This document shows positions 1 through 64,000 of a stretch of DNA of 64,000 nt, one piece after another. The stretch covers positions 4,032,001-4,096,000 of the forward strand of contig OZ243927.1 of NCBI GenBank assembly GCA_965213925.1, read 5' to 3'. Each line of letters starts with the position of its first letter. Within the stretch, counting starts at the first letter, position 1. The notes beneath the pieces are model-generated. The model saw only the letters and a program-made list of their open reading frames with translations, was not told the DNA's origin and did no database searches. The position numbers were made by a program, and so were the translations under genes. Source of the DNA: Trueperaceae bacterium. GTDB lineage: Bacteria; Deinococcota; Deinococci; Deinococcales; Trueperaceae.

Positions 1-264
1 GAGATGGGCGCGTACGCACCGGGTCTCTCATCTCATCTGAATAGTGCAGTAAAACGTAGAGACGCCGCGCCTCGAGGGAACGCTCACGTTCATAAAAACG
101 CCCTCGCCCAAGAGGTTTTTGTGTTTGCCTCGAGCCCTATCCGAAGGCGCGCCAAACCTCACACTCGAGCACATCCTCACAGAGAACCTTCACGTCACAT
201 TTGTTTAGAATGCGCTTTAGCGGAGAAGCGCGCTCGGACAGCGCTTCGGGTCGTTGCCGCCCGA

Positions 265-1698
265 CTAAGCCGACTCCTGCGCCGACACCCACCCCTGCGC
301 CGAATTCAGGATATCTTCGACCTCTTCATCATTCGGCGCTTCACAGTAGACGCGCAGCACGGGCTCGGTCCCGCTCGGGCGAAAGAGAATCCAGGCGTTG
401 CCGCTCAGGTTGAGCTTCACGCCGTCCAAGGTCTCGACCGACTCGACCTCTCGCTCCGCGAATGTATCCGGCGGATTGTTCAGCGAGCGCATCACCGCGT
501 CTTTAAGCTCGCTACCGCTTAGGTGAACATCTAAACGGTCGTAGGCGTGTTGCCACTCGGTCTCGCGCTCCAACGCTAAAAACAGCTCAGCGACGCTTTT
601 GCCCGATTTGATAACCGCCTCGAGCATGAGTAAACTGTTCGCCACTCCGTCACGTTCAGGTAGATACCCTGTTACGCCGATGCCACCCGACTCCTCGCCG
701 CCAATCAGCACGTCGCCCTCCAACATCGCCGCGACGATGTACTTGAAGCCGATGGGCGTCTCTGAAACGGGAATGCCTCTTTTTTCTGCCAACCGCTCGA
801 CGAGGCGCGAGACGTTGAAAGTCTTGATAACGCGCCCCGAATAGCCCTTCTCGTTCATGAGGCTTAGCAGAACGGCAAAAATCTGGTGTGCGTTGAAGTA
901 GCTGCCGTCCGGTAAGACGAGCCCCAAACGGTCGCCGTCGCCGTCCGTGACAGCGGCGAAGTGGGCATCGGAGTTTTTCATGTGCGACATAGTAGTCGCT
1001 AGATTCTGCGGCATCGGCTCGGGGTTGACGCCGTAGAACATGGGTGTGGGCTCGCTGCGGACCTCTTCGACCTCTACGCTCGAGCCAATATGCTGCAAAA
1101 ACCCGCTCAACCAGCCCGCTGCCGCGCCGCCCATCGCGTCGTGGACGAGGCTACCCGAGGCACTTCTGAGAACATCAACGTCCACGAGTTCGGCAAGTTT
1201 GTCAAAATAAGCCTTGCGAATGTCAAAGGTTTCGAAACTGTGCGCTTTAGCGTCGAACGTCTTCACGTCGTGCGGGGTGATGCGGCTCGTTCTCGAGGAA
1301 ACGTCCTCGTAGATGTCGGGCGTCGCCGTGCCGCCGTAGGGTCCTTTGAGCTTAAACCCGTTATACGCAGGCGGGTTGTGCGAGGCGGTCAGCATGACGC
1401 CGCCGCCCGTGCCAAAATGCACCGCCGCGAGCGAGAGCGCGGGCGTCGGCAAGGATGCACCCGCTAGTCTAACGTCAACCCCGTTCGCCGCCATGACCTC
1501 CGCAACGAGGTTCGCGAAACGTTCCCCGTTGAAGCGTGTGTCATAGCCGATGACGACGCTCGGCGTGTCTTTCTCCAAAAGGTGTTCGGCGTAGGCTTGG
1601 GCGACCCTCGAGACGTTCTTAAAGGTAAAGATGTTGCCGATAATGTCGCGCCAGCCGTCCGTGCCGAAGGTGAGTGTGTCAATATCTGAACCGTTCAC
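265..1698 (-). CDS. Phosphoglucomutase/phosphomannomutase family protein
   Basis: FGTDGWR N-terminus, catalytic TASHNP, metal loop DGDGDR, GEESGG, RPSGTEP. Confidence 0.95.
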   Translation of the reverse strand: MNGSDIDTLTFGTDGWRDIIGNIFTFKNVSRVAQAYAEHLLEKDTPSVVIGYDTRFNGERFANLVAEVMAANGVDVRLAGASLPTPALSLAAVHFGTGGGVMLTASHNPPAYNGFKLKGPYGGTATPDIYEDVSSRTSRITPHDVKTFDAKAHSFETFDIRKAYFDKLAELVDVDVLRSASGSLVHDAMGGAAAGWLSGFLQHIGSSVEVEEVRSEPTPMFYGVNPEPMPQNLATTMSHMKNSDAHFAAVTDGDGDRLGLVLPDGSYFNAHQIFAVLLSLMNEKGYSGRVIKTFNVSRLVERLAEKRGIPVSETPIGFKYIVAAMLEGDVLIGGEESGGIGVTGYLPERDGVANSLLMLEAVIKSGKSVAELFLALERETEWQHAYDRLDVHLSGSELKDAVMRSLNNPPDTFAEREVESVETLDGVKLNLSGNAWILFRPSGTEPVLRVYCEAPNDEEVEDILNSAQGWVSAQESA

Positions 1699-1784
1699 AA
1701 GGGCCTCCCAAAATTCCCGCTAGCATAACAGACGGTGAGCCATAAGGCGCACCTTTCGTCACAGTTTCGGCGCGGTGTGCGGCG

Positions 1785-2402
1785 CTACTTGCTCGAGCGG
1801 GGCGCTCTCGCGACGACCGCGATGTAAACTCCGCTCGCGCCCGCCTCCAGTAGCGCCAGACTGCACTCGGTCAGCGTTGCGCCGCTCGTCATCACGTCGT
1901 CTATGAGGAGAACCCGCTCGCCTCCTAGGGGTTCGGCGCGAAACGCACCCGTAACATTCTGCTGACGCTCGCTGCCGCCCAAACGCGCTTGCTGCTGCGT
2001 CGCCCGGACGCGCTTAACGGCGTGAGCGTGAGGAACGTTCAGCCGACGCGCTACCGTCTGAGCAATGACGGCGGACTGGTTGTAGCCGCGCTCCAAACGG
2101 CGGCGCGTATGTAGCGGCATCGGACAGATGAGGTCAGGGATCCAAGCGCTCCCACGAACGACGGACGCGATTTCTTCGCCGAAGGTCACACCCAAGCGTG
2201 TCACGCCGTGAAACTTAAAGGCTCTAACGGCTCGCTCCAGCCGCCCCTCGTAACTCCCTAGCGCAAGCTCGAAGCCCCCTATCTGAGGCGAAAACAGCGC
2301 CGACGCACAAACCGAGCAGCACCCCTTGACGCTACTCGGGCGCGTCCGGCAAACCGGGCAGCGGCTCAAGCCGTAAAAGAGGTCCGTAACGGATAAGCGC
2401 AT
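1785..2402 (-). CDS. comF: ComF family protein (Zn ribbon + phosphoribosyltransferase domain)
   Basis: N-terminal Cys pairs, RGYNQS, LLIDDVMTSGAT; leaderless TAGGCT-N6-ATG start. Confidence 0.9.
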   Translation of the reverse strand: MRLSVTDLFYGLSRCPVCRTRPSSVKGCCSVCASALFSPQIGGFELALGSYEGRLERAVRAFKFHGVTRLGVTFGEEIASVVRGSAWIPDLICPMPLHTRRRLERGYNQSAVIAQTVARRLNVPHAHAVKRVRATQQQARLGGSERQQNVTGAFRAEPLGGERVLLIDDVMTSGATLTECSLALLEAGASGVYIAVVARAPRSSK

Positions 2403-2509
2403 GGACCCAGCCTAAAGCGTTCCCAATCCAAGGGACGTGGCTTTCGCCACCCCACGTTTATCTTGGCAGCGTACTAAGCCTTGTGTAGAAACCGCGCGAA
2501 GCGTGTAGG

Positions 2510-2735
2510 TATACTGTCAATCAAAGAATGAGTGATGTCATTCTGAACTAGGTTAGAGCGAAGCTCAAAGCACCTTGTGCTTCACCTACGCAGCAAAGCG
2601 GAGCGTAAGAATCTCTGCATTCGCCTTCTTGTCTAGCCGAGAATAGAAGTTACAAAGTTTTGGCAGTAGCCAAACGAGACCCTTACGCATTCGCTCAGGG
2701 TGACATCAGTGCTATAAAACTTGCTTAACGCTGTA
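2510..2735. mobile_element. MITE family A copy
   Basis: Ends TATACTGTCAA / TTAACGCTGTA; flanks GTAGG / GTAAG; core TGTCATTCTGA...GAATCTCTGC...GAGACCC...CTCAGGGTGACA shared with copies at ~28.3, 50.1 and 52.8 kb. Confidence 0.8.
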
Positions 2736-2808
2736 GTAAGTATGTCAGCGAGATGTCCTCAAACTCACAAAGTGAGACCCCTACTCGTCACAGACCTTTT
2801 GCTTGCTA

Positions 2809-3002
2809 ACCTGAGTTCGAGGTTTCTCTAGGCGTGCTTTTCCGTCTCTGACGTGCTTCCTTTTACAAGAGCAAGGCGTATCTATTGTTGAAACGCTCGA
2901 GTATTTCCGAAAAACAATAAAACCGCAATCTCAGATAAGGTCGTCAGCCACCAAAAGTACAGGGTTTGCGCGCCTGACATGAAAATAACTCCGAACTCAG
3001 GT
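2809..3002. mobile_element. 194-bp MITE (family B) with 11-bp TIR and 6-bp target duplication, possibly IS982-derived
   Basis: ACCTGAGTTCG ... CGAACTCAGGT perfect inverted ends; TTGCTA on both sides (2803-2808, 3003-3008). Confidence 0.8.
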
Positions 3003-3005
3003 TTG

Positions 3006-4004
3006 CTATGTTTTTCGGTTCGCTAAAGAACCCAACACGTTCAAAATCCGCCGCGCTTCATCCTGATTCGGCAAGTCGGCAAAACTTTCATCCAAAAGAG
3101 ACAACCCCCGCGCCGCTCTCGCCTCGGCAACCTCTTGCGCGTAAGCCAATGAGCTGTAGCGCTCAATGAAACCTAAAATACGTTGAACGTCCTCTTCCGT
3201 TTTGTCGTTTCTGGGCTTTGCCAACCGCTCATAGACCTCTTCTCGCTCACCTTGCGCGGCGTGGGCGAAGAGGTGCGCCAACACGAGCGTGCGCTTGGCT
3301 TCGAAGAGGTCACCCGCGAACTCCTTACCGTAAGCGATGTCGGGCATGAGGTTCAAGATGTCGTCGCGGATTTGAAAGGCAACGCCTAAATGGGTACCCG
3401 CCTCGACGAACCGCGCGTCCGGCTCCATCTCTGCGCAGAGCGCCCCGAGCCGCAAGGGGCACACGACCGTGTAGTACGCCGTTTTAAGCGTAACCATCTC
3501 TAAATAATCCGCCTCGGAGATGTCGAACGTGCCTTCAGCCACCCAACTGAGGTCTAAGTGTTGCCCCTCCGCCGTGCGCGAAATCATCCACTCGAACTCG
3601 CTGAAGATTTGCCGCTGTACCTGGTGAGAGAAGCCCCCCAAGTGATGCAGCACCCGCCACATGTAGACGTGCAGCGCGTCCCCGACGTTGAGCGCGACGG
3701 GCATCCCCACCGTGCGGTGCAGCGCGGGTGCGCCGCGCCTGTCCTCGGAGTCGTCCTCGATGTCGTCGTGAATCAGGACCCAATTTTGGAAGAGTTCTAA
3801 CGCCGCCGCAACGTCCAGACCTCGTTGCCACGTTCCGCCGTGTGCCGAAACGGAGCGCAGCACGAGTTGACCTCGCAGGTGTTTCCCGCCCCGTTCGGGG
3901 TAGTCGCGGATGAGGGTGTAGAACGCCTCGAGTTGGGCGTTCGCGTGGCCTTTGGGAAGGTGAGAGAGGATGCGCTCTCTAAGGGCGTCTTGCATAGAGG
4001 TCAT
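3006..4004 (-). CDS. Polyprenyl diphosphate synthase (GGPP synthase-like)
   Basis: GGKHLR, LIHDDIEDDSEDRRG, GQHLD, KTAYY, FQIRDD. Confidence 0.92.
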   Translation of the reverse strand: MTSMQDALRERILSHLPKGHANAQLEAFYTLIRDYPERGGKHLRGQLVLRSVSAHGGTWQRGLDVAAALELFQNWVLIHDDIEDDSEDRRGAPALHRTVGMPVALNVGDALHVYMWRVLHHLGGFSHQVQRQIFSEFEWMISRTAEGQHLDLSWVAEGTFDISEADYLEMVTLKTAYYTVVCPLRLGALCAEMEPDARFVEAGTHLGVAFQIRDDILNLMPDIAYGKEFAGDLFEAKRTLVLAHLFAHAAQGEREEVYERLAKPRNDKTEEDVQRILGFIERYSSLAYAQEVAEARAARGLSLLDESFADLPNQDEARRILNVLGSLANRKT

Positions 4005-4038
4005 CTGTATTTACACAACACAGAATATCTCGTTACGT

Positions 4039-4066
4039 GTAGGGGCGATTCATGAATCGCCCCTAC
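4039..4066. repeat. GTAG-type REP palindrome
   Basis: Perfect 28-bp palindrome GTAGGGGCGATTCATGAATCGCCCCTAC; one mismatch to the copy inside the RAYT gene (58844-58871). Confidence 0.9.
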
Positions 4067-4083
4067 TACACTGCTCTGCAAAA

Positions 4084-5123
4084 TCAAACCGGACCAGGAC
4101 GCCGTATGCACGCCTTGAAATGTCCCGGACTGACCTCTTCTAAGGGTGGGTCGATCTTGGCGCACTCCTCGATGGCGATGGGACAACGGGTGCGGAAGAC
4201 GCACCCCGAGGGCGGGTTGATCGGGCTGGGGATGTCGCCCTGCAAGATGACGCGCTCGCGCTTGACCGTCGGGTCAGGGATCGGCACGGCGGACAGCAGC
4301 GCTTCGGTGTAGGGGTGAACGGGGTTCGAGTAGAGGTCTTTCGAGGGCGCGATCTCCATGACCTTGCCCAGATACATCACGACCACCGTGTCGCAGATGT
4401 ACTCGACGACGCCCAAATCGTGGGCGATGAAGAGCAGCGTCAGCCCGAGTTCCTCTTTGAGGTCTTGAAGCAAGTTGACGACCTGCGCTTGAATGGACAC
4501 GTCGAGCGCCGAGACGGGCTCGTCCGCGACGATAAACTGTGGGTCTACGGCGAGCGCGCGCGCGATGCCAATGCGCTGCCGCTGCCCGCCCGAGAACTCG
4601 TGCGGGTAGCGCCGCATGTGCGCCGACGAGAGCCCGGTGCGCTCCAGGAGGTCCGCGACACGCTCCTCTTTCGCCTTGCCTTTAGCGAGGTTATGGATGG
4701 TCAGGGCTTCGCCGATAATGTCCGCGACGGTCATGCGCGGGTTCAGACTCGCGAAGGGGTCCTGGAAGATGATCTGCATCTCTTTGCGGTACTCGCGCAT
4801 CTCGGAGCGTGAGAGCTTGGCGACGTCCACGCCATCGAAGAGGATTTCGCCGTCCGTGGGCTCTAAGAGGCGCAAAATCGTGCGCCCCGCCGTCGTCTTG
4901 CCCGAGCCCGACTCACCGACGAGCCCGACCACCTCGCCCGGTTTGATGTTTAAGCTGACGTTTTCGACCGCCTTGACGTTCGCGACGACGCGGGAAAAGA
5001 CCCCGCCCCGAATTGGGAAGTATTTTTTGAGCCCTTTGACCTCTAAGAGGTACTCGCCCTTCGATCCTTTGCGTTTGCTGCTCTGTGGCTGCTCTTGCGA
5101 CTGTGTATCGTAGGCTTTGACCG

Positions 5124-5127
<4 letters not shown>
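4084..5127 (-). CDS. Oligo/dipeptide ABC transporter ATP-binding protein (OppF/DppF-like)
   Basis: [37 protein letters not shown]. Confidence 0.95.
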
Positions 5128-6134
<1,007 letters not shown>

Positions 6135-6301
6135 AATATATGCTCCTTGTCATCTGCCTATCATACCTCTCTAACCTGACCAATTGTAAGCTTTTTCACT
6201 GGATCCCCGCAAAAACGCTTCAGTTCGGTAACGGTGCGCGTTGCCAACACTAGATTTAGGCGGCTTGACGGGTGCTCGAGACCATCCCAGAATAGCCCCG
6301 T

Positions 6302-7516
6302 TCACTGCCGACTCTTAGGATCAAAGGCGTCGCGCAGACCGTCGCCTAAGAGGTTCCAAGCCAACACCGAGATGAAGATAAATACGCCGGGCAAGAAAAT
6401 CCACCAGCGGTCCGTAAGTCCGGTCACGCCGACAAAGCGTTGCGCCGTGTTGAGCATGAGCCCCCAACTCGTCGAGGGCGGCTGGATGCCCAACCCGAAA
6501 AAACTCAAGACCGACTCGACGATGATGAATGAGGGGATGATCAGACTCATGTAGACGATAAGGTAGCTCAAGGTGTGCGGCAACATGTGGAGGCCGATAA
6601 TACGGGCGTTGCTCGCGCCTAAAGACTTCGCGGCGAAGGCGAAGTCGCGCTCGCGCAGCGAGAGAATCTGCCCGCGCACGGTGCGCGCCACGCTGCCCCA
6701 GCCCACCATCGCCAGCACCACGACGATGAGCAAGAAGACTGTCGAGGAGGGCAGATTTAAGGGATAGAAGATGGCGGAGAGCGCGATGAGCAAGAAGAGG
6801 TCGGGAATCGCCGCCAACGCCTCGATAAAGCGCATGATAAGCTCATCCACCCAGCCGCCGAAGTAGCCCGCCAAACCGCCAAAAAATACGCCGATGGCGA
6901 CCGTCACGATAGCGGAGAGAATCCCCACCGTGAGGCTGATGCGCGCCCCGAAGAGAATCTTGCTGAACACGTCGCCGCCCAAGTCGTCGGAGCCCCAGAG
7001 GTAGAGGTTCGCTTGGGGCGGAGAGTCAGCCAAGCCGAAGAGGTGCAGCGTCGCCCAGGGGCGGATGCCCAAGTCTTGGCGGAAACCCTGCGGGATGAGG
7101 TTGACGGGGAAGGGCACATAGCGTTCGCGCACGGCTTCACGCCGTACGAAGAATTCAACGGGGTACTTTTGGGACTCGTCTACGGTCCAGGTGGTCTCGA
7201 GCGTGTCGAAATCCAGCTCTTTCTCGAGTCCGTAAACAAAGGGTCTCGTCAAGCCGTTCTCGTCGCGAAAGCGAATCTGGGTGGGCGGCTGAAAGGTCGC
7301 GCGAGGGTTGATGTACGCCTCGGGGTAGGGCGCGATAAAGTCGGCAAACGCCGCGAAGAAGTAGAAGATACCCAAGACCGTCAGCGCGAGCCGCGCCATC
7401 GGGTGCTTGCGAAACTGCGCCCAGGCGATGGAGGTGAGGCTCGCTCCTTGCGCGGCGGGCGGCTTCTGCCCCTCTTCCGGGCGCTCTTTGTCGGGGTTAA
7501 AGGCGGTGTCAGCCAT
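6302..7516 (-). CDS. Peptide ABC transporter permease (OppC-like)
   Basis: GSDDLGGDVFSKILFGARISL, EAA-type loop, SWGLML; start reassigned to ATG 7516, which overlaps the upstream stop. Confidence 0.92.
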   Translation of the reverse strand: MADTAFNPDKERPEEGQKPPAAQGASLTSIAWAQFRKHPMARLALTVLGIFYFFAAFADFIAPYPEAYINPRATFQPPTQIRFRDENGLTRPFVYGLEKELDFDTLETTWTVDESQKYPVEFFVRREAVRERYVPFPVNLIPQGFRQDLGIRPWATLHLFGLADSPPQANLYLWGSDDLGGDVFSKILFGARISLTVGILSAIVTVAIGVFFGGLAGYFGGWVDELIMRFIEALAAIPDLFLLIALSAIFYPLNLPSSTVFLLIVVVLAMVGWGSVARTVRGQILSLRERDFAFAAKSLGASNARIIGLHMLPHTLSYLIVYMSLIIPSFIIVESVLSFFGLGIQPPSTSWGLMLNTAQRFVGVTGLTDRWWIFLPGVFIFISVLAWNLLGDGLRDAFDPKSRQ

Positions 7517-8496
7517 CAGTACCGAATCCTCGGGTCGATGAGCGCTAATGCCACGTCCGAGACGAGGTTGCCCACCATAAGTAGCACGACTAGAATCGTT
7601 AGGAAGGCCATCACCACGTAAGCGTCTTGCGCGTAGATGGAGGAAATAAAGAGCGGCGTGATGCCGGGCCAGCGGAGCACGTACTCCACGGTCCCCGCGC
7701 CGCTGATGAGCCCCGGCAAGATGCCGCCGATGGTCGCAACGATCACTAGAATTGCGTTTCTGAGCGCGTGCTTGTAGTTCACCACGCGCTGTGAAAGCCC
7801 CTTCGCCCGCGCCGTGCGGATGTAGTCTTGCCCCATGACCTCCAACATCTCCCCGCGCATGATGCGGGTGATAAAGGCGAGGCTCGACAGAGCCACCACC
7901 AACATCGGCGCAACCAGGTGCCACAAGAAGTTCGTCGTCTTACCCCAGAACGAAAGCTGGCTATAGACGCTGCTCGTCATCCCGCCTGTCGGAATCAAGA
8001 GGTAGTCGAAGTTTTGAAACCACTGCACCGCGAACGCCACGACCAAGAGCGCCAAAAAGAAGTTGGGAATGGCTAACCCGATGAGGCTAAAGACCGTTAA
8101 GATTCTGTCACCGATAGAATATTTGCGCAGCGCAGAGTACACGCCGATGGGAATCGCCACGAGATAGGTGAGCGCTGTCGCGGGCAGGAGCAGCCACAAG
8201 CTATTCACCATGCGCGGCCAGATGAGGTTGCTCACGTCGCCCTTCGTGGTCATGCTCGTGCCGAAGTCCAAACCAGTGACGACGTTGCGGAGCCAGTAGA
8301 GGTAGCGAATGTACCAAGGGTCGTCGAGCCCTAATGATTCGCGGATGCGCTGAGCCTTGTTCACGTCAACCTGGTCAAAGGCAAATTGGCTCGCGAAGTC
8401 GCCGGGCGCAAGCTCGATGACGCACCACGCCAAAAACGTCGCCACGAAGAAAGTGGGGATGAGGTTGAGGATTCGTCTGATGATATATGGAATCAA
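7516..8496 (-). CDS. Peptide ABC transporter permease (OppB-like)
   Basis: YIIRR, APGD, DYIRTARAKGL, KHALRNA, DPRIRY. Confidence 0.95.
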   Translation of the reverse strand: MIPYIIRRILNLIPTFFVATFLAWCVIELAPGDFASQFAFDQVDVNKAQRIRESLGLDDPWYIRYLYWLRNVVTGLDFGTSMTTKGDVSNLIWPRMVNSLWLLLPATALTYLVAIPIGVYSALRKYSIGDRILTVFSLIGLAIPNFFLALLVVAFAVQWFQNFDYLLIPTGGMTSSVYSQLSFWGKTTNFLWHLVAPMLVVALSSLAFITRIMRGEMLEVMGQDYIRTARAKGLSQRVVNYKHALRNAILVIVATIGGILPGLISGAGTVEYVLRWPGITPLFISSIYAQDAYVVMAFLTILVVLLMVGNLVSDVALALIDPRIRY

Positions 8497-8604
8497 CGGG
8501 CTTCTCCAGCGAGTTGGGATTTTGGGGTGAGCGACTTGCTCAATTTAATTAAAAAATAGAATGTTCGGCTCTCTAAATACAGTGTTGAAAGATTGACGAG
8601 TAAG

Positions 8605-8639
8605 GTAGGTAGAGCTTTAGCACCTAAAGCTCTACCTAC
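8605..8639. repeat. 16-bp perfect stem-loop between substrate-binding protein and permease genes
   Basis: GTAGGTAGAGCTTTAG-cac-CTAAAGCTCTACCTAC. Confidence 0.75.
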
Positions 8640-8649
8640 GAAAAAGCGG

Positions 8650-10443
8650 TTACTGCGGCGTCGCGAGGGTACCCCTAAAGCCACCCGGACGATACGGCGA
8701 CTCTATACTATTGGAGTCGAGCGCCTCCTCGGGCCAGACGTTGCTCATGTTTTCGTAGAGGTGAAACGCGGGGCTGATGAGCGGGGTCATCGGGAGGTAC
8801 TCGCGCATGAGCGCGGCACGTTGGTTGTAAACCTCGACACGCTCATCGATGTCGAGCGTCGCGTCCATGCGGCGGCTCAGGCGGTCCATGGTGATCTCCC
8901 AAGGCTTGACGTCGGTGGTGCTCTTGTTCCAAGAGTTGAGGTTGACGCCAAGACCCAGTACGTTCACAGACGAGGGGTTGTCCAAGTCGCCACCGGCTAA
9001 GCCCCAAATCTGCGCGTCGTAGTCCACCTCGCGGGGCAAGCCCTCCGTACCGACGATGGAGTTGGACCAGATTTCGGTGGAGACTTCGCGGGGATTCACA
9101 GCGACGCCGTACGGGGCGAGCGTCTGCGCGATCACCTGCGCCTCTTGCGCGCGGCGGTTGTTGCCCGAGTTGAACTGGAGGTCAAAGGCGACGCGGCAGC
9201 CCGTCTCGGAGTTGCGCAGGACGCCGTCAGGTCCCTCTTCGGTGTAGCCGAGCGAGTTGAGAATCTCGACGCCGCGCTCCGGGTTGAACTCGAAGGGGTC
9301 TAAGTTCGGCGCGTTAAAAGGCTCACCCGCTTCGCTCTGGTAGTCTTTCGCAGGGAAGCCGAGACCGCCTAAAGCCGCGTCAACAAGCGCGTCGCGGTCA
9401 ATCATAATGGAGATCGCTTGGCGGAAGTCGGGCGAGCGGAAGAGCGTGCTCTTACACTCGTCCGTCGTGTTGAAGTTGTAGGTGATAAAGTCTACAAGCG
9501 TGTCCGGTCCGATGTTGGCGAACAGCTCACCTTGAATCGAGCCGTTCTGTACGGCTTGCTGCACGGCGCGAACCTCGTCTAAGGTGGTGGGCCAGTAGAA
9601 GTTCGCTTGACCGGTGGTCACGAGCGCGAGCTGAGCGTTGCGGTCCTCGGTGAAGGTGACGGTCCAGCGGTCAGGTCCGGGGAGTGGGTCGCCGTTCGCC
9701 GCCTGAACATCTTCGCCATACGAAGGATTTTTCTCTAAAACGATGCGCTCGCCAGGGCGGAATTCAGCGATAGTATAAGGACCACCCGAAACGACTTGAT
9801 CTACAGGCGTGTCCACGCCCCAGAGCGCACGGATGCCCTCGGCACCACTCTCTTCGTAGACAGGCATATAGATGTGGGCGGGTACTGCGCCGATGATGCC
9901 GACGTTAAAGCCCATCGCGTTCACCTGCGGCTCGGGCAGGGTTACGCGAAACTGGTACGTACCGAGCTTTTCGTACTCGACGCGCCCATCTTCGCCCACT
10001 TCGGTTGAGGAGTAGTCGTTCGATTGAACATCGGGGTCGCCTTTGATGGTACGCGCCGCCATGAAATCGTCGGCGGTAATCTCGGTGCCGTCTGACCAGG
10101 TCCAGCCTTCGCGGAGCGTGATGATAAATTCCTGCTCAGTGCGCACCTCTTCGATGTCGCTGGCGAACAGCAGGTTGAAGTTGCCCTCTTCGTCGCGGAA
10201 GGAGCGGTTGCCGAGCCAGTCGCGGTAGATGAGTGCGGGACCGGAGATCATGCCGAGGATAGCGGTCTCAGTAGCTGAAGAGCTAAGCACCGGATTCAGC
10301 GTCAAAAAGTCGCCAAAGACGGTCTCTTCGATCACACCGCCTTGCGGCGCTTCGGGCGCGTACGCCTCGGACCACTGGTAAGGCTGCGCGAAGGCGAGTG
10401 CCCCGAGTGAAAATAGGGCAAGGGTCAAGAGGATTTGCTTCAT
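8650..10443 (-). CDS. Peptide ABC transporter substrate-binding protein (family 5)
   Basis: Signal peptide, LREGWTWSDGTEITADD motif, FRQAISIMIDRD; GGAGG RBS before ATG 10443. Confidence 0.92.
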   Translation of the reverse strand: MKQILLTLALFSLGALAFAQPYQWSEAYAPEAPQGGVIEETVFGDFLTLNPVLSSSATETAILGMISGPALIYRDWLGNRSFRDEEGNFNLLFASDIEEVRTEQEFIITLREGWTWSDGTEITADDFMAARTIKGDPDVQSNDYSSTEVGEDGRVEYEKLGTYQFRVTLPEPQVNAMGFNVGIIGAVPAHIYMPVYEESGAEGIRALWGVDTPVDQVVSGGPYTIAEFRPGERIVLEKNPSYGEDVQAANGDPLPGPDRWTVTFTEDRNAQLALVTTGQANFYWPTTLDEVRAVQQAVQNGSIQGELFANIGPDTLVDFITYNFNTTDECKSTLFRSPDFRQAISIMIDRDALVDAALGGLGFPAKDYQSEAGEPFNAPNLDPFEFNPERGVEILNSLGYTEEGPDGVLRNSETGCRVAFDLQFNSGNNRRAQEAQVIAQTLAPYGVAVNPREVSTEIWSNSIVGTEGLPREVDYDAQIWGLAGGDLDNPSSVNVLGLGVNLNSWNKSTTDVKPWEITMDRLSRRMDATLDIDERVEVYNQRAALMREYLPMTPLISPAFHLYENMSNVWPEEALDSNSIESPYRPGGFRGTLATPQ

Positions 10444-10906
10444 ATAAACCTCCAAGAAGTAGGGAGCAACGTCTGGAATTGTCCCCGGAGCGAATTGTGT
10501 CGCTAAAACTAGGCTAACGCAGTAGGTCAGAAAAAATCAAGGTGTGCTGCAATACGTTCTTCTCGTTGTCTGTAGCGCCTCCTTCTATGTAGCTCAATCT
10601 ATCACTCACACGTATAGGCGTCAATTTCTCACAAGCTGCCATCTGAGAATTTTTCTCGGAACGCTTTGCTTAATTTTTCGCTGGAGTTTGCAAAGTGCCT
10701 CTTTAGAACTGTCCAAGTGTCTATCAAATTTTTGACACTACGAATCTTTGAGGACTCGAGCGCCTTCAGCAGCGTAAGTGTACTTTAGGCGCTTTCCCCA
10801 TGAGAGGACGCCAGGTCAGATTAAGGTCGTTTCATCCGTTTCGCGAGAATTCTATGCTGTCCGTGCGCAAATTCTAGCACACATCGCGCTGTAGCGGTAC
10901 AAAACG

Positions 10907-10935
10907 AAAAAACCCGCCCCAAAGGGAGCAGGTCT
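10907..10935 (-). terminator. Intrinsic terminator after secG
   Basis: Minus strand ACCTGCTCCC-TTT-GGGGCGGGT followed by a T run. Confidence 0.65.
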
Positions 10936-10958
10936 GTGAAGTTTTTAACTTTGTAGGG

Positions 10959-11201
10959 TTAAGCTCTTGGAATCACCGCGAGCGCGAGCGCGAGGAGACC
11001 CCAGACGACACCGAGCCAGATGGTGAGGCGGTGCAAGCCGCCCGCCGTGCCACCCGTGGTACTACCCAAGCCTTCGCCACCCCCGCCGCCTAAGCCTTCG
11101 CCGAGACCGCCCTGCTTGGGCTCCTGCAGCAAGATGATGAAGGTCAGACCGACTGACGCCAAGATAAAAAGGATGAATACTAACCAGAATATGATAAACA
11201 C
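10959..11201 (-). CDS. secG: Preprotein translocase subunit SecG
   Basis: Two TM helices, ILLQEPKQGGL, Gly-rich loop, LHRLTIW; adjacent to tRNA-Leu. Confidence 0.88.
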   Translation of the reverse strand: MFIIFWLVFILFILASVGLTFIILLQEPKQGGLGEGLGGGGGEGLGSTTGGTAGGLHRLTIWLGVVWGLLALALAVIPRA

Positions 11202-11314
11202 TTAAACGTTCCTCCACGGCGTCGCTCGAGCTTTCTGTAGCGACAGAAATTCTTATAATGAATGTAGTGGTTATATCCTAAAAGACGTTTTTTAACCACT
11301 TATATTGAGTCACG

Positions 11315-11391
11315 CAGGAATCATCTTAGGAATGCGATTGCTAGGTCAGGCTTTATCCGCTGAGGGCGTTTGTGACCAGATGATACCTGCT
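11315..11391. repeat. Repeat family C copy (ACCAGATGATACCTGCT end)
   Basis: 17-mer at 11375-11391 identical to copies at 28552, 40109 and 62486; internal partial inverse GCAGGAATCATCT. Confidence 0.75.
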
Positions 11392-11394
11392 TTA

Positions 11395-11476
11395 TGCCGG
11401 AAGCGGGACTCGAACCCGCACGGTTTTACCCGGTAGATTTTGAGTCTACTGCGTCTACCAATTCCGCCATCCCGGC
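11395..11476 (-). tRNA. tRNA-Leu(CAA)
   Basis: GCCGGGATGGCGGAATTGGTAGACGC...GTAGA-CTCAAAA-TCTAC, long variable arm, GGTTCGAGTCCC. Confidence 0.96.
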
Positions 11477-11689
11477 ACGGCCTCCAGACATTCCTCCGAC
11501 TCAGCAAGCTATCATAGCAGTGCGCGGCGCGGGAGGTCAACCGAGTAGGGTGCGATTTGTTCGCTTAGGGCTCGAGTAGAAAAAATGCCGTTCAGCACGC
11601 TCATAAAGAGGTTGTGCCCGTGCCAAGCGCAGCCAACAGGGGTAAGATTCCTCTCTACATGTGAATTTTTTGACGTTTGCTCTCGAATG

Positions 11690-12697
11690 CTAAACGGCGG
11701 CGAGCTGCCTTATTTCGACTTCGTGCTGATTCTCTCGCAAGACCTCGATACCGACATACTGAGCAATGAACGTCGCCAAATCTTCTAACGACTCGAGCTT
11801 GACCACCTCTTTACGAAGCGCATCTGCTTTCGGAAAGGGCGCGAAGTAGCGGATAAGCTGTCCGCGAAAAGGGACCACACCTTGTTCTTTCCTGTGCTCC
11901 TTTGCGTGCCAGTCACAGAACATCTCGGCGTGACGGTACACCGTTCGCGCCATCTCCTCGAAACTCGGCGACGCCGCGCCGCGCAGCTCGGCGAAAATCC
12001 ACGGACGCCCCAGTGCGCCGCGCCCGATCATCACACCTAGCCCTTGCGCCTGGTAGCGCTCGACTTGCACTCTACTTTGCACGTCGCCTGAGCCGACGAC
12101 GGGGATGTGTAGCGCCTCTGCCACCTCTTTAATCCGCTCCCAATCCGCCTCGCCGCTATACTTCTGCGCGGCGGTGCGTCCATGAACTGTGACGAGGGAC
12201 GCGCCCGCCTCCTGCAAGGCTAGCGCGACCTCTTTCGCGTTCACCTCGTCATAACCCAAGCGCATCTTGGCGCTTACCGGGACGGGGACGGCGGCGGCGA
12301 GGTTCCGTACGATGTCGGCGGCGCGTCCTGGGTCTAGCATGAGCTTCGAACCGCAAGACTTGCCTGTCACCTTTTTCACCGGACAGCCCATGTTGATGTC
12401 CAAGGCAACAGGCTGATACGTATCGTAGAGAATGCGCCCACCCGCCGCCACAATCTCAGGCTCGCCGCCGAAGACCTGGATGACCAAGTCGGGCTCACCG
12501 GGGTAGGGCTTGCCGATCTCGATGCCTTGCATATCGCCCTGCACGAGCGCCTTCGCGCTGACCATCTCCGTGACCGCCCAGGCGCTGCCGTAGTCGCGGC
12601 AAAGTTTACGAAAGGGCGCGTCGGTAAAGCCCGCCATCGGCGCGAGGATGGCGCGGTTTTGAGAGAGGCGGGAGGTGTAGAAGTTGGCGTCGGTCAT
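11690..12697 (-). CDS. tRNA-dihydrouridine synthase
   Basis: LAPMAGFTD, DINMGCP, KMRLG, VHGRT, MIGRGALGRPW. Confidence 0.93.
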   Translation of the reverse strand: MTDANFYTSRLSQNRAILAPMAGFTDAPFRKLCRDYGSAWAVTEMVSAKALVQGDMQGIEIGKPYPGEPDLVIQVFGGEPEIVAAGGRILYDTYQPVALDINMGCPVKKVTGKSCGSKLMLDPGRAADIVRNLAAAVPVPVSAKMRLGYDEVNAKEVALALQEAGASLVTVHGRTAAQKYSGEADWERIKEVAEALHIPVVGSGDVQSRVQVERYQAQGLGVMIGRGALGRPWIFAELRGAASPSFEEMARTVYRHAEMFCDWHAKEHRKEQGVVPFRGQLIRYFAPFPKADALRKEVVKLESLEDLATFIAQYVGIEVLRENQHEVEIRQLAAV

Positions 12698-12760
12698 AGT
12701 GAACAGGATATCAGGCTGCTAAAAAATAGGAAGCAAGGAGCAATGAGTGAAAACCTTTAC

Positions 12761-13807
12761 TCATTGCTCCTTAGGTAAAACCCGCCGCAAAAAGCGCAGC
12801 CAATTGTGGCCTAAAAAACCCTCTCTGACCTCTTGGGGGACCGCCTCGCCTAGTTTGGCGAAATCAAAGACGCTCGAGACCTCTTGCGGCACATCCGCCA
12901 CACCAAACCCACCATCGAAGTCGCTCCCTATCGCCACGCGCTCCCAGCCGATAAGACCCGCGACGTGCTCGGCGTGGCGGCGCACGTCTCGTAGAGTAGT
13001 CTCTTCTTTGAGCGAGTCCTGCGTCACCCCTGTTCGCAAAAACGGATTGGCGATGACTAAACCCACCACCGCGTCACGTTCGGCGAGCGCTAAGAGCATG
13101 TCGTCCGAGAGGTGGCGGTCGGTGGGGACGAGCGAGCGAGCGTTGCTGTGGCTTGCGATGACGAAAACGGGATTTAAGTCCAGCGCACTCCAAAAGCTCT
13201 CCTCGGCGAAGTGGCTCACATCGAGCGTCACCTCCGTTTCGTTCATCGCCTGGATAAGTTCGACGCCTAAATCCGTAAGCGGTCCGGGCGCTCTCGTGCC
13301 GCCCGCGTAGCGCGTGCGCTGCCAGGCGGGACCGACGACGTGCAGACCTCGCCGGACCCACTCGTCAAGGTCACCAGGCGTGCGCAAGGGGTCGGCGTTC
13401 TCCATCAGCAGGACGAGGCCGACGCGCGCATCCTCCGCGCTCGCAGCCAGATGGCTCTCCAAATCATCCAGAGTGCGCACGATACGCACCTCGCCCGCCT
13501 CTTCCCAACGCTCGTAAAGTTCCAACTGCGCCAGAGCGAGCTTTCTCGCCTCTTCGGGTGTTTCGTAGGCTTTGCCCTCTAACGTCCCCTTCCCGCCTAA
13601 CGACTTCGCGCCCGCCGGTCTCACAAAAATCGTGCCGAAGACGAGCGTCACCCCGGCGCGGCGCAACTCGGGCAGGGTGACGAGCGCCGCCGCGTCCTGA
13701 GCGCGCAGTTCCTCTAAAGGGAGTGTGAGGTCGCGCCCTACGGCGAGGGCGTTGTAGGCGAGGTCGAGGTGTCCGTCGATGAAAATAGAGGGTCGAGAAG
13801 GGGGCAT
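12761..13807 (-). CDS. Membrane/renal dipeptidase family (peptidase M19)
   Basis: IDGHLD, LDVSH, ASHSNAR, IGSDFDG; start placed at ATG 13807. Confidence 0.9.
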   Translation of the reverse strand: MPPSRPSIFIDGHLDLAYNALAVGRDLTLPLEELRAQDAAALVTLPELRRAGVTLVFGTIFVRPAGAKSLGGKGTLEGKAYETPEEARKLALAQLELYERWEEAGEVRIVRTLDDLESHLAASAEDARVGLVLLMENADPLRTPGDLDEWVRRGLHVVGPAWQRTRYAGGTRAPGPLTDLGVELIQAMNETEVTLDVSHFAEESFWSALDLNPVFVIASHSNARSLVPTDRHLSDDMLLALAERDAVVGLVIANPFLRTGVTQDSLKEETTLRDVRRHAEHVAGLIGWERVAIGSDFDGGFGVADVPQEVSSVFDFAKLGEAVPQEVREGFLGHNWLRFLRRVLPKEQ

Positions 13808-14048
13808 GGGGTAGCTTACCAGCAGTCGCAACGCACCTTGAGATAAATAGACGCAAGCATTATCTCTTAACGTGCGGGCTAATTACGTAGTTTTCGCCTA
13901 TGCGAAACGATGTCGTTCGTTTAGCGTGAAAGCGGTTGTGACCACCCCCTGCTTGTACGTTATACGTGTCACCGCACATCTTTATTAAGGAAAGGTATAC
14001 TAGGCTAACTTGAAAGACAGCGCCAGACTATCTCCGAAGGGAGTTCCT

Positions 14049-14546
14049 GTGCACACCGCTGTACCGAACATGTTCTTGCGCCGCGCCTCGTTAGCCGATG
14101 CTGAGCGCATTTTTGCCATCTATAGTCAGTCGCCGAGCTACTTCGACATCATCTCGATCCCGCTCCCGACACTTGAAGAGGTCAAACGCGAATTAGAAGC
14201 CGCCGCCCACGACCCCAAGCGTCACACCGAGTTGATGGTGACGAAAGAGGACGACCTAGAAGGCTGTGAGCGCGTGGTGGGCTACCTAGACTATAAACTC
14301 GACTACCCTGAGGCGGGTGACGCAACCGTCAACCTCTTGCTCATTCCCGAAAACCTTCAAAATAGAGGCTACGGACGCCTCTGCATCGGTGAACTAGAGA
14401 CCAAACTTAAAGGGCGTGCCAAGCGCGTCCTAGCGAGCATTTACGGGCGCAACCCGAGGGCGGAGGGGTTTTGGCGCTCGCTCGGCTACACGTTCGCGAT
14501 CGACGCGAAGCCGGTTTTGGACTGGTACGCGAAAGAATTAGACTAA
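14049..14546 (+). CDS. GNAT family N-acetyltransferase
   Basis: QNRGYG acetyl-CoA motif, NPRAEGFWRSLGY; RBS AAGGGAG before GTG. Confidence 0.85.
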   Translation: MHTAVPNMFLRRASLADAERIFAIYSQSPSYFDIISIPLPTLEEVKRELEAAAHDPKRHTELMVTKEDDLEGCERVVGYLDYKLDYPEAGDATVNLLLIPENLQNRGYGRLCIGELETKLKGRAKRVLASIYGRNPRAEGFWRSLGYTFAIDAKPVLDWYAKELD

Positions 14547-14565
14547 AACGTCTGTCGGCTCGAGC

Positions 14566-14985
14566 CTAAGCCCCCGCCACCAAGTAAACCGCCACGCCCG
14601 CGAGTACAATCCCGAGCACTTTACGCACAGTAATAGCCTCACCCAAAAGAGCGAACCCCACCACCGAACTGACCACGAGAAAGAGCCCGAAAATCGGCAC
14701 GACGACGCTGACCGCGCCCAGCGATAGGGCGCGGTAGTACGCGATAATCCCGACCGACAGAAACGCGCCCGCGAGGTAGGCGTTCCAAGCGGACGGGTGC
14801 GCCAGCTCGCGCACATTAAGCTCACCTGTGAGCGCAGCGACGCCGAGCGAAGCGAGCGTAAGGATGAGCGAAGTGACGAGCAGCACGAGAAATTCCGGCA
14901 TTCCGCTGCCGATCGCGCGGCTCACGAAGGGCGCAACGAAGGAGTAGGCGAGCATGGCGACGAGCGCCCAGAGAACGGCTGACAT
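14566..14985 (-). CDS. EamA/DMT family small transporter
   Basis: Five hydrophobic segments, YYRALSLG, LLGEAITVRKVLG; RBS AGGAGG. Confidence 0.85.
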   Translation of the reverse strand: MSAVLWALVAMLAYSFVAPFVSRAIGSGMPEFLVLLVTSLILTLASLGVAALTGELNVRELAHPSAWNAYLAGAFLSVGIIAYYRALSLGAVSVVVPIFGLFLVVSSVVGFALLGEAITVRKVLGIVLAGVAVYLVAGA

Positions 14986-15099
14986 AGTGACCTCCTGCAA
15001 AACGGAGCATAACAGGAGAGGTCACAGCGTTTTTGTGCGCTGGGCGGGTGCGTTTTAGGCAAAGAGGCTCGAGGTCAATCTTTATATGTTCAGTCGAGG

Positions 15100-16014
15100 C
15101 TAAGACCCCTGCATAAAGGCGATGATCTCCCTCGGGTTCATGTTCGTGCGCAGTTGCGGGATGATACGTAAAAGCGCGGGCACGCCGATGCTCGGTCCGA
15201 CGAAGAGCGCGGCGTACTGATTAAAGGTGTCAGTGGCGGGGCTCGAGAAACGCAGATATTCAGCCTCTTCCCCCTCGGGTACGTAGACCAAATTCTGCTC
15301 AGCAGGCGGGTCAGCCTGCGCGATGACCATCTCCGCGTCACTGTTCGCTAAAAAGAGGCGCTGCGCCGTGTTCGCGGGCGCGGAGACGTAGTTGCTAAGC
15401 GTGTAGGCGCAGTTTCCTAATAGAGAGAGCGCTCGCTGCGTATCGCGCCGCGCATCTACGACTTCCGCGGGTGGACGCTGTACGATCATGCGCGGATAGA
15501 CACCGCCATTACGAATGATCGCCCAAAAGTTGACGCCGCCCCCCTGCGGGTCAAACGCGAGCAGCGCGACGGGCTCTAAGCGCGGCGCAGCCCGCCCGAT
15601 CAGACCAGCGAGGTCACTCAGCAACTGCTCCTTCGTCGGCACAGCTACGACCTCTTCGGTGAAGTCAAGGTCGTACCAAGACGCCACGCCAGAGACCATC
15701 TCCGCCCACGTTCCGGGCGCTAAAGTGTCCGCCTCCCAGGTGCTGGGCAAGAGGTCGCGCTCGGCTAAGAAGCGCACGGCGCTAAAGGCTTCATCCTCAA
15801 CAGTAACGGGTACGTCGTTCACTCTCGCGAGTGGGGGCAAAACGGGCTCGAGCAAGTCCACCGCCTGTTTGAGATAGAGCGCCGCGTCGCGCCCGGTGGC
15901 AGGGTCGGCGAGTTCGTCTTGAGACATGTCGGCTTGGAGTTCGCTGAGACAAGTTTGCGCCAGAGCCGTGCTCAAAAGTAAAGAGGTCAGTAATACGAGT
16001 AAAAGTCGCGTCAT
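15100..16014 (-). CDS. Hypothetical secreted protein
   Basis: 304-aa ORF with signal peptide (ALA-Q); leaderless TAGACT-N6-ATG start. Confidence 0.75.
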   Translation of the reverse strand: MTRLLLVLLTSLLLSTALAQTCLSELQADMSQDELADPATGRDAALYLKQAVDLLEPVLPPLARVNDVPVTVEDEAFSAVRFLAERDLLPSTWEADTLAPGTWAEMVSGVASWYDLDFTEEVVAVPTKEQLLSDLAGLIGRAAPRLEPVALLAFDPQGGGVNFWAIIRNGGVYPRMIVQRPPAEVVDARRDTQRALSLLGNCAYTLSNYVSAPANTAQRLFLANSDAEMVIAQADPPAEQNLVYVPEGEEAEYLRFSSPATDTFNQYAALFVGPSIGVPALLRIIPQLRTNMNPREIIAFMQGS

Positions 16015-16079
16015 GTCTAAAGTCTAGCTCACGGGGGATGAAGCGCTGTGAGGAGAGGTTAAAAGGGGTTCATGAGCAC

Positions 16080-16105
16080 AAAAAAAGCGGTCCGTAGACC
16101 GCTGC
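16080..16105 (-). terminator. Intrinsic terminator
   Basis: Minus strand AGCGGTC-TACG-GACCGCT followed by a T run. Confidence 0.75.
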
Positions 16106-16122
16106 TATAGCTTTCGTTGCAT

Positions 16123-16620
16123 CTACTGCGTAAGGCATTCTGTCGGCAGTTCTACCGTAAGTGTCTCGGTTTCACCGTCTGTCCCCGTCGCCTCAATAAC
16201 CAAGCGAGTATCGACTTGGGGAACTTGTTGGGGTGAAATCTGCGAATCGGCGGGCTCAAGCGCCGTTTCAGGATCGATGGTGAACCTGTAAGTCACAGTG
16301 CTTTCAGTGACCGTCGCATCTGAGCTTTCGGGTCTAATGACCTCTTCATAGGTCGCTCTCTCCGTATCGTCACCACTGGGGCTGTACTCGCGAAGCGCTT
16401 GCGTCCAGCGTCTAATCCTTCCGTCGTAATCGAAACTGTACGATATTCTCGTCGTCGCGTCGTTGCAGATGTATGGACCTCTTTCAGGGTCCGAATAGTT
16501 AGAACTTACCGTGAGGTCGCTAACGCTAAATTCCGGCTCACCTTCAACGAAGATAATGTTGCAAGCGCCCAGCAGCGCCGCAAGCCCTACCACTAACGCG
16601 AGTGAGACTGCTCTTCTCAT
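16123..16620 (-). CDS. Hypothetical lipoprotein
   Basis: Lipobox LGAC; RBS AAAGGAG; terminator downstream. Confidence 0.75.
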   Translation of the reverse strand: MRRAVSLALVVGLAALLGACNIIFVEGEPEFSVSDLTVSSNYSDPERGPYICNDATTRISYSFDYDGRIRRWTQALREYSPSGDDTERATYEEVIRPESSDATVTESTVTYRFTIDPETALEPADSQISPQQVPQVDTRLVIEATGTDGETETLTVELPTECLTQ

Positions 16621-16710
16621 AACTCTACTCCTTTCACATTTTCAAGCGAAGCGTAACGTATTAACGGTTAAACTGTGTAAGCGCAGCCTGCGGAGCGCTT
16701 CACGAAACGT

Positions 16711-18339
16711 TCACTCGAGCGCCATCAAGTACGCGTACAAATCGGGGCTGCCGGGGTGGAGTTCGATCTCCAACTCGGGAAATTCTTCCGCTAGTTCTTC
16801 CGCTAAAGCCGTCGCCTTCTCCTCGCCGACTGAAGGGCTGTAGAAAAGCGTACCGATCTCAAAGGAGTCGGCGGACCCCTCTAAGAGCTTCTTCAGGCTC
16901 TCTTCGGGGCTCTTCTCCGCGACCTTGAGGTCGTTATTCACCAAGCCGATGTAGTCGCCTTCCGTGACTTCGACGCCCTCCACCGTCGTCGTGCGGCTCG
17001 CCGTGGTGACTTCCAAGGTCAGCGCGTTTTCGGAAGCTGCTTTCATCTCCTCGAAAAGCTCCTCCGCGTCGCTGCTCTCGCTAAAGAGCACGGCGGCGGC
17101 GAGCCCTTGCCCGACGGTGCGCGTAGGCAACACGTGAATGCGCTTCTCCTTGACGATGTCACCGACGCGTTCGGCAGCCATGATGATGTTTTTGTTGTTC
17201 GGCATAATGATCACGTCGTCCGCGCCGACTGTACGCACCGCGTCCGCGATGTCTTGTACACTCGGGTTATTCGTCTGTCCGCCCCCGACGACCCGCGCCC
17301 CGAGCGAGCGGAAAACTTTCGTGACGCCGTACCCCGCACTGACCGCCACGAGCGCACTTTTAGGCGGCTCCGCTTCGGTCATGTTGACGCCTTCTAAAAT
17401 CTCGTGATGCTGCTCGCTCATGTCTTCGATTTTAGAGCGCACCATCGAGCCGTATTGAACGACGGCAGCGAGGAGCTTTTCGGGCTCTTCGGTGTGGATG
17501 TGCCCTTTGACGAAACCCTCTGCACCCACGACGAGGAGCGAGTCGCCGTAGTCTTGAACCATCTCCTGAATCTCTTTGGTCGGGACAGAAACGTTCTCCA
17601 ACAAAAACTCCGTGCAGAAGCCGAACTCCTGCTCCTCGAACTGCTCTTGGGCGCGAGACTCGATCTTGGGCGGTTTCGGCAGGTCGCGTCCTTCGAACGA
17701 GGCGATGACGCCCTCTAAGACGCGCAGAAAGCCCAAGCCCCCCGAATCCACCACGCCTGCCTGCTTGAGCATCGGCAGCATCTCAGGCGTTTCTTGGAGC
17801 GCTTTTTGCCCCGCTTTCCAGGCGTCTTTGAGGACGGTCAAAGGATGCGACGAGCCCGCCTCCTCCGCCCCTTCTGCTGCTCTACGCACGACGGTTAGGA
17901 TCGTTCCCTCGACGGGCTTCATCACGGCGGCGTAGGCGCTCTTGGTCGCCCCTTTCAGGGCGTCGATGCAAGCTTGCGCTTCTAACGCGCTCTGGTCGCG
18001 AATCGCCTCCGCGAAACCTTTTAAGACCTGACTTAAAATCACGCCCGAGTTGCCTCTTGCGCCTAGAAGCGACCCGTACGAGAGCGCGTGCGCTAGGTCC
18101 TCCATCGTCTTAGGGCGCTCCTCGTTGAGCTGGCGGCGCACGGACTGCATGGTGAGGTGCATATTTGTACCTGTATCACCGTCGGGCACCGGGTAAACGT
18201 TGAGCGCGTTGACCTCTTCGACGTAGACGCCTAACCAGTCCGTCGCGTAGACAAAGGCGGTGCAGAGGTCTTTGACCGCTAAGGTCTGCCCGGACCCAGT
18301 ATTCGACCCGGTATTCGACCCGGCACTAGCGCTCGCCAC
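16711..18339 (-). CDS. DAK2 domain protein (fatty acid kinase FakA/YloV-like)
   Basis: LNVYPVPDGDTGTNM, GARGNSGVILSQ, PVEGTILTV, FCTEF, GGQTNNPS; start estimated at GTG 18339. Confidence 0.93.
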   Translation of the reverse strand: MASASAGSNTGSNTGSGQTLAVKDLCTAFVYATDWLGVYVEEVNALNVYPVPDGDTGTNMHLTMQSVRRQLNEERPKTMEDLAHALSYGSLLGARGNSGVILSQVLKGFAEAIRDQSALEAQACIDALKGATKSAYAAVMKPVEGTILTVVRRAAEGAEEAGSSHPLTVLKDAWKAGQKALQETPEMLPMLKQAGVVDSGGLGFLRVLEGVIASFEGRDLPKPPKIESRAQEQFEEQEFGFCTEFLLENVSVPTKEIQEMVQDYGDSLLVVGAEGFVKGHIHTEEPEKLLAAVVQYGSMVRSKIEDMSEQHHEILEGVNMTEAEPPKSALVAVSAGYGVTKVFRSLGARVVGGGQTNNPSVQDIADAVRTVGADDVIIMPNNKNIIMAAERVGDIVKEKRIHVLPTRTVGQGLAAAVLFSESSDAEELFEEMKAASENALTLEVTTASRTTTVEGVEVTEGDYIGLVNNDLKVAEKSPEESLKKLLEGSADSFEIGTLFYSPSVGEEKATALAEELAEEFPELEIELHPGSPDLYAYLMALE

Positions 18340-18706
18340 GACCCACCCCCACGATATGAATTTGCACCCTCGAGACCTCGACCCCCGCGAACGTCCCCGC
18401 CGCGTAAAACACGCGCTCGCGCACCGATTCGGCAACCGCCGGGATGTTGACGCCGTACGCCACCACGAGATAGAGCGTCACCGTCGTCTCTTCGCCTCTC
18501 GTAACCTCGACGCCCTCGTCCACTTGCTGCGCTCCCAGAATGCGCCTTACCCCCTCGCGAAAGTTCGCGGGCGACATCCCCACGACACCCGGCACCTCGT
18601 GGGCGGCGAGCCCGATAATCGTCGAGAGCGCCTCGTCGGTGACGATGACGCGGTCTTTCGCTCCAAGGTCATCCGGCGCGGCGCGCGTATCCAATGTGTT
18701 TGCCAT
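18326..18706 (-). CDS. Asp23/Gls24 family protein (YloU-like)
   Basis: AAHEVPGVVGM, VAYGVNIPAVAESV; canonical pairing with the DAK2 gene. Confidence 0.9.
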   Translation of the reverse strand: MANTLDTRAAPDDLGAKDRVIVTDEALSTIIGLAAHEVPGVVGMSPANFREGVRRILGAQQVDEGVEVTRGEETTVTLYLVVAYGVNIPAVAESVRERVFYAAGTFAGVEVSRVQIHIVGVGRGER

Positions 18707-18859
18707 GCTCTAAGCTCCTTTGCTCGTCCGTAAGCGCCTGTTTGCGCCCCTCTAAGCTTCTTAAAGCTCTATCCTACCGCAAACACACCGGACTCAACAG
18801 CGCGAGCACGTTTCTAAGTCTTCATAGACAAACAGCCTTCATAGACAACCACCAAATAC

Positions 18860-19189
18860 TCAATCGTCGCCCGACCACAGCTCGAGTTCCACGCTGCTCT
18901 CAGCCACGCGGTAGACGCCGTGCGCCGCGACAAAGTCACCGACTTTACCGAGCATCCCCTCCAACCACACCGGGTCAGCGCTGATCGCCGTCGCCCCGAC
19001 TAGTTCCCAGTCGTGCGCGTCAAGCCCGCCGAGCCGCGCCACCGACACAGGAAAACGCACCTTGAGCTTTTCGGTGACGGGCTTGATGAGTGAGCGCTTC
19101 TCCTTGAGGCTACCTACCCAGGGCATCTCGAGGCGAGCCAAGTAAACGCCGACGTACACATTAGTCGCTGAACCTAAGTCAGATGCCAT
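18860..19189 (-). CDS. DUF503 family protein
   Basis: SLKEKRSLIKP...RFPVSVA motif; leaderless TAGAAT-N6-ATG start. Confidence 0.85.
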   Translation of the reverse strand: MASDLGSATNVYVGVYLARLEMPWVGSLKEKRSLIKPVTEKLKVRFPVSVARLGGLDAHDWELVGATAISADPVWLEGMLGKVGDFVAAHGVYRVAESSVELELWSGDD

Positions 19190-19218
19190 CCTTCGATTCT
19201 AACGCTCAGAGATTCGCC

Positions 19219-19425
19219 CTACTCCATCCCCGCTGAGAAACCGACCCTCCGTAGCGCCCGGATTAAGTCCGTAATCGTGCTGTCCGCCGGGTCATACTCT
19301 ACGGCGGCTTGTCCGCGCGACGCCTCGACCTTCTGCACGCCCTCGACAGAAAGTAAGGTTTCTTTGACTTTACCTGCGTCGCCCTCGTTGTCCATACCGC
19401 GTATACCTAATAGAACTCTCGCCAT
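19219..19425 (-). CDS. Heavy-metal-associated (HMA/CopZ-like) domain protein lacking the CxxC motif
   Basis: HMA-like pattern IRGM...VKETLLSVEGV...VEYDP...LIRALRRVGF; GMDNEGD in place of GMxCxxC. Confidence 0.7.
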   Translation of the reverse strand: MARVLLGIRGMDNEGDAGKVKETLLSVEGVQKVEASRGQAAVEYDPADSTITDLIRALRRVGFSAGME

Positions 19426-19559
19426 GCTCTCCCCTTTTAGGCTAGCTAGATTTCATCTGGTCAGTGACGCTCTCACATCTGAGAACATCGCTCAGCACGC
19501 ACGTTTAGTGATGATATCTGCGTGATACAAACTCAGTAACTTCAACCTTACATCCACTT

Positions 19560-20009
19560 CTAGGAGTTTTGTCCCCTCGAGCCCAGAATTCTCGAGAAGC
19601 TCACCACTTCTACTTCCGAGTATCCCTTGTCAGAAAGCGCTCTTATGCCAGATTTATCACCTTTGGGGAGGTGCACCTGCAAATCGTAAACGGCAGCGTC
19701 GTACGCACTCTTAGTCACGGCTTCGATCAACGCCAAGCGCGACTCACTATCATCCAGGTCAGCGACTGCCAAACGGTTCAAGTAAACTGTCGGGCGCGTG
19801 CCGTTCCAGATGGACTGAGCGAAAGCGAAACCCGTCACCTCACCCTCTTTCACGGCGACAAAGGCGTGACCCGTGCGCGTGTAAAAGTTGAGCGAGGAGC
19901 GCGTCATGATGGGCTCTAAGCCGAAGTGCTGGGCGTAAAACTGGTCAATAGGCTCTAACTCGTCCTCGTCATCTTGTGAGAGCGCCCGCGCAAAGGTTAA
20001 GCGTGCCAT
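19560..20009 (-). CDS. DUF1999 family GNAT-like protein
   Basis: SSLNFYTRTGHAFVA, GFAFAQSIWNG, AVTKSAYDAAVY, recalled as a Deinococcus-Thermus family. Confidence 0.75.
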   Translation of the reverse strand: MARLTFARALSQDDEDELEPIDQFYAQHFGLEPIMTRSSLNFYTRTGHAFVAVKEGEVTGFAFAQSIWNGTRPTVYLNRLAVADLDDSESRLALIEAVTKSAYDAAVYDLQVHLPKGDKSGIRALSDKGYSEVEVVSFSRILGSRGQNS

Positions 20010-20010
20010 A

Positions 20011-20475
20011 TTAAAGGCTCCACGCGCCCGACTTTCCACCCGTTTTACTCAAGAGTTTAGTTTCGCGGATGACGATACCTTTGCTCGAGGCTTTGAGCAT
20101 GTCGTAAAGCGTCAGCGCCGCGATGCTCGCCGCCGTAAGCGCCTCCATCTCGACACCCGTTTTGCCCGTGACGCGGCAGGTCGCGGTGAAATGCACCTGA
20201 GCCTTCTCCGCGTCCACCTCTCCTACAACGGAGACTTTGGTGAGAGGTAAAGGGTGACAGAGCGGAATGAGGTCAGCGGTGCGCTTTGCGCCCATGATGC
20301 CCGCGAGTTCGGCCACGGCGACCGCGTCCCCTTTGCCGACGCCGCCCGCTTGAAGTGCTCTAAGGGCGGCGTCAGGCAGCTCGAGCGTCGAAACCGCCAC
20401 CGCCTCCCGGAGCGTTTCACCTTTGGTTGATACATCCACCATGACGGCCTTGCCGCCTTCGAAATGCGTTGACAT
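20011..20475 (-). CDS. moaC: Cyclic pyranopterin monophosphate synthase
   Basis: MVDVSTK, LIPLCHPL, TGVEMEALT, LYDMLKA, KTGGKSG; leaderless TATACT-N6-ATG start. Confidence 0.95.
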   Translation of the reverse strand: MSTHFEGGKAVMVDVSTKGETLREAVAVSTLELPDAALRALQAGGVGKGDAVAVAELAGIMGAKRTADLIPLCHPLPLTKVSVVGEVDAEKAQVHFTATCRVTGKTGVEMEALTAASIAALTLYDMLKASSKGIVIRETKLLSKTGGKSGAWSL

Positions 20476-20532
20476 AAGGGTAGTATATGAAACTTGTGAA
20501 GATTGCCGCGTTCTGTCGTCTATAATGGAAGT

Positions 20533-20785
20533 ATGGACACGCCTCTTCAAGCACCTGAAGGCTATTCTAAGCAACTTCAGCATTTACTTTCTGATACGCC
20601 TCGAGTGGCGCGAGAGCGACCTACCCCGTATTCAGGAATTGATGCGCACCTACGCCGACTTACCTCTCGGTTTTGCCGATGCAGCCGTCATCACATTAGC
20701 CGAAAGCGTGGGCAGGGTGGCTATAACCGATAGAAGACACTTCAATGTTGTCAGGACGAAGAAGGCGCTCGAGCTTCTTCCCTAA
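20533..20785 (+). pseudogene. Truncated PIN/VapC toxin (3' half) behind an unrelated 5' stub
   Basis: ELMRTYADLPLGFADAAVITLAE...TDRRHF matches a PIN C-terminus; the N-terminal half is absent. Confidence 0.7.
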
Positions 20786-20825
20786 CTTCGCCCTCAAAAT
20801 TCTCGAAAAGGGTATAACGTCATGC

Positions 20826-21572
20826 GTGAAAGACTTGAGCGAATACACCTCCGGCGCAGACTACGACGCGCAGTACGGGAACCTGTACAAAAGCGAAATC
20901 GGTTACTTGAAGAGGCTAGCGCTAGAGCAAGGCGGCGCGATTTTAGATGTGGGCTGCGGTACGGGCATTGTCACGGTTCCCCTTGCAGAGACGGGATTAG
21001 AGACCGTCGGTATAGACCTCACTGAAGCGATGTTAGAGCGTGCTAAAGGGAAAGCGAGAGGTAAGAACAACCTCTTGTTTTGTCGTGTGAACGCGCTCGA
21101 GTTCGAGTTAGACACGCGCTTCGCTTTAGCCATCATGACGGGCAACGCCTTTCAGCAGTTTTTGAGCGAGAAAGAGATTCGGACCTTACTGGCCAATATC
21201 CACAATCATCTTCAACAAGGTGGTCTCTTGGTCTTCGACACGCGGCTGCCTAAAGGCTATGACCTCTCTTTAGACAAGGACTTCCGCTTCTACCAGACTT
21301 ACATAGATTTGGCTGGACAGAACGTTCGCTACTTCGACAAACAGGTTCGCTATAACGCGGATACCGGACTTCTCTATTTTGAGATGAAGCGGGAGTATGC
21401 GAGCGGGAGGGAGAGGCGCTCGAGCGAGACCATCAAGTTCACCCCTCTTGAAACCCTCCTCACCCTCATTCAAGAAAGCGGTTTCGAGGTTATGGACGTT
21501 TACAGAAACTGGGAGCTAGAACCTTTTGAAACAGGCGCGGCGAACGGCGTCTTCAAAGTTCGCAAAGCTTAG
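20826..21572 (+). CDS. Class I SAM-dependent methyltransferase
   Basis: ILDVGCGTG, GIDL, HLQQGGLLVFD. Confidence 0.9.
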   Translation: MKDLSEYTSGADYDAQYGNLYKSEIGYLKRLALEQGGAILDVGCGTGIVTVPLAETGLETVGIDLTEAMLERAKGKARGKNNLLFCRVNALEFELDTRFALAIMTGNAFQQFLSEKEIRTLLANIHNHLQQGGLLVFDTRLPKGYDLSLDKDFRFYQTYIDLAGQNVRYFDKQVRYNADTGLLYFEMKREYASGRERRSSETIKFTPLETLLTLIQESGFEVMDVYRNWELEPFETGAANGVFKVRKA

Positions 21573-21713
21573 GTGCGCCTTACGGGTTGCCGCGTCCGCT
21601 CGGAGATGTCCCAATATAATGGTGAAGCTTCACCGAACTCGGGTCAAACCGCGCCCCCGTTTCGGGGCTGATACACTCACTAAACGACTGCAGACGTTAC
21701 TCATGGAGGACCT

Positions 21714-22763
21714 ATGGACCTACCCGTCGACGCTTCGGACACGCCTTCGCTCGAGCAAAACTTAACCCACGTGCGCCGCCAAAACAAGCAAATTGAGCAT
21801 TCCATGCGCGGCTTCGACCCGCAGTACGAAGACATCGTGGACTACATCTTGCGCATCACCCACCGCATCTGGGAAGAGGGCGACATGGGGCACATCTACG
21901 ACACGTATTTGGGCACCGTGGCGATGCACACGGGCTACGGCACCGCGTACGGCGTCGAAGAGGTCGTGAGCGGCTCCACCGCCTCTGCCGCCGCCATCCC
22001 CAACCGCCGCTTGTACGCCAAAGACGTCCTCTGGACAGGCGACGACGAGCGCGGCTTTCACACCTCGCACCTCTTAGTGAGCACGGGGACGAATACGGGC
22101 TATAGCCCCTGGGGACCCCCGACGGGGCGGCGCACCGAGTTCTTAGCCATCGCCAACTGCTTTGTGAGGGAAAACCTCGTGGTCGAGGAGTGGCTCGTGC
22201 GCGACACCGCCGCGATGGTGCGGCAGCTCGGCTTCGACCTCTGGGAGGTTGCACGGGACGCGGCGGCGGTTCGGCCCATGAGCGTGACGGGTGAGACAGA
22301 CCGCTTGCAAGGGCAGTACCCGCCTGCGGCGTATCAACCGCAGAGCGGAGACCCGCACGAGGAATTCGCCAGGCAGCTCTTTCACGACGTTTGGAATTCG
22401 AGGCACTTCAACCGGATAACAGAATGCTATGCGGGAAACTCGAGCCTCCACGTCCCGCATCACCTCACCCTGCGCGGCGTCGCTAACATTCGGGCGTATC
22501 ACCTGAACTTTATGGCGATGTTTCCCGACGCGCACATGAGCGTGGAGCACGTTTACGGCTTGGAGAGTGAGGAGGGCGGCTACCGCGCCGCCGTGCGTTG
22601 GCGCTTTTCGGGTACGCACGCCCGCTACGGGTGGTACGGCAAGCCGACGGATAAGCGCGTCAATATCTTAGGGGTGAGCCACGTGCATATCAAAGACGAG
22701 AAGGTGAAAGAGCACACCATGGTGTTTGATGATTTGGCGGTGGTGATGCAGCTAGTGGGTTAG
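21714..22763 (+). CDS. Tandem SnoaL/NTF2-like (ester cyclase family) protein
   Basis: Two SnoaL-like repeats (GTNTGYSPWGPPTGR; RWRFSGTHARYGWYGKPTDK); RBS GGAGG. Confidence 0.8.
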   Translation: MDLPVDASDTPSLEQNLTHVRRQNKQIEHSMRGFDPQYEDIVDYILRITHRIWEEGDMGHIYDTYLGTVAMHTGYGTAYGVEEVVSGSTASAAAIPNRRLYAKDVLWTGDDERGFHTSHLLVSTGTNTGYSPWGPPTGRRTEFLAIANCFVRENLVVEEWLVRDTAAMVRQLGFDLWEVARDAAAVRPMSVTGETDRLQGQYPPAAYQPQSGDPHEEFARQLFHDVWNSRHFNRITECYAGNSSLHVPHHLTLRGVANIRAYHLNFMAMFPDAHMSVEHVYGLESEEGGYRAAVRWRFSGTHARYGWYGKPTDKRVNILGVSHVHIKDEKVKEHTMVFDDLAVVMQLVG

Positions 22764-23527
22764 AGGACTCGAGCCTCCCACGCCTCGTACCCCGCCTCCG
22801 CAAAGTAAAGCCCGTGCGGTGGTACGTTCGGTCCTGCTCTTTTGCGATCTCTACTCTCTAAAATCGACGTGATGTCGTGAGGTTTGAGCTTTCCCTCGCC
22901 GACATAAAGAAGTGTGCCGACTACCGTGCGCACCATGTTGCGCAAGAATCCGTCGGCGGCGATGTGCAAAGTGAGGTCACGTTCCTCTATGTCCAAACGG
23001 CAGAGGTAGACCGTCCGCACCGTCCCCCTCGTCTCCTGCGTTGCTAAGGCGGTGAAGTCCCGCGTCCCCTCAAAGTAAGAGGTCGCTTTTTGCATCGCCT
23101 CGACCTCGAGCCTCTGCGACAAGAAGAGGACGCGGTGGCGGTCTAAAGCGGTTCTCTCAAACGACCCTCTCGTCAGACGCATCCGGTAGAGGTAGCGGCG
23201 GTAGCGGCAGCTAAATTGACTCTCAAAATCCAGTCCGACCTCTTCGGCGCACAGCACGCGCACATCGTTGGGAAGCCTCGAGTTGAGCGCCTTGGCGACC
23301 TTTTCAGTAGGGATCAAATCTTCCGTATCATAGTGCGCGACCATCGCCAGCGCGTGCACGCCCGCGTCGGTGCGCCCCGCGCCCATAACCCGAGGGCGTG
23401 CGCCGGGGATGTCGGCTAGGGCAGTCTCTAAAACGCCCTGCACAGTCCTCTCCCCCGTCTTCGCCTGCACCTGCCAGCCATGAAAGTGCGTCCCGTCAAA
23501 CTCTAAGGTGAGCTTGATGCGCCTCAC
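22760..23527 (-). CDS. truA: tRNA pseudouridine(38-40) synthase
   Basis: EFDGTHFHGWQ, AGRTDAGVHA, FLRNMVR, PPHGLYF; GTG start overlaps the upstream stop. Confidence 0.95.
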   Translation of the reverse strand: MRRIKLTLEFDGTHFHGWQVQAKTGERTVQGVLETALADIPGARPRVMGAGRTDAGVHALAMVAHYDTEDLIPTEKVAKALNSRLPNDVRVLCAEEVGLDFESQFSCRYRRYLYRMRLTRGSFERTALDRHRVLFLSQRLEVEAMQKATSYFEGTRDFTALATQETRGTVRTVYLCRLDIEERDLTLHIAADGFLRNMVRTVVGTLLYVGEGKLKPHDITSILESRDRKRAGPNVPPHGLYFAEAGYEAWEARVL

Positions 23528-24402
23528 GTGGTTGATTTTGAAGGTTGTGCTGGCGTAAGGCGGGTCTGCTGAGCGAGCCAGGGCGTCAAAGCGAGACCTG
23601 TATAGCCGATAAGGAAGTAGCGTACAAAACCGACTAATGAGTCGCGTTTGACCTCTTCGGGCAGGAGGAGGCTCGAGCCAAACAGCGCCGCAAACACGAG
23701 CACGAATCCCAAAAGTGTAATGAGAACCCGCCGCCACACGCTTCCCTCAACCCGGTAAGGGACGAGCAGCGGCGCGGTGGCAAAGGCAGCCAGCCCGCCC
23801 ATCAAGACTTCAGAATCGGGCGTGGGTAAGAAGAGGTGTAGGGCAAGAGGTAGGAGCAGACCGAGGGCGAAGAGAATCCCCTTAGAGGGCAGCGTGACCT
23901 TTTCCAACCAGCGGTCAAGCGCAAGAAAAAGACCTATCAAGACCACTCCGATGACGAGCCCACCGACAATATCAATCGGCACGTGCACCCCTAGATAAAC
24001 GCGGCTCAGCGAGATTGTGAGAACGAGGAATACGGCGAGGACCCAGAACCACGCTTTTTGGAAGGAGGCGGCGACGTAGCCCCAAAAGGTCAGACTCCCC
24101 TGGGCGTGTCCACTCGGGAAACCGGGACCCGCGCCCGTCTCTACCGCCGCCTGACTCCGCGCTAAGTTCGGGTCAAGTTCGTAAGGACGCGGCGTGTCGA
24201 TGAGTCCCTTGAGGTGAAAGTTGAGGTAGAGGCTCACGAGCAAGTAAATCGCAACGCGCTGACCCAAACGCGAATCGAACGCTAAATACGTCACCAGCAA
24301 AAAGGCGATGTAGGCGAGTTCTGAGCCCAAGTCGGTGATGACGAGCATCAGCGCATCTAAGGTGGGTGAGGCGAACTGTTGTAGCCAGAGGATGGTGTCC
24401 AT
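23524..24402 (-). CDS. PAP2 family phosphatase
   Basis: K-x-RP, FPSGH, SRVYLGVH motifs; multiple TM segments. Confidence 0.92.
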   Translation of the reverse strand: MDTILWLQQFASPTLDALMLVITDLGSELAYIAFLLVTYLAFDSRLGQRVAIYLLVSLYLNFHLKGLIDTPRPYELDPNLARSQAAVETGAGPGFPSGHAQGSLTFWGYVAASFQKAWFWVLAVFLVLTISLSRVYLGVHVPIDIVGGLVIGVVLIGLFLALDRWLEKVTLPSKGILFALGLLLPLALHLFLPTPDSEVLMGGLAAFATAPLLVPYRVEGSVWRRVLITLLGFVLVFAALFGSSLLLPEEVKRDSLVGFVRYFLIGYTGLALTPWLAQQTRLTPAQPSKSTT

Positions 24403-24495
24403 CGTTCTCCTATTCTCTGGTTACAGTCTAGCAAGCTATGAAAGTACAAGTTCTGACGCAGCACAGTCTCTACGTACGATAGGATTTTCGGTACG

Positions 24496-24939
24496 ATGAT
24501 CGAGGTTGCAGAACGTGATTTTCGCCCTATAGAACAGTTCGGACTCAGGTGGCGCTGGACTGATACTCAACGCGCCCAAATCCGGCCTCTTAGTACGGCA
24601 AAGGCGAGCGAACTATCTAAACGTACGGTCAGTTGGGTTGAAGGTAGCTCATTGACTCAAAAACTCTTCAAGGACCTTTCGCATCTTGACGCGGATAAAA
24701 CAACCCCCAGCGCTGTGAAGTCGTGGCTCCAGCAGAAAGATGTTGCGCTTGAAGAGCCAATCGTCGTTTTATGGGGAGAACAGTTGGCGGTGTCTACCTG
24801 CTGGACTGTGTTTTGCAACTATTGGGATGACTTTTGTTATCCAGTCTCTGATGACGTTCTAGTTTTTCCTACATCCGAATATTGGGCGCTCTTCTACCAT
24901 CACGAAGAAAAGCTCTGTTTCGGCGTTAGAGCGACCTAA
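24496..24939 (+). CDS. Hypothetical protein (DUF2947-like, tentative)
   Basis: 147-aa ORF; WTVFCNYWDDFCYP motif. Confidence 0.55.
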   Translation: MIEVAERDFRPIEQFGLRWRWTDTQRAQIRPLSTAKASELSKRTVSWVEGSSLTQKLFKDLSHLDADKTTPSAVKSWLQQKDVALEEPIVVLWGEQLAVSTCWTVFCNYWDDFCYPVSDDVLVFPTSEYWALFYHHEEKLCFGVRAT

Positions 24940-24946
24940 TTCGTTT

Positions 24947-25333
24947 TCAAGCGCGGTTGAGATGCGTATCCTTAAAACCACTCGAGTACTTGAGCCCATA
25001 CCCAATCATCCGGTCCATACCGATATGCGCAAACCAGATGAGCGCGGCGCTTACCGCAAGAGGTTGAGCCGCGAAAAAGCCGAACGCGAGTAAGGCAGCG
25101 GGAAGCGGCGTGCTGTGAAAGAGGTTGTAAACGTGCGCCCCCGACCTCTTACCAAAAAGATAGCCGAGCATCGCCACGTCGGGTGTGAGGAGAAGCAGTG
25201 CGAACAAAAGCCAATGTCCGCCGAGCACGAAGTAGGCAACTGCGCTGCCGAGCATGAGGGTTACGCCCTCGAGCCTCAGCCACACGCCCGGCGCTGAGAG
25301 ATGAGCCTGAACTGAAGGTGCCGAAGGGGTCAT
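24947..25333 (-). CDS. DUF4260 family membrane protein
   Basis: LRLEG, PDVAMLGY, YNLFH, AHIGMDRMIGYGLKY...THL. Confidence 0.88.
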   Translation of the reverse strand: MTPSAPSVQAHLSAPGVWLRLEGVTLMLGSAVAYFVLGGHWLLFALLLLTPDVAMLGYLFGKRSGAHVYNLFHSTPLPAALLAFGFFAAQPLAVSAALIWFAHIGMDRMIGYGLKYSSGFKDTHLNRA

Positions 25334-25428
25334 ACTTAACCTCTTTTTCTTAAGACTAACGCTGTTTGTTTTCATACCAAACACTGTACACCTTGCTCAA
25401 TCTCTTGTCAAGACGTACGCTGTTGGGT

Positions 25429-25989
25429 ATGCCCTATCCTGCGAAGACGAATCGAGATGAAATTTTAGAGGCTGCGCTGACGCTGCTCGAGTCGGACGGA
25501 CTCACTACGCTTTCCATGCGGAATTTAGCTGCAAAACTTGGGGTGAACGCCTCGAGCCTCTACCATCACTTCTCCGGTAAAGAGGTTTTAGAAAAGGTGC
25601 TCGCGGACGAGGGAGCGCGGCTTCTTTTAGAGAGGTTGAAAGCGGCAACTCAGAATCAATCCGCCCAAGAAGCGTTGAAAACGACTGCAAAAACGTATCT
25701 CGCTTTTGCAAACGAACGCCCCGCCCTCTACGACCTCATGATAGCTCCGCGTCCACCCGAAAAAGCCGAAGCGGGCGCGGGCAAAGACCTCTGGAATTTT
25801 GTATTGGCTCGAGTTGGAGAGGTAACGAAGCGGGAGGATGACACCGCCGCCGCCGTCGCTTTTTGGTCTTTTTTGCATGGATTCGTCTCTTTAGGGCGTT
25901 CGGGGCTGTTTGGACTAAGTGGAGCACAGGGGGGTTTAGAGGCTGGGCTGGGGGCGTTTCTTATCGGACTCCCCAAAGTCGAACGCTGA
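25429..25989 (+). CDS. TetR/AcrR family regulator (WHG-type C-terminus)
   Basis: LSMRNLAAKLGVNASSLYHHF HTH; FWSFLHG; divergent from the DUF4260 gene. Confidence 0.9.
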   Translation: MPYPAKTNRDEILEAALTLLESDGLTTLSMRNLAAKLGVNASSLYHHFSGKEVLEKVLADEGARLLLERLKAATQNQSAQEALKTTAKTYLAFANERPALYDLMIAPRPPEKAEAGAGKDLWNFVLARVGEVTKREDDTAAAVAFWSFLHGFVSLGRSGLFGLSGAQGGLEAGLGAFLIGLPKVER

Positions 25990-26141
25990 AAGATTTCTCC
26001 TGACTAGCTGAATTGCTGACAGGCTGAAATCCAGCCAAGCTAATGTACATTAGTCTTTGCGAAGCAAACGAACGGTGCTGACCTCCTTTTCCCGTAAGCC
26101 ACATTCTTTTACCCCAACCTCTTCCGTGCCACCATAGACTC

Positions 26142-27443
26142 ATGAACACCTCTACCTCCCGAACGCTCTTCGAACGCGCTTCTCTGCTCATCCCCGGCGG
26201 CGTCAATTCTCCAGTCCGCGCCTTTGGCTCGGTGGGCGGCACACCGCGCTTTATAGAGTCCGCCAAGGGCACGCGCCTCTTCGACGCCGACGGCAACGAA
26301 TATATCGACGCCATCGGCTCGTGGGGACCGATGATCTTGGGTCACGCGCATCCGAGAGTTCTGGACGCCATCCAGCAAGCCTCTGTAGACGGCTTGAGCT
26401 TCGGCGCACCGACTGAGCGCGAAATCAAACTCGCTGAACTGGTCTTAGACCGTTACGAAAGTTGCGAGCGCATCCGCTTCGTGAATTCAGGGACCGAAGC
26501 GACGATGAGCGCCCTTAGAGTGGCGAGAGGTGCGACAGGGCGCGACTACATCGTGAAGTTTGCGGGCAACTATCACGGTCACGCCGACGCGCTCTTAGTC
26601 GCGGCAGGCTCCGGCGCGATGACGACGGGCGTACCCTCTTCGGCGGGCGTGCCAGCGGACACCGCTAAGACCACGCTCGTCGCGCAGTACAACAACTTGG
26701 ACTCGGTACGTGAACTGTTTGAAGCGAAACCGGATGAGATTGCGGCGGTGATTCTCGAGCCCGTCGTCGGCAACATGGGCGTTGTCATCCCAACCCAAGA
26801 GTTTCTACAAGGCTTGCGCGACCTCACGAATGAATACGGCGCACTCCTCATTGTAGATGAAGTGATGACCGGCTTCCGCTTAGCACCCGGCGGCGCAACC
26901 GAACGCTTGGGTATTGACGCGGACCTCATCTGCTGGGGCAAGATTATTGGTGGCGGCTTGCCTGTGGGCGCGTACGGCGGCAAAGCCTCCGTCATGGACA
27001 ACGTCTCGCCACTCGGCAAGGTCTACCAGGCAGGGACGCTCTCGGGCAACCCCTTAGCGATGGCGGCAGGCATCGCCACCTTCGAAGCGATGAACGAGAC
27101 GCCCGACCTCTACGACGTGTTGGAGGCGCGGACCGCTCAGTTAGAAGAAGGTCTCCGAGAAGGCGCGAACGAGGCAGGGCTCACGACGACCATTAACCGC
27201 ATCGGCTCGATGATTACAGTTTTCTTCACTGACCAGGAGGTCACGGACTTTGAAAGCGCCAGCACCACCGACACCGACCTCTTCAGGCGCTGGTTTCACG
27301 GGCTGCTCTCGAGGGGTATTTACTGGCCCGCCAGCAACTACGAAGCGGCGTTTCTCTCCTACGCGCATACGGAAGAGGATATTGCGCGGATGGTGGAGGC
27401 GGGGCGGGAGTCATTTGTGGACTTGCGAGAGGTTACAGCGTAA
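26142..27443 (+). CDS. hemL: Glutamate-1-semialdehyde 2,1-aminomutase
   Basis: PGGVNSPVRAF, SGTEATM, DEVMTGFR, GKIIGGGLP, AGTLSGNP. Confidence 0.97.
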   Translation: MNTSTSRTLFERASLLIPGGVNSPVRAFGSVGGTPRFIESAKGTRLFDADGNEYIDAIGSWGPMILGHAHPRVLDAIQQASVDGLSFGAPTEREIKLAELVLDRYESCERIRFVNSGTEATMSALRVARGATGRDYIVKFAGNYHGHADALLVAAGSGAMTTGVPSSAGVPADTAKTTLVAQYNNLDSVRELFEAKPDEIAAVILEPVVGNMGVVIPTQEFLQGLRDLTNEYGALLIVDEVMTGFRLAPGGATERLGIDADLICWGKIIGGGLPVGAYGGKASVMDNVSPLGKVYQAGTLSGNPLAMAAGIATFEAMNETPDLYDVLEARTAQLEEGLREGANEAGLTTTINRIGSMITVFFTDQEVTDFESASTTDTDLFRRWFHGLLSRGIYWPASNYEAAFLSYAHTEEDIARMVEAGRESFVDLREVTA

Positions 27444-27511
27444 GCAAAAATGCGCGATTTTGGTAAGCAAAAAATTCATTTGGAACATTTACACTCGTTA
27501 TAATCAGAATT

Positions 27512-28037
27512 GTGAAACGCACAAAGCGTAAAAGTAAAGAGGTTCAGCACCCCTCTGATATAGACTCTTCGCCTGTAGATGTAAGGAAGTATGGCATTGG
27601 AGATTTATTGAAATTACCAATGCGATTCACCATACCCTCTGCATCTCTTGTACTTTCTGCTATTACCTCCTTTGGGATAGCCATGTTTACAGCAGGTTTT
27701 TTTAGTGAATGAACATGGTCTTAGTTTACCCAATCACATGCAAACGAGCTTAGTAGGAAACGTTGAGGAAGTAAGCGCTAACCAAGATGATTTGTTAGAA
27801 AGATTGATGACTGACTACACTAATTCAGACTATATCGGCATTGATTTGCGTAAACAGATTTTGTGCGATAAAGCCTACATGGAGCTTTACAATCAAAAGA
27901 AGACTTCTTTAGACAGAATTGCAGCACTAGCTCGAGAGTCTGGGAGAGAGGAAATTCTGTACAGCTTTGTGAATCCGCAACGTCCCATGATGATCAACTC
28001 AACTTCAGATTGCTCCAGTCCTAATCTTGTGAATTGA
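27512..28037 (+). CDS. Two AT-rich hypothetical ORFs (27512-27712, 27705-28037), possibly one frameshifted gene
   Basis: Visibly AT-richer than the flanks; the frames join at a T7 run (27697-27703). Confidence 0.45.
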
Positions 28038-28046
28038 GTCTGTAGA

Positions 28047-28272
28047 ATGAACTACCAAGACATCATCACCCTCGAGCCCGGCAAGCATAGCGGAAAACCC
28101 TGTATCAGAGGGATGCGCATCACGGTTTATGACGTGCTTGGAGTTTTTAGCTTCAGACATGACGCACGCAGAAATCTTAGAGGACTTTCTGTACCTCACC
28201 GAAGAGGATATTTTAGCGTGCCTCAGCTACGCTGCCGATAGGGAGAAGCGTCTCGTCATCCTACGGGCGTGA
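28047..28272 (+). pseudogene. DUF433 family antitoxin-like gene, frameshifted
   Basis: GKPCIRGMRITVYDVL continues in the +1 frame as EFLASDMTHAEILEDFLYLTEEDILACLSYAADRE. Confidence 0.85.
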
Positions 28273-28284
28273 TGTTACCCCATA

Positions 28285-28416
28285 TGTCATTCTGAATGAA
28301 GCGCTAGCGTAATGAAGAATCTCTGCCCTTGCTGACTCCTCTGACCGAGATTGAAAGGCGAGACCCCTCGACTTCGCTCGGGGTGACACAGGGTTCGAAA
28401 TAAAGTTGACAGCGTA
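28285..28416. mobile_element. MITE family A copy (left end not resolved)
   Basis: TGTCATTCTGAA...GAAGAATCTCTGC...CGAGACCC...CTCGGGGTGACA core; right end TTGACAGCGTA. Confidence 0.75.
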
Positions 28417-28489
28417 ACGTAGCTTCTCAAAAAATTAAAGAGCCCCGTAAAGGGACTCTCGAGTTCTACATAACACTGTGCTAAAGCTC

Positions 28490-28568
28490 CGCAACTATCA
28501 TCTCTATAATATGCGTTTTTATCAGTGTTTTCTCGACTAAGAGCGTTGATGACCAGATGATACCTGCT
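28490..28568. repeat. Repeat family C copy
   Basis: ACCAGATGATACCTGCT at 28552-28568; internal partial inverse GCAACTATCATCT. Confidence 0.75.
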
Positions 28569-29284
28569 TAACTACTCGGCGGCTGACTCGGACGCACCTC
28601 CACCCGACTCGGCAGCGTGCGCTCATGCATTGTCAAGAGGTCAACGCAGAGCTTGGCGATGTCTTCGGATTGAATCTTCCAAGCGTCCTCTTCGGTGGGC
28701 GTCTGACCGCCGAAATACGTCGCCACCGAGCCCGGCATAATGGTCGAGACTTTGATGCCTTTTTGCCGCAAATCGAGCATAATCGCTTCGCTAAAGCCGT
28801 CCAGCCCGAACTTGCTCGCGTTGTAGCCGGAGCCGCCCGCCATGGGGTTTTTCCCTGCCAGCGACGAAATCGTAATGATATAGCCTTCGGACTTTTTAAG
28901 CTCCTCCACCGTCGCCTTGACGCTGTAGAAGACGCCCGTGAGGTTCGTGTCGATCATGTCGTGCCAGTCGCTCGGCTCCATTTCGTCAATAGGGGCGAAG
29001 CGTCCGACGCCTGCGTTGGCGATAAGGATATCTAAGTTGCCGAACTCGTCCACCGTCTTTTTGACAGCCTCTTGTTGCTCGTCCAAGTTGCGGACGTTGC
29101 ACTCTAAGCCCAGCGCCTTGCCCGGTCCCATGTCGGTCAGCTTCTGCGCCGCCTCTTCGACCTCATCTTTATGCCGAGAGGTGATGGTGACGTTCGCACC
29201 CTCTTTGACGAGCGCTTCCGCCACGCCGTAGCCAATGCCTTTACTTCCACCTGTTACGAATGCAGTTTTTCCTTGGATGTCCAT
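28568..29284 (-). CDS. Short-chain dehydrogenase/reductase
   Basis: TGGSKGIG, ANAG, YNASK; leaderless TAAGTT-N6-ATG start. Confidence 0.93.
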   Translation of the reverse strand: MDIQGKTAFVTGGSKGIGYGVAEALVKEGANVTITSRHKDEVEEAAQKLTDMGPGKALGLECNVRNLDEQQEAVKKTVDEFGNLDILIANAGVGRFAPIDEMEPSDWHDMIDTNLTGVFYSVKATVEELKKSEGYIITISSLAGKNPMAGGSGYNASKFGLDGFSEAIMLDLRQKGIKVSTIMPGSVATYFGGQTPTEEDAWKIQSEDIAKLCVDLLTMHERTLPSRVEVRPSQPPSS

Positions 29285-29352
29285 GTGGTGAACTTAGCAG
29301 GAAAGCGGGGTAGGCTTTGGAAGAGAGGTGACAAAGAACGAGTGGAAAGGTT

Positions 29353-29403
29353 AAAGGACTGAGGACTGAGAGAAAAGAGGGCTTACTCAGTCCTCAGTCC
29401 TTT
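29353..29403. repeat. 18-bp inverted repeat built from tandem heptamers
   Basis: AAAGGACTGAGGACTGAG ... CTCAGTCCTCAGTCCTTT. Confidence 0.8.
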
Positions 29404-29560
29404 TCTCTCGTTACTTCTCCTTTGCAGTACGCCCCCGCCTTACCTCTTACCTCTTCATCGCCCTACGCTTTTCGTTTTAGGACGCGCAGCCTCTACGAAG
29501 TGCTACCTTATCCCCAAAGATTAGTATGAGCGGCGCGGCGTAAACTTTGTGGGAGGCGTT

Positions 29561-31330
29561 ATGGACATTGCGGACTTACTGCATAATTGGCGGCGAGCGT
29601 TGGGTTACGTTACCGTCGGCAGCGTGTATCAGCGCATGACCTTGGAGACGGGTGGGCTGAGCGGGACGTATGAGATTTGGCAGCAACCGAGCGGCGAACG
29701 CAAAGAAGCCTTCAACTTGGGCGACATTTACAGCGAGCTTCGTGTTTATGACGGTGAACGCGGTTGGATCAAGGACCAAAACGGCTTGGTGCGCGAGCTT
29801 GCGGACTCAGAACTCGAGGCCGAACGAACGCAAGCCTATTTGGGAAGTTTTTCCCACCTCATCGCGGAGCGTTTGCCGGGAGAAGCGGTTTATTCGGGAG
29901 AAGAGGAGGGTGCGCACGCGCTCGAGCTGCGCCCGCAAGGTGGACGCCCCGTCAAAGTCTATCTGGCGAGCGATACCTTTTTGCCCGTCAAGCAAGAAGA
30001 GGTTGTTCATGACCGCACCGAAACGACGACGTTTTCGGATTGGCGCGAGGTGGAGGGCGTCATGTTTGCGTTCGCGTCGCGGCAGAGTACGGGCGACGCG
30101 AAGTACGACGTTCTGTTTCGCGTCGAAGAGGTGCGGCTTAGCGAACCTCTAAGTGATGACCTCTTTGTCAAGCCGTCCGCCGACGCCGCGCCGCTCTTTG
30201 AAGACCCCCAGGTGACACTTCCCTTTGAGCTTATCTCGAACCATATCCATGTGGAGGGTCACATCGGGGACTCGCGTCCGCTCAGTATCATTGTCGATAC
30301 AGGCGCGGGCGGCTCGGTGCTCAGTAGCAGTTTAGCGAGAGACTTAGGGTTGGAAGAGGTTGGCAAGCTCGAGGTGAGAGGTGGCGGTGAAGGGTCTCAA
30401 GACTTGGGTCACGTCAAAGGGGTCAACCTCAAGCTCGGCGGTCATATGGTGCAAGAAGCGACTTTCGCTACGATTGACCTCACGCCTTTGGAGCCGCTCG
30501 AGGGACGCACGATAGACCTCATCTTAGGCTATGACGTACTCGGGCGAACGGTGCTCGAGGTGGACTACGCAGCTAGGCAAATCACCTTTCATTCACCTGA
30601 AATATTTGTATATGAAGGTTCTGGCGAGCGCATCCCTTTTACGTTGCAGAACAACCATCCTCATATTCACGCGGACGTTTTGCTTAGGGAGGATAAGTAC
30701 GCTAGCGGCACTTTCTTGGTTGATACAGGCGCACACATGGCGCTCTATCTCAACCGCCTCTTCACCGAACGCCATAGTGTCAAAAGCGCCGTTCCTAAGG
30801 TGCTCGAGCTGCCCGAACGAGTCAGCGGCGTCGGCGGCGCGTCGCGGGAGTCGGTGGCGCGGCTACCCGGTGTGCGCTTAGGCGCGTATGAATTCACCGA
30901 GATCGTTACAACCTTGTCCGAGAGCACCTCGGGCTCGCTCGAGACAGAGGCTCTGGCGGGGCTCATCGGTGGCGACCTCTTGAAGCGCTTCCGAGTCTTT
31001 TTCGATTACGGCGCTCAGGAGATGATCTTAGAGCCCAACACTGAGTTTGACGCACCTTTCGCCTATGACGCGAGCGGGCTGCGGCTCGTGGCTGAGAATT
31101 TAGAGCGCGTTACGGTACAAGCGGTTCTCGCTAACTCGCCCGCTGAGCGAGCCGGTTTGAGGGCAGGCGATGGGCTCGAGGCGGTAGAGGTAGACAGTGT
31201 GCCCGCCGAGCACTACACCCTCAACGACATTCGCGAACGTTTAATGGAAGCAGGCACTCTAAAAACGCTAAGTTTAAGGCGTAACGGGGAAACGTTCGAG
31301 GTGGAGTTGAGGCTCGAGGCGCTCATCTAA
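29561..31330 (+). CDS. Aspartyl protease family protein (two retropepsin-like domains + PDZ)
   Basis: IVDTGA...ILGYDVL and LVDTGA...LIGGDLL; C-terminal SPAERAGLRAGD. Confidence 0.85.
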   Translation: MDIADLLHNWRRALGYVTVGSVYQRMTLETGGLSGTYEIWQQPSGERKEAFNLGDIYSELRVYDGERGWIKDQNGLVRELADSELEAERTQAYLGSFSHLIAERLPGEAVYSGEEEGAHALELRPQGGRPVKVYLASDTFLPVKQEEVVHDRTETTTFSDWREVEGVMFAFASRQSTGDAKYDVLFRVEEVRLSEPLSDDLFVKPSADAAPLFEDPQVTLPFELISNHIHVEGHIGDSRPLSIIVDTGAGGSVLSSSLARDLGLEEVGKLEVRGGGEGSQDLGHVKGVNLKLGGHMVQEATFATIDLTPLEPLEGRTIDLILGYDVLGRTVLEVDYAARQITFHSPEIFVYEGSGERIPFTLQNNHPHIHADVLLREDKYASGTFLVDTGAHMALYLNRLFTERHSVKSAVPKVLELPERVSGVGGASRESVARLPGVRLGAYEFTEIVTTLSESTSGSLETEALAGLIGGDLLKRFRVFFDYGAQEMILEPNTEFDAPFAYDASGLRLVAENLERVTVQAVLANSPAERAGLRAGDGLEAVEVDSVPAEHYTLNDIRERLMEAGTLKTLSLRRNGETFEVELRLEALI

Positions 31331-31536
31331 GGAAACACCTCGCCGAGCCAGAAGCTATCGGGTAAGGGCGCATCAAAGTCTTCACTCGCCTCCATAGCGC
31401 CGCGGTGCAAACCGAGAATCCGCTCTTTGTGCTCCGGCTGTTCTTGCGCTAACAAAAACTGCGCGAAGCTATAGACCTGTTCGCGCAGGTGCGAAGGTAA
31501 TTTGTCCATGACCTCTTCAAACTCGCTTGCTGACAT
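31327..31536 (-). CDS. DUF2281 family antitoxin-like protein
   Basis: LPSHLREQVYSFAQFL, GLHRG...SEDFDAPLPD; leaderless TAAACT-N6-ATG start. Confidence 0.8.
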   Translation of the reverse strand: MSASEFEEVMDKLPSHLREQVYSFAQFLLAQEQPEHKERILGLHRGAMEASEDFDAPLPDSFWLGEVFP

Positions 31537-31625
31537 GGTTTCAGTTTAGCAGATGCTCTAACTAGAGCGCCTCAATGCAGTCCGCCCGCTATTTCACCTC
31601 TTACCAATCAGGTCACGATACCTCT

Positions 31626-33455
31626 ATGAACCACTGTTGGGCAGGCGATGTCACCGATTTTCTAAACACCCCTTACGAGTTTTGGCTGCAAACCATGTCG
31701 CAAAACTTCGACGAGATGACCCGTCAGAGACCGAGCCAGCAGCAAGTGACAGCGTGGCGCGGTTCGTTCGAGGTATTGCAAGCCGCATTTAAAGAGGTCA
31801 CAGAGACGGACGAGAGCGCAAGAGGTTGGACGCTCGTCTTTGAGTATGAGCTGCCGAGAGAGGGCGGGCGGCGTCCTGACGTGGTGCTCCTCGCTAAAGG
31901 GAACGTGGTGGTCTTAGAGTTCAAAGAGAAGTCCGGTCTCCTCACAGCGGACATAGACCAAGTGGCGGCGTACGCGCGGGACTTGGCGAACTATCACGAG
32001 GCGTCGCACGAGCGTCCTGTGGTTCCGGTACTCATCCCGACGCAGCGAGAGGAATCGGAAGAGGCTGGCGAGGTTCAGGTGGTTGCGCCTCGTAGCTTAG
32101 CGGGGTGGTTGCAAGGGTTGGGGACCGCTTCCCCCATTGACGCGGACGCTTGGCTTAACGCCGACTACGCCCCGCTCCCTTCCGTCATTCAGGCGGCGCG
32201 TCACATCTTCGCGAACGAGCCGCTGCCTTCGGTGCGGCGGGCGCAGAGCGCGGGAATTCCCGAGGTGATGAATTATCTCAGCGAAATCGTCGAGCGGGCG
32301 AAAAGGTGCGGCGAGCGTCATCTCGTATTGGTCACAGGGGTCCCCGGCGCGGGAAAAACGCTCGTGGGTTTACAGTTCGTCCACCAGACTTATAAGGATG
32401 AGACAGACGCAAACGCCGTGCTCCTCTCCGGTAACGGACCGCTCGTCCAAGTGTTGCAGTACGCGCTCAAGAGCCGCGCCTTTGTGCAGCCGATTCGCAG
32501 CTTTTTCATCCAGCACGCCGTTAAAAATCAGTCCGCGCCGCCCGAGCACCTCATCGTCTTTGACGAGGCGCAGCGCGCTTGGGACAAGGAGCGCATGGGC
32601 GAGAAGTACGGCGTGGACGTAACAAATCCGCAGCTTATGTTCGAGGTTGCCGAGCGCATCCCTGAATACGCGGTGATGTTGGCGCTCATCGGGGAGGGGC
32701 AAGAGATTCATATTGGCGAGGAAGAGGGTATCGAGCAGTGGAGTGACGCGGTGGCGGGGGCTAAGGAAGCGTGGACGGTGCACCTTCCTGAGCGGTTGGA
32801 GTCCGAGTTCGATGCTTCACTCCATTTAGAGCCCCAGTCCTTTTTGGACCTCACGACCTCTTTGCGAACCCACTTAGCCGAAGACGTGCAGCGCTGGGTG
32901 GCGCGGCTGTTAGAGGGGGATATAAGGGGTGCCGAAGAGTTGGCCGCTGACATCCAAAACCAGGGCTTTGCCATGTACCTAACCAGAGATTTAGAGGCTG
33001 CCAAGACGTATTGCCGCGAACGCTACGAGAACAATCAGGAAAAGCGCTACGGTCTCCTCTCCTCCTCTAAAGCGAGCAATCTTCCCAAGCACGGCGTATA
33101 TAACGACTATCAATCTACCAAACGCCTTAAAGTCGGACCCTGGTACATCGACCCACCCGACTCGCCTAACTCGTGCTGTGCGCTTGACACTGTCGCCACC
33201 GAGTTCGCCTGTCAAGGACTAGAATTGGATTTTCCCATCGTCTGTTGGGGGAGCGACCTGCGCGTGCAAGAGGGGCAGTGGTGGTCGAAGGCGTCGCCGC
33301 GCTCCAAAGCGAGAGACCCGCACCGATTAAGGCTCAATGCGTACCGCGTCTTATTAAGTCGGGGGCGCGACGGATTGGTAGTCTTCGTGCCGCCCGAAAA
33401 GGTCTTGAATGAGACGTTTGCAGTGTTACAAGAGGCAGGATTGAGCGCGTTGTAG
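31626..33455 (+). CDS. DUF2075-like (Schlafen group 3-like) helicase with N-terminal PD-(D/E)xK nuclease-like domain
   Basis: EYELP...RPDVVLL...VLEFK; Walker A GVPGAGKT; DEAQ; CQGLELD; YRVLLSRGRDG; start could be 31575. Confidence 0.85.
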   Translation: MNHCWAGDVTDFLNTPYEFWLQTMSQNFDEMTRQRPSQQQVTAWRGSFEVLQAAFKEVTETDESARGWTLVFEYELPREGGRRPDVVLLAKGNVVVLEFKEKSGLLTADIDQVAAYARDLANYHEASHERPVVPVLIPTQREESEEAGEVQVVAPRSLAGWLQGLGTASPIDADAWLNADYAPLPSVIQAARHIFANEPLPSVRRAQSAGIPEVMNYLSEIVERAKRCGERHLVLVTGVPGAGKTLVGLQFVHQTYKDETDANAVLLSGNGPLVQVLQYALKSRAFVQPIRSFFIQHAVKNQSAPPEHLIVFDEAQRAWDKERMGEKYGVDVTNPQLMFEVAERIPEYAVMLALIGEGQEIHIGEEEGIEQWSDAVAGAKEAWTVHLPERLESEFDASLHLEPQSFLDLTTSLRTHLAEDVQRWVARLLEGDIRGAEELAADIQNQGFAMYLTRDLEAAKTYCRERYENNQEKRYGLLSSSKASNLPKHGVYNDYQSTKRLKVGPWYIDPPDSPNSCCALDTVATEFACQGLELDFPIVCWGSDLRVQEGQWWSKASPRSKARDPHRLRLNAYRVLLSRGRDGLVVFVPPEKVLNETFAVLQEAGLSAL

Positions 33456-33484
33456 ATAGGTCGGAAACGCGCTTAAGCCTCGAG

Positions 33485-33906
33485 CTACAGAATTCTAGCC
33501 ATTGCCGCGTTCGCACCCTCTTGATAGGCCCGCGCATCCTGCCGCTCCCAAATGAGCTTGAGGAGCGAGTAGGTGTGCAGCACGAGACCGATGGGGACAA
33601 CATAGAGCGGGATGAGCGAGAGCGGAAAGTAGGCGAAAGGCGGGGTGACGATTTGCGTCTCAGCGTCGTCCTGTCCACTGCGAGCTGTTCCGCGAGGTCG
33701 CCTATGCTGCTTGGACCGGCGAGGGAACTCGAGACTAAAAGTGTGAACTGCGAAATGCGCAAATCCACCCTCGAGAGCGCCTCATCGTAGCGCTGCGTGG
33801 TCGCTCGCACCGCTTTTTTCAGGTTGAAGTGCGCGCAGCGCCGAGCCATATGGCGGCGTTTGTCTTCGGCTAACTCCGTCACGTCGTTAATTGAGTGCAT
33901 ATGCAC
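33485..33906 (-). pseudogene. Deletion chimera: 5' part of a MarR regulator joined to the 3' end of a membrane-protein gene
   Basis: MarR-like CAHFNLKKAVR...DRTTL stops mid-HTH near 33658; another frame then reads FAYFPLSLIPLYVVPIGLVLHTYSLLKL to a stop at 33485. Confidence 0.7.
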
Positions 33907-33992
33907 ATTTCGCTAACCTCTCTACCGGACAACCGGACGAATGACCCGACCATATGAGAGAAAGGGTGCTAAGATGAGACTAGAGGTCAAAC

Positions 33993-34793
33993 GTGGGACT
34001 TATGACAGACACGTACAGCAAAGTGAGAGCGCAGTTCGGCAAGGTTGCGGCGGGCTATGTAAATAGCGAAGGACACGCGAAGGGCGCAGAACTAGCGCTC
34101 ATGGTGGAGCTTGCAGGCGACGTTGCGGGCAAACGTGTGCTCGATATCGCAACGGGTGGCGGACACACCGCGCTCGCCTTCGCCAAAGCAGGTGCCGAGG
34201 TCGTCGCAACAGACCTGACGCCCGAGATGCTAAACGCCGCCAAAGCCTTCTTTGAAAAAGAAAACGCTGAGGTGCGTTCAAGTGTCTTCTTGACGCCCGC
34301 TGCCGCCGAAGACCTTCCCTTTGAGAGCGCTTCTTTCGATATCGTGACCTGCCGCATCGCCGCACATCACTTCGCCGACCCCGCAGCGTTTCTTAGGGAG
34401 AGTGCAAGGGTGCTTAAACCCGGCGGAACGTTGATGCTCGCCGATAACATCGCCCCGACGCCCCCCGAGTTGGCGCGGATCATGAACCACATCGAAAAGG
34501 TGCGCGACCCCAGCCACGTCGAGGCGTACAGCGTGGCAACGTGGCTAGACTGGTTCGCCGAAGCGTGCTTAGAACTCCTGCACTTTTCACGGTGGGAAAC
34601 GCATAAGGATTTTAGAGAGTGGCTCACCAGGGCGCAGACCCCCGAGCCCGACGGGGACGTGTTAGAGGCGTACGTGCTGAGCCTACCCGAACGCTATAAG
34701 CGCTACTTCAAGGTGGAGGAGCAAGAGGGCGCACTGTACTCGCTCGTCCACGAGGCGGCGCTCTTTGTGGCAACGAAGTTAGAAGCGGCGTAA
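33993..34793 (+). CDS. Class I SAM-dependent methyltransferase (YafE-like)
   Basis: VLDIATGGGH, AEDLPF, FDIVTCRIAAHHF, RDPSHV. Confidence 0.9.
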   Translation: MGLMTDTYSKVRAQFGKVAAGYVNSEGHAKGAELALMVELAGDVAGKRVLDIATGGGHTALAFAKAGAEVVATDLTPEMLNAAKAFFEKENAEVRSSVFLTPAAAEDLPFESASFDIVTCRIAAHHFADPAAFLRESARVLKPGGTLMLADNIAPTPPELARIMNHIEKVRDPSHVEAYSVATWLDWFAEACLELLHFSRWETHKDFREWLTRAQTPEPDGDVLEAYVLSLPERYKRYFKVEEQEGALYSLVHEAALFVATKLEAA

Positions 34794-34951
34794 GAGCAGA
34801 TCAGCATGTTAGCTGCTCAGGTTCTATGCTTTTCCTGACGGGCTGAGTGGCTGACGTGCTTTAAGGACGTTTTCCTAATTCTAGGTATGAGTGGTCTGCG
34901 TGACAACGCCCTGACGCTTGTGCGGAAAATTTGTTACACTCACCTTTATCC

Positions 34952-35578
34952 ATGCGCCAACTTATCCTTATCCGTCACGGTCTTACCGAGTGGAATTCGA
35001 ACGGCAAGTTTCAAGGGCATAGCGATATCGACCTCTCCGAAGAAGGTAGGGTGCAAGCAGAGGCGCTACGCGGCCGCTTAGCGGAGCTTCGCCAGAGCGG
35101 GCTCAGCCTTGGTGAGGTGGTCTCGAGCCCCCTCAAACGCGCTTACCAAACCGCGCAAATTGCCCTGCCAGAGCACGATATTCGTCGTGACAGCCGCCTC
35201 AAAGAACTCAACTTCGGCGCGTTCGAAGGGCGCACCTTAGCGCAGAACTGCGCCACCGAAGCGTGGGACGCTTGGTACCGAGACCCGTTCAAGCGGCGCA
35301 CGCCGAGGGGCGAATCCTACGAAGATTTGCGGCTTAGGGTAGTGGACTGGTTTAAGAGCTTACCGGACGGGCACACCGCCGCATTTACCCACTCCGGTAC
35401 GATTCAGATGCTGATTAGTCATATCTTGGGCGTCGAGCACCCTAAGTGGCGCAAGCGTATCTTTTTGCAGCATACGAGCTTGACCCGCGTGCTCTGTAAG
35501 GACGGAGAAATCGTATTGGAGCGCGTCAACGACGCGCGACATTTGGAGCCTTTGGTTGGCGACGAGGCGTTCGGATGA
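34952..35578 (+). CDS. Histidine phosphatase (phosphoglycerate mutase) family protein
   Basis: LIRHG, SSPLKRA, ELNFG, GES, THSG. Confidence 0.92.
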   Translation: MRQLILIRHGLTEWNSNGKFQGHSDIDLSEEGRVQAEALRGRLAELRQSGLSLGEVVSSPLKRAYQTAQIALPEHDIRRDSRLKELNFGAFEGRTLAQNCATEAWDAWYRDPFKRRTPRGESYEDLRLRVVDWFKSLPDGHTAAFTHSGTIQMLISHILGVEHPKWRKRIFLQHTSLTRVLCKDGEIVLERVNDARHLEPLVGDEAFG

Positions 35579-35617
35579 TGGGAGGAGGTGGCGACGCTTC
35601 TTCTCCTCCTTATCAAT

Positions 35618-37231
35618 CTACGCCGCCGACGCCTCTCCCGTCGAACCTTGCCCCGCCTCTTCTTGCTCCGCCACTTTCCCTTCGATCATCACCCACGCGA
35701 TGAGCGCACTCAGCGCTGCGAGCGCAGCGGAAATGAGCATCACCACGCGGAAACCGTAGACGAACGCTTGACTGATCGCCGCTTCGACCTCTCCTATATT
35801 CGCGACCTCTTCAGGAATTTGAATGCTCGCTAAATCCGCCCGGTTACTGAGAATCGTGCTTCTGACCTCTTCACTCAAGTTGAGCGGCTCCAACTGACCC
35901 CTCAGCGCACTCCCAAAGGCAATCACCATCACGACACCAAAGATCGCAACGGCTAAGAGACCGGCGACCCTCGAGGCTGCGTTGTTAATCCCCGACGCCG
36001 TCCCCGCGTAGTGCGTCGCGACGGCGTTCATCACCGCTGTGGTCAGCGGCGCGACGCTGATCGCCATGCCGAAACCCATCACCGAAATCGCTGGGAAAAA
36101 GGTCGTCCAGTACGAACCGCTCGTCCCCGGCAGCGTGAAGAGCAAAAAGCCCGCCGCCACGACCACCGGACCGATGGTAAGAGGCAGCTTCGCACCAAAA
36201 CGGGCGATGAGACCGCCGGACCAGCTCGACAAGAGCGACATCAAGACGATGAAAGGAAGTAACGCTGCCCCCGCCGCCGTCGCCGAGTAGCCCTGCACTT
36301 GGATGAGGTTGAGGGGTAAGAAAAAGAGTGCGCCGCCCAAAGCCGCGTAGAGCAAGACCGTCAAGAGGTTCGCTCCGCTGAACGTTTGAGAGGAGAAGAG
36401 TTTAAGGGGAACCATCGGCGCTTTGAGACGGCGTTCTACGGTGATGAACGCGGCGACAGCGAGCACGCCGACAACGAACGCCGCGATGACCGAGAGGTTG
36501 CCAAACCCTCGGTTCGAAGACTCTAAAAAGCCGTAGGTAATCCCGCCCAGACCCACCGTTGCAAGTGCCGCCCCCCACCAGTCGAGCCCGCCCGTGACCT
36601 CATCGTCGCGGCTTTCGGGCACGCGCCACCAAGCAATCGCGATAACGGCGACCGCAAAAGGAATATTTACGAAGAAAATCCAGCGCCAGGAGAGCGTGTC
36701 GATGAGCCACCCGCCCAGGACCGGACCCGCCCCCGAAGTCATTGCGGAGAACGCCGCCCACAGCCCGATAGCGCGACCTCTTTCTCCCTCGGGAAAGGAC
36801 GCGCTGATAATCGCCAAACTACCGGGGACTAAAAGTGCGCCGCCAACACCCTGCACACCTCTTGCAATAATAAGCTGCGTCACACTCGGCGCGAGCCCGC
36901 ACCAGACCGCCGCGCCCGCGAAGAGCGCCACGCCCAGCATGAAGATACGGCTGCGCCCAAAGTGGTCCCCGAGCGAGCCGCCCAAGAGGATGAGCGCCGC
37001 CAAAAAGAGGGTGTAGGCGTTCACCACCCACTGAATGTCCACGACGTTCGCGCCCAAACTGTCTTGCAGCGCAGGTAGCGCGACGTTGACCGTCGAGGAG
37101 TTGATCTGCGCCATCGAGGAGCCTAAGATCGTCGCCGCAAGAATCCAGGGTTTGGCGTCTTCTGCGCAGGGCGTACTCTTTTGGCCCCCGCGAACGACGC
37201 CTTCGTCGCAGGGATAGTGAGCGTGCGCCAC
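35618..37231 (-). CDS. MFS transporter, 14-TM DHA2/EmrB-like
   Basis: VNVALP, GSLGDHFGR, ARGVQGVGGA, WRWIFFVN; start reassigned to GTG 37231. Confidence 0.92.
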   Translation of the reverse strand: MAHAHYPCDEGVVRGGQKSTPCAEDAKPWILAATILGSSMAQINSSTVNVALPALQDSLGANVVDIQWVVNAYTLFLAALILLGGSLGDHFGRSRIFMLGVALFAGAAVWCGLAPSVTQLIIARGVQGVGGALLVPGSLAIISASFPEGERGRAIGLWAAFSAMTSGAGPVLGGWLIDTLSWRWIFFVNIPFAVAVIAIAWWRVPESRDDEVTGGLDWWGAALATVGLGGITYGFLESSNRGFGNLSVIAAFVVGVLAVAAFITVERRLKAPMVPLKLFSSQTFSGANLLTVLLYAALGGALFFLPLNLIQVQGYSATAAGAALLPFIVLMSLLSSWSGGLIARFGAKLPLTIGPVVVAAGFLLFTLPGTSGSYWTTFFPAISVMGFGMAISVAPLTTAVMNAVATHYAGTASGINNAASRVAGLLAVAIFGVVMVIAFGSALRGQLEPLNLSEEVRSTILSNRADLASIQIPEEVANIGEVEAAISQAFVYGFRVVMLISAALAALSALIAWVMIEGKVAEQEEAGQGSTGEASAA

Positions 37232-37233
37232 TT

Positions 37234-37518
37234 TTAACCTTCGACCAATGAATCGGGTACCTCGCGCTTGGTCAACTCGTGGACGTAGCAGTAGCCCCAC
37301 TCTTCGCCCGGTTCGAAGGAGCGGACGACGGGGTGTTCAGAAGCGTGAAAGTGTTTGGTAGCGTGCTTGTTTTTAGATGAGTCGCAGCAGCCGACGTGAC
37401 CGCACCCCAGACACACCCGCAAGTGCACCCACGAGTCTCCCATCTCCACGCACTCCTTACACCCCTCACCACTCGGCGTGACCGGACTCAGACCTTCGAA
37501 ATCTCGACATTCAGCCAT
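37234..37518 (-). CDS. UBP-type zinc finger domain protein
   Basis: CKEC...WVHLRVCLGCGHVGCCDSSKNKHATKH...SFEPGEEWGYCY. Confidence 0.9.
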   Translation of the reverse strand: MAECRDFEGLSPVTPSGEGCKECVEMGDSWVHLRVCLGCGHVGCCDSSKNKHATKHFHASEHPVVRSFEPGEEWGYCYVHELTKREVPDSLVEG

Positions 37519-37696
37519 CTTGGGTCCTCATTTCTGCTGCCCTCATTCGCTTACTTTAGTTCAAAATGTTTACAATTTGGTGAAGTCTCAACGTTAGCCG
37601 GTACAGCGCTCGCCCGAACGTTGTGCCAGTTGCCTTTTGCTCGAGCCCTTCGCCGTTAGCTGATCCAAAAAGCCAACGGCTAAAGGCTTGCTCTTC

Positions 37697-38920
37697 CTAA
37701 TCCCCCGAGCTTGGCGAACGCGATAACGCCTCCGGTCTCCCTTTGTGATTGCCCAAAAGCCACTCCTTCCACGACAGCTCCAGCGTGCTGCAGTCTCTAT
37801 CTGGGTAGCGCACGTCCCTCGTTTGCGAATAATTGAGGATGCCGACTAGGAGCACGCCGCCAAGCGTGTTGCCCAAGAGGACGGGCAAAAAGAACCCGAA
37901 CGCCGACGCCGCCAGACTCGCCTCGCCTTGAAAGACCAAATAGAGCGCTTCGCTCGAGCCGATGATGCAGTGAAAGAGGTCGGCCGAAGGAATCATAAAC
38001 ATGAGGACGAACACGGTGAAAAAGCGCGTCATGGAGTCCCGCGCCGCGTGCGTCAGCCACACCATGCTCGCGACAATCCAGCCCGCAAAGAGCCCCTTCC
38101 AGAAGAGGTCCCACCAGGGCGTCTCGAGACCGTGCAGCGCAAAGCCCCGCGCCGCCTCCGCCGCTTCGGGCGTCAGCACGCCCGTCGTCGCTAAGACGAG
38201 CGCCACTAATGCCGCGCCAAGCACGTTGGCGAGCAACACGACGCCCCACACCCTGAGAAGCGTCGGCAAGGAGGCGATGCGCGTCAAGACGAGCGTGACG
38301 GGCGTGAGGGTATTCTCTGTAAAAAGCTGATAGCGCCCCATGACGATGAGCAAGAAGCCCACCGGATAGAGCAAGTTGCCGACTAAGCCGCTCGAGTCCC
38401 ACGGCGTCAACCCCGTCAGCGCCGCTCTTGCTAAAAAGGTCAACCCGATCGAAAGCCCCGCCGCGACGCCGCTCAGAAATAAAAGGCGGTTGCTGCGCGA
38501 AAACTCCTCGTCCGCCGTCGCCGTAATGCGCTGGAAAATCTCGTCGGTGGAGAACATGTCGCGCACCGCTTTGCCCGCCGCCGGTGCGCCCGAGGCGGAG
38601 CGGTCCAGTGCGCCGCGCACGCCCATGTTCTCCGAATCCTCTTCCGGGTCTGTGAACGCGATATCCGACGCACTGAGCGCGTCTCTAAGCTCATCGTCCG
38701 AGGGGTTTTTCATGACCCTGTCGCCCACCGTGACCATCGGATACTTGAGCTGACCGCTGTTCATCTGCCGCACGCGCTCTTCGGCGTCAGCGTCGTTTTC
38801 GATGTCGAAGAAGTCGTAAGGGACGTTGTGCTCGCCCAGCCACTCGCGGATGCCTTTTGTAAGGGGGCAGCTCTGGGTGCCGTAGACGGCGGTGTCCACT
38901 TGGATGGCGGCTTGGGTCAT
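37697..38920 (-). CDS. Glutaredoxin-like domain fused to formate/nitrite transporter (FNT) family channel
   Basis: N-term YGTQSCPLT...YPMV...NPS; C-term QLFTENTL, LANVLG, HCI, LGNTLGG. Confidence 0.85.
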   Translation of the reverse strand: MTQAAIQVDTAVYGTQSCPLTKGIREWLGEHNVPYDFFDIENDADAEERVRQMNSGQLKYPMVTVGDRVMKNPSDDELRDALSASDIAFTDPEEDSENMGVRGALDRSASGAPAAGKAVRDMFSTDEIFQRITATADEEFSRSNRLLFLSGVAAGLSIGLTFLARAALTGLTPWDSSGLVGNLLYPVGFLLIVMGRYQLFTENTLTPVTLVLTRIASLPTLLRVWGVVLLANVLGAALVALVLATTGVLTPEAAEAARGFALHGLETPWWDLFWKGLFAGWIVASMVWLTHAARDSMTRFFTVFVLMFMIPSADLFHCIIGSSEALYLVFQGEASLAASAFGFFLPVLLGNTLGGVLLVGILNYSQTRDVRYPDRDCSTLELSWKEWLLGNHKGRPEALSRSPSSGD

Positions 38921-39251
38921 CGCGCCTTAGTTTGAATTTGGAGGGGCTCGAGGCTAACCATCACCGTTACAGATGTCTTCATAAGAGGCCACTTTCTACA
39001 GGTTGAGAGGTTACAGCGCGTAAGAAGGATTGAAGATAGAGGTCCTGAGTCGAAAAAAAGTGTTTTCTCTACCTTTTTAGCGTGCACGCTTGCATTGGCG
39101 AAGTCACTTGGCTTACGTTACAGGGTTAATATATCTTTCAATCTTGGGCGTGTTCGCGTAGATACACCCGTCAGTTGGTGCGCAGCGCGTCATTCTCGAA
39201 CTCCATGATTTTGATGCGTCAGCCGTGCACGACGCTCGAGCGTCTCTACAT

Positions 39252-39864
39252 TCACCAAATACCGTCAAGCTCGAGCACAAACCCCTCTAACACGCCGGTT
39301 CCTACAACCTCTTGCGGGTGCTCGAGTTCTTCTACCCCATCAGCGGTATAGATGTAAACCTTTTTCTCTTGTGGGTCGATAAGCCAAGCGAGTTCCGCGC
39401 CGTTCTCTAGGTACTCGAGCATCTTTTCCTTCGATAACGTTGAGGCGGTCAGTTGGTGAACGAAGTTCCAAGGCGAATTCGGGGCAGAGAGGTAAGAACT
39501 TGTCCCTTTGCTTAGCTGTGAGTTCTGCTAGTTTTTCCTGACTTACCCACGATACATCGGGTGAACGAACCGCGCCGCTCGCCAAGTGAAAGCCCCCCGA
39601 AGAATCGAACACCTCTCCCCGGTTATGTTGGTCGTTCCAGACGACGAACCGGGAGGTGAGTTTCGCGTTGCGGTTTCCTGTATTTCCTCCAGCGGGCGGC
39701 ATGACGATAAGGTCTCCTTCGGCGCTGAGTTCCATGCGGAGGTCTCTGTTGGCTCGGGCGAGATCGAAAAAGGTGTCGGCGTCGAGCGTGAGCACCGAGC
39801 CCAAACGCATCACGACGTAGGGGTAGTCGCTTTTGGAAGAAACGGGTTTAACAGCCATAGTCAC
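39252..39864 (-). pseudogene. Uma2 family endonuclease, frameshifted
   Basis: MPPAGG, FDSSGGF, SPDVSW, PEFALELRSP; shift near 39430, then KMLEYLENGAELAWLIDP...FVLELDGIW*. Confidence 0.85.
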
Positions 39865-40015
39865 CTCCGGTGAGTCTATTTTAGCACCTCTTCAGCGCGG
39901 CTTTTTTGAGACGTGAGGTTGGGATTTTGAGGTGTTGAGATTGAATGAAAGGCCGGTTGAGTGGATAAGGGAAGGAGGAATATAGAAGGGAGAATACAGA
40001 ATATGGACACTTATA

Positions 40016-40126
40016 TAGCGGTTATCAGAAGTACTGAGCTTGAATCACGCAGATATCATCCCCTAAAGTGCGTGCTGCACGATGTTCTATCTCGTGAGAT
40101 TGGCTCAAACCAGATGATACCTGCTA
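40016..40126. mobile_element. Repeat family C copy, most complete (111 bp, TA-flanked)
   Basis: TA|TAGCGGTTATCA ... TGATACCTGCTA|TA. Confidence 0.7.
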
Positions 40127-40155
40127 TATTCTCTCTTGAAGTATGCTCTATTCTC

Positions 40156-40635
40156 CTACATAGCACCTCGCTCAACCGACTTTCCAGCGTGTCCCGAGGC
40201 GTTCGCCCTGCGGCGCTCTAGCAAATCTGTAAAGAGGTCAGCTAAGTCGGATGTTAAGTCGAGTTCTTTGACCTCTCGCTCCACCTCTTCCAAAGAGAGC
40301 GGCGCGGCCTTATTTTTCTTGCCGATGAGCGTCACCGCGCGGTAGAGGTAAGACATTTTCAGAAGCCAGAGCGCGTGCGCCGTATCTTCCGACCTCTTCA
40401 AACGAAAAGAAATCCAGCCCGAATCCTTGAGGATGTGGTGCTCTGCCGCCAGCCCCTCGGCAATCAAGAGGTCGCGCACCTTCTTCGTAAAAGGTACGTC
40501 GAGCAAGCGGCTCCCGTGCAGATGTCCTAGCTCGATCCCGGCAAGCTGGTACTCCAAACCGCCGAAGCGGTGGGGGTGAACGCTCACCCCGGACCACGCG
40601 CCAGCGGCGTCTCGAACGTCGGTTGCTGCGCTCAT
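40156..40635 (-). CDS. DUF5519/luciferase-domain family protein
   Basis: HRFGGLEY...ELGHLHG...DVPF...HHILKDSGWI. Confidence 0.75.
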   Translation of the reverse strand: MSAATDVRDAAGAWSGVSVHPHRFGGLEYQLAGIELGHLHGSRLLDVPFTKKVRDLLIAEGLAAEHHILKDSGWISFRLKRSEDTAHALWLLKMSYLYRAVTLIGKKNKAAPLSLEEVEREVKELDLTSDLADLFTDLLERRRANASGHAGKSVERGAM

Positions 40636-42467
40636 CTTCGTACCTCCATCACTTCTCTAACGTCGTTCACATCCACATACCCGCTCGCCTGCAACTTAAA
40701 GAGCGCCGCGTACGTGCCACCTCTTGCAACGAGTTCGTCGTGCGAGCCCGCCTCCGAAATCACGCCGCCCTCTAGCACGATAATCTTATCCGCCAAGCGC
40801 ACCGTGCTGAAGCGGTGCGAGATGATGATGGTCAAACGCCCGACCGCTTGTTGTCTCAGCGCTTCAATCGTCTCAAACTCCGCTCTCGCGTCTAACGCCG
40901 AGGTCGGCTCGTCAAATATCAACACGGAGCCGCCGCGAAAATAGAGCCGACCCAAGGCGAGGCGTTGCCACTGTCCACCGGAGAGCCCGACGCCGCCCTC
41001 GAAAAGTCGCCCGAGCATGGTGTCGTAGCCTGCGGGTAAGGTTTTGATGACCTCTTCTGCGCCCGAACGTTCGCCCGCCTCGCGTATCGCTGCCTCATCG
41101 TCCAGCGCGTCCGTGCGGCTCAGCGCGATGTTCTCCTTCGCGCTCATCTGGTACTGTCCGAAGTCCTGAAAGACGCTGCTCATCTCCCGCTGGATGCTGC
41201 GGGGGCTGAAGCGGCTCGAGTCCAGCCCATTCAACAAAATGCGTCCCGACGTCGGCTCGTAAAGCCGCGTCATGAGCTTGATCAGCGTCGTCTTGCCCGC
41301 GCCGTTTTCACCCACTAAAGCGACGCTCTGACCGCGCCGCAAGGTGAACGAGACATCCTTAAGCACGTCGCGCTCGGTCAGCGGATAGCGGAAGCTGACG
41401 TTTTGGAACTCGAGCGTCTCGATCTTCCCCGTCCATTCTTCCCCTTCATCCGGGTCTCTAGCAGGAAGTTCCAAAAACTCGAAGAGGTTGCGCATATAGA
41501 GGAGGTTCTGATAAATCCCCGAAAAACCTGATAAGAGCTGCGAGAACTGCGCCTGCACCTGCACGATGCCCTGCGCGAAGAGGGTGAAGTCGCCAATCGT
41601 GATGAGCCCTTGCGCCGCCCGCCGCAAAACCGAGAGCGTCGCGAGTGCCACGAGCCCCGACGACAACAAGGACGCCCCGAGCCCCCACCCACTGCGCCGC
41701 ATGACGAGTGAAACGAGTTGCGCCCTAAACTTTTCGTAGTAGCGCTGCCAGCTCGACAAGAGGTAGTGCTCGAAACCGAAGAGCCGCACCTCTTTGACTA
41801 AGGTATCTGAGGTTAGGAGGCTGCCCAAGTAGTTTTGAATACGCGAGTCCGCCGCCTGCCGCCGAATCATTCGGTAGCTCTGCCGCCCGAAGCGGTTGGA
41901 GACCCAGACGGTGGGGATGGTCGCTAGGAGGATAAGGGGCACGACGTCCGCGCCCAAGTTGGCTAACAGTGCGCCGATGGCGGAAAGTGTAAGGACGGCT
42001 TGGGCGAGCCCGAGAAGCTGGGTTACGACGCCGAGGGGTCTCGTGCCGACCTCTCGATACGCATTACGCAGGGCGTCATACGTTGCAGGGTCTTCGAACT
42101 GGGCAACCTCTAAACCCGCCGCTTTTTCCAAAATCCGTTTGCTGATGCGGTTTTGCAGCGCGTCGCCCAAGAGGTCGCGCACCGCGCTCTGCCCCGCCGT
42201 GAGAATCGCGCCCGCCGCGCCGATAGCGACTTGCAAGATCAAGAGGTTGACCAACTCGCTGAACGCGCCCGTACCGTCAATCGCCCGCGCCACCGCGTCC
42301 ACCAGCAGCTTTGTGACCCACAGACTTGCCGGGGTGATGGCGGCGGCGAGCAAGCCGAAGAGGGCGAGCAGCGAGGTTTGCAGCGGGCTCGCTTGCCAGA
42401 CGAGTTGAGAAGTCTCTACGAGGTCGCGGCGCATGATACGCCAGGACTCGAGTCCTGACCTTAACAC
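40632..42467 (-). CDS. ABC exporter, fused permease/ATPase
   Basis: TM domain, KEVRLF, GENGAGKTT, LSGGQWQR, DEPTSALD, ISHRFSTV. Confidence 0.93.
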   Translation of the reverse strand: MLRSGLESWRIMRRDLVETSQLVWQASPLQTSLLALFGLLAAAITPASLWVTKLLVDAVARAIDGTGAFSELVNLLILQVAIGAAGAILTAGQSAVRDLLGDALQNRISKRILEKAAGLEVAQFEDPATYDALRNAYREVGTRPLGVVTQLLGLAQAVLTLSAIGALLANLGADVVPLILLATIPTVWVSNRFGRQSYRMIRRQAADSRIQNYLGSLLTSDTLVKEVRLFGFEHYLLSSWQRYYEKFRAQLVSLVMRRSGWGLGASLLSSGLVALATLSVLRRAAQGLITIGDFTLFAQGIVQVQAQFSQLLSGFSGIYQNLLYMRNLFEFLELPARDPDEGEEWTGKIETLEFQNVSFRYPLTERDVLKDVSFTLRRGQSVALVGENGAGKTTLIKLMTRLYEPTSGRILLNGLDSSRFSPRSIQREMSSVFQDFGQYQMSAKENIALSRTDALDDEAAIREAGERSGAEEVIKTLPAGYDTMLGRLFEGGVGLSGGQWQRLALGRLYFRGGSVLIFDEPTSALDARAEFETIEALRQQAVGRLTIIISHRFSTVRLADKIIVLEGGVISEAGSHDELVARGGTYAALFKLQASGYVDVNDVREVMEVRR

Positions 42468-42569
42468 TGCTCTCAGCGCTGACCTCTTGCTCGATGTATT
42501 GCTCGATATTCGATATCTACTCTAAGCATATGGAACTCGCTCCTTCTCTTCATCTTACGCGCCTCACGC

Positions 42570-43463
42570 TCACGACCTCTCGCTCAAGGTGACGCCGACC
42601 TCTTTCACTTCACCGCCGCGTAGCACCTTGAAGGTGACCTCTTGGTCAATAAGGTCTTCGCGCATGGCAGCTTGGAGGTCGTCGAAGTGGCGTAAGGGGG
42701 TGCTGTTCAGCTCGAGCAGCGTGTCCCCCAACACGAGCCCCGCCGTCGCGCCTGAACTTTCCGGCGCGACGGAGGTGAGGAGAAGACCGGTTCTCTGCTC
42801 GCCGTAGCTTTCTGGAAGTCTAACGCTCTGCACGCCGACGCCCAAGTAGGGGCGGCGCATTCTGCCGTGTTCCAGGAGGGTTTTCGCGACGCGCTCCACG
42901 GTCTCAGTAGGAATAGTGACGCTTCCTTGCCTCGAGAATGCGGAGGTGTTGACGCCTAAAACCTCTCCCGACGCGCTCACAAGAGGTCCGCCGGAAAAGC
43001 CTCTAAAGGGCTGGGCGTCCGTGCGCAGGTCCCTCGCGACGTGACCCCCTGAGCGCGTATGCCAAGGCTCACCTAGCGCGCTCGCGATACCTAAGCTGGC
43101 TCGCACGTTTCCGCCGCGCCGCCCCGCCATCAGGACGAGCTGACCGACGCGCAAACCTTCGCCGCCCTTCCAGGTCGGAACGCTGAGGTTGCCGCCTTCG
43201 ACTTTGAGGAGTGCGAGGTCCGTGGTGGGGTCACGCCCGATAAGCGACGCGGAGCGGGTTTCGCCGCCCCTAGTATCCGCGTGAAGCCTGACGGTAATGT
43301 CTTCGTCGTACTCGGTCGTGTGATGCGTCGTGACGAGCGTGTCGTCCGTCCACACGGTGCCACTTACATCATATCTGCGCCGCGCGTGGACGCCGACGAG
43401 CGAGGGTGAGAGGGTTTCTAAACTAGCTGCTAAAGATTCGGATAGGTCTTGTAAATCTGCCAT
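42570..43463 (-). CDS. S1C (HtrA-like) serine protease with PDZ domain, no signal peptide
   Basis: TTHH, TDLALL, GFSGGPL, PYLGV; leaderless TAAGCT-N6-ATG start. Confidence 0.88.
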   Translation of the reverse strand: MADLQDLSESLAASLETLSPSLVGVHARRRYDVSGTVWTDDTLVTTHHTTEYDEDITVRLHADTRGGETRSASLIGRDPTTDLALLKVEGGNLSVPTWKGGEGLRVGQLVLMAGRRGGNVRASLGIASALGEPWHTRSGGHVARDLRTDAQPFRGFSGGPLVSASGEVLGVNTSAFSRQGSVTIPTETVERVAKTLLEHGRMRRPYLGVGVQSVRLPESYGEQRTGLLLTSVAPESSGATAGLVLGDTLLELNSTPLRHFDDLQAAMREDLIDQEVTFKVLRGGEVKEVGVTLSERS

Positions 43464-43653
43464 ACACTTAGCTTAATCGCGAGGGGCACCCTGCACATCC
43501 GCCGAATGGTCAGGGGAGCACTGGTCATTTGGGTAGGTATGGATGGACCTACCGGCGTTAGTGAGGCTCGAGCGTCCCCTATCAAGCACCGCTCCCTCTA
43601 AATCAGGTTCATCTGAAAAGTTCTTCTGACGCCAGAGAGGGTAAACTTAGACT

Positions 43654-44223
43654 ATGGACACGCTTCTCGCTATCTGTTTGGGAGTTGCGCTCAGCGCTGC
43701 GTGCGGCTTCCGCGTCTTCATCCCGCCCTTCGTCATGAGCGCGTCGGCGATGTTCGGCGGCGTCGACTTGCCCGCGAGCGCCGACTGGATGGAAACGAAC
43801 GCCGCCTTTGCCGCTTTGGGCGCAGCCACGCTCGCCGAAGTCGCTGGCTTTTACATCCCTTGGGTGGATAACTTGCTCGACACCATCGCCGCGCCCGCCG
43901 CTGTAGTCGCAGGAACGCTGATTACAGGCTCGTTTGTACCCGAACTTGACCCGGTTTTGCGCTGGACGATGGCGGGTATTTTGGGCGGCGGGGCGGCGGG
44001 CGGTATTCAGGCGCTAACGAGCGTAACGCGGCTCGCCTCGACAACGACGACGGGGGGCGTCGGCAACCCAGTCTTTTCTACGGTCGAAAACGTTCTCGCC
44101 GTTCTCTTCTCCCTATTAGCCTTTATGCTACCTATTATCGCCATCATATTGCTCATCGCGCTCGTTATCTTCGCAGTGAGGCGCGTCGTACGCCTACGAG
44201 GACCTAAACAAGAGCAACTTTAG
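43654..44223 (+). CDS. DUF4126 family membrane protein
   Basis: LSAACGFRVF, YIPWVDNLLD, TTTGGVGNP...STVE. Confidence 0.88.
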   Translation: MDTLLAICLGVALSAACGFRVFIPPFVMSASAMFGGVDLPASADWMETNAAFAALGAATLAEVAGFYIPWVDNLLDTIAAPAAVVAGTLITGSFVPELDPVLRWTMAGILGGGAAGGIQALTSVTRLASTTTTGGVGNPVFSTVENVLAVLFSLLAFMLPIIAIILLIALVIFAVRRVVRLRGPKQEQL

Positions 44224-44253
44224 CCTAGGCTACATCAGTTTAATAGGAAAGAT

Positions 44254-44356
44254 AAAAGCCCTCTCGGAGAGGAGGACGAGAGGGCTTAGTGAGAGGCAGG
44301 GCGTAGGTGGTGATGCATGACGTGGTGGATGACGGTTCACGGTGTTGCCCTGCCTA
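44254..44356 (-). ncRNA. Candidate small RNA (~100 nt)
   Basis: -10 TAAAGT at 44362-44367, 9-bp closing stem AGGCAGGGC/GCCCTGCCT, 11-bp terminator stem followed by TTTT. Confidence 0.55.
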
Positions 44357-44377
44357 TATGTACTTTAGACGAAGAGG

Positions 44378-44395
44378 TCTTACAAAGTTCTTACA
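44378..44395 (-). promoter_or_regulatory. Direct-repeat box TGTAAGA-N4-TGTAAGA
   Basis: 11-bp period, 10 nt upstream of a -10 element; same layout at 45824-45841. Confidence 0.55.
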
Positions 44396-44547
44396 GCGCT
44401 CACGCCCCCTAGTTCCATGAAGGGTTTCTCAACGTGCGGGCGTATCTACTTCTGGAAAGTTTCAAGAGTAGGCGTGAGAACGTGATGCTCGAGCGCTCAG
44501 CATAGGGAAGCACGACAATCCACACATAAACAGCAGAAAACCGCATC

Positions 44548-44690
44548 TCACAGCACTTCCAAAACATACTGAGACAGAACGCCGTAGATTTCACAGCTTG
44601 CTGTAACGGAACCTCATCTCATAACGTGCGCGCTGAGCAGTGTTTTCTATAGTGAGAGTGTTTCTGACCACCATCGCTTTATACGGAATT
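44548..44690. repeat. Degenerate relative of repeat family C
   Basis: CTCACAGCACTTCCAAAACATACTGAGACAGAA is near-identical to 62367-62399. Confidence 0.65.
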
Positions 44691-44728
44691 GCACAGTTTA
44701 CTTACCCTAACTGAGGGCGTTGGAGCTT

Positions 44729-44891
44729 TTCAGCGAAGCGCCGAGTTTACGTCCCATCACAGATGGGCACGGCTTAGTTTTGCAAACTAAGCCGTGCAAC
44801 CTCGTATTACGTAAGTTTTGGCTCCGCCAAACGCGAGTACTAACGTGAACCGACCGTAGGGAGTTCAGCGAAGCGCCGAGGTTTTACCGTC
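44729..44891. repeat. 17-bp direct repeat pair enclosing a 14-bp hairpin
   Basis: TTCAGCGAAGCGCCGAG at 44729 and 44864; GCACGGCTTAGTTT-tgc-AAACTAAGCCGTGC between them. Confidence 0.75.
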
Positions 44892-44933
44892 CAGACTTTG
44901 ATACCTGGTATCAATAGGATGCAGCCTTCAAAA

Positions 44934-44966
44934 GAAACACACTAGGAAAGGCTCGAACCCTCGACC
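44934..44966 (-). repeat. Duplicated 3' end of tRNA-Arg (att-like)
   Basis: 29/33 identity to 45998-46030. Confidence 0.8.
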
Positions 44967-45010
44967 CACCACTACTAGCTTGTCACTCTTAGCTGAAACG
45001 AGGTGAGCAT

Positions 45011-45046
45011 AAAAAGACCAGCCGCTCACATGAAGCGGCTGGTCTT
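45011..45046 (-). terminator. Intrinsic terminator
   Basis: AAGACCAGCCGCT / AGCGGCTGGTCTT stem with a T run on the minus strand. Confidence 0.8.
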
Positions 45047-45061
45047 ACCGACAGGAAGCGT

Positions 45062-45799
45062 TTAGTGAGCCGTTGCCAAAAGACCGGGAAACTCCCCTGA
45101 CGAAGGAACATACTCAAAGCTGTTTACGATCGACTCGACGACGGGCGCGTAAGCTTGCTCGAACTCAGCCAGCGAGCCAAACGAGATAGCATAGACTTCC
45201 CTATCGTTCTTGATGATGTAGGTTGACACCGCCATCACCTCACCGCTTAGGTCGCCAAACCCTGACATCCGCAAGCTAAGCACGCCCACTTCACCGACAT
45301 CAAGCTCGACAATTCGCGATTCAATTTCTCCGATGGGATCGAAGAGATTTTGCACCATACGCTTACTCACAGCCATGTAGAGGCTGAGCGGCATAGGAAT
45401 AGCGAGTTCTTCCTTAGCGATATTCAGGGAGGTGCTGAGCAACGCCTCTTCGGTCATGTCAACCGCCTCGAATAAAAAGGGGTTGGCTGAGGCTTGGTAA
45501 AACTCGTGAAGATAGGAGTTGGCACTTTCGTCAACATCGGTGCGTTGCCAGGACGGGGGTAGGTCGATTGAAATGCCTGCAAACTCATTTTCGTAGCTGA
45601 CCCAGGCGTCTTTCGGCATAGTAGATTGGAGAACTATCGCGGGCGGAGTTGAAACCGTGCCGCTCACCTGGTCACGCTGGGATGTCACGGAGCTATACGG
45701 TTGCTGAACGGTTGTGGTCGCTGGCGCGCAAGCCGCAAGTAACAAGGAGGAAAAGGCGAGGGCCATTGTCGTTCGCTGTAATGGGCGTCGTATCATCAT
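45062..45799 (-). CDS. Lipoprotein, PsbP/DcrB-like fold (tentative)
   Basis: Lipobox LAAC; YENEFAGISIDLPPSW; YAISF...VVESIVNSFEY. Confidence 0.7.
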   Translation of the reverse strand: MMIRRPLQRTTMALAFSSLLLAACAPATTTVQQPYSSVTSQRDQVSGTVSTPPAIVLQSTMPKDAWVSYENEFAGISIDLPPSWQRTDVDESANSYLHEFYQASANPFLFEAVDMTEEALLSTSLNIAKEELAIPMPLSLYMAVSKRMVQNLFDPIGEIESRIVELDVGEVGVLSLRMSGFGDLSGEVMAVSTYIIKNDREVYAISFGSLAEFEQAYAPVVESIVNSFEYVPSSGEFPGLLATAH

Positions 45800-45958
45800 A
45801 GAGACTTAAAATAGCGCGTTCCCTCTTACAGAAAACTTACTCCGCTCCGTAGCGAGCCAGCACACTTAGTCGAGCAACCCTAGCGTGTCAAAAGGTGCCA
45901 GTTTGCTTCTCTCTATTTTCGCTCGCGGCGTTCATGAACTGCGGGGGTCAAGAGAAAG

Positions 45959-45993
45959 AGGACACGCCTTTCGAACTGTGAAAAGCGTGTCCT
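45959..45993 (-). terminator. Terminator of the tRNA operon
   Basis: AGGACACGC / GCGTGTCCT stem immediately after tRNA-Arg. Confidence 0.65.
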
Positions 45994-46001
45994 ACATGAA
46001 A

Positions 46002-46075
46002 CGCACCAGGAAGGACTCGAACCCTCGACCTATCGCTTAGAAGGCGACTGCTCTATCCAGCTGAGCTACTGGTGC
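46002..46075 (-). tRNA. tRNA-Arg(TCT)
   Basis: GCACCAGTAGCTCAGCTGGATAGAGC, anticodon loop CT-TCT-AA, GGTTCGAGTCC. Confidence 0.96.
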
Positions 46076-46200
46076 AAGATTGGTTACTTCGTAAAGCTTC
46101 GCGCAATCATCAATCAATAGACGCTATCACTGTTCACTACATCTGACCTGTTTGAACGCTAAAAGAATCGGTCCAGCGAAAAACGAACTGTCGATGATAA

Positions 46201-46277
<77 letters not shown>

Positions 46278-46406
46278 AAGATTGGTATCATCAATCGACA
46301 GACGCCGTCACTGAAAAAGCAAGTGTTGCTTCTTTCGACTTTTCAATACCTCATTTACTCGAGAAAGCCCAACTTCTATCCGACTTAACGAATAAGCTTT
46401 CCCAAA

Positions 46407-46483
<77 letters not shown>

Positions 46484-46816
46484 ATTGCGCCGCACGACTC
46501 ATATGCAGCGTTCTAAAGTATACAGAAGAAGCGCAGAGACTACAAGCCCTCGCAAACGTTACGCGCGTATCCACCAGCTAAAAAATGGGGAAGAAGTGGC
46601 GAGTAAGAAGTGAAAACCTCGAGGTATCGCCACCTCCTTAGGTTCTCCTTTCTACCCCCCGCGTCCGACTGGTCCCGAAGCCCTCTGTAAAGCTTCTCGG
46701 TTTCGAAGCCTCGAGACGGCGTGCTCGCTTACGTTGCCCCTCTCTCACTATCTGTTACAAAGGATAAAGCCTACACGTTAGGCGCAACCCTAACTTTTAG
46801 ACCTGAGGGGGTCATA

Positions 46817-47245
46817 GTGAGCACCACCGGCTTAGATGTTTTTGACAGTACCGTGCAAGAGACCAATCAATGGCTCAATACCGTCACTGCAGAACTCGGA
46901 CACGGCGACTCGCAGCTCGCCTACTCCGGCTTACGCGCGACGCTGCACGCCTTGCGCGACCGCATCCCGACTGAGGTCGCCGCCGAATTCGGCGCGCAAC
47001 TGCCGATGCTCGTGCGCGGCTTTTACTACGAGGGCTACGTGCCGAGCCAAACGCCTATCAAGGACCGCACCAAAGATGATTTTTTAGAGCGCATCGCTGA
47101 GATGTACCACAACAAAGAGATAGACCTAGAGAAGCTCGCCGTCGCTGTTTTTAGCACGGTGAACAAGTTCGTCACGAAGGGTCAAGCCGAAAAAACGCGC
47201 GACATGCTCAACGAGCGCGTCCGTGAACTTTGGCCTGCGCCCTAA
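46817..47245 (+). CDS. DUF2267 family protein
   Basis: TTGLDVFDSTVQETNQWL, LHALRDR, AQLPMLVRGFYYEG; RBS GAGGGG. Confidence 0.88.
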   Translation: MSTTGLDVFDSTVQETNQWLNTVTAELGHGDSQLAYSGLRATLHALRDRIPTEVAAEFGAQLPMLVRGFYYEGYVPSQTPIKDRTKDDFLERIAEMYHNKEIDLEKLAVAVFSTVNKFVTKGQAEKTRDMLNERVRELWPAP

Positions 47246-47281
47246 ACGCGGTACGAAGGAACGTCCTTTCGTCAACGAAGC

Positions 47282-48022
47282 TTAAAAGAGCGGGCTGCTC
47301 GAGGCCACCCCCTCCGCCTCCTCCACTTTGTCCAGCCGAAAGGTCAGCACCTTCTGTCGCCAGTGGCAAAACCCTCGGATGTACGCCCCGTCGAACTTGT
47401 TCACATCTACTAAACGCTCTTTCCCGCCGTAGACCATGCGCACGCTGCTGCGGTTCAGCGCGGCGTGTTTGAAGACCGCCCCGAGCGGGCTTTGCGCGAA
47501 GCTCATGGGAACGGGCGCGCGGCGCGGTCCCTTCTGGAACAAGAGTTGACCATTTTTCTTAGCGTACTCGTACAGGTCTCGGGTGAGCTTGACGTCCTCT
47601 AAGCAGTAGCGCTCGAGCTTCGCCCAGTCCCCTGCGCGGTAGTACTCCAGCGCGTCCAGACCGGAGCCGAGTTTGCCCTGTCCCAGCGTCGCTTGCGCGA
47701 GCGAGTCGAGGGAGATGCGCCGCCCCAAAGCTTTTTGCGCCTCCACCATGAGGTCTAAGGTCGGCAGGTCGTAGACCCAGTCTCCTAGCTCGGCTGCTAG
47801 CACGGGCCAGTCGAAGCCGATGAGGTTAAAGCCGACGATTTGCTCCGCCTCTTTAAGCGCGGTTGCCAATTCGCCGAAATGCTCTTCGCGGTAGGCGGCG
47901 AAGCGGTCGCCCTCGTAGAAGTAGACGCCGACGACGCTCACGCCGAGTTTGGCTTTGTTGTGCGCGCCCCCCACCTCGCCAAAGGAGCGCTTGGTCTCTA
48001 AGTCCAAAACGAGGCGGTTCAC
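47282..48022 (-). CDS. RNase H-like (DEDD-type) exonuclease with C-terminal WYL-like domain
   Basis: LDLET, VGFNLIGFD, YCLEDV; C-term YIRGFCHWRQKVLTFRLDKV. Confidence 0.8.
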   Translation of the reverse strand: MNRLVLDLETKRSFGEVGGAHNKAKLGVSVVGVYFYEGDRFAAYREEHFGELATALKEAEQIVGFNLIGFDWPVLAAELGDWVYDLPTLDLMVEAQKALGRRISLDSLAQATLGQGKLGSGLDALEYYRAGDWAKLERYCLEDVKLTRDLYEYAKKNGQLLFQKGPRRAPVPMSFAQSPLGAVFKHAALNRSSVRMVYGGKERLVDVNKFDGAYIRGFCHWRQKVLTFRLDKVEEAEGVASSSPLF

Positions 48023-48816
48023 TCTAGCACCGTTCTTAGCTCGAGTCCCTCCAAGAGCGACTCGTGGAGCGCGCCGTTCGAGGAGACGAGCACCTTGTCC
48101 TCGACGTTATAGGGTTCCCCGGCGGGTCCGCTCACGCGCCCGCCCGCCTCTTCGAGGATGAGCACGCCCGCCGCCACGTCCCACGGGTGGAGCCTGAGGT
48201 CCCAAAACCCGTCGAGCCGCCCGCACGCGACGTAGCAGAGGTCTAAAGCGGCGGCTCCGGGGCGGCGAATCGCGCGGCAGCGGTGCATCATGCGCGCGAA
48301 AACCTCGATGTTGTCCGAGGCGGTTTCAGGGTTGTAGGGGAAGCCGGTGGCGAGCATGGCGTTTCTGAGCACGTCCTCGCTCGTCACCCGGATCGGCGCG
48401 CCGTTCATCGTCGCGCCCTCGCCCTTAACGGCTGTAAAGAGTTCGTCCCGGAACGAATCGAGCACCACGCCTACCTGCAGTTCGCCTTCAACCTCTAACC
48501 CAATGGAGACGCAGTAGAAGGGGAAACCGTGCGCGTAGTTAAGCGTGCCGTCTAAAGGGTCTACAATCCAGCGGTGGCTCGCCTCCTCGCCGGATGTTCT
48601 ACCCTGACCTTCCTCTTCGCCTAAAACGGTGTGCTCCGGGTAGTCGCCCAGCAAAATCTCGCGGATGGTCGCCTCGCTCTCCTTGTCCACGCGGGTGACG
48701 AGGTCGGTCTCGGTCGTTTTAGTCTGGATGCCCAAATCGTCACTGTTGGCGCTTCGCTGGTGAATCTTAGCGGCGGCTTGGGCAGCGCGCAGGGCGGTAC
48801 GGAGGTAGTCGTTCAT
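48019..48816 (-). CDS. suhB: Inositol monophosphatase family protein
   Basis: DLVT, GEE, WIVDPLDGTLNY, GAAALDL, WDVAAG; leaderless TATAGT-N6-ATG start. Confidence 0.92.
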   Translation of the reverse strand: MNDYLRTALRAAQAAAKIHQRSANSDDLGIQTKTTETDLVTRVDKESEATIREILLGDYPEHTVLGEEEGQGRTSGEEASHRWIVDPLDGTLNYAHGFPFYCVSIGLEVEGELQVGVVLDSFRDELFTAVKGEGATMNGAPIRVTSEDVLRNAMLATGFPYNPETASDNIEVFARMMHRCRAIRRPGAAALDLCYVACGRLDGFWDLRLHPWDVAAGVLILEEAGGRVSGPAGEPYNVEDKVLVSSNGALHESLLEGLELRTVLE

Positions 48817-48901
48817 GCCCCCACTATACGCGCAGGAGAGTTTGCAACAAAGCCTACCAAAGAGGTCTGCGCGCGTCGGCGTGAGGTAAGCTCGTAGCGG
48901 T

Positions 48902-49411
48902 ATGGCGTCGAAGCAGCCCTCATCCGACCAGCAGCGAGCCTCGCGGCGGCGTCTCTCCTTGCGGAGCGAGTTCACGCTGGCGCTGCTACCGACGGCAACT
49001 GTGCTGGCGGTGTTCGCCTTTGTGGAAGCCGTGAGCGAGCAGCGGCTGCTGTTCGCGTCGCTCGCCTCGAGCGCGTTTCTCATCTATCTGGACCCGCAGC
49101 ACGGCATGAACCGAACCCGCACACTCCTCACTGCGCAACTGAGCGCGGCGGCGCTGGGTTTCGTGATGGACGTGCTGTTCGGGGAGGGCTACTTAGCGGG
49201 CGGACTGGCGATGGTTTTCACCATCACCCTGATGGTCCTTTTCGACGCCATGCACCCGCCCGCCATCTCCACCTCGCTCATCTTCGCCTTTCGCTCGCCT
49301 GGTCCAAACAACGTGCTCCTCTTCGCGCTTGCGGTCGGGGTGACGGTGGTGCTCTTGGGGCTCGAGCGCTCAGCCGTGTGGCTCTTGGCGCGACGGGAAA
49401 AGGCGCGATGA
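48902..49411 (+). CDS. HPP family membrane protein
   Basis: ASLASSAFL, MHPPA; TM segments. Confidence 0.85.
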   Translation: MASKQPSSDQQRASRRRLSLRSEFTLALLPTATVLAVFAFVEAVSEQRLLFASLASSAFLIYLDPQHGMNRTRTLLTAQLSAAALGFVMDVLFGEGYLAGGLAMVFTITLMVLFDAMHPPAISTSLIFAFRSPGPNNVLLFALAVGVTVVLLGLERSAVWLLARREKAR

Positions 49412-49434
49412 TATATTTGAGCCGGGGGTTCTAC

Positions 49435-49974
49435 ATGGCACGAGAAGAGAGCAGATCTCAGACAGATACGCCAAACCATCTTTCGCAACACGAACGTTCC
49501 GGCGAGTCTTGGGCGAGCTTTCTGCTGCCCACCGCGCTGATTTTCGGCTTTGTCCTACTACTCAATTTAAGCGCGGAGGGCACGGGCGCAGAAGAGGTGA
49601 CGAGCCCGCTGGAGCACTGGCTCGAGCTGATCGTCGACTATCTCGCTTTCGGCGCGGAGATTGCGGCGGCGCTCGTGATCGGCGTCGCGGTGGTGCAAGG
49701 TATCTTCCGGTACCTAAAAAACCTCTTCGCGTCCTCTATAGACACCGCCGAAGCGACGGAGAATATCCGGCTCAAGCTGGGGCAGGTGCTGGCGCTGGGG
49801 CTAGAATTCACCGTCGCCAGCGATATCTTGCGCACCGCCGTCGCGCCGACTCGAGAGGATATCTTGATTCTAGGCGCGGTCGTGCTCCTGCGCACGCTGC
49901 TCAACTACTTCTTAGACCGAGAAATCCGTGAGGAGCGGGCGAAGCTGGAGGCGAAGGGTCGCGCAGCGACTTGA
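49435..49974 (+). CDS. DUF1622 family membrane protein
   Basis: RLKLG...LGLEFTVASDILRTAVAPT...LRTLLNYFL. Confidence 0.85.
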   Translation: MAREESRSQTDTPNHLSQHERSGESWASFLLPTALIFGFVLLLNLSAEGTGAEEVTSPLEHWLELIVDYLAFGAEIAAALVIGVAVVQGIFRYLKNLFASSIDTAEATENIRLKLGQVLALGLEFTVASDILRTAVAPTREDILILGAVVLLRTLLNYFLDREIREERAKLEAKGRAAT

Positions 49975-50014
49975 GGCGGTAAAGTTACGTAGTAACGAAC
50001 GTGGACGGGGCTAT

Positions 50015-50257
50015 TACATTGTCAACGAGGTATTGACACCCACTTACATGTCACCCCGAGCCCTACGGTAAACGTAGGATAGGCTCTGCGAGGGGTCTCG
50101 TTTAACTACGCTAAAACTGCGTTTGCGTAGCCCTCCTTCGGGAGAACTTCCGTTCTCGGCAAGAGGAGAAAGCGAATGCAGAGATTCTTTCGCGGAGTCT
50201 ATCCTATGCTCGCGTAGGGCTCAGAATGACATAGTTCGTTGTTTAGCTGACGGTACA
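50015..50257. mobile_element. MITE family A copy (reverse orientation relative to 2510)
   Basis: Left end TACATTGTCAA; core TGTCACCCCGAG...GGGTCTCG...GCAGAGATTCTT...TCAGAATGACA; right end degenerate. Confidence 0.75.
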
Positions 50258-50338
50258 CTCCATCCGCGTCCACCTACATAGAGTCAAAAGGTTGCATGCC
50301 ACCCTTCTTAGTGATGCGCGGTTTGCTAGCATGGAGGG

Positions 50339-52723
50339 GTGAATTTCATTAGTTTTGGCGCACCTTGGGCGCTGCTCGCGCTGCTCGCGCTGCCCCTCTT
50401 GCCGCGTAGGGGCGCGTGGTGGTGGCGCTACGGCGCGCTCGCCCTGCTCGTCCTCGCGCTCGCGCAACCCGCTATCATGCGCCCGAGCCAGCGCGTCGCG
50501 GTGCTCGTAGACGTGTCGCAGAGCGTAGGCGAGAGCGGCGTAGAGGCGCTGAGGACGTTTGACTTTAGGGGGCTCGAGGCCCCGCCTACGGTCTTCACCT
50601 TTGCGGGCGACACGACCCTCACCGAAGACGCCGCGCTTACAGCAAACCGCGCAGACAGGGCCCAGAGCGACCTCGCGAGGGCATTGCAGGTCGCCGCCGC
50701 CTCGGGCGCGGGGCGCGCCCTGCTCATCAGCGACGGCGCGCAGTCGCGCGGCGACGCGCGGCTCGCGCTGCCCGGTTTTCCGGTTGACACCTACCGCACG
50801 TCTGAGCAGAGCAACGTGCGCTTAGTCAGCTTGCTCGCCCCCGAGCAGGTGAGCCCCGGCGAGACGGTGGAGGTCATCGCGGTCGTCGAGAGCGACCGCG
50901 CGGCGGAGGTGACGCTCGAGGCGAGCGTCAACGAGACGGCGTTAGAGCCCATCCGCGCCTCCGTGGACGAAGGGCGCACGCCCCTGCGCTTCTCGCTGCC
51001 CGTCGGCGACGAGGGGAACCTGAGCGTGGACGCGGCTATAGAGGTCGACTTCGCGCAACCGACCGCGGACGACGCCCAGCGCTTAGACATCGCCGTCGCG
51101 GAGGAGGAGCCCGTCTTGGTCGTGGGCGACCCCGCCACCGCATCCTTGCTGGAAGCGCAAGGGTTCGCCGTGACGCGGGGCGAGCCGAGCAGCGTCACCT
51201 CGCCGCTCAACTACAGCGCCATCGTCCTGCGCGAGAGCGCGGAGCCCTTCACGCCGGGACAGCTCACCCTCTTGGAGCGTTATGTGAGCGACGGCGGCGG
51301 TTTGATGATGACGGGCGGCCCCGAGAGCTTTGGTCTGGGCGCGTGGTACCGCACGCCCGTCGAGGCGGTATTGCCGGTCAACACCGATTTGCGTACGAAC
51401 GTCGAACTCCCGCTCGTGGCGATGGTCATCGTCCTGGACCGCTCGCAGTCGATGAGCACGGGCAACCCGAGCAAAATAGACCTCGCTAAGGAGGGAGCCA
51501 TCGGCGTGGTCGAACTCGCTTACGAGAGAGACCTCTTAGGGCTCATCACCTTTAGCGACGAAGAGGAGTGGGCGTTCAGACCCCGCGAGGCGACCTCGCA
51601 GGGCAAGCGGGAGATGTTGGAGGCGATTTTAGACATCCCGACGCAAGGCGGGACGGTTTTAGAGCCCGCCTATCAGGAGGCGCTCAGCGCCCTGCGTGAG
51701 AGCGACGCGGCGATCAAACACGTCATCATCCTCTCGGACGGGCGGCTCAACGACGGGCGCGGTCCTTTCAGCGGCAGCGACGGCTTAAACTTCACGACGC
51801 TCGCGCAGCGCGGCGCGCAGGACGGCATCACCACCTCGGCGATCGCCATCGGTGACGGGGCGGACTTCGCGCGGCTGGAGAACATCGCCGACGCGGGCGC
51901 GGGGCGCTACTACGCCGCTCTGGACGTGAGCACGCTGCCGCGCATCTTCACGAGCGAAGCGCTGACCGCGACGCGCTCCTTGCTGCGCGAAGACCCCTTG
52001 CGCCCGACCCCGCGCGCCCACCCGTTAGCGCCGAACTTAGGCACGCCGCCCACCGTGAACGCCTACGTCGCGAGTTCGCTCAAGTCGGACGGCGAACTCA
52101 TCTTGGAGGGCGCGAACGGCGAGCCCATCTTGGCGGTGAGCCGCCAAGGGCTCGGGCGCAGCGCCGCGCTGACCACCGACCTCAACACCTTCGCGGGCGA
52201 CTTCGCGAGCTGGCCGGCGCTCCCCGGCGTGCTCGGCACGCTCACACGCTGGCTGCAGGCACGTCCGGCGGAATACTCCGCCACGGTGACGCCGCAAGGC
52301 GGCGGGCTCAGTGTGGTCGTGGACGCGGTGAAAGACGGGGAATACATCAACGACGAGCGGCTCTCGGTGCGCTATAACGGGGTGGAGAAAGACTTGGAGC
52401 AGGTCGCCCCAGGGCGCTACGAAGGGCGCTTGGACACGCCCGCCGAAGGGGGCACGCTGCTGGTCTCAAGCGGCGGTGATATCAAAGCCAGGGCGCAAGT
52501 AGGCGACCCCAAAGGCGAATTCAATATGTCGGGCGCGGAGAGCTTGCTGCGCGAGGTCGCGCAGCGCAGCGGCGGCGAGGTCATCGAGGAGGCGGGGCTC
52601 TACGCGCCCGACATGCCCCGGCAGCGCACCGCCATCTGGCACTGGCTGGCGGCGCTCGGGCTCGGGGTGTTTATGCTCGAGCTGCTCTTACGCCGCTTTG
52701 GGCTGCCTAACTTCAGGGGTTAG
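50339..52723 (+). CDS. VWA domain-containing membrane-anchored protein with glutamine amidotransferase-like domain
   Basis: DVSQS and DRSQS MIDAS motifs, ISDG/LSDG, GGGLMMTGGPESFGLG; terminal TM segments. Confidence 0.85.
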   Translation: MNFISFGAPWALLALLALPLLPRRGAWWWRYGALALLVLALAQPAIMRPSQRVAVLVDVSQSVGESGVEALRTFDFRGLEAPPTVFTFAGDTTLTEDAALTANRADRAQSDLARALQVAAASGAGRALLISDGAQSRGDARLALPGFPVDTYRTSEQSNVRLVSLLAPEQVSPGETVEVIAVVESDRAAEVTLEASVNETALEPIRASVDEGRTPLRFSLPVGDEGNLSVDAAIEVDFAQPTADDAQRLDIAVAEEEPVLVVGDPATASLLEAQGFAVTRGEPSSVTSPLNYSAIVLRESAEPFTPGQLTLLERYVSDGGGLMMTGGPESFGLGAWYRTPVEAVLPVNTDLRTNVELPLVAMVIVLDRSQSMSTGNPSKIDLAKEGAIGVVELAYERDLLGLITFSDEEEWAFRPREATSQGKREMLEAILDIPTQGGTVLEPAYQEALSALRESDAAIKHVIILSDGRLNDGRGPFSGSDGLNFTTLAQRGAQDGITTSAIAIGDGADFARLENIADAGAGRYYAALDVSTLPRIFTSEALTATRSLLREDPLRPTPRAHPLAPNLGTPPTVNAYVASSLKSDGELILEGANGEPILAVSRQGLGRSAALTTDLNTFAGDFASWPALPGVLGTLTRWLQARPAEYSATVTPQGGGLSVVVDAVKDGEYINDERLSVRYNGVEKDLEQVAPGRYEGRLDTPAEGGTLLVSSGGDIKARAQVGDPKGEFNMSGAESLLREVAQRSGGEVIEEAGLYAPDMPRQRTAIWHWLAALGLGVFMLELLLRRFGLPNFRG

Positions 52724-53250
52724 CGGATGAGCTTTATTCTAAAGTACTGCTCTTGAATACACTGTTAATTAAGTATTGCTACTTATTGTCATGTCACCCT
52801 GAGCCGAAGGCGTGAGGGTCTCGTCTCGCAATCTCTGCAAGAGAAGTCAGCAAGGGCAGAGATTCTTACACTCCGCTGCGCTCCGTTCAGAATGACATTA
52901 CTCATCTTTTACTTAACACTGTATTGAAAATGCGTCGCGGAAAGAATCTCGTCATCGGTGAGGGAGAGGTTTTTCGGGGCGACGACGAGCTTGTCGTCAT
53001 CGTCGTCGGTTCGGCGGAGTAAAGCCACGCAAAGGCCTTGGAAGGACTCGAGCGGTTCGTCAACCCCTAAAATATAGGCGTCGACCTCTCCCCCATCCGG
53101 CGCGCACGTATTTGGCACGAAACCGTAGTTGACGCGGTAGATGAGGTCGGGGTGACGCGGGTGAACGCTGCCGAGGGGTCTGTCGACGCGGACCTCGACC
53201 TCTCGCCCGAGCAAGCTGTGCGGGTCCGGCTGGTATTTACTCGTCCGCAT
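52720..53250 (-). pseudogene. Inorganic pyrophosphatase interrupted by a MITE
   Basis: DRPLGS, YRVNYG, DGGEVDAY, DDKLVV; C-terminal EQYFRIKLIR* lies beyond the insertion. Confidence 0.85.
52758..52923. mobile_element. MITE family A copy, 166 bp, with 5-bp target-site duplication
   Basis: TTGAA|TACACTGTTAA ... TTAACACTGTA|TTGAA. Confidence 0.9.
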
Positions 53251-54382
53251 CTCGGCTGGATATAGGCTCGTCCACCTCGACTTTCATCACCTCGCGCAGC
53301 ACGTTGGTGGCGAAGGAGCCTTTGGGCAGAAAGAACGAGAGCCAGTAGCCGTCTTCGGTCGGCTCCACCTGGGCTTCGCTCAGCACCACACGGGTGATGC
53401 GGCGCGACCCTTTGCGGCTCCGAAAGTCCGCCCAGCGCAGCCCGAAATGCGTGAGCACCTCCTCCTCCAACGCGCCCGCCTCGCCTCCACTCACGCGCAC
53501 CTTTTTGCCGTAGAGGGGCTGCGTAGCGCTGATCTCCAACCGCGCTGCCCGTTCGTTCTCAACTAGAGCATCCTCCACCATAAAAACGCCGCCCGTATCG
53601 TGCTTTTTTGCCCAGTCGCCCGGCAAAACGCGCCCGTAAAGCCCGCGCCCTATGCGCAGTTTAAGCCCGTAGTTAAAAAGCTGCGACTGCAGCGCCGAAA
53701 CGAAAAAGCGCTTCAGGCGGTGACCGCCCGGCACCCATTCGCCGCGCACCAGTTTAAGCCCGTCCACTGCATTGTTGCCGAAACGCCCGAAGCGCTGTGG
53801 TCCGAAGTAGTTGGGGACGCCTTGCGCCTGGAGTCGGCCCAGCACTCGCTGCGCCCGCTCCGCCGCGTCCGGCTCGGCACCGCGCACCCTTATCCGGAAA
53901 TGGTTACCGAGCAGATGCCCGATGCCTAGCTTGTTTTTGTGCCGCGACCTCTCCAAAACCCGCACGCCCTCGACCTCGTTCAGCACCTCGAACGCCGCCG
54001 CGTGTCGGTTGGGTACGCTCAGCCACTGCTGCGTCAGCGCGTGTTTGTCTTTAAGCCCCGCCACGCCTATCTGCTTCTCTTCTAAGCCCGCGCCCTGCAA
54101 GGCGCTCACCAGGTCCCTCGTAGTGAGACCGCGCTTTTCGACCCAAGCGTAGGCGTGCGAGCCGTCTCCGTCCGGCAAGTAGAGCGGTTTTTCGGTCACG
54201 ACGAAATCTTCGGGTTCGTGGCGGACGCTGCCTCCTGTCCCGGCGATGTCGCCGCTCACTGCGGGCAGGTCCGCCCAGCGGAAGCGGAGCTTGGTGGTTT
54301 CCTCGAGCGTGACGCTGGACCTCTCCGCTCTGGACTCCTCTATCCCGGATGACGCTTCGGGCGGCTTTTCGGACTCAGACAT
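53237..54382 (-). CDS. truD: tRNA pseudouridine(13) synthase
   Basis: EDFVVTE, AGLKDKHALTQQW, GNHF, PNYFGPQRFG, LPKGSFAT. Confidence 0.95.
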   Translation of the reverse strand: MSESEKPPEASSGIEESRAERSSVTLEETTKLRFRWADLPAVSGDIAGTGGSVRHEPEDFVVTEKPLYLPDGDGSHAYAWVEKRGLTTRDLVSALQGAGLEEKQIGVAGLKDKHALTQQWLSVPNRHAAAFEVLNEVEGVRVLERSRHKNKLGIGHLLGNHFRIRVRGAEPDAAERAQRVLGRLQAQGVPNYFGPQRFGRFGNNAVDGLKLVRGEWVPGGHRLKRFFVSALQSQLFNYGLKLRIGRGLYGRVLPGDWAKKHDTGGVFMVEDALVENERAARLEISATQPLYGKKVRVSGGEAGALEEEVLTHFGLRWADFRSRKGSRRITRVVLSEAQVEPTEDGYWLSFFLPKGSFATNVLREVMKVEVDEPISSRDADE

Positions 54383-54400
54383 CGAAGCTTAGACCGCGCT

Positions 54401-55069
54401 TCAAACTTTGTCCGCGTCGTGCGCCTCTAAATGCTCTTGCATGAGCCGCCGCGCCAACTCGAAGCGTTCGACGAGGGAGGGGGTCTCGAGCATCTCCTGG
54501 CGCTCGTGGGCGGGCACCCGCAAGTTAGCGCAGATGAAGGACGCCTGGTACAAGAGGTCGTCGGGCAGCGCCTCCTCGATCTGCTTCAGGGCGTCGAAGG
54601 CGAAAAAGGTCTGCGCGTAGTTGCGGAAGGTGTCGAGCGTGTCCCAGGCGCTCACACGCTCTAGGTTGGGGTCGTCGCGCCTCAACGCCTCGGGCTTGTC
54701 CTCGCTGTAGTAGAGGTAGCGCGTCGAGCCGTCCGCTTCGGTCACGGCGAGCTGGTCCGCGAGTTCGACGCGGCAGCGCTCTTGCCCGTGCGTCAAGATG
54801 TTGTAGCTCCCGTCGGGGTTTTCCGAGACCGACAAGATATCGACGTAGGTGCCGATGTCGTACGTCACGGGTAAGATAGCGTCGTCCAGCGAGTCGCTAA
54901 GCTCAAACAAGGACGTCTGCTTGGCGAGCACGATGACGAGCCGCTGCTGGTTGTTCTCGACGCAGTCTTTGACCATCCGCTTGTAGCGCTCCTCGAAGAT
55001 GTAGAGCGGCAGCGTCATTCCGGGGAAGACCACCGTCTCGGGTAGGGGGAAGAGCGGGAGTTTAGCCAT
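54401..55069 (-). CDS. LON peptidase substrate-binding domain protein
   Basis: LPLFPL...VFPG...LYIFEERY; start reassigned to ATG 55069. Confidence 0.88.
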   Translation of the reverse strand: MAKLPLFPLPETVVFPGMTLPLYIFEERYKRMVKDCVENNQQRLVIVLAKQTSLFELSDSLDDAILPVTYDIGTYVDILSVSENPDGSYNILTHGQERCRVELADQLAVTEADGSTRYLYYSEDKPEALRRDDPNLERVSAWDTLDTFRNYAQTFFAFDALKQIEEALPDDLLYQASFICANLRVPAHERQEMLETPSLVERFELARRLMQEHLEAHDADKV

Positions 55070-55504
55070 GATCTTACGGTAGCAGGAAGGTCCTAAAAAA
55101 AGTGCAAGGTATGCAGTATTTACGGCGTCACCTGCGGCAGCGCTACAGTTCAGTATAAAAAGCAACGTGTGCCAAAGGGCGTTCTTTTGCTGGGCGCTGC
55201 TCAAACGTCGCAAAAGCAAGTCACGCGAAAGAGGTCGCGAAGAGTACTTTTAAGTGGCGGTTCCGACGGTCAACTTTGGCGGAGTAGCTAGCAGGGTAAC
55301 GGCGCGATATTCGAAGCCTAGCCTCAGGTTACGTGACCTCGATACAAGACGAAAAGCTGTGCCCTCCGAAGTCTTTGGTACGGCTTACGTAGATGCAGCC
55401 TTTGCCGCGGCGGAGACTCGCGCCGAAGTCTCGCCCGACTTAGGCTGCGTTTACATTTTGACGGCGCACAAGCTCATCGCCTTTAGAACGACTATAATAG
55501 AACG

Positions 55505-56317
55505 ATGAAACGTTCTTTCGGGCTGCTCTTTTTGAGCCTTGTATTGGTAGGCGCGTCGTGCAGCGCCCAAGAAGAATCGACCTCTTCTGAAGATTCGCCT
55601 ACGCCGCCGCCTACGGAAGTGGCGCGACTCGAGCCCCAAGTCTTGGGCTCTTACCCGCACGACTCAGATGCGTTTACGCAAGGGCTCTTATTCCACGATG
55701 ACCTCTTCTTTGAGAGCACGGGCTTGCGCGGACGCTCCTCATTACGTAAGGTCGAGCCGGAAACGGGCGAAGTTTTAGAGCAAATTAACATTCCTCAACC
55801 TTACTTTGCCGAAGGATTGGCGCTCGTGGACGACAGGCTCATCCAACTCACCTGGGAAGCGGGCGAGGCGTTCGTCTACACCCTCGACTTTGAGCAAACG
55901 GGGACGTTCAACTACACGGGCGAAGGCTGGGGGCTCTGCTATGACGGCGAGAGCCTCTACATGAGCGATGGCAGCGCGACGATCGACAAGCGTGACCCGG
56001 AGACGTTTGAACTCGAGGAAGAGGTTGCGGTGCGGCTGCGGGGTGCGCCCGTGGTGCGGCTCAATGAACTCGAGTGCGTAGAGAGTTCTATCTACGCCAA
56101 CGTGTGGCAAACGAACGACATCGTGAGGATCGACAAGGCGAGCGGGCAGGTTACGGCGATCATCGACGCTTCAGAGCTGCTGAGCGCAGAGGAGCGGGCG
56201 GAGTTAGAGGCGGGCGGCGTGCTTAACGGTATCGCCTACGACCCCGAAGCGGAAACTTTTTTCATCACGGGCAAGCTCTGGCCCAAAGTCTTTGAAGTAA
56301 ACTTTGTTCCTGAATAA
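55505..56317 (+). CDS. Glutaminyl-peptide cyclotransferase (lipoprotein)
   Basis: YPHD..AFTQGL, ESTG, FAEG, QLTW, EGWGL, LNELE, LNGIA, TGKLWP. Confidence 0.92.
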   Translation: MKRSFGLLFLSLVLVGASCSAQEESTSSEDSPTPPPTEVARLEPQVLGSYPHDSDAFTQGLLFHDDLFFESTGLRGRSSLRKVEPETGEVLEQINIPQPYFAEGLALVDDRLIQLTWEAGEAFVYTLDFEQTGTFNYTGEGWGLCYDGESLYMSDGSATIDKRDPETFELEEEVAVRLRGAPVVRLNELECVESSIYANVWQTNDIVRIDKASGQVTAIIDASELLSAEERAELEAGGVLNGIAYDPEAETFFITGKLWPKVFEVNFVPE

Positions 56318-56362
56318 TAACTTAGGAACGGTGTTCCAAGCTGAGGCGTGGTAAGTTAGTTT

Positions 56363-56977
56363 ATGAGCACACTGAATGCAGCACTTTTGAAACCGCTTTA
56401 TACGCAAACGGTTCGCGAGTGGCCCCTTATCGGTACGCCCGTCGCAGTGGCGGCGCGCTTCGAAGACGATTCGAAAAGCCGCTCTGAAGTCGCGGATCAG
56501 ATCATCGAATTCTACCTCTCACTATGTGGCACGACAGGCTTTGTCTGCGGCGTGCCCGGTCTCGCGGCTACGCCCGTGACGCTTCCCACTAACATTGTCG
56601 GCATCGCTTTTTTACAGCTCCACATGTGCGCCGCACTTGCGACCCTGGGCGGCTTCGACGCTCGCAGCAGCGCGGTGCGCGAGATGAGCGTGCGCTGTTT
56701 GCTAGGGGACAGCAAGGCGACGAGAGAGCGCGACGAAATCGAAGGCATCGCTAAGCGCGTCGCGACGAAGGTGGCGGAGCGCGGCGTCCGCGTCGCTACC
56801 GAACAGGCGCTAAAAGGCGCGTCTCAGGTGGTGCTGCGCCGGATTCCGCTCGTCGGCGGCGCTATCGGCTGCACGTCGGATGTACTCACGACGCGGCGCG
56901 TCGCTCACGCCGCGCGGCGGGCATTTTTAGAATCTGCGCCAGATTTGACGAAAGAACAAGAAGGCATCGCTGAGTAA
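56363..56977 (+). CDS. EcsC family protein
   Basis: TGFVCGVPG...PVTLP; RRIPLVGGAIG. Confidence 0.7.
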   Translation: MSTLNAALLKPLYTQTVREWPLIGTPVAVAARFEDDSKSRSEVADQIIEFYLSLCGTTGFVCGVPGLAATPVTLPTNIVGIAFLQLHMCAALATLGGFDARSSAVREMSVRCLLGDSKATRERDEIEGIAKRVATKVAERGVRVATEQALKGASQVVLRRIPLVGGAIGCTSDVLTTRRVAHAARRAFLESAPDLTKEQEGIAE

Positions 56978-56988
56978 GCGCGCGAGCG

Positions 56989-58623
56989 TCAAACTTTCTG
57001 CGTAGCGCTGACCTTCTCAGTCGCCCTTACGCCGCGCCGCCCGAAGCGCCGCGCGAGTTCTAACTCGCTTAGGACGAGCGCGGTGGGTCTACCGTGAGGA
57101 CACGCCCAGGGGGTTTCGCACTTCCCTAAGGCGTCGAGGAGGGTTTGTGCTTGGGCGTGCTCGAGCCTATGCCCTGCTTTTACCGCAGGCAGACACGCCA
57201 AGCGCCCTAACACCTTGCGCCACGCCTCGCCTGCGCTCCCTCTTCCTAAAGCGTCTACCACCACACCCCCGTAAAGCTCAGGATGACCGACTAAAAACGC
57301 AGGAACGGTGCGCAGTCGCCATCTGCCGCTGCCGAAGGGCTCTAACACGAGCCCTATTTCCGCCAACGCATCCCGCCGCTCCAGATACCGCGCCTCATCT
57401 TCAGGGGTAAGCGGTAAAAGCTCGGGAGAGGTCAGTTCCACGGGCGCTTCACGGCGGTAACGTTCTGCAAGTTCCTCGAACAAAATTCGCTCGTGCGCCG
57501 CGTGCTGGTCGATGACCCAGAGCTGCCCGGCCGCCTCCGCCAAGAGGTAAAGCTCTAAGTACGCGCCGACGTAGCGAAGCTCAGGGAAAGCGTGACGCGG
57601 CGCGGCGCTGACGCCTTGGACTGGGCTTAGGTCGGGTAAAGCGGGTGCGAGCGGATGGGCGCTGAGAGACGCCTCTACCGCCCCCTGCATAAACGCTGCA
57701 ACTTTTTCACGCTGCAAAAAGCGCACGCGACTCTTGTCCGGTGAGGTGTTGACTAAGACCTCTTCGGCGGGAAGCGTCAGGTTCAAGATTCCCACCGGAT
57801 AGTGACCGCTCGGCAAGAGTTCGCGGTAGGCGTTCATCACGGCTTTTAAGAGGTCGTCCGTCCACTCGACGGGACGCCCATTTACCGCCAGGAGAAGCCT
57901 ATCTCGGCGCGGGCGGGTCAGCTCGGGACGAGAGAGAAGACCGCGTAAGGTGTACGAAGATTGCTCTGCGTTTAGCTCTAAGAGCCGGTTCGCCGTCACC
58001 GGACCCCACAAGAACTTGACAGCTTCTGTGAAAGTTCCGCCTGCATACGTCCAGCGTTCTTCGTCGTCCGTGAAAAGCTTGAGCGTGAGGTCGGGGTGAT
58101 GCAGGAGGTAGCGGCTGAGGAGCAGGGCGGCTTTTTTGCCCTCGGTCGCAGGCGGCTCCAAAGCGCGGCGGCGAGCAGGGAGGTGCGCGAAGAGGTTCGT
58201 GACTTCGGCAGAGGTCCCGCTCGGTGCGGGGTGCGCGCGCTGGCTCACCGCGTCGCCTTCAGCGGTCAGGGTTGCGCCGCCGAGTTGATCCGTCGGGCGA
58301 CTCGTGAGGCTGAGGTGCGCCGCGTTTCTTACCGCGTAGAGTCCTTCGCCGCGAAAGCCTAAAGTCGAGATACCTTGAAGAGACTCGAGTTTCGACGTGC
58401 TGTGCGCTTCGACGGCTAAAGGGAGTTCCACTTCGGGAATCCCTGCGCCGTTGTCCCTGACTTTGATTTGCTCTATCCCGCCGCTATCTAAGGTGACTTC
58501 TAATCGCGTCGCTCCTGCGTCTAGCGCATTTTCCAGCAGCTCTTTAAGCACATCCACCGGAGCGCTAATCACCTCACCCGCTGCAATTTCACGAATAACG
58601 TCGGCAGGGAGTTTGCGAATCAT
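56989..58623 (-). CDS. mutL: DNA mismatch repair endonuclease MutL
   Basis: IAAGEVI, KELLENALDAGA, GFRGEGL, DQHAAHER, CPHGRP. Confidence 0.97.
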   Translation of the reverse strand: MIRKLPADVIREIAAGEVISAPVDVLKELLENALDAGATRLEVTLDSGGIEQIKVRDNGAGIPEVELPLAVEAHSTSKLESLQGISTLGFRGEGLYAVRNAAHLSLTSRPTDQLGGATLTAEGDAVSQRAHPAPSGTSAEVTNLFAHLPARRRALEPPATEGKKAALLLSRYLLHHPDLTLKLFTDDEERWTYAGGTFTEAVKFLWGPVTANRLLELNAEQSSYTLRGLLSRPELTRPRRDRLLLAVNGRPVEWTDDLLKAVMNAYRELLPSGHYPVGILNLTLPAEEVLVNTSPDKSRVRFLQREKVAAFMQGAVEASLSAHPLAPALPDLSPVQGVSAAPRHAFPELRYVGAYLELYLLAEAAGQLWVIDQHAAHERILFEELAERYRREAPVELTSPELLPLTPEDEARYLERRDALAEIGLVLEPFGSGRWRLRTVPAFLVGHPELYGGVVVDALGRGSAGEAWRKVLGRLACLPAVKAGHRLEHAQAQTLLDALGKCETPWACPHGRPTALVLSELELARRFGRRGVRATEKVSATQKV

Positions 58624-59153
58624 GCGCTTTTACCCGGTGCGCCCTGAAGCGTCCAGTGTAGCGGGTTGGTGCGGATGTAAGCACGAGTCCGGTTGAGGTC
58701 GTCCTCGTTACGAATGACGTGATCGAAGTAGCCGCGTTGCCACAAAGGAGTGCCGGGCGTGCTGCGCTGCTTGTTGATTTGCTTCGCGCTCACCATCTTA
58801 AAACGCTCCATCAATTTTGGCAGAAGCATAGTCCGGCGCGTCCGTAGGGGCGATTCGTGAATCGCCCCTACGCCGTTTGCCTCCGTATCGTGCAGAAATA
58901 CGACGCCGTGAAGGTGGTCAGCCATGATGATAAATTCGTCTAAAGAGACATGTTCGTGATGATTCGGTAAATCCAGCCAAGCGTTTTCGACAATCTCTCC
59001 ATATTTACTTAACTCAACCTCTTCATCTACGATTTTGCCAAAGACAGGTTCTCTACCCTTTACAACCACCGTCACGAAATACGCGCCCGCCTGACTATAA
59101 TTGTAACTCGGTAGCCGCAGAGAGGTGCGCCGACGTGGTTTGGGGTCATTCAT
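58620..59153 (-). CDS. REP-associated tyrosine transposase (RAYT, IS200-like HUH)
   Basis: SLRLPSYNYSQAGAYFVT, MADHLHG (HUH), WQRGYFDHVIR, YIRTNP; internal REP palindrome. Confidence 0.9.
   Translation of the reverse strand: MNDPKPRRRTSLRLPSYNYSQAGAYFVTVVVKGREPVFGKIVDEEVELSKYGEIVENAWLDLPNHHEHVSLDEFIIMADHLHGVVFLHDTEANGVGAIHESPLRTRRTMLLPKLMERFKMVSAKQINKQRSTPGTPLWQRGYFDHVIRNEDDLNRTRAYIRTNPLHWTLQGAPGKSA
58844..58871. repeat. GTAG-type REP palindrome inside the RAYT coding sequence
   Basis: GTAGGGGCGATTCGTGAATCGCCCCTAC encodes VGAIHESPL. Confidence 0.9.
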
Positions 59154-61668
59154 CGGCAACCAGACCCCTCGCCTTCTCCTGCAACCTATGCAGCAAGGTT
59201 AAAGCGTCCAGAGGAGATAAGCGGCTCAAATCTTGCTCTAAAAGCGTCTCGACGACCTCTTGCGAGGTGTTGCCTCGGCTCGACTCGAGCCCCGCTAACA
59301 CCGCGTGCGCCCGCTCCAAGACCTTGGCGGGAACCCCGGCGAGCTTTGCGACCTCTAAGCCGTACGCTTTGCTCGCCGGACCGGGTAAAACCTGGTGATA
59401 AAAAGTGAGCGCCCCTGCTTCCTCTTTCGCCGCGACATGCTGGTTGCGCGCAGCCGGCAGTTTATTGGCGAGCCCGGTGAGTTCAAAATAATGCGTCGCA
59501 AAAAGCACGTAAGATTCTGTGCGTTCGTGCAGATATTCCGACGCTGCCCACGCTAACGCAAGACCGTCAAACGTGCTCGTCCCGCGTCCGATTTCGTCTA
59601 ATAGAATGAGGCTTTTAGGCGTCGCGTTTTGCAAGATACACGCGAGTTCGTCCATCTCCACCATAAAGGTGCTGCGCCCGCCCGCGATGTCATCCGACGC
59701 GCCGATGCGCGTGTAGATGCGCTCGAAGAGGGGGAGCACGGCGCGTTCCGCCGGGACGAAAGAGCCGATTTGAGCGAGTAGGACGATGAGGGCGTTCTGG
59801 CGCAGATAGGTGGATTTGCCGCTCATGTTGGGACCCGTCAAGATGACGAGGCGGGCTTGCGGCGAGAGGTCTAAGTCGTTGGCGATGAAGGGGTGAAACT
59901 GCTCCACGACGGGGTGGCGTCCCCCTTCGATTTGAAACGTTGAGTCTGAAAACTCAGGTCGGCAAAATTGACCTTGCGCCGCCGCCTCCGCGAGCGAGCT
60001 GTACACGTCGAGTTCAGCTAAGACGCCGCCGAGTTCTCTCACCGCCTCGCTGTGTGGAAGGAGGCTGCTGCGCAGTTCGTCGAAGACCAAGTATTCGCGC
60101 CGCTGAGCGCTGTCTTCTGCGCGTAAGATTTCACGCTCTTTCTCGCGCAAGTCGCTCCGGGTGTAGCGTTGGCGGTCTTTTAAGGTTTGCACGGCGCGGT
60201 AGCTCTCGGGGACTTGCTCGACGTAGGGGCGCGTGACCTCGAGGTAATATCCAAACACCCCGTTGAAGCCCACCTTGAGCGTAGGGATTCCTGTCTCTCG
60301 CCTTTCTTGAACCTCCAACTCAGCAATCCACGCTCGCCCCGCCTCCGCTTTGCTGCGCAAATCATCCAGCTCGCTGTCGAAGCCGCTCTGGATAAGTCCG
60401 CCTTCGGTAATTTTAAGGGGCGGGTCATCGACTAAGGCGGCGTCAATCTGCGCTTGCACGTTACCGAGTTCGCCCATGCGTTCTTTGAGAGTTTGTAGCG
60501 CCTCTTCGGAGCGTCCGGAGAGGTGCTTGTGGAGTTCGGGGACTAAGCTGAGACTTCTCGCTAAGGCGCAGAGGTCCCTGGCACTAGCGCGGCCTGCGGC
60601 GAGTCTCGAGGCCAACCGCTCCAAGTCGTGCATCTTGTAGAGACTCTTGCGAATCTCGCGGCGCAGCACGGAATCTTTGACCAAGGCTTGCACGGCGTCG
60701 AGGCGGTGCTCTAAAAGTTCCTTATCCAACAGCGGATGCCGCAACCACGCCCGTAAGAGCCGCCGCCCCGGTGCGGTGCGCGTCTTGTCCAAGATACTGA
60801 GTAGAGTTCGCTTCTCTTGTGCTTCGCTAAACGTGCCGAAAACTTCCAAGGTAGCGAGCGCCACCTCGCCAATTTGCATGTAGGCGCTCGGGTCGTAGCG
60901 CACGAACCGCGCGACTTGCGGTAAGCAACCTTGCTGCGTCGTGAGCGCGTAGGAAAGCACCGCGCCCGCTGCGCGGATGAGGGCGTCGCTGTCCGTTCCT
61001 GTCGGCAGGGCGCTGAACTGCTCCTCTAGTGACCTCTCTGCTTCGTCCAAGTCGAAACGCCCCCTCGTCACCATCACTGAGAAGCGTTCGCTAAAGGTCT
61101 CGCGAAAGTCAACGTGCGCGTAGAGTTCAGGCGCGAGCAAAACCTCGGCGGGGCGGTAGCGCCTGAGTTCGTCGAAAAGGCTGCTCTTGGCGTAAACCTG
61201 CGTGCCGCGAAACTCGCCTGTGGTGATATCTAAAAGTGCCAGACCGTAGCCTTCGCCTGTGGCAACAGCGGCGAGGTAGTTGGCGTCAGGACGTAAGAGC
61301 TTTTCATCTGTGACGGTTCCCGGCGTGATGAGCTGCGTGATGTCGCGTTTGACGAGCCCGTCGGCAGTGGCAGGGTTTTCGACTTGGTCAGCGACGGCGA
61401 CGCAGATGCGCTGATTCAAGAGCCGCTCGATGTACGTGTCCGCGCTTCGCAGCGGGATTCCTGCCATCGGCGTGGTGAAATCTTTGCTCGTTTTATGCGT
61501 CAGGGTGATGCCGATGGCGCGGGCTAAGCGCTCCGCGTCTTCGCCGAACGTCTCGTAAAAGTCGCCGACTTGAAAGAGGACGAGATAATCCGGGTAGCGT
61601 TCGCGCAGTTCGACGTATTGCGTTAGGAGCGGGGGGAGCGGACCTTTGCCCTCACCTTTTAGGGTCAT
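59146..61668 (-). CDS. mutS: DNA mismatch repair protein MutS
   Basis: QVGDFYE, TPGT, TGPNMSGKST, STFMVEM, DEIGRGT, ATHYFEL. Confidence 0.97.
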   Translation of the reverse strand: MTLKGEGKGPLPPLLTQYVELRERYPDYLVLFQVGDFYETFGEDAERLARAIGITLTHKTSKDFTTPMAGIPLRSADTYIERLLNQRICVAVADQVENPATADGLVKRDITQLITPGTVTDEKLLRPDANYLAAVATGEGYGLALLDITTGEFRGTQVYAKSSLFDELRRYRPAEVLLAPELYAHVDFRETFSERFSVMVTRGRFDLDEAERSLEEQFSALPTGTDSDALIRAAGAVLSYALTTQQGCLPQVARFVRYDPSAYMQIGEVALATLEVFGTFSEAQEKRTLLSILDKTRTAPGRRLLRAWLRHPLLDKELLEHRLDAVQALVKDSVLRREIRKSLYKMHDLERLASRLAAGRASARDLCALARSLSLVPELHKHLSGRSEEALQTLKERMGELGNVQAQIDAALVDDPPLKITEGGLIQSGFDSELDDLRSKAEAGRAWIAELEVQERRETGIPTLKVGFNGVFGYYLEVTRPYVEQVPESYRAVQTLKDRQRYTRSDLREKEREILRAEDSAQRREYLVFDELRSSLLPHSEAVRELGGVLAELDVYSSLAEAAAQGQFCRPEFSDSTFQIEGGRHPVVEQFHPFIANDLDLSPQARLVILTGPNMSGKSTYLRQNALIVLLAQIGSFVPAERAVLPLFERIYTRIGASDDIAGGRSTFMVEMDELACILQNATPKSLILLDEIGRGTSTFDGLALAWAASEYLHERTESYVLFATHYFELTGLANKLPAARNQHVAAKEEAGALTFYHQVLPGPASKAYGLEVAKLAGVPAKVLERAHAVLAGLESSRGNTSQEVVETLLEQDLSRLSPLDALTLLHRLQEKARGLVADE

Positions 61669-61804
61669 AGCGTCTATCTTAACGTGTCTAAAGGCGAGGT
61701 TGGCTGAGAGGCTCGAGGTTTACAAAAGACTACCAGCTTACTTTCATTCGTTCGGGCATCCATCAGGCTACGCTTAGCGTTTTATAGGCGCAAAAGGGGA
61801 GCTT

Positions 61805-61951
61805 ATGAGAATACTCGAGATCATCGCCGTTATCCTAGTCGTCTTGTTTTTGGTTGACCTTTTGGGCACGCAGTTTTTAGGCAACTTAGTCTACCTCTTG
61901 CTCGTCATCGCCGTGATTCTACTCTTAGTACGCTTTATTCGCCGAGCGTAA
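61805..61951 (+). CDS. Small membrane protein, 48 aa (lmo0937/DUF5670-like), absent from the ORF track
   Basis: RBS GGGGAG; MRILEIIAVILVVLFLVDLLGTQFLGNLVYLLLVIAVILLLVRFIRRA*. Confidence 0.75.
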   Translation: MRILEIIAVILVVLFLVDLLGTQFLGNLVYLLLVIAVILLLVRFIRRA

Positions 61952-62036
61952 TAAGGTGAAATAGTCCTCACGGGCTACCGTTATGACGCGGTAGATTAGG
62001 GCGTCACAGCGTTGAGGAATTCAGAAGGAGGAGCTT

Positions 62037-62234
62037 ATGAACGACGACGAGATGCAGGGCAAGCTCAAGCGGGCTAAAGGGCGCGTCCAGTCCAAGTGGG
62101 GCGAACTCACGGGCGACGAAGTCGAGCGCATGGAGGGGGACCGTGAGGAACTCATCGGCAAGGTGCAGGAGAAGTACGGTTACTCCCGCGAGAAAGCAGA
62201 GCAAGAGGTAGACGAGTTCGTGCGCAGCCTCTAA
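62037..62234 (+). CDS. CsbD family stress protein
   Basis: KGRVQSKWGELTGDE...EGDREELIGKVQEKYG; RBS AGGAGG. Confidence 0.92.
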   Translation: MNDDEMQGKLKRAKGRVQSKWGELTGDEVERMEGDREELIGKVQEKYGYSREKAEQEVDEFVRSL

Positions 62235-62366
62235 AAATTTAGCTTCGTATGCGGGTAGTGGCTCTATCTGGAATGACAGTGGTGTCAAAGCAAGGGGTTT
62301 CAACCCCTTGTTATTACACGGAAACGGTAGAAGAAGCACACGGCGGCATTCGACTTAGAACCACTA

Positions 62367-62503
62367 CTCACAGCAGTTCCACAACATACTGAGACAGAAA
62401 AGCGCAAGTATCATCTTAAAATGTGCGTGTTGGACAGTACTATTTACAGTGTGAGCGTGCCTAACGGCGTACTTCGTGCACTCAAACCAGATGATACCTG
62501 CTA
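62367..62503. repeat. Repeat family C copy
   Basis: ACCAGATGATACCTGCT at 62486-62502; 5' part shared with 44548. Confidence 0.75.
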
Positions 62504-62547
62504 TCATCTGCGAATGCTGCTCTTAACAGGGCAGCTTTTCTCACGTC

Positions 62548-62679
62548 ATACGGATTCCGCTTAATTCCATATCACCGAGAAGAAGCTTCGGTGATAGTCC
62601 GTACCGCTCCATCCGTATTTCTGTTCCCACTCGCTACACTCGGATTGATTCGCTAACGTAGCGAATCAGTCGGACGTAT
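62548..62679. repeat. Deinococcus-like short non-coding repeat (multi-hairpin)
   Basis: ATACGGATTCCGCTTAATTCC ... ATCCGTAT ... ACTCGC ... CTCGGATTGA; two internal hairpins; resemblance recalled, not searched. Confidence 0.6.
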
Positions 62680-62717
62680 TATCTGCGGCGCAATAATCAG
62701 GGTATGATGCTCTAAGG

Positions 62718-63677
62718 ATGTTCAAGGCGACGTTTAAGCTCTTTAGCCAAGCGGTGCAGGTGTGGCAGGCGCATAACGCGCCGCGCTTAGGTGCGGCGTT
62801 GGCGTTTTACACGGTGCTTTCGCTCGCGCCGCTCCTTATCGTGGCGGTCAGCGTCGCGGGCGTATTTTTTTCTCAAATGGACGTGCAAGAGCGCATCATC
62901 GACCAGGTGCAGCTTTTGGTAGGTGAAAGTAACGTTCAGGTCGCGTCGCTCTTGCGCACCCTCTTTAGAAACGCCTTCGACGCCTATAGCGCTAGCGACG
63001 CAATTCTACCCTCACTTATAGGACTTGGGGCGCTCCTCTTCGGCGCGTCTATCGTCTTTAACGAGCTTCGCGCCGCCATGAACACGATTTGGGAAGTTAA
63101 AGGGCCCGACGCCTTTCGGGAGGGGGTGGTGCACCTCATCAAAAACCGCCTCATCGCGCTGGCGATGGTCGCGGGCATCGGCTTTTTGCTACTCGTGTCG
63201 CTCGTGCTCAGCACAGGCGCAACTGCGTTCAGCAGTTTTTTAAGCGATCAGCTCGGTATCGCCGCGCCCTTCGTGAGCGCCTTTGACATCCTCGTGAGTA
63301 TCACCATCGTGTCGCTGCTCTTTTCGCTCCTGTATAAGTACCTTCCTTCGGCGCAGGTGTCTTGGTGGGACACGTGGCTGGGCGCGGTGATTACAGCGAT
63401 TCTTTTCTCGGCGGGCAAGTGGCTCATCGGCATCTATCTGAGCCGGAGCGTGGTGGCGTCGGCGTACGGGGCGGCAGGGTCACTCGTCATATTCCTTTTA
63501 TGGGTGTATTTCTCGGCGCAGATTTTCTTTTTCGGGGCGGCGTTTTGCCGGGCGTACGCGGAACGCTACGGCTCGAGGTCCTTCAAACACATGGACACCA
63601 AAGCCAGAGCCAGAGCGAGGGCGAAGCAAAAAGCCAGAGAGAAGAGAGCGAAAGAGATTGAGCCTCAGGAGGCCTAA
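62718..63677 (+). CDS. YihY/virulence factor BrkB family membrane protein
   Basis: GAALAFYTVLSLAP, AMNTIW, LYKYLP, YGAAGSLVIFLLWVYFSAQI. Confidence 0.92.
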   Translation: MFKATFKLFSQAVQVWQAHNAPRLGAALAFYTVLSLAPLLIVAVSVAGVFFSQMDVQERIIDQVQLLVGESNVQVASLLRTLFRNAFDAYSASDAILPSLIGLGALLFGASIVFNELRAAMNTIWEVKGPDAFREGVVHLIKNRLIALAMVAGIGFLLLVSLVLSTGATAFSSFLSDQLGIAAPFVSAFDILVSITIVSLLFSLLYKYLPSAQVSWWDTWLGAVITAILFSAGKWLIGIYLSRSVVASAYGAAGSLVIFLLWVYFSAQIFFFGAAFCRAYAERYGSRSFKHMDTKARARARAKQKAREKRAKEIEPQEA

Positions 63678-63985
63678 AGCGTGGGGCGCGCATTGAGCTT
63701 CGTCCAGCCCACTAGGTCGTCAATAAGCTGATGGCTCGCCAGGTTGAGCGTGATACCAGGCGGCTCGCGTTTCTCCTCCTCTAAATAGACCTCTTTAAGG
63801 TGCGCCTTGACGACGCGGCGGTAGGACTCGAGCCCCAAGACCTCTTGTTCATTGACCTCTTGAGACGCCCACCGCGCCTCGAAACCGCCGCGCTCACCGA
63901 GACCTATGCCCTGCCTATCCAGTGTCACGACGACGATGCCGAGAGGGGTTCTAACAAAATGGACGAGTGGAGCGGTGTCAGCCAT
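63674..63985 (-). CDS. Hypothetical protein
   Basis: 103-aa ORF; GATAAT-N6-ATG start; convergent stop overlap. Confidence 0.55.
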   Translation of the reverse strand: MADTAPLVHFVRTPLGIVVVTLDRQGIGLGERGGFEARWASQEVNEQEVLGLESYRRVVKAHLKEVYLEEEKREPPGITLNLASHQLIDDLVGWTKLNARPTL

Positions 63986-64000
63986 AGCGTTATTATCACC

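Follow-up and report, generated by a model that had tools for sequence, protein, structure and literature searches.

A candidate family of small RNAs with an exposed anti-Shine-Dalgarno motif behind a direct-repeat promoter type of the Trueperaceae

The csRNAs of the CiaRH regulon in Streptococcus are described in PMC3091779 as small RNAs whose promoters have a CiaR box, TTTAAG-N5-TTTAAG, ahead of the -10 box. In the account given in PMC10746234, the alphaproteobacterial alpha-r14/NfeR1 RNAs (RF02344) expose CCUCC-type motifs in hairpin loops as redundant seeds, and in Helicobacter pylori the RNA RepG uses the C/U-rich loop of its Rho-independent terminator as its mRNA-binding seed (PMC8295292). 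From RepG, the csRNAs and NfeR1, as reported in these sources, C/U-rich terminator loops and unpaired anti-Shine-Dalgarno motifs are proven seeds (PMC8295292, PMC3091779, PMC10746234).

Here we analyze a locus of similar design in the window, by which we mean the whole 64,000-nt stretch of DNA under study, taken from a 4.75 Mb Trueperaceae genome of 58% G+C. We put at about 0.6 the probability that positions 44355 to ~44250 of the minus strand are a free-standing gene for a ~105-nt sRNA, which would be expressed from a regulated promoter and would act on Shine-Dalgarno sites via a CU motif. The gene anatomy, its conservation and copy number, the promoter regulon and the conservation of the motif were all computed.

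The locus shares with the csRNAs, as PMC3091779 describes them, an intergenic position, a response-regulator type of direct repeat with a spaced -10 box, a terminator, two stem-loops, an unpaired anti-Shine-Dalgarno sequence and a host without Hfq. In both cases there are several paralogous genes per genome, two to six in the streptococci and three to five here (PMC3091779). The likeness is nonetheless one of design only: an intergenic promoter, a terminator and an unpaired anti-Shine-Dalgarno motif are present, but the CiaR box is not. The hosts belong to the Deinococcota rather than the Firmicutes, there is no sequence similarity and no match to an Rfam csRNA family, and the repeat sequence differs. 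Unlike in the csRNAs of that account, the CU motif of the window copy lies in the terminator loop instead of between the hairpins, and no CAU anti-start codon adjoins it (PMC3091779). RepG, for its part, targets a G-repeat in one leader and is a single-copy RNA of unrelated sequence without a direct-repeat promoter (PMC8295292). The alpha-r14 RNAs are further removed by host, and NfeR1 stands under LsrB/NtrC; the window unit has two hairpins in place of the three-hairpin CCUCCUCCC arrangement, with a single motif loop, UCCUCCUCUC, that is not CCUCCUCCC (PMC10746234). The alpha-r14 model gave the best response in Rfam (ar14, 29.3 bits, E 0.0032), far below its gathering score of 58.8, and no Rfam family matches the window sRNA at gathering threshold; the RNA had been called undescribed in the original prediction, and by this check it is. 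Y RNA, 6S RNA and riboswitches were ruled out on the same ground, that none gave an Rfam match. A literature search on Trueperaceae regulatory RNA, Deinococcus anti-Shine-Dalgarno sRNAs, or this repeat in connection with a response regulator surfaced nothing relevant. By analogy, we regard the window sRNA as an independent instance, in a distant lineage, of the design principle that the csRNAs and NfeR1 follow, and its family as a newly described one of putative anti-Shine-Dalgarno sRNAs under two-component control.

Table 1. Elements of the sRNA locus, with window coordinates read on the minus strand, its two paralogues in the same genome, and the loci at which a second sRNA precedes rpsA.
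Feature	Position	Strand	Remarks
Block upstream of the repeats, GAGAAAnnCTTCATGGAAC ... GGCGTGAGCGC	44396..44435	-	Conserved in the three syntenic orthologues only
Direct repeat 1, TGTAAGA	44389..44395	-	Upstream half-site of putative response-regulator box; kept in 12/12 family promoters
Direct repeat 2, TGTAAGA	44378..44384	-	Downstream half-site; 11 bp from repeat 1; ends 10 nt before the -10 box
-10 box, TAAAGT	44362..44367	-	TAAAGT in 11/12 family promoters, TACAGT in 1
Predicted transcription start, A	44355	-	Opens AGGCAGGGC; 7th nt past the -10 box; inferred
5' domain	44294..44355	-	9-bp stem, AGGCAGGGC 44355-44347 with GCCCUGCCU 44302-44294, around 44 nt
Linker, CUCACU	44288..44293	-	Short, single-stranded; followed by the stem-opening A at 44287
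Intrinsic terminator hairpin	44256..44287	-	11-bp stem, 10-nt loop UCCUCCUCUC; proposed anti-Shine-Dalgarno seed
U-rich tail, UUAUCUUU	44248..44255	-	Predicted 3' end; RNA of ~101-108 nt
Paralogue at 85% identity	C1:3735436-3735540		Own genome, BLAST
Paralogue at 72% identity	C1:723770-723875		Own genome, BLAST
Loci with the ~85-nt sRNA before rpsA	L083, L085/L108, L097, L098, L106, L107/L110, L111, L112, L114		

The original prediction had read TGTAAGA direct repeats, 10 nt and then TAAAGT on the minus strand, and these elements, like all others that it listed, are present at the positions given (Table 1). The two TGTAAGA copies are separated by a 4-nt spacer, and the alignment of the 12 family promoters yields the pattern TGTAAGA-N4-yGTnAnA-N10-TAAAGT-N6-+1. 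Two 7-nt direct repeats 11 bp apart in the place of a -35 box are a signature of OmpR-family regulators, and this OmpR/WalR-type layout, in which two half-sites one helical turn apart replace the -35 box, is found in all 12 family promoters. TGTAAGA-N4-TGTAAGA is thus most likely a response-regulator box of the OmpR/WalR type, although the assignment is putative and made from the repeat geometry. WalR/VicR boxes consist of two 7-nt repeats with the same 4-nt spacer, TGTWAHA-N4-TGTWAHA, and the geometry is identical; the consensus given in PMC4168254 differs at position 6, where the window repeats have G, which H excludes. None of the seven OmpR-type (Trans_reg_C) genes of the genome adjoins a promoter site. 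An alternative sigma-factor promoter was considered and ruled out because the spacing to the -10 box would not suit either repeat as a -35 element. We place the start of transcription at 44355 because leaderless open reading frames behind other sites of this promoter type fix +1 relative to the -10 box. The block upstream of the repeats is possibly a second regulatory site. Farther upstream, the spacer before the sRNA promoter is occupied by two dispersed repeat elements, at window positions 44551-44670 (~120 nt) and 44679-44810 (~130 nt), each present at about 30 or more places on the chromosome with 67-96% identity.

The promoter is a member of a regulon. A relaxed pattern, [TCA]GTnAnA-N4-[TC]GTnAn[AGC]-N9-11-TAnnnT, retrieved 31 sites in the genome and one in the reversed genome. 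As the direct repeat serves as a promoter element across the whole regulon, the description of the sRNA as "regulated" in the original prediction was well chosen. At six of the best 28 sites the first codon of an open reading frame of 60 aa or more lies 6-7 nt past the -10 box, and the mRNAs of these six frames are predicted to be leaderless. First open reading frames behind the sites include four PAS/GGDEF/EAL proteins, two S8 subtilases and a 119-aa CheY-like receiver without a DNA-binding domain, as well as DUF898, DUF805, a Big_5 protein and an Nth-like glycosylase. A strict form of the pattern was found in 59/128 Trueperaceae genomes, representing 26/36 genera, with no match to the backward control in any genome. 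The strict pattern was concentrated in this family in an order-wide sample: 29/53 Trueperaceae genomes carried it, compared to 6/19 in family f5, 1/53 in f2, 0/23 in f3 and 0/52 in f4.

Several neighbors of these sites deserve mention in their own right. A microbial rhodopsin gene (Bac_rhodopsin, E 2.8e-41; L090:256-1077(+), equal to G000:C1:152699-153520) is convergent to a leaderless CheY-like receiver gene, which is driven by a perfect TGTAAGA box. In other genera (L081, L082, L084 and L096) the promoter type precedes genes with a type IV pilin-like N-terminus (FTLIELLIV...). Two identical promoter copies, TGTAAGATTTCTGTAAGAGTCTGAAGGTATAGT, occur at G000:C1:3021017(-) and 3986084(-), one of them upstream of the gene for the Nth-like HhH-GPD glycosylase.

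Besides protein-coding genes, the promoter type precedes further non-coding units, which fall into at least three sequence families apart from that of the window copy; every unit combines a 5' hairpin with a CU-rich linker, and in most a terminator follows. Complete units, with a 5' hairpin at +1/+2, a CU-rich linker and a terminator, number at least nine in the genome when the three window-family copies are included. Two of them form one family (C1:1001131(-) and 2305015(+)) and two another (C1:4440744(-) and 3141380(-)); a unit at C1:2387805(-) has the terminator loop CCUCCCCC, and one more lies at C1:1947670(+). Small units at C1:2640806(-) and 2606345(-) lack a clear terminator. These arrangements suggest that the window sRNA is part of a larger, previously unrecognized sRNA regulon of the Trueperaceae.

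In other genera a predicted RNA of ~85 nt lies behind the same promoter, with the order GUGGAC..GAGGUAA..CUCCCA..UACCUC, then CUCCCAUCCUCUUCCGAAC, then a terminator (loci L083, L085, L097-L104 and L106-L119; for example, L110:1501-1585 and L110:1712-1796). It shares its promoter type and its 3' module, a CU-rich linker and a CUCCC terminator loop, with the window family, but its 5' domain is unrelated. It carries three exposed CUCCCA-type motifs. The terminator loop CUCCCAC is invariant in 12/12 sequences from 8 genera, and 7/10 stem pairs show compensatory changes. A covariance model of this RNA (R2) matched 94/128 Trueperaceae genomes in 31/36 genera, with up to six copies per genome; the window genome counts toward this tally through a single weak match (E 9.5e-4), and leaving out the unpublished genome G110 reduces it to 93/127 genomes and 30/35 genera. 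Against paralogues of the window family, R2 scored 11-23 bits, with 23.5 bits for L026 and 21.5 bits for genome copy B, through the linker-terminator module; against the window copy it gave no match at E values up to 10. Neither the ~85-nt sRNA nor the related units have an Rfam match.

The predicted window transcript consists of two helices joined by a short linker, as originally proposed. Its first nine nucleotides, AGGCAGGGC (44355-44347), are fully complementary to GCCCTGCCT (44302-44294), with 44 C/A-rich nucleotides between the arms; this interior contains AUCACCACCU, a sequence similar to the 16S rRNA 3' end, AUCACCUCCU. The 11-bp terminator stem pairs AAGCCCUCUCG (44287-44277) with CGAGAGGGCUU (44266-44256) around the 10-nt loop (44276-44267). 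RNAfold of 44245-44356 predicted these two helices and no others, at -39.7 kcal/mol (z = -6.66), a stability reached by none of 200 dinucleotide shuffles. The nine pairs of the 5' stem are invariant in 12/12 family copies and show no covariation, and because the stem does not vary, covariation speaks neither for nor against it. The terminator hairpin, with its CU-rich loop and U tail, was recovered both by RNAfold and by a terminator scan. In paralogues B and C the linker position is occupied by CUCUCCUCUCUC.

The CU-rich motif is the candidate functional element of the RNA, conserved in the family. The loop UCCUCCUCUC has CCUCCU in common with the 3' end of the 16S rRNA, GAUCACCUCCUUUCU, and it is the complement of GAGAGGAGGA, which makes it complementary to AGGAGG, the core of Shine-Dalgarno sites. 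Such complementarity is by itself weak evidence, as any CU-rich sequence matches Shine-Dalgarno sites. CCUC or CUCC occurs in predicted unpaired RNA in 12/12 copies (linker in 9, terminator loop in 10, both in 7), and the copies that have it in the loop only are exactly the three syntenic orthologues. In those three, UCCUCCUCUC is invariant while two stem pairs carry compensatory changes (G-C to A-U and U-A to C-G), which indicates that the loop singled out by the original prediction is conserved beyond the needs of a terminator. The family is shallow, being confined to three species of one genus, and its 12 copies are kin by descent, so that counts over them are not independent; unrelated sequences of the same design carry more weight for this reason.

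A scan for targets covered 3359 crude gene calls in one genome, with start codons picked by the strength of the Shine-Dalgarno sequence. Duplexes of the CU segments at or below -16 kcal/mol were more frequent in start regions than in coding controls (648 vs 366, 593 vs 316 and 784 vs 439), a 1.6-1.9-fold enrichment, vs 1.0-1.1-fold, or no start-region preference, for segments from the interior of the 5' domain (loop 1). Exact complements of the loop of at least 7 nt lie within 25 nt before 212/3359 starts, compared to 23 and 10 in control windows, a count that is biased because the starts were chosen by Shine-Dalgarno strength. The top duplex predictions in this one genome contained no coherent functional target set. 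A genome search for extended complements of the conserved interior of the 5' domain matched only the sRNA loci themselves.

From these data we infer transcription of the locus, the type of its regulator and its action in trans on Shine-Dalgarno sites. A response regulator of the OmpR/WalR type would bind TGTAAGA-N4-TGTAAGA in place of a -35 box and activate transcription. The 5' hairpin and the terminator would bracket a stable RNA of ~105 nt, whose exposed CU motif, displayed in the terminator loop in the window copy and in the linker, the loop or both in the paralogues, would pair with the Shine-Dalgarno regions of mRNAs. Ribosome access would thereby be blocked and translation initiation prevented. 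Pairing would proceed without Hfq, for which no gene was found in this 96.9%-complete genome; other systems with GC-rich anti-Shine-Dalgarno seeds likewise lack it.

The conservation of the C/A-rich interior of the 5' domain is left unexplained by the anti-Shine-Dalgarno model, and an RNA that titrates a protein could account for such an interior without a predicted RNA target. Ribosomal protein S1 binds pyrimidine-rich single strands, and it is the prime suspect for a pyrimidine-binding protein that the CU motifs and the C/A-rich region might sequester, in the manner of the CsrB/RsmY sponges, whose synthesis two-component systems control. Many paralogous genes, each with one to three exposed motifs and all behind one response-regulator-type promoter, would suit such a decoy. 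So would the position of the ~85-nt sRNA, which is directly upstream of and co-oriented with the multi-S1-domain gene rpsA in 9/22 of the genomes for which loci were fetched, representing 5/8 genera (Table 1). The window genome, however, has no regulon sRNA near rpsA (at ~G000:C1:190339-191970), and the motif exactly mimics the core of the 16S anti-Shine-Dalgarno sequence, which base pairing explains most simply. We therefore consider a decoy unlikely and retain base pairing with Shine-Dalgarno sites as the preferred reading.

The genomic setting of the gene bears on whether it acts at a distance. The neighboring gene at 43654-44223 is convergent and encodes a DUF4126 protein (Pfam E 6.7e-49), and the sRNA hairpin lies 33 nt past its stop codon. 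Both sister species of the genus have one syntenic copy, also convergent to DUF4126 and 84% identical over promoter and transcript, which bears out the expected conservation in relatives. Upstream of the promoter only ~37 nt can be aligned between the syntenic loci, and the remainder of the 650-nt spacer is unalignable. A BLAST search of the window genome returned three copies at 100, 85 and 72% identity, including the window copy; the sister species have four and five, for a total of 12 in three species. A covariance model of the 5' domain (R1) was run on 128 Trueperaceae genomes. All its matches were in genus g1, whose three genomes gave 3, 4 and 5 strong ones and, in addition, a weak one of 27 bits; the 125 genomes outside g1 gave none. 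A pattern scan of genome contigs gave 18 loci with one true member, from a sister species and already counted, and two pattern scans of metagenome contigs gave no new member (no matches in one, and in the other a single chance match within a coding region). To judge from the sequence comparisons, the window locus is conserved as a block and is most likely a real small-RNA gene, so far undescribed.

The convergent arrangement, kept in three species with the hairpin so close to the DUF4126 stop codon, would also be expected of a local cis-antisense element that, itself or by read-through, acts on the DUF4126 transcript, in whose 3' end the hairpin also lies, and has no distant targets. But paralogues B and C repeat this architecture next to unrelated genes. 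The end of B is 5 nt away from the stop codon of an OppC-type permease gene convergent to it, and C lies downstream of an unannotated lipoprotein-like open reading frame, facing surE. A conserved 5' domain and loop sequence are moreover unneeded for an overlap of 3' ends, and the synteny may simply be inherited. Purely local action is accordingly very improbable.

It could further be argued that there is no independent transcript at all, the hairpin serving only to terminate DUF4126, bidirectionally, behind a silent promoter-like motif. Hairpins that lack a U tract can suffice for termination in some GC-rich bacteria. The terminator scan, however, reported a T tail behind the hairpin only for the minus strand, where a GC-rich hairpin is directly followed by a U tract as in a Rho-independent terminator; what follows it on the plus strand is CTTAGTGAG. 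The block from promoter to terminator is conserved and multi-copy, and the promoter type is common to ~30 sites, including those of leaderless genes. Since the paralogues lie beside unrelated genes, the terminator belongs to the RNA unit and not merely to DUF4126. A silent locus is for these reasons scarcely credible, and the outcome that would have counted against the original prediction, a hairpin acting only as the DUF4126 terminator, is not what the sequence evidence points to.

A small protein gene is extremely unlikely: the sole open reading frame, a 36-codon GTG frame (44340-44230) from nt 16 of the transcript, is open in 9/12 family copies but absent in 3/12 and shifted by a 2-nt insertion in one, starts inside the 5' hairpin domain, reads through the terminator without ever meeting an in-transcript stop codon, and has a C/U-rich composition poor in stop codons, which agrees with the original view that no convincing frame is present.

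If the preferred reading of the window sRNA as a trans-acting, anti-Shine-Dalgarno RNA is correct, it would open a post-transcriptional layer in a family-wide promoter regulon that includes c-di-GMP enzymes, secreted proteases and type IV pilins. This layer would comprise several sRNA families, unrelated in sequence, that follow one design with an exposed 16S-like CU motif. It would also offer an entry point to the control of translation by two-component systems in a phylum that lacks Hfq and has many leaderless mRNAs. A bolder and rather improbable extension is that a set of response-regulator-controlled sRNAs in the Trueperaceae, whether anti-Shine-Dalgarno or S1-titrating, reprograms translation globally. 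Leaderless mRNAs are independent of S1. On induction, the CU-rich RNAs would cover Shine-Dalgarno sites or titrate S1. Messages led by a Shine-Dalgarno sequence would then be damped while leaderless ones escape, among them those for the regulon's own GGDEF-EAL enzymes and CheY-like regulator, and the position of the ~85-nt sRNA directly before rpsA, seen in five genera, would link the system to the supply of S1.

Elsewhere in the window, three tRNA genes are clustered at 46002-46483 (-), upstream of a gene for a PsbP-like lipoprotein, and one more lies at 11395-11476 (-).
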